A stretch of 24,890 nt of DNA from Candidatus Thorarchaeota archaeon (GTDB taxonomy: Archaea; Asgardarchaeota; Thorarchaeia; Thorarchaeales; Thorarchaeaceae): the NCBI GenBank assembly GCA_048882385.1, contig JBHLRQ010000037.1:1-24890 (forward strand), in the 5' to 3' direction. Shown piece after piece: positions 1 through 24,890 of the stretch (position 1 is its first letter; every line of letters begins with the position of its first letter). The notes under the pieces are model-generated. The model searched no databases. It worked only from the letters and a program-made list of their open reading frames with translations, and was not told the DNA's origin. The position numbers were made by a program, and so were the translations under genes.

Positions 1-411
1 ATTCAGTTCTCGAAATGTCATACCTCTATCAGCTCCAATTGCAACATATTCAATGGGCGGATTATTCGCCACATCCAGCCCACGTGCAACGAAATCCTCT
101 TGTGCACCTCCTTCTCCAATTACAAAACAACGAGCTCCAGGAGACCTGTTGCTGATGTAGGCTGCTGCTGCTGCTCCTGCGGTGAATACATTCTTCAAAG
201 GAACGATGAATCCAGCAGCTTGCAGAGATTGATTTACTTGACGTGATGAAAGGCGACCTACATTTGTAAGAATAGCAAGTTCAACACCTTTTTTCTCAAG
301 TGCCTCCCAAAGAGCCTTTGCGTCAGTGAATGGTATAGGATGATCTACATCTTGGATTAGCGTATTATCAACATCAAAAATCCAAAGCTTCTTTTCACCT
401 AGATTCATCAT
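1..411 (-). CDS. HAD-superfamily subfamily IIA hydrolase (NagD-like sugar/nucleotide phosphatase), 3' end truncated by window edge
   Basis: Not in the ORF track; manual translation from ATG at 411 gives MMNLGEKKLWIFDVDNTLIQD...LAILTNVGRLSSRQV...VFTAGAAAAAYI...CFVIGEGG, with HAD motif I DxD, motif II LTN and a IIA-type cap; frame open to position 1. Confidence 0.85.
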   Translation of the reverse strand, partial: MMNLGEKKLWIFDVDNTLIQDVDHPIPFTDAKALWEALEKKGVELAILTNVGRLSSRQVNQSLQAAGFIVPLKNVFTAGAAAAAYISNRSPGARCFVIGEGGAQEDFVARGLDVANNPPIEYVAIGADRGMTFRELN

Positions 412-459
412 CTTCAACTTCCTGCATCCGCAGGTGTGTTTTCAATAAGAAAAAATTAC

Positions 460-810
460 CTACTCCTTGTGGAGTAGTGGTATAATACAGATGAAACAGA
501 AGGATTTCTTTCCTTCAGTGTTGTCATATCCGTGAGGGAGATTTGATTCAACGAAGACCACATCATCCTTCTTTGCTACTGCACCTTCTTCAGCACCAAG
601 AACTTTGGCCTCACCATCCAGTACGAAAATTTCGTGCTCCTCCTCATGAGAATGAAGTGGAATTATGCCACCAGGTTTGATTTCGAAACGACGCATCGCA
701 TAGGTTTTCGCTCCTGTGTTGCGTCCTATGAGCCAGCGTACAAACACATTCTTACTTCCAGCAAAGTCTACAGGGGTTTCCTCACGTTCCTTGTAATTGA
801 TGACATACAT
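460..810 (-). CDS. Cupin domain protein (Cupin_2, metal-binding)
   Basis: PGGIIPLHSHEEEHEIFVLDG and PHGYDN cupin motifs 1 and 2 with HxH..E..H metal ligands; 116 aa. Confidence 0.9.
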   Translation of the reverse strand: MYVINYKEREETPVDFAGSKNVFVRWLIGRNTGAKTYAMRRFEIKPGGIIPLHSHEEEHEIFVLDGEAKVLGAEEGAVAKKDDVVFVESNLPHGYDNTEGKKSFCFICIIPLLHKE

Positions 811-1000
811 ATTGAGCTCATACCTCTTTCAGCGTCTTAGATTAAGCAGTACAAAACTCTGTGGAATATTAGTATTCGGTTATGCACATCTACAATGAGA
901 AATGGATACACAAACAACACAGAAAGCTTAATCTTCAGTTCCATTGATGTGCAGCTATTAAGTGCCTTCTAAGGCGCCTTTCATATCAAGGGGAATCACA

Positions 1001-1531
1001 ATGAGTGAAGAAGACACATACGTTAGAGCCAAGCTTACGGAAATTAATGGTGCAATTGAGAGACTCACTCAGATGCTGAACAGGATGATAGATGTTATTT
1101 CAAAAATCACCGAGGTCCAAGAGAATACTTCAGAACTTACTCTCGCAGTCAATGCTAATACAGAGAGACTAGATGAGATGATGGAGAGTATCAAGAATAT
1201 AGAGAGCAAAGCTGGGGTATCTGTTGCAGTTGCGCCGCCAGTAGCGGGGATGGCTGAAAAAGGTGCAGTTTCCTCACTCCAGTCGGTATTAGACACACTT
1301 GAAACGCAAGTCAGAGAAGGTGTCATAGCAAGTGATCTTGCGCAAAAAATCAATGAATCTGCAGGAATACTAGAAAGCAGTGGTGTTCCTAGTGGAGTTA
1401 TTGTAAAAATGCAAAGATGGACACGAATACTTCGCACTTATGGTAGAGTTGATACCATAAATCCTACAGATATTGGCAAACTCCGGGCGGACATCAAAGC
1501 ATGGAGTAAAGAAATATCAAAAATGAGATAA
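1001..1531 (+). CDS. Hypothetical protein: N-terminal coiled coil, Pro/Ala linker, C-terminal helical bundle (Vps28-CTD-like)
   Basis: ORF 962..1531; ATG at 1001 preferred over GTG 962. Heptad pattern over the first ~65 aa, VSVAVAPPVAG linker, amphipathic helices at the C-terminus. Confidence 0.75.
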   Translation: MSEEDTYVRAKLTEINGAIERLTQMLNRMIDVISKITEVQENTSELTLAVNANTERLDEMMESIKNIESKAGVSVAVAPPVAGMAEKGAVSSLQSVLDTLETQVREGVIASDLAQKINESAGILESSGVPSGVIVKMQRWTRILRTYGRVDTINPTDIGKLRADIKAWSKEISKMR

Positions 1532-1589
1532 TGCGCATTTGGATATGGTGCATATGCTCGTTTGGGATGACTTATACACCAACACCTAA

Positions 1590-1607
1590 GTATTATATGC
1601 ATAATAC
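1590..1607. promoter_or_regulatory. Inverted repeat GTATTAT-ATGC-ATAATAC containing a TATA-like element; possible operator
   Basis: Perfect 7-bp arms with a 4-bp spacer in the intergenic gap upstream of the 1713 gene. Confidence 0.3.
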
Positions 1608-1712
1608 ATTTCGCGCGCTAGGAAAGTACCGGAATGAAATTCAGTAAACATTTAATAATCAAAGATAATGACCCATATTAGGCTTCAGCCGGGAAATTTG
1701 AGGTGCACAAAT

Positions 1713-2054
1713 ATGACAATTCCAGATGATTGGGAAACTCGAGTTCAAGAAGTGATTGAAGGATTTCCAGATCCCTACAAAAGAGAAATACTCGAGCTCT
1801 ATGTCGAATGGATTGAAACACAGCCTGAGCAACCATTATACGAAAGTTGGAAGGAGTATTCCTCCAAAATTGATGACCAAGAAGCCCTTTATACCGAACG
1901 TAGAATTTACCTGAGGAAGATTACGAACGAACTGAGAAATATGGAGATACCATTAAAACGATGGCAGAAAGTTGCCAAAGCACTAGCAGCTGTGGCCAGT
2001 GTTTTCTTAGTTATTTTCCTTGCAATATCTAGGGCTATGAGGGTGACAGAATAG
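1713..2054 (+). CDS. Hypothetical tail-anchored membrane protein
   Basis: ATG 1713 preceded by SD-like GAGGTG (1700-1705); soluble helical body, then KRWQK and one C-terminal hydrophobic helix (VAKALAAVASVFLVIFLAI). Confidence 0.75.
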   Translation: MTIPDDWETRVQEVIEGFPDPYKREILELYVEWIETQPEQPLYESWKEYSSKIDDQEALYTERRIYLRKITNELRNMEIPLKRWQKVAKALAAVASVFLVIFLAISRAMRVTE

Positions 2055-2117
2055 AATTACTAGAAACACACTCGTTGTTAGAGAGCAGGTCACTTATATT
2101 ATCCAGAAGAAGATATT

Positions 2118-3626
2118 TTGTTGGGAAAAATGGAGAGATTACTTGAATCTATTCCTGAAAAAATGGAAGAACTGCTGGTTGAGGCTACCAAACTAGTAAG
2201 GAAGTCAAAGAAAGTTTACGCTTTTTCACACATCGATGCTGATGGAATTTCAGCTCTAGCTATAATCACTTTGATGCTTGATCGAGAAGGCAAAGAATAC
2301 GAATGGAAAAACATCCACCAAATAAACTCGGAATCGATTCTTCATATTGAGGATGAGGTACGTGCTTACAAACCTGACCTGGTTATTTTTAGTGATTTCG
2401 GAACTGGACAAATTGAACTTGTGAAAAATCACATTGTGGATATAGAAGGATTGAACTCTGTAATTATACTTGACCATCACCTTCCAACAAATGATGAAAT
2501 TCAGACTGAAACAGATAATTCAACAAACTCGCTAATTGAGATTAATCCAAGTCAACATGGGTTGAGTGGAAGCTACGATCTTTCCGGAGCAGGAACAGCT
2601 TTCCTCTTGGCATATTTTGTTTCACATAGCAATATCGACCTATCAGAGCTAGCAATCGTAGGAGCATCTGGAGACTTGCAGGACTACTATGGACAGGGTT
2701 TCGTTGGGCTGAACAAAGTGATTGTTGAGATGGGAGAAGATGCAGGATTTCTCACTGTCACAAGGGACCTCACATTCTTTGGGATTCATACTAGACCACT
2801 TCCATACCTCTTGCAATATGCAACAGACCCCTATCTCCCGGGACTTACAGGAGCGGAGGAAGCATGTTATGCGTTCCTTCAGGAACGTGACATCGACATG
2901 AAATCTAACGATGAATGGAGGACATGGGTGGATCTGGAAGCAGACGAGAAACAACAGATCATTCAAGGGATAATCCAAATCGTGCTAGCAAATTACGATG
3001 ATCCTAGAATAGCTCAGGGTATAATCGGAGATGTAGTAATTCTCTCCAGTAGACCGCCAAAAACGGAAATGCGTAGTGCAAAGGAGTTTTCGACACTACT
3101 GAATGCATGCGGGCGAAATAAGCGTCCTGAAGTGGGAGTACGTGTTTGTATGAGAGATCCTGATGCTTTCGCTGAAGGACGAAATCTCCTGCAACAGCAT
3201 AGAGCAAATCTTGCTTCGGCTCTAAGAAGATTGGAAACTGACGGTTATGAGGAGAGACCGGGAATGTATATTGTAAATGATCCGGAAACGCCGGATACGA
3301 TTATTGGAATAGTAATCGGAATGGCTCAAGGGTCAATGATTATTCCAATCGACAGGCCTGTCATCGGAATTAGTACAAATACATCTGAAGAGAGTCCACT
3401 TGTGAAACTCTCTGGACGTGCTCACAAGTCGCTAATTGAGAGAGGAGTCAATCTCAAAGAAGTCTTTGTAGAAGTTGCAGAACAACTCAATATCAGTTAT
3501 GACATGCTTGTTGCAGAGGCTGGAGGACATCCAATGGCAGCTGGTGCTTTTATTCAGAAAGCACAGCTCGACGAGTTCCTAGATCTAATATCATCCAAAC
3601 TCGCAAAGAGTCTGGGTAATGTTTAG
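2118..3626 (+). CDS. recJ: Archaeal RecJ-like DHH/DHHA1 phosphoesterase (RecJ/GAN/Cdc45 family ssDNA exonuclease)
   Basis: Motifs HIDADG, SDFG, LDHH, SGAG, EFSTLLNACGR, LSGR, GGHPMAAG; no OB domain, as in the archaeal type. Start may be ATG 2130. Confidence 0.9.
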   Translation: MLGKMERLLESIPEKMEELLVEATKLVRKSKKVYAFSHIDADGISALAIITLMLDREGKEYEWKNIHQINSESILHIEDEVRAYKPDLVIFSDFGTGQIELVKNHIVDIEGLNSVIILDHHLPTNDEIQTETDNSTNSLIEINPSQHGLSGSYDLSGAGTAFLLAYFVSHSNIDLSELAIVGASGDLQDYYGQGFVGLNKVIVEMGEDAGFLTVTRDLTFFGIHTRPLPYLLQYATDPYLPGLTGAEEACYAFLQERDIDMKSNDEWRTWVDLEADEKQQIIQGIIQIVLANYDDPRIAQGIIGDVVILSSRPPKTEMRSAKEFSTLLNACGRNKRPEVGVRVCMRDPDAFAEGRNLLQQHRANLASALRRLETDGYEERPGMYIVNDPETPDTIIGIVIGMAQGSMIIPIDRPVIGISTNTSEESPLVKLSGRAHKSLIERGVNLKEVFVEVAEQLNISYDMLVAEAGGHPMAAGAFIQKAQLDEFLDLISSKLAKSLGNV

Positions 3627-3629
3627 GGG

Positions 3630-3660
3630 AAAAAAGATCGTTGGGGGCTTAATAGCCCCC
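3630..3660 (-). terminator. Hairpin plus U-tract between convergent genes
   Basis: GGGGGCT-TAAT-AGCCCCC (3643-3660), 7-bp stem; A6 run at 3630-3635 reads as U6 on the minus strand just after the stem. Confidence 0.65.
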
Positions 3661-3678
3661 GGATTCACTATTGAGAAC

Positions 3679-4155
3679 TTAATAGTCCTCAGACGTTAAT
3701 GATGCTCCAATAATGCCGGGTATAAACAGTAGACCAAATCCAACTCCTAGGTCTATGACCATGTTTCGGGCAAGGTTGAACATAGCCTCAAGATTGGTTG
3801 GGTCTCCTGACCAGGTCAAAATGTAAAATCCAAGGAAGAAGAGAACCATTGTGATGATGGATACAAACAACATCCGGACACCGCTCTTGGAAATCAGCCC
3901 AGCAATAAAACCAGCAACACCAAGCGCAACTAGCGGGGAGTAAATTGGAACTGCTGCAGTAGCTGCTGTGTATGGGAATAACAATACTCCAAAGAGGGTT
4001 GCTCCAAGGAGCATAAGGTTATTCGTAATATCTCCGCTACCGATAATTGATTGGATTGCTGTTAAGTCGAGGCCAAGTATTTGAAAGGCACCGATAATGA
4101 CAGCAGTCACTAACGCGATAATTAAAGCAATAATTGTTCTGAACATTGTATACAT
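3679..4155 (-). CDS. Hypothetical polytopic membrane protein (4-5 TM, Gly-rich)
   Basis: 158 aa, mostly hydrophobic, with GxxxG-type motifs (GVAGFIAGLI, PGIIGASL). Confidence 0.8.
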   Translation of the reverse strand: MYTMFRTIIALIIALVTAVIIGAFQILGLDLTAIQSIIGSGDITNNLMLLGATLFGVLLFPYTAATAAVPIYSPLVALGVAGFIAGLISKSGVRMLFVSIITMVLFFLGFYILTWSGDPTNLEAMFNLARNMVIDLGVGFGLLFIPGIIGASLTSEDY

Positions 4156-4249
4156 ACGTCCTTTGGTCAGAAAATTCTCCGTTATGTCATCCAGTGTGAA
4201 TCTTAGTCTTTTATATTTCTTGGCAATTTCTCAGTGATACAAAAAATGT

Positions 4250-4711
4250 CTAAACACTTTGGAAATCAGACATGATTGTTAGAATTTGGTCTTTCACGGA
4301 TAGAATCAGTTTTACTATACGTGGACTGGCCATATCATGTGGTAGGTCATTTGGGTGAAACCATCCGACCTCAGCTTCTGGTGTTTCTGGGATAGTGGTT
4401 TCTGTTTGTGCTTTGGCAAGATAGTGGTTTAATAGATAATGGTATTCTATTTTCCCTGATTCATCTGGAGTGATCAAATCAGCGGTGTTGACAAGATCAA
4501 TAATCTTGCACTCGACTCCAGTTTCTTCGAGAACTTCTCGAATAACAGATTCTTCCTGAGTTTCTCCAATCTCAACACCTCCGCCAGGAATGCTCCATAA
4601 ACCCTTTCCAGGATCCTTGTCTCGTCTTACAAGCAGCACTCCTTTTGAACCAACAACTATTGCTCCGACACCAGGGATGGGGAACTTGGGATATCTTCTT
4701 TCATTCATCAT
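4250..4711 (-). CDS. Nudix hydrolase (ADP-ribose pyrophosphatase-like)
   Basis: Nudix box GGGVEIGETQEESVIREVLEETGV preceded by GLWSIP; start placed at 4711 because of an ATGA overlap with the stop of the upstream TPR gene. Confidence 0.9.
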   Translation of the reverse strand: MMNERRYPKFPIPGVGAIVVGSKGVLLVRRDKDPGKGLWSIPGGGVEIGETQEESVIREVLEETGVECKIIDLVNTADLITPDESGKIEYHYLLNHYLAKAQTETTIPETPEAEVGWFHPNDLPHDMASPRIVKLILSVKDQILTIMSDFQSV

Positions 4712-5868
4712 GTCACTGCTAGACTTGACGGCATGATAATTGTTGTCCCACATTCTTGACAAGGACGGTCCTGGTAAACATCAAAGCCTGTAGTTGCATT
4801 ATATGGTAGTCTGACTTCCTTGTCACAGCAAGGACATTGGATTTTCACGTACCCGCGAAGCTCGAAAACCATTCTCCATGCGTTTCGAGCGGATTCTAGT
4901 CTACCAAGACGATCATATTCGACAGCAAGTAGAACCCATGGTGCTGCAGCTCCTTCATCAGCTCTAGTCCACCGAATTAAACAATCAATATACTCATCAC
5001 TCATGTCCAGAAGCGAATACAATCCACATAGACCTCTCCATGATTCAGGGTCTCTACCCAATTCAGCCTCTGCTCTTGCCAAGTATAGACTACTTTTTTC
5101 TTCATCGCCTAATAGATGTGATAGATATGATAACCTGGACAACGCTTCAATATTATTTGGATCTTGATCAAGAACCTGATGGAAACAAGATATGGCACCA
5201 TCATACTCGCTTGATTGTAAACGTAATTCCCCTAAAAGAATCTGAGAGCGATAGTCTGTCGAATCAACTATGTTTGCACGTCCTACAAAAGGTGATGCTT
5301 CATATGATCTCTTTTGAATTAGCAAGAGATATGCGTAGTTCGAAATCGCAGCCATCAGCTCAGGATTCAAACGATGAACTTTGCCCCATTCATCTGTCGC
5401 AGCTGTGAAGTCACCCAGTCTATATAATGTCAGGGCATAAAGACCCCGGATTCCAATATCCTCTGGAAACTTCTCCAAAGCAAGTTGAAGGTGATCCAAG
5501 GCATCTCTGTACTGACCATTCCGATACATGATTCTACCAAGGTCAAGCCATACTTCAGGCTCTGAAGAGTCAAGCCGAAATGCCTCACGAAGTCTGTCTT
5601 CTGCATTTGACATTTTACCAAGTGCCCACAGAGCACGTCCCAAAAAGAGTTCGACAACGTAGTGTTGTTCTACAAGCTCTTCAGCCTGTTCAAGAACAAC
5701 CACAGCTTTTTCTGGAATCTCCGCCTGAACATATGCCATTCCAAGACATACTAATGCATCAACATCTTCGTCATCATTCTCTACAACTGGTTCAAGGAGG
5801 GCTATCGCATCTAGTGGGCGACCCTCTTCAAGAGCCCGCATTGCAGAATCGATGACATCTTCAGACAC
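4708..5868 (-). CDS. TPR-repeat protein with C-terminal zinc ribbon
   Basis: Repeated LG..Y...G....A....A TPR units over ~335 aa; C-terminal CPCC...CQEC pair of CxxC knuckles. Confidence 0.85.
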   Translation of the reverse strand: MSEDVIDSAMRALEEGRPLDAIALLEPVVENDDEDVDALVCLGMAYVQAEIPEKAVVVLEQAEELVEQHYVVELFLGRALWALGKMSNAEDRLREAFRLDSSEPEVWLDLGRIMYRNGQYRDALDHLQLALEKFPEDIGIRGLYALTLYRLGDFTAATDEWGKVHRLNPELMAAISNYAYLLLIQKRSYEASPFVGRANIVDSTDYRSQILLGELRLQSSEYDGAISCFHQVLDQDPNNIEALSRLSYLSHLLGDEEKSSLYLARAEAELGRDPESWRGLCGLYSLLDMSDEYIDCLIRWTRADEGAAAPWVLLAVEYDRLGRLESARNAWRMVFELRGYVKIQCPCCDKEVRLPYNATTGFDVYQDRPCQECGTTIIMPSSLAVT

Positions 5869-5911
5869 GTCAAATCCAGCCTAAGTTCGTGAACGCTGGC
5901 TCACATTTGTA

Positions 5912-5917
5912 TTATAA
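5912..5917. promoter_or_regulatory. Palindromic TATA box TTATAA in a 61-bp divergent intergenic gap
   Basis: The AT-rich core between the divergent TPR and methyltransferase genes; about 25 nt upstream of ATG 5942. Confidence 0.45.
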
Positions 5918-5929
5918 GTAAGATTCGTT

Positions 5930-6781
5930 ATGACAAAATTGATGACAGGACGAGAATATGCAACACCCTTTTCGATGCTTCATGCAGCATTGTTACTTGG
6001 ACAGAAGACAAGACTTACTAAATTCAATAATGCTATTCGTGAGATTGTGAAAACCAACGATTATATCGTGGATATCGGCACAGGCTCTGGAGTTTTGGCA
6101 ATAATGGCAGCCAAGGCTGGCGCAGGGAAAGTGACTGCTATCGACATAAACAGTGAGTCTTTGGATTATGCAAGGCAAGCTGCTGAACTTAATGGGGTAA
6201 TTGACAAAATCGATTTTATTGAAGAACACTTCTCGGATTTTTTTCCAGATGCGAAAGCTGATGTAGTAATTTGTGAGATGCTGTCATCAATCCTATTAGT
6301 TGAACAGCAGGTTCCAGCTAGCTATCATGCTGTTGAGAATATCTTGAAGCCAGATGGTATTATCATTCCTCAAAATGCAACGATTTACGTTGTCCCTGTT
6401 GAGAGTCAAGTGATGTTTGATCGATTTTCCATGGAAAAACTCCAATTTCCTCGTGTTGTTCAAACTATGAGTCATGGTTCATCAAGAGACCTTGCAGACA
6501 TCCAGGTCCTTGCAAGAATAGATTTCACAAAACTTACAGATAATTATGCAATTGATGAAACACTTACATTCCGAATCATCAGTGATGGAGAAATTCATGG
6601 TCTTGCTGGCCTTTTTGAATCGGAACTATATAGAAATATCAAATTAGACATGGTGGATGGATGGAAGCAACTCTTCATTCCATTTTCCAATCCAATCAAA
6701 GTAAAGGTTGAAGGTGAATTCAGTGTTCGAATAGCATATACTCCAGGTCAGTTTAACTCACTTGTTGTTGAACCATTTTAA
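5930..6781 (+). CDS. Class I SAM-dependent methyltransferase with protein arginine methyltransferase (PRMT)-like architecture
   Basis: Motif I IVDIGTGSGVL, AAKAGAGKVTAID, double-E loop DVVICEMLSSILLVE, LKPDGIIIP, and a C-terminal beta-rich domain with WKQ. Start may be ATG 5942. Confidence 0.8.
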   Translation: MTKLMTGREYATPFSMLHAALLLGQKTRLTKFNNAIREIVKTNDYIVDIGTGSGVLAIMAAKAGAGKVTAIDINSESLDYARQAAELNGVIDKIDFIEEHFSDFFPDAKADVVICEMLSSILLVEQQVPASYHAVENILKPDGIIIPQNATIYVVPVESQVMFDRFSMEKLQFPRVVQTMSHGSSRDLADIQVLARIDFTKLTDNYAIDETLTFRIISDGEIHGLAGLFESELYRNIKLDMVDGWKQLFIPFSNPIKVKVEGEFSVRIAYTPGQFNSLVVEPF

Positions 6782-6783
6782 TA

Positions 6784-7098
6784 TCAGCCAGATGCTTTTC
6801 TTGTCATTAATTGAGACCTGTCCAGTTCAAAGACTACTGGGTTTTTGGGGTCAGGACATGCGTGGAGCTCCTTACAATGATCTTCGGACCAAGGGAAGTA
6901 TGCGTTGTGCATCATTGCATAAACAACTGGAAGCATAGTGAACAATGCATTGATGCATATATCATCCTTAGTTCCAAAGTGATTGAACTCAACAACATCG
7001 CCTACCTTGTGTCCGATGGGACAGTGCCCCTTTTGACTTACAACTCTGGCGATTATTTTTCGTGGTTCTTTTCCAACACATTTGTCTTCATTTGACAT
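6784..7098 (-). CDS. TIGR04076-family small Cys-containing protein (putative metal/redox)
   Basis: KGHCPIGHKVGD...ICINA...ACPDPKNPVVFEL pattern typical of this family. Confidence 0.75.
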   Translation of the reverse strand: MSNEDKCVGKEPRKIIARVVSQKGHCPIGHKVGDVVEFNHFGTKDDICINALFTMLPVVYAMMHNAYFPWSEDHCKELHACPDPKNPVVFELDRSQLMTRKASG

Positions 7099-7213
7099 GG
7101 TGGGTCAAACCTCATCAGGAAACTCTGCCTATTACTGTTCCTGAAAATAGAAATGGTATAGGGACATACTTTTATCATAGTCCGCAAAATCGTGACCTCG
7201 GTGGCTGATTATA

Positions 7214-7876
7214 TTGGAATTGAAAGGTCCATTATGCTACGTGCTTGATTTTGATGACATCTACAACTATGCATATCAGACTGCAGAGAAGGTGAAGGAA
7301 TCTGGATGGAAGCCTGATGCGATTGTAGGAATTGCTAGAGGTGGATGGGTTCATGCGAGAATTGCCTGTGACCTTCTAGGAATCAAAGATTTGTATAGTG
7401 TCAAAATAGACCACTGGGGAGTCACAGCAACAAAAGATGGCAAGGCTAAGTTGACTATTCCATTGACTGGAGATGTCAAAGGGAAAAGGGTTCTTGTTGT
7501 GGATGACATCACTGACACTGGAGAAAGTCTTACTATGGCTGTCAACCATGTCAAAGATTGTGGACCAGCTGATGTGAAAAGTGCAACTCTTATGCACATA
7601 GCAGGTTCAAAGTTTACTCCAGATTATTATGGCGTGGAAGTTGCTTGGGCTTGGGAAATATGGCCTTGGAATTTCTATGAAGATCTATCATCACTCATCA
7701 CAAAGATCTTTGAAGGAGAGAAAGTGAATGAGTTCAGTTCAATGGAGCTCAAGAAACATCTGAGAGAGTACAACAACATTGTCCTTTCAGATGATCAATT
7801 ATCAAAGATTAAAGCGCATATGGGATATCTAGGCAAGATCGAGTACCCCCTCGATAAGGCCTGGAGATTGAAATAG
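7214..7876 (+). CDS. Type I phosphoribosyltransferase (archaeal purine PRTase)
   Basis: PDAIVGIARGGW and PRPP loop VLVVDDITDTGESL, PDYY, WPW; TTG start. Confidence 0.9.
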   Translation: MELKGPLCYVLDFDDIYNYAYQTAEKVKESGWKPDAIVGIARGGWVHARIACDLLGIKDLYSVKIDHWGVTATKDGKAKLTIPLTGDVKGKRVLVVDDITDTGESLTMAVNHVKDCGPADVKSATLMHIAGSKFTPDYYGVEVAWAWEIWPWNFYEDLSSLITKIFEGEKVNEFSSMELKKHLREYNNIVLSDDQLSKIKAHMGYLGKIEYPLDKAWRLK

Positions 7877-7891
7877 TAAGGAGGAGATAGA

Positions 7892-8752
7892 ATGGCATTC
7901 GAAGTGAAATTATCAGTTGTACCAGTTGACAGGAGTCAGTCAGAAGATCTTCAGAAAATTCTCCCTTCTGAAATCGGAATGTTTGGAGGTTCGGGAAATT
8001 ATGACTCAGATGTGATTGAAAATCCAATTGAGGTCAAAGTCTTCACCCCATATGGCGCACCATCAGACAATTTCATTCTGGGAACTGTGAAGGGACGTAC
8101 TTTTGCATTTCTTGCTAGACATGGACGTGGACATACAATTGCCCCGCATATGATCAATTATAGAGCTAATATCTGGGGCATGAAAGCCTTGGGGGTAAAA
8201 AGAATCATCAGCCCAGCAGCTACAGGCAGTCTTCAACCAGAAAAGGTCAAACTTGGAGAGTTCGTGATAGCAGATCAGATTTTTGACAGAACAATGGGCG
8301 TTCGGAAAGATACATTCTTCGAAGAGGGAACAATCGCACATCTACCTTTTGCAGAACCATTTTGTCCAGAGCTGCGGAAGGTTGCCGTTGACACAGCTGC
8401 GCAGGTGAAGTACAAAGTTCATGACGGAGGAACATACGTTTGTATCAATGGTCCAAGGTTCTCAACTAGAGCGGAATCGATGTTCTATCACAACCAAGGA
8501 TGGGAAGTCATTGGGATGACCGCATATCCTGAAGCTGCATTGGCTCGTGAGGCTGGAATCTGTTTTGTAAACATCTCTATGCCAACAGATTATGATGTGC
8601 ATGCGGAGGAGGTCGTTACTCACGCAATGGTCCTAAAGACAATGTCCGAGAATGTTGAGCGAGTTAGAAAATTGACCTTCGAAATGATAGCCAACATTCC
8701 AAAGAAAGCTAGTTGCGACTGCCAGACTGCAATGCAGAATGGTCTCTTCTAA
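7892..8752 (+). CDS. mtnP: 5'-methylthioadenosine phosphorylase (PNP/MTAP family 2)
   Basis: GGSG, TPYGAPS, RHGRGH, NYRANIW, GPRFSTRAES, GMTAYPE, TDYD (6-aminopurine-type); strong SD AAGGAGG upstream. Confidence 0.9.
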   Translation: MAFEVKLSVVPVDRSQSEDLQKILPSEIGMFGGSGNYDSDVIENPIEVKVFTPYGAPSDNFILGTVKGRTFAFLARHGRGHTIAPHMINYRANIWGMKALGVKRIISPAATGSLQPEKVKLGEFVIADQIFDRTMGVRKDTFFEEGTIAHLPFAEPFCPELRKVAVDTAAQVKYKVHDGGTYVCINGPRFSTRAESMFYHNQGWEVIGMTAYPEAALAREAGICFVNISMPTDYDVHAEEVVTHAMVLKTMSENVERVRKLTFEMIANIPKKASCDCQTAMQNGLF

Positions 8753-8826
8753 TCGTCTGGGTCATCTATAAAGCAACCGAATGAAACTTAGCAGACATCT
8801 TGAAATAGAGAATTGGTGAATACACC

Positions 8827-9624
8827 ATGAGACTTGCAGTTGGGCAGATGAATCCACAGATTGATAATCCTGAAGAGAATATATCGCGAGTCAAGAATCT
8901 TCTCCAAGAAGCAGCTAGTAATGAGATTGAAGTTCTAGTTCTGCCAGAGCTTTGTAACTCAGGATATGTTTTTGCTAATATAGAGGAAGCAGAAGCTTCA
9001 GCGGAAATTATCCCTAAAGGTCCATTGTCATCTGTACTGTTGGAATGGTCGAAGAAAGAACGAATGGTTGTTGCAGGGTTCTGCGAAAAAACTGATGATG
9101 GATTGTATAACTCAGCAGGAGTCTTTGCAAATGGCAAACATGTTACTACTTATCGCAAGATCCATCTTTTCTTGAATGAGAAATCATGGTTCATTCCTGG
9201 AAGCGATGAACCTCCCGTTGTTGAGTTCAATGGAAATAACTTTGGAGTGATGATCTGTTTCGATTGGATCTTTCCTGAAGTTGCTAGAGTTCTCACACTG
9301 AAAGGATCGCAGGTCATCCTACATCCGGCGAATCTTGTACTTCCTTACTGCCAAGATGCTATGGTAACGAGATCAATTGAAAACAATATCTTCACAGCAA
9401 CAGCAAACCGTATTGGCGTTGAGAGAGAGATTGTATTCTCAGGTCATTCTCAAATTACTAATCCAAAGGGCAAACGACTTGTCACCCTAGATGGAAGAGA
9501 GATTGGAATCGCATGGAGTGAAATTGATACCTCACTTGCAGATGACAAGATGATTACCAAACGTAATCACATCATAAATGATCGTCGGGTAGAACTCTAT
9601 TCAAGACTCACGCAGAACGATTGA
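8827..9624 (+). CDS. Carbon-nitrogen hydrolase (nitrilase/amidase superfamily)
   Basis: Catalytic E-K-C triad motifs LPEL, YRKIHLF, MICFDW; ANRIG and GHSQI. Confidence 0.92.
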   Translation: MRLAVGQMNPQIDNPEENISRVKNLLQEAASNEIEVLVLPELCNSGYVFANIEEAEASAEIIPKGPLSSVLLEWSKKERMVVAGFCEKTDDGLYNSAGVFANGKHVTTYRKIHLFLNEKSWFIPGSDEPPVVEFNGNNFGVMICFDWIFPEVARVLTLKGSQVILHPANLVLPYCQDAMVTRSIENNIFTATANRIGVEREIVFSGHSQITNPKGKRLVTLDGREIGIAWSEIDTSLADDKMITKRNHIINDRRVELYSRLTQND

Positions 9625-9979
9625 GTTTGCTTGGTGCTTTTCCTTTCCACTCGTCAACGGGGTATTTCTCGATATTCTTCTTCATTTTCTGAACAACGGC
9701 TTCTGCAGGGTCAATTCCAGCTCTGTCACAGATACGGAGAAGATATACAAGAACATCTGCAATCTCCTCAGTAAGAAGGGATTTGAACTCCTCACTCCTT
9801 ATCGCAACCTCAACATCCTCGTCTGTCTTCCATTGAAACAGTTCAAGAAGTTCACCCATCTCAATCGATGCTGAAACAGCAAGAGCCGCTGGTTTGTTAT
9901 ATTGCTCCCAGTCTCTCTCACGCACGAACCTTCTGATGAGGTCTATTAGCTCATCTAATGTTGGTTCTCTTTCACCCAT
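9608..9979 (-). CDS. MazG-like nucleoside triphosphate pyrophosphohydrolase (DCTPP1/RS21-C6 type)
   Basis: RDWEQY, EMGELLELFQW, EEIADVLVYL, KNIEKYP; ATG 9979 follows AGGTG (track start is GTG 9988). Confidence 0.88.
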   Translation of the reverse strand: MGEREPTLDELIDLIRRFVRERDWEQYNKPAALAVSASIEMGELLELFQWKTDEDVEVAIRSEEFKSLLTEEIADVLVYLLRICDRAGIDPAEAVVQKMKKNIEKYPVDEWKGKAPSKLNRSA

Positions 9980-9994
9980 CACGGGCACCTGTTT

Positions 9995-10582
9995 TCATTG
10001 TCTGGGTCCGCCAAAGCTCTTTTGAACCATCCAGAGTGTATAGATCGAGAAGACCACTAGCACCATTACAAGACTGATTAGAGGAGTGGCAATCCCTGGA
10101 ATAATAGACTGGAACGATATCACCCAGCTAATCGAATCGAGGACACCAACGACACCACAAATCAAAACCACGACCAAATTGGTAATGCCAGCCCATCGAA
10201 GCCAACCCTTGGCACCTCGTCCCTTTTCCCAAGTTACTATAGAATAAGAAACAGCGACACCACATAGGATGATGAGTAAGTAAACAGCCAGAAGGAAATA
10301 GCGATTAGCACCATCCCAAAGGATTGGAGGTGCAAAGACAACAACAAATCCAACCAACATTAGGAAGAATGTGGTAGTTGGCCATGGGTCATCAGCAAAT
10401 TTGGAGAGTCTACTTGCTTGATCTAAATCATAGCGAGAATCATAGCCTTCATCATCTTCATAATCCTCGTCAGGAAAATCATCCTCTTCTTCCTCCTCTT
10501 CCTCTATTTCTTCCTCTTCATAGTCTTCGTCTTCGTCTTCGTAGTCTTCATCTTCGAAGAACGTGTCATCGTCGCTATACAT
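9995..10582 (-). CDS. Hypothetical membrane protein with a highly acidic N-terminal tail and 4 TM helices
   Basis: Start re-placed at ATG 10582 (GAGGA upstream); the longer track ORF would overlap the divergent TPR gene. About 45 aa of D/E tract, then four hydrophobic segments. Confidence 0.8.
   Translation of the reverse strand: MYSDDDTFFEDEDYEDEDEDYEEEEIEEEEEEEDDFPDEDYEDDEGYDSRYDLDQASRLSKFADDPWPTTTFFLMLVGFVVVFAPPILWDGANRYFLLAVYLLIILCGVAVSYSIVTWEKGRGAKGWLRWAGITNLVVVLICGVVGVLDSISWVISFQSIIPGIATPLISLVMVLVVFSIYTLWMVQKSFGGPRQ
10443..10573 (-). repeat. Low-complexity coding tract (GAA/GAG/GAC/GAT codons) encoding poly-D/E with recurring EDYE units
   Basis: Plus strand reads as imperfect (TCT/TCG/TCA/TCC)n, e.g. 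tcttcgtcttcgtcttcgtagtcttcatcttcg. Confidence 0.7.
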
Positions 10583-10708
10583 TGGAGTTTCCTCAAGGTT
10601 GCAGATGGATTGGAGAGTTAGCGGCACTGTTAAAATCCTTGCGTCTGGCGAAATCTTAGTACATCTGACCGAAGAATGATTAAAACTAGATAAGAATGAA
10701 AACATACT

Positions 10709-11302
10709 ATGTCGCAAGATCAACAAACTATAGAACAATTGCTTTCGAAAGCACGTTCTTTTAAACAACAGGGGCAGAACAAGAAAGCAATTGCTGAATA
10801 TAGAAAAGCGCTTCAAATAACACCTGAGAATCTTGATGCTCTAAACGAAATGGGATTGACACACATCCATATAGGAGAGCAAAATGAAGCGATCATTGCA
10901 TTTGATCTAGCGATAAGTTTTGCACCTAATGATACCAGAGGACATGCCAACAAGGTTGAAGCATACCTCACACTTGGATCGTTTGAGGAAGCAAATGCAA
11001 CCGCAGATACAGGACTTGAGCTTATTCCGGATAGTTCTGAACTCTGGGCAAAGAAAGCTCGAGCTCTTGAGAGTCTATTAAAGATCGATGAAGCTATTGA
11101 AGCATATAACAAAGCTCTCACATACGATTCTAACAATCCGGAAACATGGAAAGCTCTTGCTCTATGTTTCGATGCTCAAGAAAACTGGGCTGCTGTCGCA
11201 CGATCTTATAGAATTGCCGCAGGCCTTCACGAGAAACGTGGTGAGAATCGAGATGCTGAGAGTTGCATTAAATTCGCTGAGATGGCTGAAAAATCGGAGT
11301 GA
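10709..11302 (+). CDS. TPR-repeat protein
   Basis: About 5 canonical TPRs (AIAEYRKALQITPEN, AIEAYNKALTYDSNNPETW). Confidence 0.9.
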   Translation: MSQDQQTIEQLLSKARSFKQQGQNKKAIAEYRKALQITPENLDALNEMGLTHIHIGEQNEAIIAFDLAISFAPNDTRGHANKVEAYLTLGSFEEANATADTGLELIPDSSELWAKKARALESLLKIDEAIEAYNKALTYDSNNPETWKALALCFDAQENWAAVARSYRIAAGLHEKRGENRDAESCIKFAEMAEKSE

Positions 11303-11335
11303 AAAGAAAGAGTAAAGGTCCCATTGTGGGACCTT
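11300..11335 (-). terminator. Hairpin plus U-rich tract between convergent genes
   Basis: AAGGTCCCA-TTG-TGGGACCTT (11315-11335), perfect 9-bp stem; followed on the minus strand by TACTCTTTCTTTTC. Confidence 0.7.
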
Positions 11336-11341
11336 GTTGAA

Positions 11342-12985
11342 CTATCGTCGTTTCTTTAGACAGATTCCCGCTATAACAGCAATGACTGCAATTGCGATGT
11401 ATGGTAGTAGATCAGCTAGGGTAGAATCAATTGGGGGAGATGTTGGCGTAGTTGTCGTTGTAGGAGTTGTGATTACGGAACCAATCGAGTCACGAACTCT
11501 TATCACCATCGGTAAACTAACATGAGTTACTCCACCTGCTACGACAGTGGCTTGGACTGTAATGTTTGTACCATCAGCTTGAGGTGAGATTACATAGAAG
11601 TAGTTCTCTGGATCGTCCTCAGATGAATCAAACACATTAGCAGTGATAGTATGGTTATTCCAACTTCCAGCACCAATCTTAACACCAAGACTGACATCGG
11701 TAACACCAGTTGAATAGAGCGGGTGTGTATACACAGTCACGTTGATCTCAGAAGAACTGGTTGGGATGTTGGGATCCCAGTATAGATTTACGTCGTTGAT
11801 GTGGTCAAAGTCAGCAATACCCCAATCATAATCAAAGACTTCCTGATACCAACGAGTAATATCCTCATTCTCTATGATGACACCTGCCTCTCGATTGTTC
11901 TCTATGCTGTTGTCACTATAATTGATGCTACTGATCAGAACGATACGGCCATCAACAATGATTCCTTTGTTGTGATTGGCTGAAAACCAACGTGTATCCT
12001 GCCAAACTATCGGAATGTTATGTTGACGAAATAGGGTTGCAACCTCTTCAAAGTCGTAATCCTCCTCAGAGATAACACGAACGGTTACACCTCGGTTCTT
12101 TGCTGCTATTATTGCATCAAGAATACTCTCAACGCTTCCAGTTTCATTCCAGTTTGTAAAGTACGGAATCTGAATGTCAAGCGTGACTTGGGCTGCATTG
12201 ATACAGTAGAGTATCCCTTGAAGACTTGTATCAGGGCTGAATATCGGCGTTACATTCATAGGTCCTGAAAACTTACCAGGCGTAGCAAATGGTCGTGAAT
12301 ATGTACTGCCAGTTTCTGTGTAGGAGAGAGGAGCGCCTGTACCGTGAGCGCCAGCGTCATAGACAATTCCATTGCTCCAATCGTAGTCAAAGACATCTCT
12401 ATAGTACTGTGTAACTTCCGTATCAGTCATTGCAATACTCCACTCACGGTTAGCTATCTTATTATCCTCAGGAAAGCTGGTCTTTGCCCAGTTACCAGAA
12501 TGGACAATAGTGGTTTTGTTGTCAATGATAACGAACTTCTGATGTGCATAATTGAATTCTGAATCACTTGTCCATCGAACGGGATAGCCAAGCAAGGTTA
12601 GATTGTTGGCAACGTAGTCATTGGGACTGGTGTAGCCAAGACTGTTCCAACCTATGAGAAACTTCATCTCTAGAGTAGGTTTGGTGGTATGCAGTTCGTG
12701 AATCAGGTCGAGGATGTATGGATTGTTGATACCATAAATCTCAACGTAGATGCTTTCTGTTGCTGAATTAAGGAAATGCCAGAGTGTGTCATGGCTTCCA
12801 TCAGGGGACACAAAGGTTGTAACATTCATGTTCTTGTTGAATGTCTGCCACGTGAAAGCCGATGGAAAGTATTCCTTTTGTGGAGGGTCTATTGATGCTA
12901 CTGGGGATATAAGAAGTGGTAGAAATCCGGAGAGCATTAATGCGACCATGAGTAAACTTACTGTTTTGTGGTGGTTAATCCTCAA
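11342..12985 (-). CDS. Secreted, membrane-anchored phospholipase D superfamily protein (two HKD motifs)
   Basis: Signal peptide, HQKFVIID and HNKGIIVD motifs, NREWS/NREAG, beta-rich C-domain, T/P linker, C-terminal TM and KKRR; TTG start after GGGAGG. Confidence 0.88.
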   Translation of the reverse strand: MRINHHKTVSLLMVALMLSGFLPLLISPVASIDPPQKEYFPSAFTWQTFNKNMNVTTFVSPDGSHDTLWHFLNSATESIYVEIYGINNPYILDLIHELHTTKPTLEMKFLIGWNSLGYTSPNDYVANNLTLLGYPVRWTSDSEFNYAHQKFVIIDNKTTIVHSGNWAKTSFPEDNKIANREWSIAMTDTEVTQYYRDVFDYDWSNGIVYDAGAHGTGAPLSYTETGSTYSRPFATPGKFSGPMNVTPIFSPDTSLQGILYCINAAQVTLDIQIPYFTNWNETGSVESILDAIIAAKNRGVTVRVISEEDYDFEEVATLFRQHNIPIVWQDTRWFSANHNKGIIVDGRIVLISSINYSDNSIENNREAGVIIENEDITRWYQEVFDYDWGIADFDHINDVNLYWDPNIPTSSSEINVTVYTHPLYSTGVTDVSLGVKIGAGSWNNHTITANVFDSSEDDPENYFYVISPQADGTNITVQATVVAGGVTHVSLPMVIRVRDSIGSVITTPTTTTTPTSPPIDSTLADLLPYIAIAVIAVIAGICLKKRR

Positions 12986-13075
12986 AGTAAAAGTCCTCCC
13001 GACTTATCTGTCATCAATCTGTCAGACTGAAGAACTTATACCTTCCCTTGTAGTAAAATTTCAAAGTAGACGGAG

Positions 13076-13342
13076 ATGATGACAACGAAACTATTCTATC
13101 GAGTCAAACCTGAAGATTATCACGCTTGTTTTGACAAGATCAGAGAGAGGTTTGGTATGCATGAAGAAGTCGATGAAGCTAGGACAATACTCATGTTGGA
13201 AGATAATTCACAGATTGAGAGAGTCATTGGCTCATTTGATCCGAACACAGACGAAACGGCTCATGTGAGAATAGTAATTGCTGACGAATCTTTGAAAGAG
13301 TTCTTTGATTCAGTTCTTGGAACTCCTTACAAAGTCAAGTAG
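13076..13342 (+). CDS. Small hypothetical alpha/beta protein (88 aa)
   Basis: Fills the gap, has globular composition, and TATA-like CTTATA lies about 35 nt upstream; no recognisable motif. Confidence 0.7.
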   Translation: MMTTKLFYRVKPEDYHACFDKIRERFGMHEEVDEARTILMLEDNSQIERVIGSFDPNTDETAHVRIVIADESLKEFFDSVLGTPYKVK

Positions 13343-13386
13343 ACACTTAGAAGTAACAACAGGACATTTTACCAAAGAATATCGCT

Positions 13387-13418
13387 GACAGGAACGTCTC
13401 ATTCAAGACGCTCCTGTC
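13387..13418 (-). terminator. 13-bp stem-loop downstream of the ferredoxin gene
   Basis: Minus-strand GACAGGAGCGTCT-TGAATG-AGACGTTCCTGTC; the single irregular pair is G-U only on the minus strand. The U-tract is weak. Confidence 0.55.
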
Positions 13419-13466
13419 GGACTACCCCTCACTCACATTGTAAGCTTGGGTCGCTATCAATGAGTA

Positions 13467-13646
13467 TTATTCCTCAATAGCACCCTCAGGGCAGCTATCA
13501 ACACAGGCATAACACTCGGTGCACTCGTCTGCTCGGTCAACCTGATACACAGCTTTGTCATTGACCACATATAGAGTAGGATCAACAGGACAAACATCAG
13601 CACAGGTTCCGCATGCAGTACAGTTATCGTTGACTTTCCAGATCAT
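13467..13646 (-). CDS. 2x[4Fe-4S] ferredoxin (59 aa)
   Basis: CTACGTCADVCP and CTECYACVDSCP motifs; start re-placed at ATG 13646. Confidence 0.93.
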   Translation of the reverse strand: MIWKVNDNCTACGTCADVCPVDPTLYVVNDKAVYQVDRADECTECYACVDSCPEGAIEE

Positions 13647-13708
13647 TGGAATCACTTGTCCTCGGACTTTACACTTGTCCGCACTCGATTTTTCGGATGG
13701 CAATCCCA

Positions 13709-13720
13709 TTTAAACTTCCT
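13709..13720 (-). promoter_or_regulatory. BRE/TATA of the ferredoxin gene
   Basis: Minus strand AGGAAG-TTTAAA, 63 nt upstream of ATG 13646. Confidence 0.5.
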
Positions 13721-13829
13721 TATTGAGGGGGAAGGAGAATGGACTATTCAAAACCTTCAAAAGCTCAACAAATGGGGAGCAAGAATCAGCCAAACAATTC
13801 CAAGGGAGTTATGGTAACATTCAACGACG

Positions 13830-15197
13830 GTGGCCCTATTGCAAGAAACTATTCAGAAGAAGAAGACAGGCGGCAAGTTTGGTCGGCATCTGGGTCTTGT
13901 TGGGGCAACTAACATTGGGCTTGGAGCGATGCTTGGGGGTGGCATCTATGTTATATCAGGAACAGCTGCTGGAATAATTGGACCAGCGCTCATCATAGCG
14001 TATCTTGTCACAGGAATTCTTGCTATGTTTACCGCAATCAATTATGCTGAGATTGCTAGTTCAATACCCAAGCAGGGTGGAGGATACACCTTTGCTCATG
14101 ATACACTGGGAGGGCTTCCAGCATTTCTGACTGGGTGGTTCCTGATGATTGGAAACATAGTAGCGTGTGGATTGTATGCTTTAGCTGTCGCTCACACTCT
14201 TGTTGTGTTCATTCCCCAAGGAACACAATATGTGGCGACAATTGCACTAGTAATTATCGCAATCACATTTGTAACCAATACAGTGAGTGTCAAGAGTGTT
14301 TCAGGAGTTCTTGGCATACTGAATATTGCACAGGCAGTCATCCTGTTTTCCTTTGTTGCGTTTGGACTCCTATTCATTAAGCCTGATAATCTGATACCAT
14401 TCGTAGCGGAGAACGCAGGACTCCCAGCATTCATGGCAACTGTTTCTTTCATCTACATCAGTTTCGTAGGATTCGAGCTTGTCACATCAGCTTCGGAAGA
14501 GATTAAGGATCCTGCACGAAATGTGCCTCGGGCAATATTTCTAACAGTGGTCATTGGAACTGGTGTCTATATGGCTGCATCATTAGTCATTGTGGGAGTA
14601 GTCCCATTCAATCAGGTCGCTCAAACATTCACACCAATCGCAGATGTTTTTGACGTGATGATCCCAGGAGCTTTGATTTTGGGTCTGGCAGGTATGGCAG
14701 CATCAAATTATGCCGCTTTGAATGCAACCTTCCTTGCTGGAGCAAGAATTGTATACTCAATGGGCCGTGATAGATTCCTACCAAAATCATTCGAGAGTGT
14801 AAGTAAGAAACTGAAAACTCCTATTCCAGCTTTGATACTTGTCCTCATTCTTGTCAGTCTATTTGCATTGTCAGCTGATGTTGTGTTAGTAGCTCAACTT
14901 TCAGTTTTTGGATATCTAGTTGCACAGGCAATAGTAAATTTCTCAGTCATAATTCTTCGTAGAAAGGGACTTAGTGTACCAGGTACATTCAAAGCACCTC
15001 TATTTCCTTTCTTTCCAATTGCGGGCTTTGGTTTTTGCCTATTGCTAATACCTTCACTTAATTCACTAGTCTTGCAACTTGGAGGAGGTCTGACTCTTAT
15101 CGGATTTGTTGTCTTTCTTGTCTACGGATGGCGCCGCAACAGGACCCATGTTGATATTCTAAACGGTAACAAAAGATCAGTCACTGTTCAATCGTAA
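13830..15197 (+). CDS. APC-superfamily amino acid permease
   Basis: GAMLGGGIY (TM1), YAEIASSIPKQGGGY, FVGFE...SEEIKDPARNVPRA, ARIVYSMGRD; about 12 TM. Confidence 0.93.
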   Translation: MALLQETIQKKKTGGKFGRHLGLVGATNIGLGAMLGGGIYVISGTAAGIIGPALIIAYLVTGILAMFTAINYAEIASSIPKQGGGYTFAHDTLGGLPAFLTGWFLMIGNIVACGLYALAVAHTLVVFIPQGTQYVATIALVIIAITFVTNTVSVKSVSGVLGILNIAQAVILFSFVAFGLLFIKPDNLIPFVAENAGLPAFMATVSFIYISFVGFELVTSASEEIKDPARNVPRAIFLTVVIGTGVYMAASLVIVGVVPFNQVAQTFTPIADVFDVMIPGALILGLAGMAASNYAALNATFLAGARIVYSMGRDRFLPKSFESVSKKLKTPIPALILVLILVSLFALSADVVLVAQLSVFGYLVAQAIVNFSVIILRRKGLSVPGTFKAPLFPFFPIAGFGFCLLLIPSLNSLVLQLGGGLTLIGFVVFLVYGWRRNRTHVDILNGNKRSVTVQS

Positions 15198-15420
15198 TGA
15201 AGGAAGTGTAGTCAGTCACATATTGCAGTGTGCTAACTTTGTCAACTGAGAATTCCTTGTACTCCTCAAGACTAGGAACCTCAACGAATGCAACAACATC
15301 GTAGGGTCCGTTTGACACTGAACACGCAAGTGTGACCCAATCAAACTTCTTGAGATTACTTTGAACTTGCTTCGCCCGTCCCTCTTTGACATTGATAGCA
15401 AGGAAGATTCTGACGGGCAT
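15181..15420 (-). CDS. Stand-alone Lrp/AsnC ligand-binding (RAM) domain protein
   Basis: About 79 aa beta-alpha-beta pattern with GPYDVVAFVEV; no HTH. ATG 15420 preferred. Confidence 0.8.
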   Translation of the reverse strand: MPVRIFLAINVKEGRAKQVQSNLKKFDWVTLACSVSNGPYDVVAFVEVPSLEEYKEFSVDKVSTLQYVTDYTSFITIEQ

Positions 15421-15481
15421 GATTTTCAACTCTGCGATGTAAATCAGTGAAAACGGTAGTATATCTTTTTGTCGGACCGGG

Positions 15482-17293
15482 TCAATCTATATCATCGCTA
15501 TCAAGCCAAGCTCTCAGAGCGATGGCTGCTTTTTCTGACATCCCGTCAACAGCCGCCAGTTCATTCACATCAGCTTTTTTCACGTTTTCAAAACTTCCGA
15601 ATGCCTGAAGCAATGCTGACCTCCGTTTAGGTCCTATGCCCGGTGCCTCCTCAAGAATAGAACCAGTGAACCTCTTCTCTCTCAGTTTGTGATGATATTT
15701 CTGAGCGAACCTATGAGCCTCATCACGTATCCTTTGAATCAGATGTAGTCCTTCCGATCCAATGTCCAATTCAATTCCCTGTGGCGCGTTTCTCGTAAAC
15801 AATATTTCTTCCTGCTTAGCTACAGCGACTACTGGAAGATAGTCTAGTCCAAGCTCCGTGAGAGCATCTAATGCAACATTCAGTTGTCCCTTTCCCCCAT
15901 CGATGAGGATTAGATCTGGTAACATATCCTTCCGTTCAAGAACTCCCTTGTAGCGTCGATAAACTACTTCCCTCATCATGGCATAATCATCAGGAGTTTC
16001 TTTGATACGGACTTTGAACATGCGATATCGTTTGTTGTACGGTTCGCCATTCTTGAAGACTACACAGGAACCAGTGGGATCAGTTCCCTGAATGTTAGCA
16101 ATGTCAAAGCCTTCGATACGCATAGGTGCTACGTTGAGACCTAAGGCTTCTTTTAGTTCCTTAACGCCATCATGTACAATTTCTTCTTCACTTTCACCAA
16201 GAATCAACATCTTCCGTAGAGAGCGATAGGCATTCTTGTTTGCCATCTCGACTAACTCGGATGTTCTATCATCATCTGGTGTCATTATCTGAACTGGATG
16301 ACCATTCACTTCACCGAGCCAGGTGCTCAGTTGTTTCATCTGGGGAATCTTAGTTGGAACTATGATTTGGTCTGGAAGACGAGGTATTGTGAAATAGAAC
16401 TGCTCGATAAAGGCTAGGATGACTTCTGTGTCAGGAGTGTCCAAATCTATTTCGAAATAGAAATTGTCTACACCAATCATCCGACCATTTCGAACAATTA
16501 GCATGTCAATGAGAGCAGCTTGCTCGGTACGTGATATTCCAAGAATGTCACTGTTCGACCCTTCAAAGCGAACGACCTTCTGTCGACTCATCAGAATTTC
16601 AAGGTCAGTCAATCGGTCTCTAAGTTCAGCAGCTTTTTCAAACTGCATATTTTCCGAAGCAGTATCCATCTGACCCTTCAGAGACTTTCGAAGATCATCT
16701 GGACGGCCTTCAAGGTAGTAACTCATTAGTTCTACTAGAGACCTGTACTCATCAAATGGGATGTGGTCTTCACAGGGTCCAGCGCATCTATCCAAATGAT
16801 AGTCCATACATGCCCGTTTCACTTTCTCTGGATCTTTACACATCGCTATTGGGATTAGTTTCCGAATTGTGTCTAGGAATCGCTCAAGTCGTTTTGTACT
16901 TCCATATGGTCCATAATAGGTCGCACCATCTCTCTGGGCCTCACGAGTAATCTCAAATGTGGGAAGGCGTTTGGAAAGGTCAACGCGCACCCAAGCATGC
17001 CGTTTGTCATCTTTCAGGGCTATGTTGTATTTTGGCTGATGCTTCTTGATGAGGGTTTGTTCCAAGACCAGTGCTTCGCGTTCTGTATTTGTAACGATTG
17101 TCTCGAGGTCTCTTGCAGCAAACATCATTTCGCCTAATCTTCGAAAAAGTCCAGTCTTTCTCAAGTAGGAGCTGACTCGCTTCCTAAGATACTTGGCTTT
17201 TCCAATGTATAGTATCTCTCCCTTCTCGTCTTTCCAAAGATAGACTCCTGGACTGTCAGGCAAGTCCTCTACGAGAGTTCTGAGATCAGTCAT
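15482..17293 (-). CDS. uvrC: Excinuclease ABC subunit C
   Basis: GIY-YIG (PGVYLWKD..LYIGKA), Cys-rich region, UVR domain (FEKAAELRD), RNase H-like IEGFDIAN and IDGGKGQL, HhH GIGPKRR. Confidence 0.97.
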   Translation of the reverse strand: MTDLRTLVEDLPDSPGVYLWKDEKGEILYIGKAKYLRKRVSSYLRKTGLFRRLGEMMFAARDLETIVTNTEREALVLEQTLIKKHQPKYNIALKDDKRHAWVRVDLSKRLPTFEITREAQRDGATYYGPYGSTKRLERFLDTIRKLIPIAMCKDPEKVKRACMDYHLDRCAGPCEDHIPFDEYRSLVELMSYYLEGRPDDLRKSLKGQMDTASENMQFEKAAELRDRLTDLEILMSRQKVVRFEGSNSDILGISRTEQAALIDMLIVRNGRMIGVDNFYFEIDLDTPDTEVILAFIEQFYFTIPRLPDQIIVPTKIPQMKQLSTWLGEVNGHPVQIMTPDDDRTSELVEMANKNAYRSLRKMLILGESEEEIVHDGVKELKEALGLNVAPMRIEGFDIANIQGTDPTGSCVVFKNGEPYNKRYRMFKVRIKETPDDYAMMREVVYRRYKGVLERKDMLPDLILIDGGKGQLNVALDALTELGLDYLPVVAVAKQEEILFTRNAPQGIELDIGSEGLHLIQRIRDEAHRFAQKYHHKLREKRFTGSILEEAPGIGPKRRSALLQAFGSFENVKKADVNELAAVDGMSEKAAIALRAWLDSDDID

Positions 17294-17379
17294 TGACTTC
17301 CATCCATCAGTCAGTATGTGTCTGTCCTGATAAGACTACCATAAATCAGTGATTCGGAAGGTACAACCGAGCCATCTTT

Positions 17380-17952
17380 CTACGTGCGTTGCCTTGAGAA
17401 GGTTGTAGTATTTGCCATAGCAGAACGCCAGCGAACAATTGCATCACATTCTGATCCCCTTGAACAACCATAGTAAGTGTACTCCGGACAAGCGATGCAC
17501 GGTGAGGTTTCCTCGGGATATTGTGTATCTACGGACCTCTCTATCTTCTTCAACTCATCAAGACGTTTTTGAATAGAATCATCATTCTTTCGCATTCTCT
17601 CATCGCATATTCTGTAAGCTTCTTCTAGTTGTCCTAGATCAACAAGTGTTAGAGCGAGTTCTTCCCAAAATGGAATAGGCCCAGGGTTGAGAGAAACAGC
17701 TTTTCGAAGTGCCTCCTCAGCTTCCCTGAGCCTACCCAAAGATCGCAAGTATTTCCCCAGAGCAAACCATGCAAGTACATCCCGTGGAAAAGTAGCCAGG
17801 CGTGTTCTGAGGTCCGATTCATACATCGCACTAGAAATCTTTGTAGTCTTTGCCAATGCAGGCCCTGAGTCAGACGACTCGTCTCTTCGTATCATATGTG
17901 TGCGTGTCCTCCCGGCGGACATTGCGAACAGTTGTCCAAGCTGGACAACCAT
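17380..17952 (-). CDS. TPR protein with C-terminal four-cysteine motif (putative Fe-S/Zn)
   Basis: Two TPRs (AWFALGKYLRSLGRLREAEEALRKAVSLNP), then PCIACPEYTYYGCSRGSECDAIVRW. Start uncertain (17952, 17922 or 17895). Confidence 0.75.
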   Translation of the reverse strand: MVVQLGQLFAMSAGRTRTHMIRRDESSDSGPALAKTTKISSAMYESDLRTRLATFPRDVLAWFALGKYLRSLGRLREAEEALRKAVSLNPGPIPFWEELALTLVDLGQLEEAYRICDERMRKNDDSIQKRLDELKKIERSVDTQYPEETSPCIACPEYTYYGCSRGSECDAIVRWRSAMANTTTFSRQRT

Positions 17953-18152
17953 TAGGAAATTCGCGCGACGGCTTAATATACCATATGCGTATGATATTCT
18001 CCCCGTTTAGATGCTTTTAGAGTCCATTTCTGGAGGCCCTCCGGCGATTTCAGGGAGGAGTGAATTTAGACTGTGTTCAATATTGTGAAAAGGAGTGCGA
18101 TAAATCGAAACTAGAAGGCGCGGATTTTGTAGATTGAAAATTTTCAGAAATC

Positions 18153-21011
18153 TCAGTTCAATGGACCATTTCGTACATTCGGTCCATACAATGCATCTCT
18201 AAGATGGTTGCCTGTGTAAGACTGCCAGACTTCACAAATCTCCTCAGGAGTTCCTGTCGCTACAACCTCGCCACCAGCATCACCACCCTCAGGACCCAAG
18301 TCAATTACCCAGTCCGCAGTTTTGATCACCTCAAGGTTGTGCTCCACAATGATCGCGGTGTTACCTGCATCTACAAGTCGATTGATGACTCTGAGAAGAA
18401 CATGAACATCAGAAGCTGAAAGACCGGTAGTCGGTTCATCGAGAAGATATAGAGTCCTGCCAGTTGCTTTCCTTGAGAGCTCTGAGGCAAGTTTCATACG
18501 CTGAGCTTCTCCGCCACTCAATTGAGTTGCGGGCTGGCCTAACTGAAGGTATCCCAATCCGACATCGACTAAAGTTCTGAGTTTGTCTGCAATCTTTGGA
18601 ATATCAGCAAAGAACTCGAGAGCCTCTTCAATCGTGAGTGACAAGATCTCTGTAATGTTCTTGCCCTTGTACGTGACTTCAAGGGTTTCTCGATCGAATC
18701 GTTTTCCCTTGCACACATCACAGGTCATGAAGACATCACTCATGAAGTGCATTTCAACCTGCAAAAGACCACTACCCTTGCACTTCTCACAGCGTCCAGC
18801 TCGAGTGTTGAAACTGAATCTTCCAGCATTGAAGCCACGAGCTTTTGACTCAGGCATCATGGCAAACAAATCACGGATTTCACCAAATGTCTTTGTGTAG
18901 GTCGCAGGATTACTACGGGGTGTCCTTCCAATAGGTGACTGATCAACCAAAACCAGTCTATCGATGTTCTCAATTCCCTCAATGGAGTCATAGGGTCCTG
19001 GACGAACACTGGATTTGTTCATCTGTCGGGCGAGTGCTTTGTAGAGTGTGTCGTAAGTAAGACTACTTTTTCCAGCACCCGATACACCAGATACACAGAT
19101 CATCTTACCTAGTGGGAACTCCACGTCGATTCCTTTCAGATTATTTGTCCGTGCATTTTTGACTACAATCCCATCTCCATTTCCGTTTCGCCTCTCATTT
19201 GGCACCGGAATCTGTTTCGCACCAGCTAGATACTGAGCGGTCAAGGACTTCGGATCAGCTAAAACTTCTGATGGTGGACCATCAGCAACAACCTGACCTC
19301 CATGAGTACCTGCGAGAGGGCCAAGATCGATGATGTGGTCAGCTGCAGTTATCGTGTCTCTATCATGCTCAATTACAACCACAGTGTTTCCAAGAGATCT
19401 CAGATGGTAGAATGTTTCTATCAGTCGGTTGATATCTCGAGGATGGAGACCTATAGAAGGTTCGTCAAGACAATAGAGGACTCCAGTAAGAGCTGAACCG
19501 ATCTGCGTAGCCAATCGGATTCTCTGACTTTCGCCGCCTGACAAAGTCATTGAGGCTCTGTCAAGGTTGAGGTATTCCAAACCCACGGATTCGAGGAACT
19601 TGAGTCGTGCTCGTATTTCTTTCAAAACTAACTCTGCTATCTTCTGTTCACGTTCTGTAAGTTCGATATTCTCAAAGAACTTAGAAGCCTCTTCAATGGT
19701 CATTGATGTCAGCTCATCGATAGGCTTTCCACTTACTGTAACTGCAAGGCTCTCAGGTTTGAGTTTCCGACCGCCGCATGACTCGCAGGTAAGCTTCCTG
19801 GAGAACTCGTTGGCTATCCTTCGTGCCCACCACTGATAATACTGCTTGTCACTGCTCTTGCTGGTTTCAAAGAGCCTTTCCATCCAAGGAACAAGACCGA
19901 TCCAGTTTCTTTCGATCTCCCAGTATGACTCTTCACCCTCCATTATATAGGAGAGCATGACATTCGGTTTCCCCCACATGAAGACATCAATCTGAGACTT
20001 TGTGAGGTCCTTGTACATTGTATCCAGAGTGAAGTTCTTCACCTCACCCAACGTCTGAAGCCGCTTCAAGAACCAAGCACGTTCTCGACCGTTCACTCTT
20101 CGACTGATGTCTCGAATGTCCATGTTCTTGTCCGGTACTATCAAATCAGGGTCAATTGACATTGTAACTCCGAGACCGTTGCAGGTTGGACAAGCTCCGT
20201 CAGGTCGATTATACGAGAACGCCTTTGGTCCAAGTTTGTCATATTGAATTCCGCATTTTGGACACATGAGTTGTTCTGCGAAGACAAGGTCATTCATACC
20301 CTCTCTCGCAACGATGGCTGCACCTTCTCCTGTTTCGAGTGCAGTTTCTAGAGATCCTATCAGTCGTTCTCGGTTCTTCTGACTCAATTCTAAGCGATCC
20401 ACTACAACCTCAATGTCATGTTTCTTCCGAGCATCCAGCTGGACATCTTCGATGTCTAGAATATCTCCATCTGCACGAACTCTAGCAAAACCGTTCTTGA
20501 ACAGACCATCCAACTCTTCCTGATGATTGCCGGTTTCACTCCTTACAACTGGAGCCAGTATGTGAATCCTCTGACCACCATTCTCATCAAGAAGGAGACG
20601 TGCGGCAGACTCTGCTGTGAGCTGCTCCATAGGTCTACTGCACTCCACACAGTGAGGTACTCCAATGTTCGCGTAGAGCAATCGTAGGTAATCATGAATT
20701 TCTGTACTTGTCCCAACTGTACTTCTCGGATTCTTCGTTCTGCCCTTCTGCTCGATTGAAATCGCAGGAGGTAGTCCAGTGATCTTGTCCACCTTAGGTT
20801 TATCGAGACGTCCAAGGAATCGTCGAGCATAGGATGATAGTGACTCAACATATCGGCGTTGACCTTCTGCGAAGATTGTATCGAATACAAGTGTGCTCTT
20901 TCCTGAACCACTCGGACCTGTCACAACAACAAGACGGTCTCTGGGAATGTCGACATCTATCTTCTTGAGGTTGTGTTCCTCAGCCTTGCGCACCTGGATA
21001 AAGCCAGTTAT
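18153..21011 (-). CDS. uvrA: Excinuclease ABC subunit A, second (diverged) paralogue
   Basis: Two ABC ATPase modules (GPSGSGKST, LSGGE, LDEPSIGLH; GVSGAGKSS, LSGGE, LDEPTTGL), zinc fingers, UvrB-binding and insertion domains. Homology extends 6 codons upstream of track start GTG 20993 to an ATA at 21011. Confidence 0.93.
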   Translation of the reverse strand: MTGFIQVRKAEEHNLKKIDVDIPRDRLVVVTGPSGSGKSTLVFDTIFAEGQRRYVESLSSYARRFLGRLDKPKVDKITGLPPAISIEQKGRTKNPRSTVGTSTEIHDYLRLLYANIGVPHCVECSRPMEQLTAESAARLLLDENGGQRIHILAPVVRSETGNHQEELDGLFKNGFARVRADGDILDIEDVQLDARKKHDIEVVVDRLELSQKNRERLIGSLETALETGEGAAIVAREGMNDLVFAEQLMCPKCGIQYDKLGPKAFSYNRPDGACPTCNGLGVTMSIDPDLIVPDKNMDIRDISRRVNGRERAWFLKRLQTLGEVKNFTLDTMYKDLTKSQIDVFMWGKPNVMLSYIMEGEESYWEIERNWIGLVPWMERLFETSKSSDKQYYQWWARRIANEFSRKLTCESCGGRKLKPESLAVTVSGKPIDELTSMTIEEASKFFENIELTEREQKIAELVLKEIRARLKFLESVGLEYLNLDRASMTLSGGESQRIRLATQIGSALTGVLYCLDEPSIGLHPRDINRLIETFYHLRSLGNTVVVIEHDRDTITAADHIIDLGPLAGTHGGQVVADGPPSEVLADPKSLTAQYLAGAKQIPVPNERRNGNGDGIVVKNARTNNLKGIDVEFPLGKMICVSGVSGAGKSSLTYDTLYKALARQMNKSSVRPGPYDSIEGIENIDRLVLVDQSPIGRTPRSNPATYTKTFGEIRDLFAMMPESKARGFNAGRFSFNTRAGRCEKCKGSGLLQVEMHFMSDVFMTCDVCKGKRFDRETLEVTYKGKNITEILSLTIEEALEFFADIPKIADKLRTLVDVGLGYLQLGQPATQLSGGEAQRMKLASELSRKATGRTLYLLDEPTTGLSASDVHVLLRVINRLVDAGNTAIIVEHNLEVIKTADWVIDLGPEGGDAGGEVVATGTPEEICEVWQSYTGNHLRDALYGPNVRNGPLN

Positions 21012-23869
21012 TTTGTCTTCCCTCCTGATGCGCTCTTTGAAAGCTTAAGGAGCTCCTTCATGTACTGACCTGTGTAGGATGATTCACAAGCAACGATTTC
21101 CTCAGGTGTACCTTCAGCAACGATATAGCCACCTTCATCGCCGCCCTCAGGACCTAAGTCAATCACATGATCTGCTGTCTTGACGACATCCAGTTGATGC
21201 TCGATGACGAGGACAGTGTTTCCAAGGTCGACCAGCTGATGTAGGACTTCAAGCAGTTTCTTTATGTCAGCGAAATGAAGTCCAGTTGTGGGCTCATCAA
21301 GCAAGATCAGTGTCTGTCCAGTGGCAGGTCTTGAGAGGAACTTACTCAGCTTGATTCTCTGTCCTTCTCCACCACTCAAAGTCGTTGCAGGCTGACCTAG
21401 TTTCACATATCCCATGCCAACCGCAGTGAGAGTCTCAAGCCGACGATGTATTGATGGTATTCCCTCAAAGAACTCGTATGCTTCATCAATCCGCATGTCC
21501 AAGATATCAGCAATGTTCTTCCCCTTGAATCGTACCTGAAGGGTCTCTCTGTTGTATCTCCGACCCTTGCATTCACTGCAAGTGACCTGAACTGGCGGGA
21601 GAAACTGCATCTCGATGACCTCGACCCCAGCACCCTTACAGGTTTCACACCGTCCACCCTTCACATTGAAACTGAACCTACCAGGTTTGTATCCTCGAAT
21701 CTTCGACTCAGGTAAGTTTGCAAACATATCTCTCAGTGGACTCCAGAGACCGACATATGTGGCAGGATTCGAACGAGGTGTTCTACCGATGGGGCTCTGG
21801 TCAATAACTATCACTTTGTCTAGCTGGTCAATTCCGACTATCTCATCATGGTCACCGGGCTTTGCATCAGCGCGGTGAAACTTGCGCGCAAGCTCTCTCT
21901 GAAGGGTTTCTACAACAAAGGATGATTTTCCGGATCCACTGACTCCAGTAACACAAATGAACAATCCAAGTGGGATTCGTACGTTTAGATTCTTGAGATT
22001 GTTATGTCTACAACCACGGACCTCTATGAAGCGACCATTTGACTTTCTCCGTTCTTCTGGGACTGGAATCTCATCTTCACCACGAAGGAATTTCGCAGTA
22101 AGTGAATTCTTTGACTTGAGAATCTTGTCTAAAATCCCAGCGACGACAACCTCTCCACCTTCTGCACCAGCACCAGGTCCGAGGTCTATAACATAATCTG
22201 CATTCCTTATGGTCTCTTCATCATGCTCGACAACAAGAACTGTGTTCCCGAGGTCTCTGAGGTTCATGAGGGACTTCAGTAAACGCAGGTTGTCCCGTGC
22301 ATGTAATCCTATACTAGGCTCATCACAGACATAAGTGACTCCGACAAGGTTTGAACCGATCTGGCTCGCGAGACGTATCCTCTGACTTTCACCACCAGCT
22401 AGAGATGGAGCGGGTCGTTCCAGTGTCAGGTATTCAAGCCCCACATCCTGCAGGAAACCGATTCTTCCAAGAATCTCTTTCTTGATGGGGTCAGCGACCG
22501 GTCTGAGCTCCTTCTTGACCTTTACATTCTCGATGAAGTCCCGCAGGTCCTTGATTGAAAGACTTCCTAGACTTGAGATGGACCGGTCTCCAAAAGTGAT
22601 AGCCTGTGATTCGGGTTTGAGACGATTCCCCTTGCAGATAGGACAGGGTTGTGCAGACATCAGACGCTCGATCTCTCTCCGTCGCCATTCCGACTTTGTC
22701 TTCTTGTATGTTCGCTGTGCGCGTGGAATGAATCCCTCGAAGCTCCTCTTGTAGTGACCTGAATATTTCACTTCATAGTCTTCATTCTCGCCTTCCCAAG
22801 TCACATCATACTTCTCAGTGGTGCCATATAGGACAATCTCCTTCTGTTTCTCAGTGAAGTCTTTCCATGGCATGTCAAGTGTGAATCCGTATGTGTCCGC
22901 TACTTTCTTGAAAAGATTCCTTCTCAGCACCCAGTTGTCTGGAATCATGGCACCCTCATTCAGTGACAGATTAGGATCCTTGATGAACAGGTCAGGGTCG
23001 AACTCACGAACGACACCGAGTCCAGTACAATTCGTGCAAGCTCCCTGAGGTGTATTCCAAGAAAATATTCTTGGCTCCATCTCTGGAAGACTGATGCCAC
23101 AGTCTGCACAAGCGAACTGCTCAGAGAGTGTGAGAGGTCCATCACTCTTCTCAATCGTGACGACACCATCCGCCATATTGAGTGAAGTCTCTATGGCCTC
23201 AGCTATTCTACTACGTTCTGACTCCTTCACACGAATTCTGTCAACAACTACTTCTATAGTATGCTCAAAGTAACGGTCGAGGGACAATCCATCTTTAAGT
23301 TCCATCAACTCGCCATCTACATGAGCACGGATGAAACCCTTCTTGATTAGGTCCCGGAACTCCTTCCGGTATTCTCCCTTCCGCCCGCGTACTATGGGAG
23401 CTAGAACCATGATTTGAGTTCCTTCTTCCATCTGCAGGACTCGGTCAACCATCTGCTGAGAAGTCTGAGGTTCAATCACCTTTCCGCACTTTGGACAATG
23501 CGGAACACCCACTCTCGCATACAGTAGTCTCAAGTAATCGTAAATTTCTGTAATGGTCCCAACTGTACTTCGTGGGTTGCGGCTTACACTCTTCTGGTCA
23601 ATGGAGATTGATGGTGAAAGACCTGACATGAAGTCGACCTTTGGTTTCTCTAACATCCCAAGAAACTGTCGGGCGTATGCTGACAGCGATTCGATAAATC
23701 GCCTCTGACCTTCAGCGAATATTGTGTCGAATACCAGAGAGCTCTTTCCTGAGCCACTCACACCTGTGACAACTGTAAACTTGTTCTTCGGAATCTCGCA
23801 GTCGATATGACGGAGGTTGTGTTCAGCGGCACCAACGACTACTATCGACTGAGGACCATCTAGTGGCAT
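21008..23869 (-). CDS. uvrA: Excinuclease ABC subunit A, first paralogue
   Basis: GVSGSGKSS, AEGQRRFIESLS, NPRSTVGT, APIVRGRKGE, second GVSGSGKSS, GRTPRSNPATY, CxxC fingers; ATG 23869 after AAGGTG (track start is GTG 23911). Confidence 0.96.
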   Translation of the reverse strand: MPLDGPQSIVVVGAAEHNLRHIDCEIPKNKFTVVTGVSGSGKSSLVFDTIFAEGQRRFIESLSAYARQFLGMLEKPKVDFMSGLSPSISIDQKSVSRNPRSTVGTITEIYDYLRLLYARVGVPHCPKCGKVIEPQTSQQMVDRVLQMEEGTQIMVLAPIVRGRKGEYRKEFRDLIKKGFIRAHVDGELMELKDGLSLDRYFEHTIEVVVDRIRVKESERSRIAEAIETSLNMADGVVTIEKSDGPLTLSEQFACADCGISLPEMEPRIFSWNTPQGACTNCTGLGVVREFDPDLFIKDPNLSLNEGAMIPDNWVLRRNLFKKVADTYGFTLDMPWKDFTEKQKEIVLYGTTEKYDVTWEGENEDYEVKYSGHYKRSFEGFIPRAQRTYKKTKSEWRRREIERLMSAQPCPICKGNRLKPESQAITFGDRSISSLGSLSIKDLRDFIENVKVKKELRPVADPIKKEILGRIGFLQDVGLEYLTLERPAPSLAGGESQRIRLASQIGSNLVGVTYVCDEPSIGLHARDNLRLLKSLMNLRDLGNTVLVVEHDEETIRNADYVIDLGPGAGAEGGEVVVAGILDKILKSKNSLTAKFLRGEDEIPVPEERRKSNGRFIEVRGCRHNNLKNLNVRIPLGLFICVTGVSGSGKSSFVVETLQRELARKFHRADAKPGDHDEIVGIDQLDKVIVIDQSPIGRTPRSNPATYVGLWSPLRDMFANLPESKIRGYKPGRFSFNVKGGRCETCKGAGVEVIEMQFLPPVQVTCSECKGRRYNRETLQVRFKGKNIADILDMRIDEAYEFFEGIPSIHRRLETLTAVGMGYVKLGQPATTLSGGEGQRIKLSKFLSRPATGQTLILLDEPTTGLHFADIKKLLEVLHQLVDLGNTVLVIEHQLDVVKTADHVIDLGPEGGDEGGYIVAEGTPEEIVACESSYTGQYMKELLKLSKSASGGKTK

Positions 23870-23910
23870 CTCTGATGCACCTTTACCCTTATCGTTGGTC
23901 ACACTCTTCA

Positions 23911-24890
23911 CTATTGTATTCCCTCTATCCTCTTCCTAAGTGCTGCAATCTGATCCCGCAACCGTGCAGCCCTCTCAAACTCTAGATTCCTTGCTGCCTC
24001 TTTCATCTGCTCTTCCATATCTATGATGTAATCTGTAAGCTCATCGACCTCGAATGGGTCAAAGTCCTCAAGCTTCGTCTGACTAGTCTTCTCAGGTGTC
24101 TTTATGCCCTCCGCGATGTCTCTGATACCTTTTGTAATCGATTCGGGTTTGATACCATGCTCCTCATTGTACTTCAATTGATACTCACGTCTACGATTAG
24201 TCTCATCAATGGCTGTCTGCATTGCATTCGAAACATGGTCACCATAGAGGATGACTCGTCCGTTCGCGTTCCGAGCTGCACGGCCCATTGTCTGTATGAG
24301 AGCCCAACCTGTTCGGAGGAATCCTTCCTTGTCTGCGTCAAGGATTGCAACCAGACCTACTTCAGGTATATCGAGACCTTCTCTTAGAAGATTGATTCCC
24401 ACTAACACATCGAACTTACCTTGACGGAGCTGCCGAACAATCTCAATCCGCTCCACAGTTCCTATATCAGAGTGGAGGTAACGTGCCTTTACTCCTGCTT
24501 CCACAAGATACTCACTCAACATCTCAGATGTCTTTTTAGTGAGAGTTGTTACAAGGACCCTGTCACCCATTTTAACCGTGGTTTGAATCTCTCCTAGTAG
24601 ATGGTCAACCTGTCCAACCACAGGTTTTACGGTGATTGCAGGGTCAAGAAGACCAGTCGGTCTCAACAGTTGTTCCACGACCTGCTGACTTACTTTCATC
24701 TCATAAGGTCCGGGTGTTGCGCTCGTATAGATGACATGTCTCATATATTTCTCAAACTCTGGGAACTTGAGTGGTCTGTTATCAATGGCTGATGGTAGTC
24801 TAAATCCATAATCAACAAGGTTGTTCTTTCGTGCAAGATCACCATTATACATACCACGAATCTGAGGAATGGTCATGTGGCTCTCATCAA
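23911..24890 (-). CDS. uvrB: Excinuclease ABC subunit B, 5' part outside the window
   Basis: DESHMTIPQ (motif II at the window edge), [38 protein letters not shown]-terminal UVR domain. Confidence 0.97.

Follow-up and report, generated by a model that had tools for sequence, protein, structure and literature searches.

UvrA is the textbook homodimeric damage sensor. The presence of two adjacent uvrA genes in the DNA of a Candidatus Thorarchaeota archaeon raises the question of whether their products act as partners in one asymmetric sensor or each as a sensor of its own. According to PMC11985968, it is an open question how a symmetric (UvrA)2B2 assembly gives way to a pre-incision complex that is asymmetric and has a single UvrB on the damaged strand. 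We analysed the locus within a stretch of 24,890 nucleotides (contig JBHLRQ010000037.1), hereafter the window.

Gene content of the locus and the two UvrA products

All the genes considered are encoded on the minus strand, head to tail, in the order uvrB–uvrA1–uvrA2–TPR gene–uvrC, which agrees with the contiguity of the first three given in the preliminary description. The features are:

23911..24888, minus strand: uvrB, 3' part, its 5' end lying beyond the window edge; stop TAG at 23913-23911; Pfam UvrB, Helicase_C and UVR
21008..23911, minus strand: uvrA1 (product A1), class I UvrA of 967 aa; stop TAA at 21010-21008
21021..21025, minus strand: Shine-Dalgarno-like GGAGG, 9 nt ahead of the overlapped start position of uvrA2
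21008..21011, minus strand: overlap of the uvrA1 stop and the uvrA2 start, ATAA in the window and ATGA or GTGA in 20/20 orthologous junctions
18153..20993, minus strand: uvrA2 (product A2), class I UvrA of 946 aa from GTG 20993, in the -1 frame relative to uvrA1
17380..17952, minus strand: TPR gene between uvrA2 and uvrC, 190 aa; Pfam TPR_2, TPR_14 and others
15482..17293, minus strand: uvrC, 603 aa; Pfam GIY-YIG, UVR, UvrC RNase H domains and HhH

The partial uvrB product matched NF003673 (NCBIfam) with 492.8 bits over profile positions 335-652, and the uvrC product scored 549.4 bits against TIGR00194 (cut-off 285.45). The TPR gene was detected by tblastn in 13 loci, namely 12 of the 17 in which uvrC was found and L014, a locus that ends within the TPR gene itself. 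The nearest named loci belong to Candidatus Thorarchaeota / Promethearchaeota (Asgard archaea), in line with the archaeal host proposed earlier. These assignments describe a complete operon for nucleotide excision repair (NER) of the bacterial type in a Thorarchaeota archaeon.

BLASTP aligned A1 and A2 end to end, with 461/941 identities (49%) and 22 gaps, and neither open reading frame contains an internal stop. This level of identity over the whole length indicates that the pair is neither an assembly repeat nor a recent duplication. Both products passed the equivalog cut-offs of NF001503 (A1, 1404.7 bits; A2, 1327.9 bits; cut-off 1147) and TIGR00630 (1332.4 and 1282.4 bits; cut-off 729.8). 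They also matched the Pfam models of the UvrB-binding domain (PF17760, UvrA_inter; 128.4 bits for A1 and 99.7 for A2) and of the insertion domain (PF17755, UvrA_DNA-bind; 87.1 and 54.8 bits), for which the cut-offs are about 23 bits. Three zinc modules are present in both proteins; the cysteines at A2 positions 115/118, 244, 268/271 and 403/406 are invariant across all groups compared, and a C-terminal CxxC...CxxC is visible in both translations. The motifs GxSGSGKS, LSGGE (LAGGE in module I of A1), DEP and EH occur in both modules of 12/12 A1 and 11/11 A2 sequences. The preliminary description had therefore been right about two full-length UvrAs of some 950 aa, each with two ABC modules, zinc fingers, a UvrB-binding domain and an insertion domain, and about the lack of a recent duplication or assembly repeat. 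The motif deviations it had listed were likewise found: LAGGE and YVCDEP in module I of A1, and GLS for GLH (module II) and RSETGN for RGRKGE in A2. Across clades, the Walker A, Walker B and H-loop motifs and the core of the signature are preserved in each of the four half-sites of the pair; as far as the motifs tell, these deviations therefore inactivate no ATPase site.

Both proteins resemble the canonical class I UvrA homodimer (2R6F, 3PIH, 3ZQJ, 9GXK) in their end-to-end alignment, domain order, three zinc modules, ATPase motifs and interface residues; A2 matched the solved structures with E=0 (1107 bits to 9gxk and 1080 bits to 2r6f). Canonical UvrA, however, is the product of one gene and forms a symmetric homodimer, whereas here two coupled genes encode proteins that are 49% identical, one of which carries clade-specific changes in the wedge, in D-loop II and in the UvrB-binding domain.

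Gene junctions, conservation of the tandem and selection

The preliminary description had let the pair begin at 23869. The ATG there is not kept in orthologues, and the conserved A1 start is GTG 23911-23909, whose first base is also the last base of the uvrB stop (TAGTG); a GTG or ATG stands at this position in all 14 orthologues in which the N-terminal motif was detected. At the next junction, the TGA stop of uvrA1 overlaps the uvrA2 start in 20/20 readable orthologous junctions (ATGA in 14 and GTGA in 6), a pattern that bears out the coupled expression suggested earlier. A GGAGG-like string (ggagg, gaggg or gggagg) lies at the same place in most of these 20 junctions, as judged by eye. In the window, the overlap codon is ATA (21011-21009) and the first standard uvrA2 start is GTG 20993. 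Should ATA at 21011 initiate, the uvrA2 product would have 952 aa instead of 946. An assembly error at the ATAA junction was ruled out, since contigs from three public runs (X1, X3 and X9), each of a different study, carry identical letters; one of these runs may be the source sample.

In 23 of 25 related Thorarchaeota-type public loci, A1 immediately precedes A2, and the other two begin inside A2. In genomes of the same genus, the adjacent pair was found in 14/24 and A2 in 21/24, often at contig ends; adjacent pairs also occur in 10 further genomes of other genera of the family and in the sister family (G025). No unlinked A1 and A2 copies were seen among the relatives examined, that is, the 25 loci, the 24 same-genus genomes and the further family genomes. 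The tandem is thus conserved across genera of the family, and the unlinked arrangement that would have spoken against a partnership, according to the preliminary description, did not appear.

Across the same 10 genome pairs, dN was 0.058-0.215 for A1 and 0.059-0.219 for A2, and about equal for the two in each of the 10. Saturation at synonymous sites (16/20 comparisons gave a dS of about 2-3.7 or none that could be computed) leaves dN and four rough ratios as the usable measures; where dS was computable, dN/dS was about 0.02-0.03. A comparison with 26 single UvrAs, in which 303 columns reach at least 92% conservation, gave 17 deviating columns for A1, 18 for A2 and 57 for a third paralogue. 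A2 is therefore not under relaxed selection, which had been named as a sign against the paired reading. A1 and A2 are both under purifying selection and alike constrained.

Fused double-length UvrAs and asymmetry within paired systems

At least 8000 longer proteins matched at E<=1e-50. Among the matches listed, 120/120 proteins (1811-2353 aa) hold two UvrA units, and fused UvrA-UvrA proteins appear in records labelled Heimdallarchaeota, 'Asgard group', Thorarchaeota and Bathyarchaeia. In two genomes (G028 and G220), the fused gene is the only class I UvrA found with the queries used. The fused UvrAs (NF001885 / PRK00635; Asgard archaea, Planctomycetota, Gemmatimonadota, Armatimonadota and Poribacteria; 1.8-2.3 kaa) resemble A1/A2 in the joint expression of two class I units that are complete and diverged. 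The divergence between partners is also alike, with 61% identity in ATP-binding domain I and 30-36% in the UvrB-binding domain both between A1 and A2 and between the N- and C-halves of Asgard fused proteins. A1/A2 differ from them in being two polypeptides read in two frames, whereas a fused UvrA is one chain. Double-length UvrAs are single polypeptides of about 1800 aa or more, and here a stop and a conserved start separate A1 from A2; each of the two reached 687-697 bits against NF001885 (cut-off 3054), covering profile positions 7-909 only. Elsewhere in the genome of the window (contig C6) there is a class II-like protein, a double form of 1652 aa.

The relationship between the tandem and the fused proteins varied with the tree. 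A1 grouped with the N-halves of Asgard fused proteins in three of five trees: the quick IQ-TREE LG+G4 run (SH-aLRT 97), the careful one (UFBoot/SH-aLRT 77/94) and the mixture model with 70 rows (SH-aLRT 95). FastTree placed A1 beside the C-halves, and the mixture model with 40 rows grouped it with bacterial fused proteins. The 70-row mixture tree keeps A2 and the C-halves apart by a branch with support 97; a tree constrained to join them was not rejected by the AU test (LG+G4; p-AU 0.713). Single characters conflict on the tie between A1 and the N-halves, position 55 being F in A1 and the Asgard C-halves and Y in A2 and the N-halves. In bacterial fused UvrAs, the N- and C-halves are sister clades (100/100; careful IQ-TREE LG+G4), which points to a separate origin of the bacterial fused forms. 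The preliminary description had called the tandem a split analogue of double-length UvrA and had looked to a phylogeny of both copies and the fused halves. Double-length UvrAs do exist, also in other Asgard families, and A1 joins the Asgard N-halves in most of the trees; a homology by splitting did not emerge, as the topologies are unstable and the five trees disagree.

A further likeness lies in the UvrB-binding domain. At A2 position 154, all single UvrAs (26/26) and all A1 (12/12) carry a lysine, and the N-halves of fused proteins carry K or R (Asgard, 17/17; bacterial, 12/12). None of the 11 A2 sequences and none of the 12 bacterial C-halves has this lysine. In Asgard C-halves, an invariant arginine (A2 position 210) is lost in 13/17. 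In the alignments, therefore, all three paired systems share one kind of asymmetry, as the second unit, of A1/A2 and fused systems alike, lacks an otherwise invariant residue of the UvrB-binding domain. Further clade-specific fixed differences between A1 and A2 are S82P, the change of GLH to GLS and Q65R in the wedge, where all 11 A2 sequences have R and every other group has Q. Compared with single UvrAs, identity in the insertion domain is 31.9% for A2 and 36.0% for A1.

A proposed heterodimeric sensor and its alternatives

Linkage, stop/start coupling, equal constraint, intact motifs, fused relatives, the recurrent asymmetry, a fitting interface and the grouping of A1 with Asgard N-halves in three of the five trees suggest that A1 and A2 form a UvrA1/UvrA2 heterodimer in place of the usual homodimer; we assign this reading a probability of about 0.5. 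A heterodimeric UvrA is a proposal of this analysis and not a described family, and our literature search, which lay outside subscription journals and supplementary files, found no papers on tandem or fused UvrA in Asgard archaea. We infer both the heterodimer and any division of labour within it from the features named above. One transcript would yield A1 and A2 in fixed proportion by coupled translation (TAGTG at the uvrB/uvrA1 junction and, in relatives, ATGA at uvrA1/uvrA2). The two proteins would then pair through the conserved ATP-binding-I interface, and the heterodimer would do the job of the usual homodimer, probing DNA and passing it to UvrB and then UvrC. Asymmetry would be built in: A1 would contribute a canonical UvrB-binding domain, and A2 one without the invariant lysine, together with a wedge in which Gln is replaced by Arg and a D-loop II that reads GLS for GLH.

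A comparable arrangement is known from heterodimeric ABC proteins encoded by tandem half-genes, in which side-by-side paralogous ABC subunits replace a homodimer and allow asymmetry, and A1/A2 may be their analogue. Such proteins usually have one degenerate ATP site. In A1/A2, by contrast, the four half-sites are all intact, so the pattern typical of heterodimeric ABC proteins is missing, and this counts against the heterodimer, as does the unstable tie of A1/A2 to the fused proteins. Stop/start overlaps are, moreover, frequent in operons irrespective of any binding between the products. The dimer-interface residues given for Clostridium thermocellum UvrA in PMC12796330 are conserved in both A1 and A2, which implies that the two can fit each other. 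The self-contacting residues match those of single UvrAs (position 55 is Y or F, position 66 is F). Nothing in the interface thus speaks for an obligate heterodimer, and the homodimers A1A1 and A2A2 seem just as possible.

This last point favours a different explanation, in which A1A1 serves general NER and A2A2 another range of lesions or another condition, both working with a common UvrB and UvrC and sharing an operon only for co-regulation. We regard it as possible, albeit somewhat unlikely. Both proteins are complete, with intact catalytic motifs and interface residues that permit homodimers; the changes in A2 fall at DNA contacts (the arginine at wedge position 65 and the lower identity of its insertion domain), and the further UvrA paralogues in genomes of the family indicate that the family is diversifying. 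A2 also retains the whole UvrB-binding domain, including R210 and E216, which we take to be the counterparts of R216 and E222, the residues that contact UvrB in G. stearothermophilus; on that assumption, A2 could function with UvrB by itself. Against separate homodimers stand the tight 4-nt stop/start overlap in every junction read and the covalently fused pairs of sister lineages, whose units are unable to act apart. An independent NER sensor would, in addition, be expected to retain the lysine that is invariant in single UvrAs, and every A2 has lost it.

Free mixing without specialisation, in which A1A1, A1A2 and A2A2 would all be active and the second copy would serve dosage or robustness, appears improbable. 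The conserved interface, the complete set of motifs and the equal constraint on A1 and A2 would all agree with it, but a divergence to 49% identity, held under strong purifying selection and with clade-specific fixed differences, is a poor fit with redundancy. Redundant copies are usually lost, whereas this pair is kept across the whole family.

It is very improbable that A2 stands outside NER as a class II-like protein that handles DNA-bound drugs or adducts without UvrB and remains in the operon only by descent. Class II UvrAs (D. radiodurans UvrA2, DrrC and Ecm16) do resemble A2 in being a second UvrA paralogue beside a canonical one, and A2 has lower Pfam scores than A1 for the UvrB-binding and insertion domains, as well as the loss of the invariant lysine. 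According to PMC9328131, however, class II proteins work independently of UvrB and have neither zinc module 1 nor a UvrB-binding domain, whereas both elements are present in A1 and in A2, with 71.5% identity in the UvrB-binding domain among A2 orthologues. A2 also passed the class I equivalog cut-offs, and these genomes already contain separate class II-like proteins.

Finally, a programmed -1 frameshift at ACA AAA TAA that would fuse both frames into one double-length protein can be discounted almost entirely: A2 does lie in the -1 frame, which in the window is open for 51 nt upstream of GTG and reads ...ITGFIQ, a match to the conserved N-terminal strand, and a run of four A precedes the stop; among orthologues, however, neither the A-run nor the A2 frame ahead of the overlapped start shows conservation, this frame is closed 18-108 nt upstream, and an ATG or GTG start lies exactly at the overlap in all 20 junctions, on which grounds the joining of A1 and A2 was rejected.

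The heterodimer reading could be extended to a stronger statement, which we consider doubtful: that Thorarchaeota rely on a damage sensor that is obligately asymmetric, and that thousands of fused UvrA-UvrA proteins are its covalent form. A1 or the N-half, with its canonical UvrB-binding domain, would recruit the first UvrB, and A2 or the C-half, with an altered UvrB-binding domain, wedge and D-loop, would be the 'support' protomer. If this were true, the recognition/support asymmetry and the (UvrA)2-UvrB1 intermediate, which according to PMC11985968 are seen only transiently in the M. tuberculosis homodimer, would be hard-wired, and the strand that receives UvrB would be fixed.

A natural, diverged UvrA pair, along with abundant fused UvrA-UvrA proteins, would let the two protomers be mutated separately, so that the roles of the ATP sites, the wedge, the insertion domain and the UvrB-binding domain could be assigned to each protomer. 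For the Asgard archaea, the locus means that bacterial-type NER was not a plain import of single-copy genes, as one family keeps four UvrA-like genes.

Gene order, gene starts and conservation of the tandem

The window carries five consecutive minus-strand genes, which were assigned with Pfam and NCBIfam:

23911 to the window end, minus strand: uvrB, 3' part
21008-23911, minus strand: uvrA1 (product A1, P0002), 967 aa
18153-20993, minus strand: uvrA2 (product A2, P0001), 946 aa
17380-17952, minus strand: TPR protein, 190 aa
15482-17293, minus strand: uvrC

A1 and A2 are 49% identical over their whole length (461/941), and both exceeded the cut-off (1147 bits) of the curated UvrA equivalog NF001503, with 1404.7 and 1327.9 bits, respectively. 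Both contain the UvrB-binding (PF17760) and insertion/DNA-binding (PF17755) domains according to Pfam, and solved UvrA structures align with A2 end to end. The preliminary description of two full-length, diverged uvrA genes in tandem was thus borne out. The remaining genes of the window are ordinary chromosomal genes (DHH/DHH-CID nuclease, TPR, methyltransferase, phosphoribosyltransferase, phosphorylase, nitrilase, PLD-like); the nuclease gene, at 2118-3626 (plus strand), encodes a 502-aa DHH / DHH-CID / DHHA1 protein of RecJ/GAN-like architecture, as expected in an archaeal chromosome. The genome, of which the window forms contig C37, comprises 3.7 Mb in 256 contigs (completeness 95.3%, contamination 4.94%). 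The public loci closest to A2 (73-92% protein identity) are named Candidatus Thorarchaeota, Promethearchaeota, in one case 'Hermodarchaeota', and 'uncultured archaeon', and the next-best matches, at approximately 50-53%, come from bacteria and methanogens. The host is an Asgard archaeon with bacterial-type NER, in agreement with the adoption of UvrABC by mesophilic archaea, including Asgards, stated in PMC12993045.

The ATG at 23869, initially proposed as the A1 start, is not conserved. The conserved start is a GTG at 23911 that shares its G with the uvrB stop (TAGTG, 23909-23913, a one-base overlap); this position is GTG or ATG in the 14 orthologues in which the N-terminal motif was located, and five loci gave no motif. 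In all 20 orthologous junctions the A1 stop TGA overlaps the A2 start (ATGA in 14, GTGA in 6), most of them with a GGAGG-like string 8-10 nt upstream, and from this start the orthologues read M-T-G-Y/F-I-x-V-R-K-A-E-E-H-N-L. Together with the uvrB-uvrA1 overlap, this chains the whole uvrB-uvrA1-uvrA2 stretch by overlapping stop and start codons. The junction of the window reads ATAA, with TAA as the A1 stop and ATA at the A2 start position (21011-21009, minus strand), so that standard initiation would first be available six codons further on, at the GTG at 20993. The same letters occur in contigs from three sequencing runs of three studies, one of which may be the source sample. Either the ATA initiates behind the conserved GGAGG, or the GTG does so six codons later, in which case A2 would lack half of its first strand.

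The preliminary description had left it to related genomes to show whether the tandem is conserved, and we found it across genera. In 23 of 25 Thorarchaeota-type loci A1 immediately precedes A2, and the contigs of the remaining two start within A2. Of the 24 genomes examined from the window's genus, 21 yielded A2, with an adjacent pair readable in 14 and A2 cut by a contig end in the rest; A2 was not found in G009, G018 and G019 (83%, 93% and 74% complete). In a survey of 251 genomes drawn from the phylum (completeness ≥80%), 53 of the 65 genomes of the window's family matched A1 at E ≤ 1e-150, 45 of them at least twice; adjacent pairs occur in at least 10 genomes of other genera among the matches listed. 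A sister-family genome, G025, has uvrB, a first uvrA and a second uvrA in order, the last split over two contigs. The order uvrB-A1-A2-(TPR)-uvrC is kept in every locus of sufficient length, and no unlinked A1/A2 pair was seen among the relatives examined, with the survey matches taken as listed.

A small TPR gene separates uvrA2 from uvrC in 12 of the 17 related loci in which uvrC was found; with L014, which has the TPR gene and ends before uvrC, this makes 13 related loci in all. In several relatives an additional 1-5 kb lies between uvrA2 and the next gene of the operon, the TPR gene or uvrC (loci with the small TPR gene or extra DNA: window 17380-17952; L009, L017, L019, L023, L026, L028, L032).

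Selection and motif integrity

Relaxed selection on A2 had been named as evidence that would count against a heterodimer. Across 10 orthologous genomes, the dN of A2 (0.059-0.219) moves in step with that of A1 (0.058-0.215), whole-sequence dS is saturated; dN/dS was 0.017-0.033 in the four comparisons in which it could be computed. Of the 303 alignment columns with a conservation of 92% or more in 26 single-copy UvrAs ('singles'), 17 differ in the A1 clade, 18 in the A2 clade and 57 in a third paralogue of the same genomes. Every A1 and A2 sequence examined retains Walker A, the signature core, Walker B and the H-loop in both modules, and the zinc-module cysteines are likewise intact. The motif deviations previously noted are real and clade-specific: signature I has A for S in 11/12 A1 (also in 5/26 singles), the residue before DEP in module I is C in 11/12 A1 and L in 26/26 singles, TTGLH of module II has S or A for H in 11/11 A2, and the RGRKGE motif is lost in A2. 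As judged from the alignments, these changes remove no catalytic residue.

Fused UvrA-UvrA proteins and phylogeny

Full-length UvrA-UvrA fusions are very common. A search restricted to longer proteins gave at least 8000 matches at E ≤ 1e-50 (8000/8000 scored), and each of the best 120 (P0004-P0123, 1811-2353 aa; also locus L089:4496-10246) contains two UvrA units. Source names among these 120 include Heimdallarchaeota, 'Asgard group archaeon', Thorarchaeota and Bathyarchaeia, as well as the bacterial Isosphaeraceae/Tautonia/Gemmataceae, Gemmatimonadetes, Armatimonadota and Poribacteria. The phylum survey revealed such ORFs (1917-1975 aa) in two other Asgard families, f5 and f26, and in genomes G028 and G220 the queries used detected no class I UvrA besides the fused gene. 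In other Asgard families a single class I UvrA is accompanied by class II-like proteins; in this sample, therefore, the fused, single and tandem states sort by family.

Clade support was taken from a careful IQ-TREE analysis (LG+G4, 70 rows). A1 grouped with the first gene of G025 (100/100) and A2 with the second (99/92); the Asgard N-halves (first units of the fused proteins) formed a clade (100/99), and the Asgard C-halves (second units) another with the third paralogue and the G028 C-half (95/92). In the bacterial proteins the N-halves form the sister clade of the C-halves (100/100), which indicates a separate origin of the bacterial fused proteins. Since the Asgard halves lie far apart, the fusion seems to have arisen at least twice. 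The placement of A1 and A2 relative to the fused halves differed among five analyses.

Placement of A1 and A2 in five tree analyses
FastTree, 114 rows: A1 beside C-halves; A2 among single UvrAs
LG+G4 quick, 70 rows: A1 with N-halves (SH-aLRT 97); A2 among single UvrAs
LG+G4 careful, 70 rows: A1 with N-halves (77/94); A2 next to the C-half clade (31/95)
Mixture model quick, 70 rows: A1 with N-halves (95); A2 apart from C-halves, behind a branch of 97
Mixture model quick, 40 rows: A1 with bacterial fused proteins (78); A2 with C-halves and third paralogue, on one side of a branch of 87

A single clade of all 'second copies' was not rejected by the AU test (LG+G4, p 0.713); the tree under this constraint gained 31.9 lnL over the quick free tree and, by subtraction, fell about 4.7 short of the careful one. 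Individual characters disagree as well: A2 shares with the C-halves the change of GLH to GL[S/A] with F to A after it, and a P to S at A2 position 752; A1 shares with them R to K at A1 position 42, Y55F and Pro at A2 position 842.

Further UvrA-like genes were observed. The third paralogue (G000:C45:7869-10667, L003; full-length, with a 952-aa open frame, 45% identical to A2) recurs as a conserved gene in five or more genomes of the genus and groups with the Asgard C-halves in trees; it has lost the wedge residues (Y62T, Q65T/S, F66M; C. thermocellum numbering) and several UvrB-binding-domain invariants. A 1652-aa open frame (G000:C6:42573-47531, L004-L007) consists of two truncated, class II-like units, each missing most of what lies between about residues 120/276 and 262/400; double forms of ~1630-1650 aa occur in several Asgard families. 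The Bathyarchaeia protein P0061 nests within the Asgard fused clade, beside a Heimdallarchaeota protein.

Pairing of A1 and A2

In C. thermocellum UvrA, according to PMC12796330, the ATP-binding-I domains form the dimer interface (R54, Y55, S58, F66, G80, L81, P83, A84, I85, L507, M508, V510) and Y62, Q65 and F66 form the DNA-entering wedge. Mapped by structure alignment, A1 and A2 both conserve these residues; differences occur at Y55 (F in 11/12 A1, Y in 11/11 A2), Q65 (R in 11/11 A2 against Q in all other groups), S82 (P in 11/11 A2) and M508. From this conservation, A1 and A2 can fit each other. Each can also fit itself, as expected for the main rival, two separate homodimers with UvrB and UvrC in common, which we consider clearly less probable than the heterodimer.

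The UvrB-binding domain of A1 is 43.4% identical to the singles and that of A2 35.9% (singles among themselves, 42.9%); for the insertion domain the values are 36.0%, 31.9% and 41.2%. Among A2 orthologues the UvrB-binding domain is 71.5% identical. At the Lys of RGRKGE, all 26 singles and all 12 A1 have K, and the N-halves have K or R (Asgard 17/17, bacterial 12/12); none of the 11 A2 or the 12 bacterial C-halves has the Lys. An invariant Arg (A2 position 210) persists in A1, in A2 and in the bacterial N- and C-halves, whereas only 4/17 Asgard C-halves have R there. The most telling pattern is that, in all three paired systems, the first unit has a canonical UvrB-binding domain and the second lacks one otherwise invariant residue.

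UvrA, class II UvrAs and double-length UvrA models are already known; the literature searched yielded no account of full-length class I UvrAs as a conserved pair with translational coupling, nor of fused UvrA forms in Asgard archaea. The best-supported reading, to which we give a probability of about 0.5 on sequence comparison, is that UvrA1 and UvrA2 may form a heterodimeric sensor whose function parallels that of the fused UvrA-UvrA proteins, close to the asymmetric heterodimer first suggested. Free mixing of A1 and A2 without specialisation is rather improbable, and a role of A2 outside NER very much so. A −1 frameshift fusing both ORFs into one protein is hardly credible, because in relatives the A2 frame lacks conservation ahead of the overlap and does not stay open there.

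For M. tuberculosis UvrA, PMC11985968 describes a UvrA2-UvrB1 intermediate and two insertion domains in unequal 'recognition' and 'support' roles. An A1/A2 heterodimer would make this asymmetry permanent.
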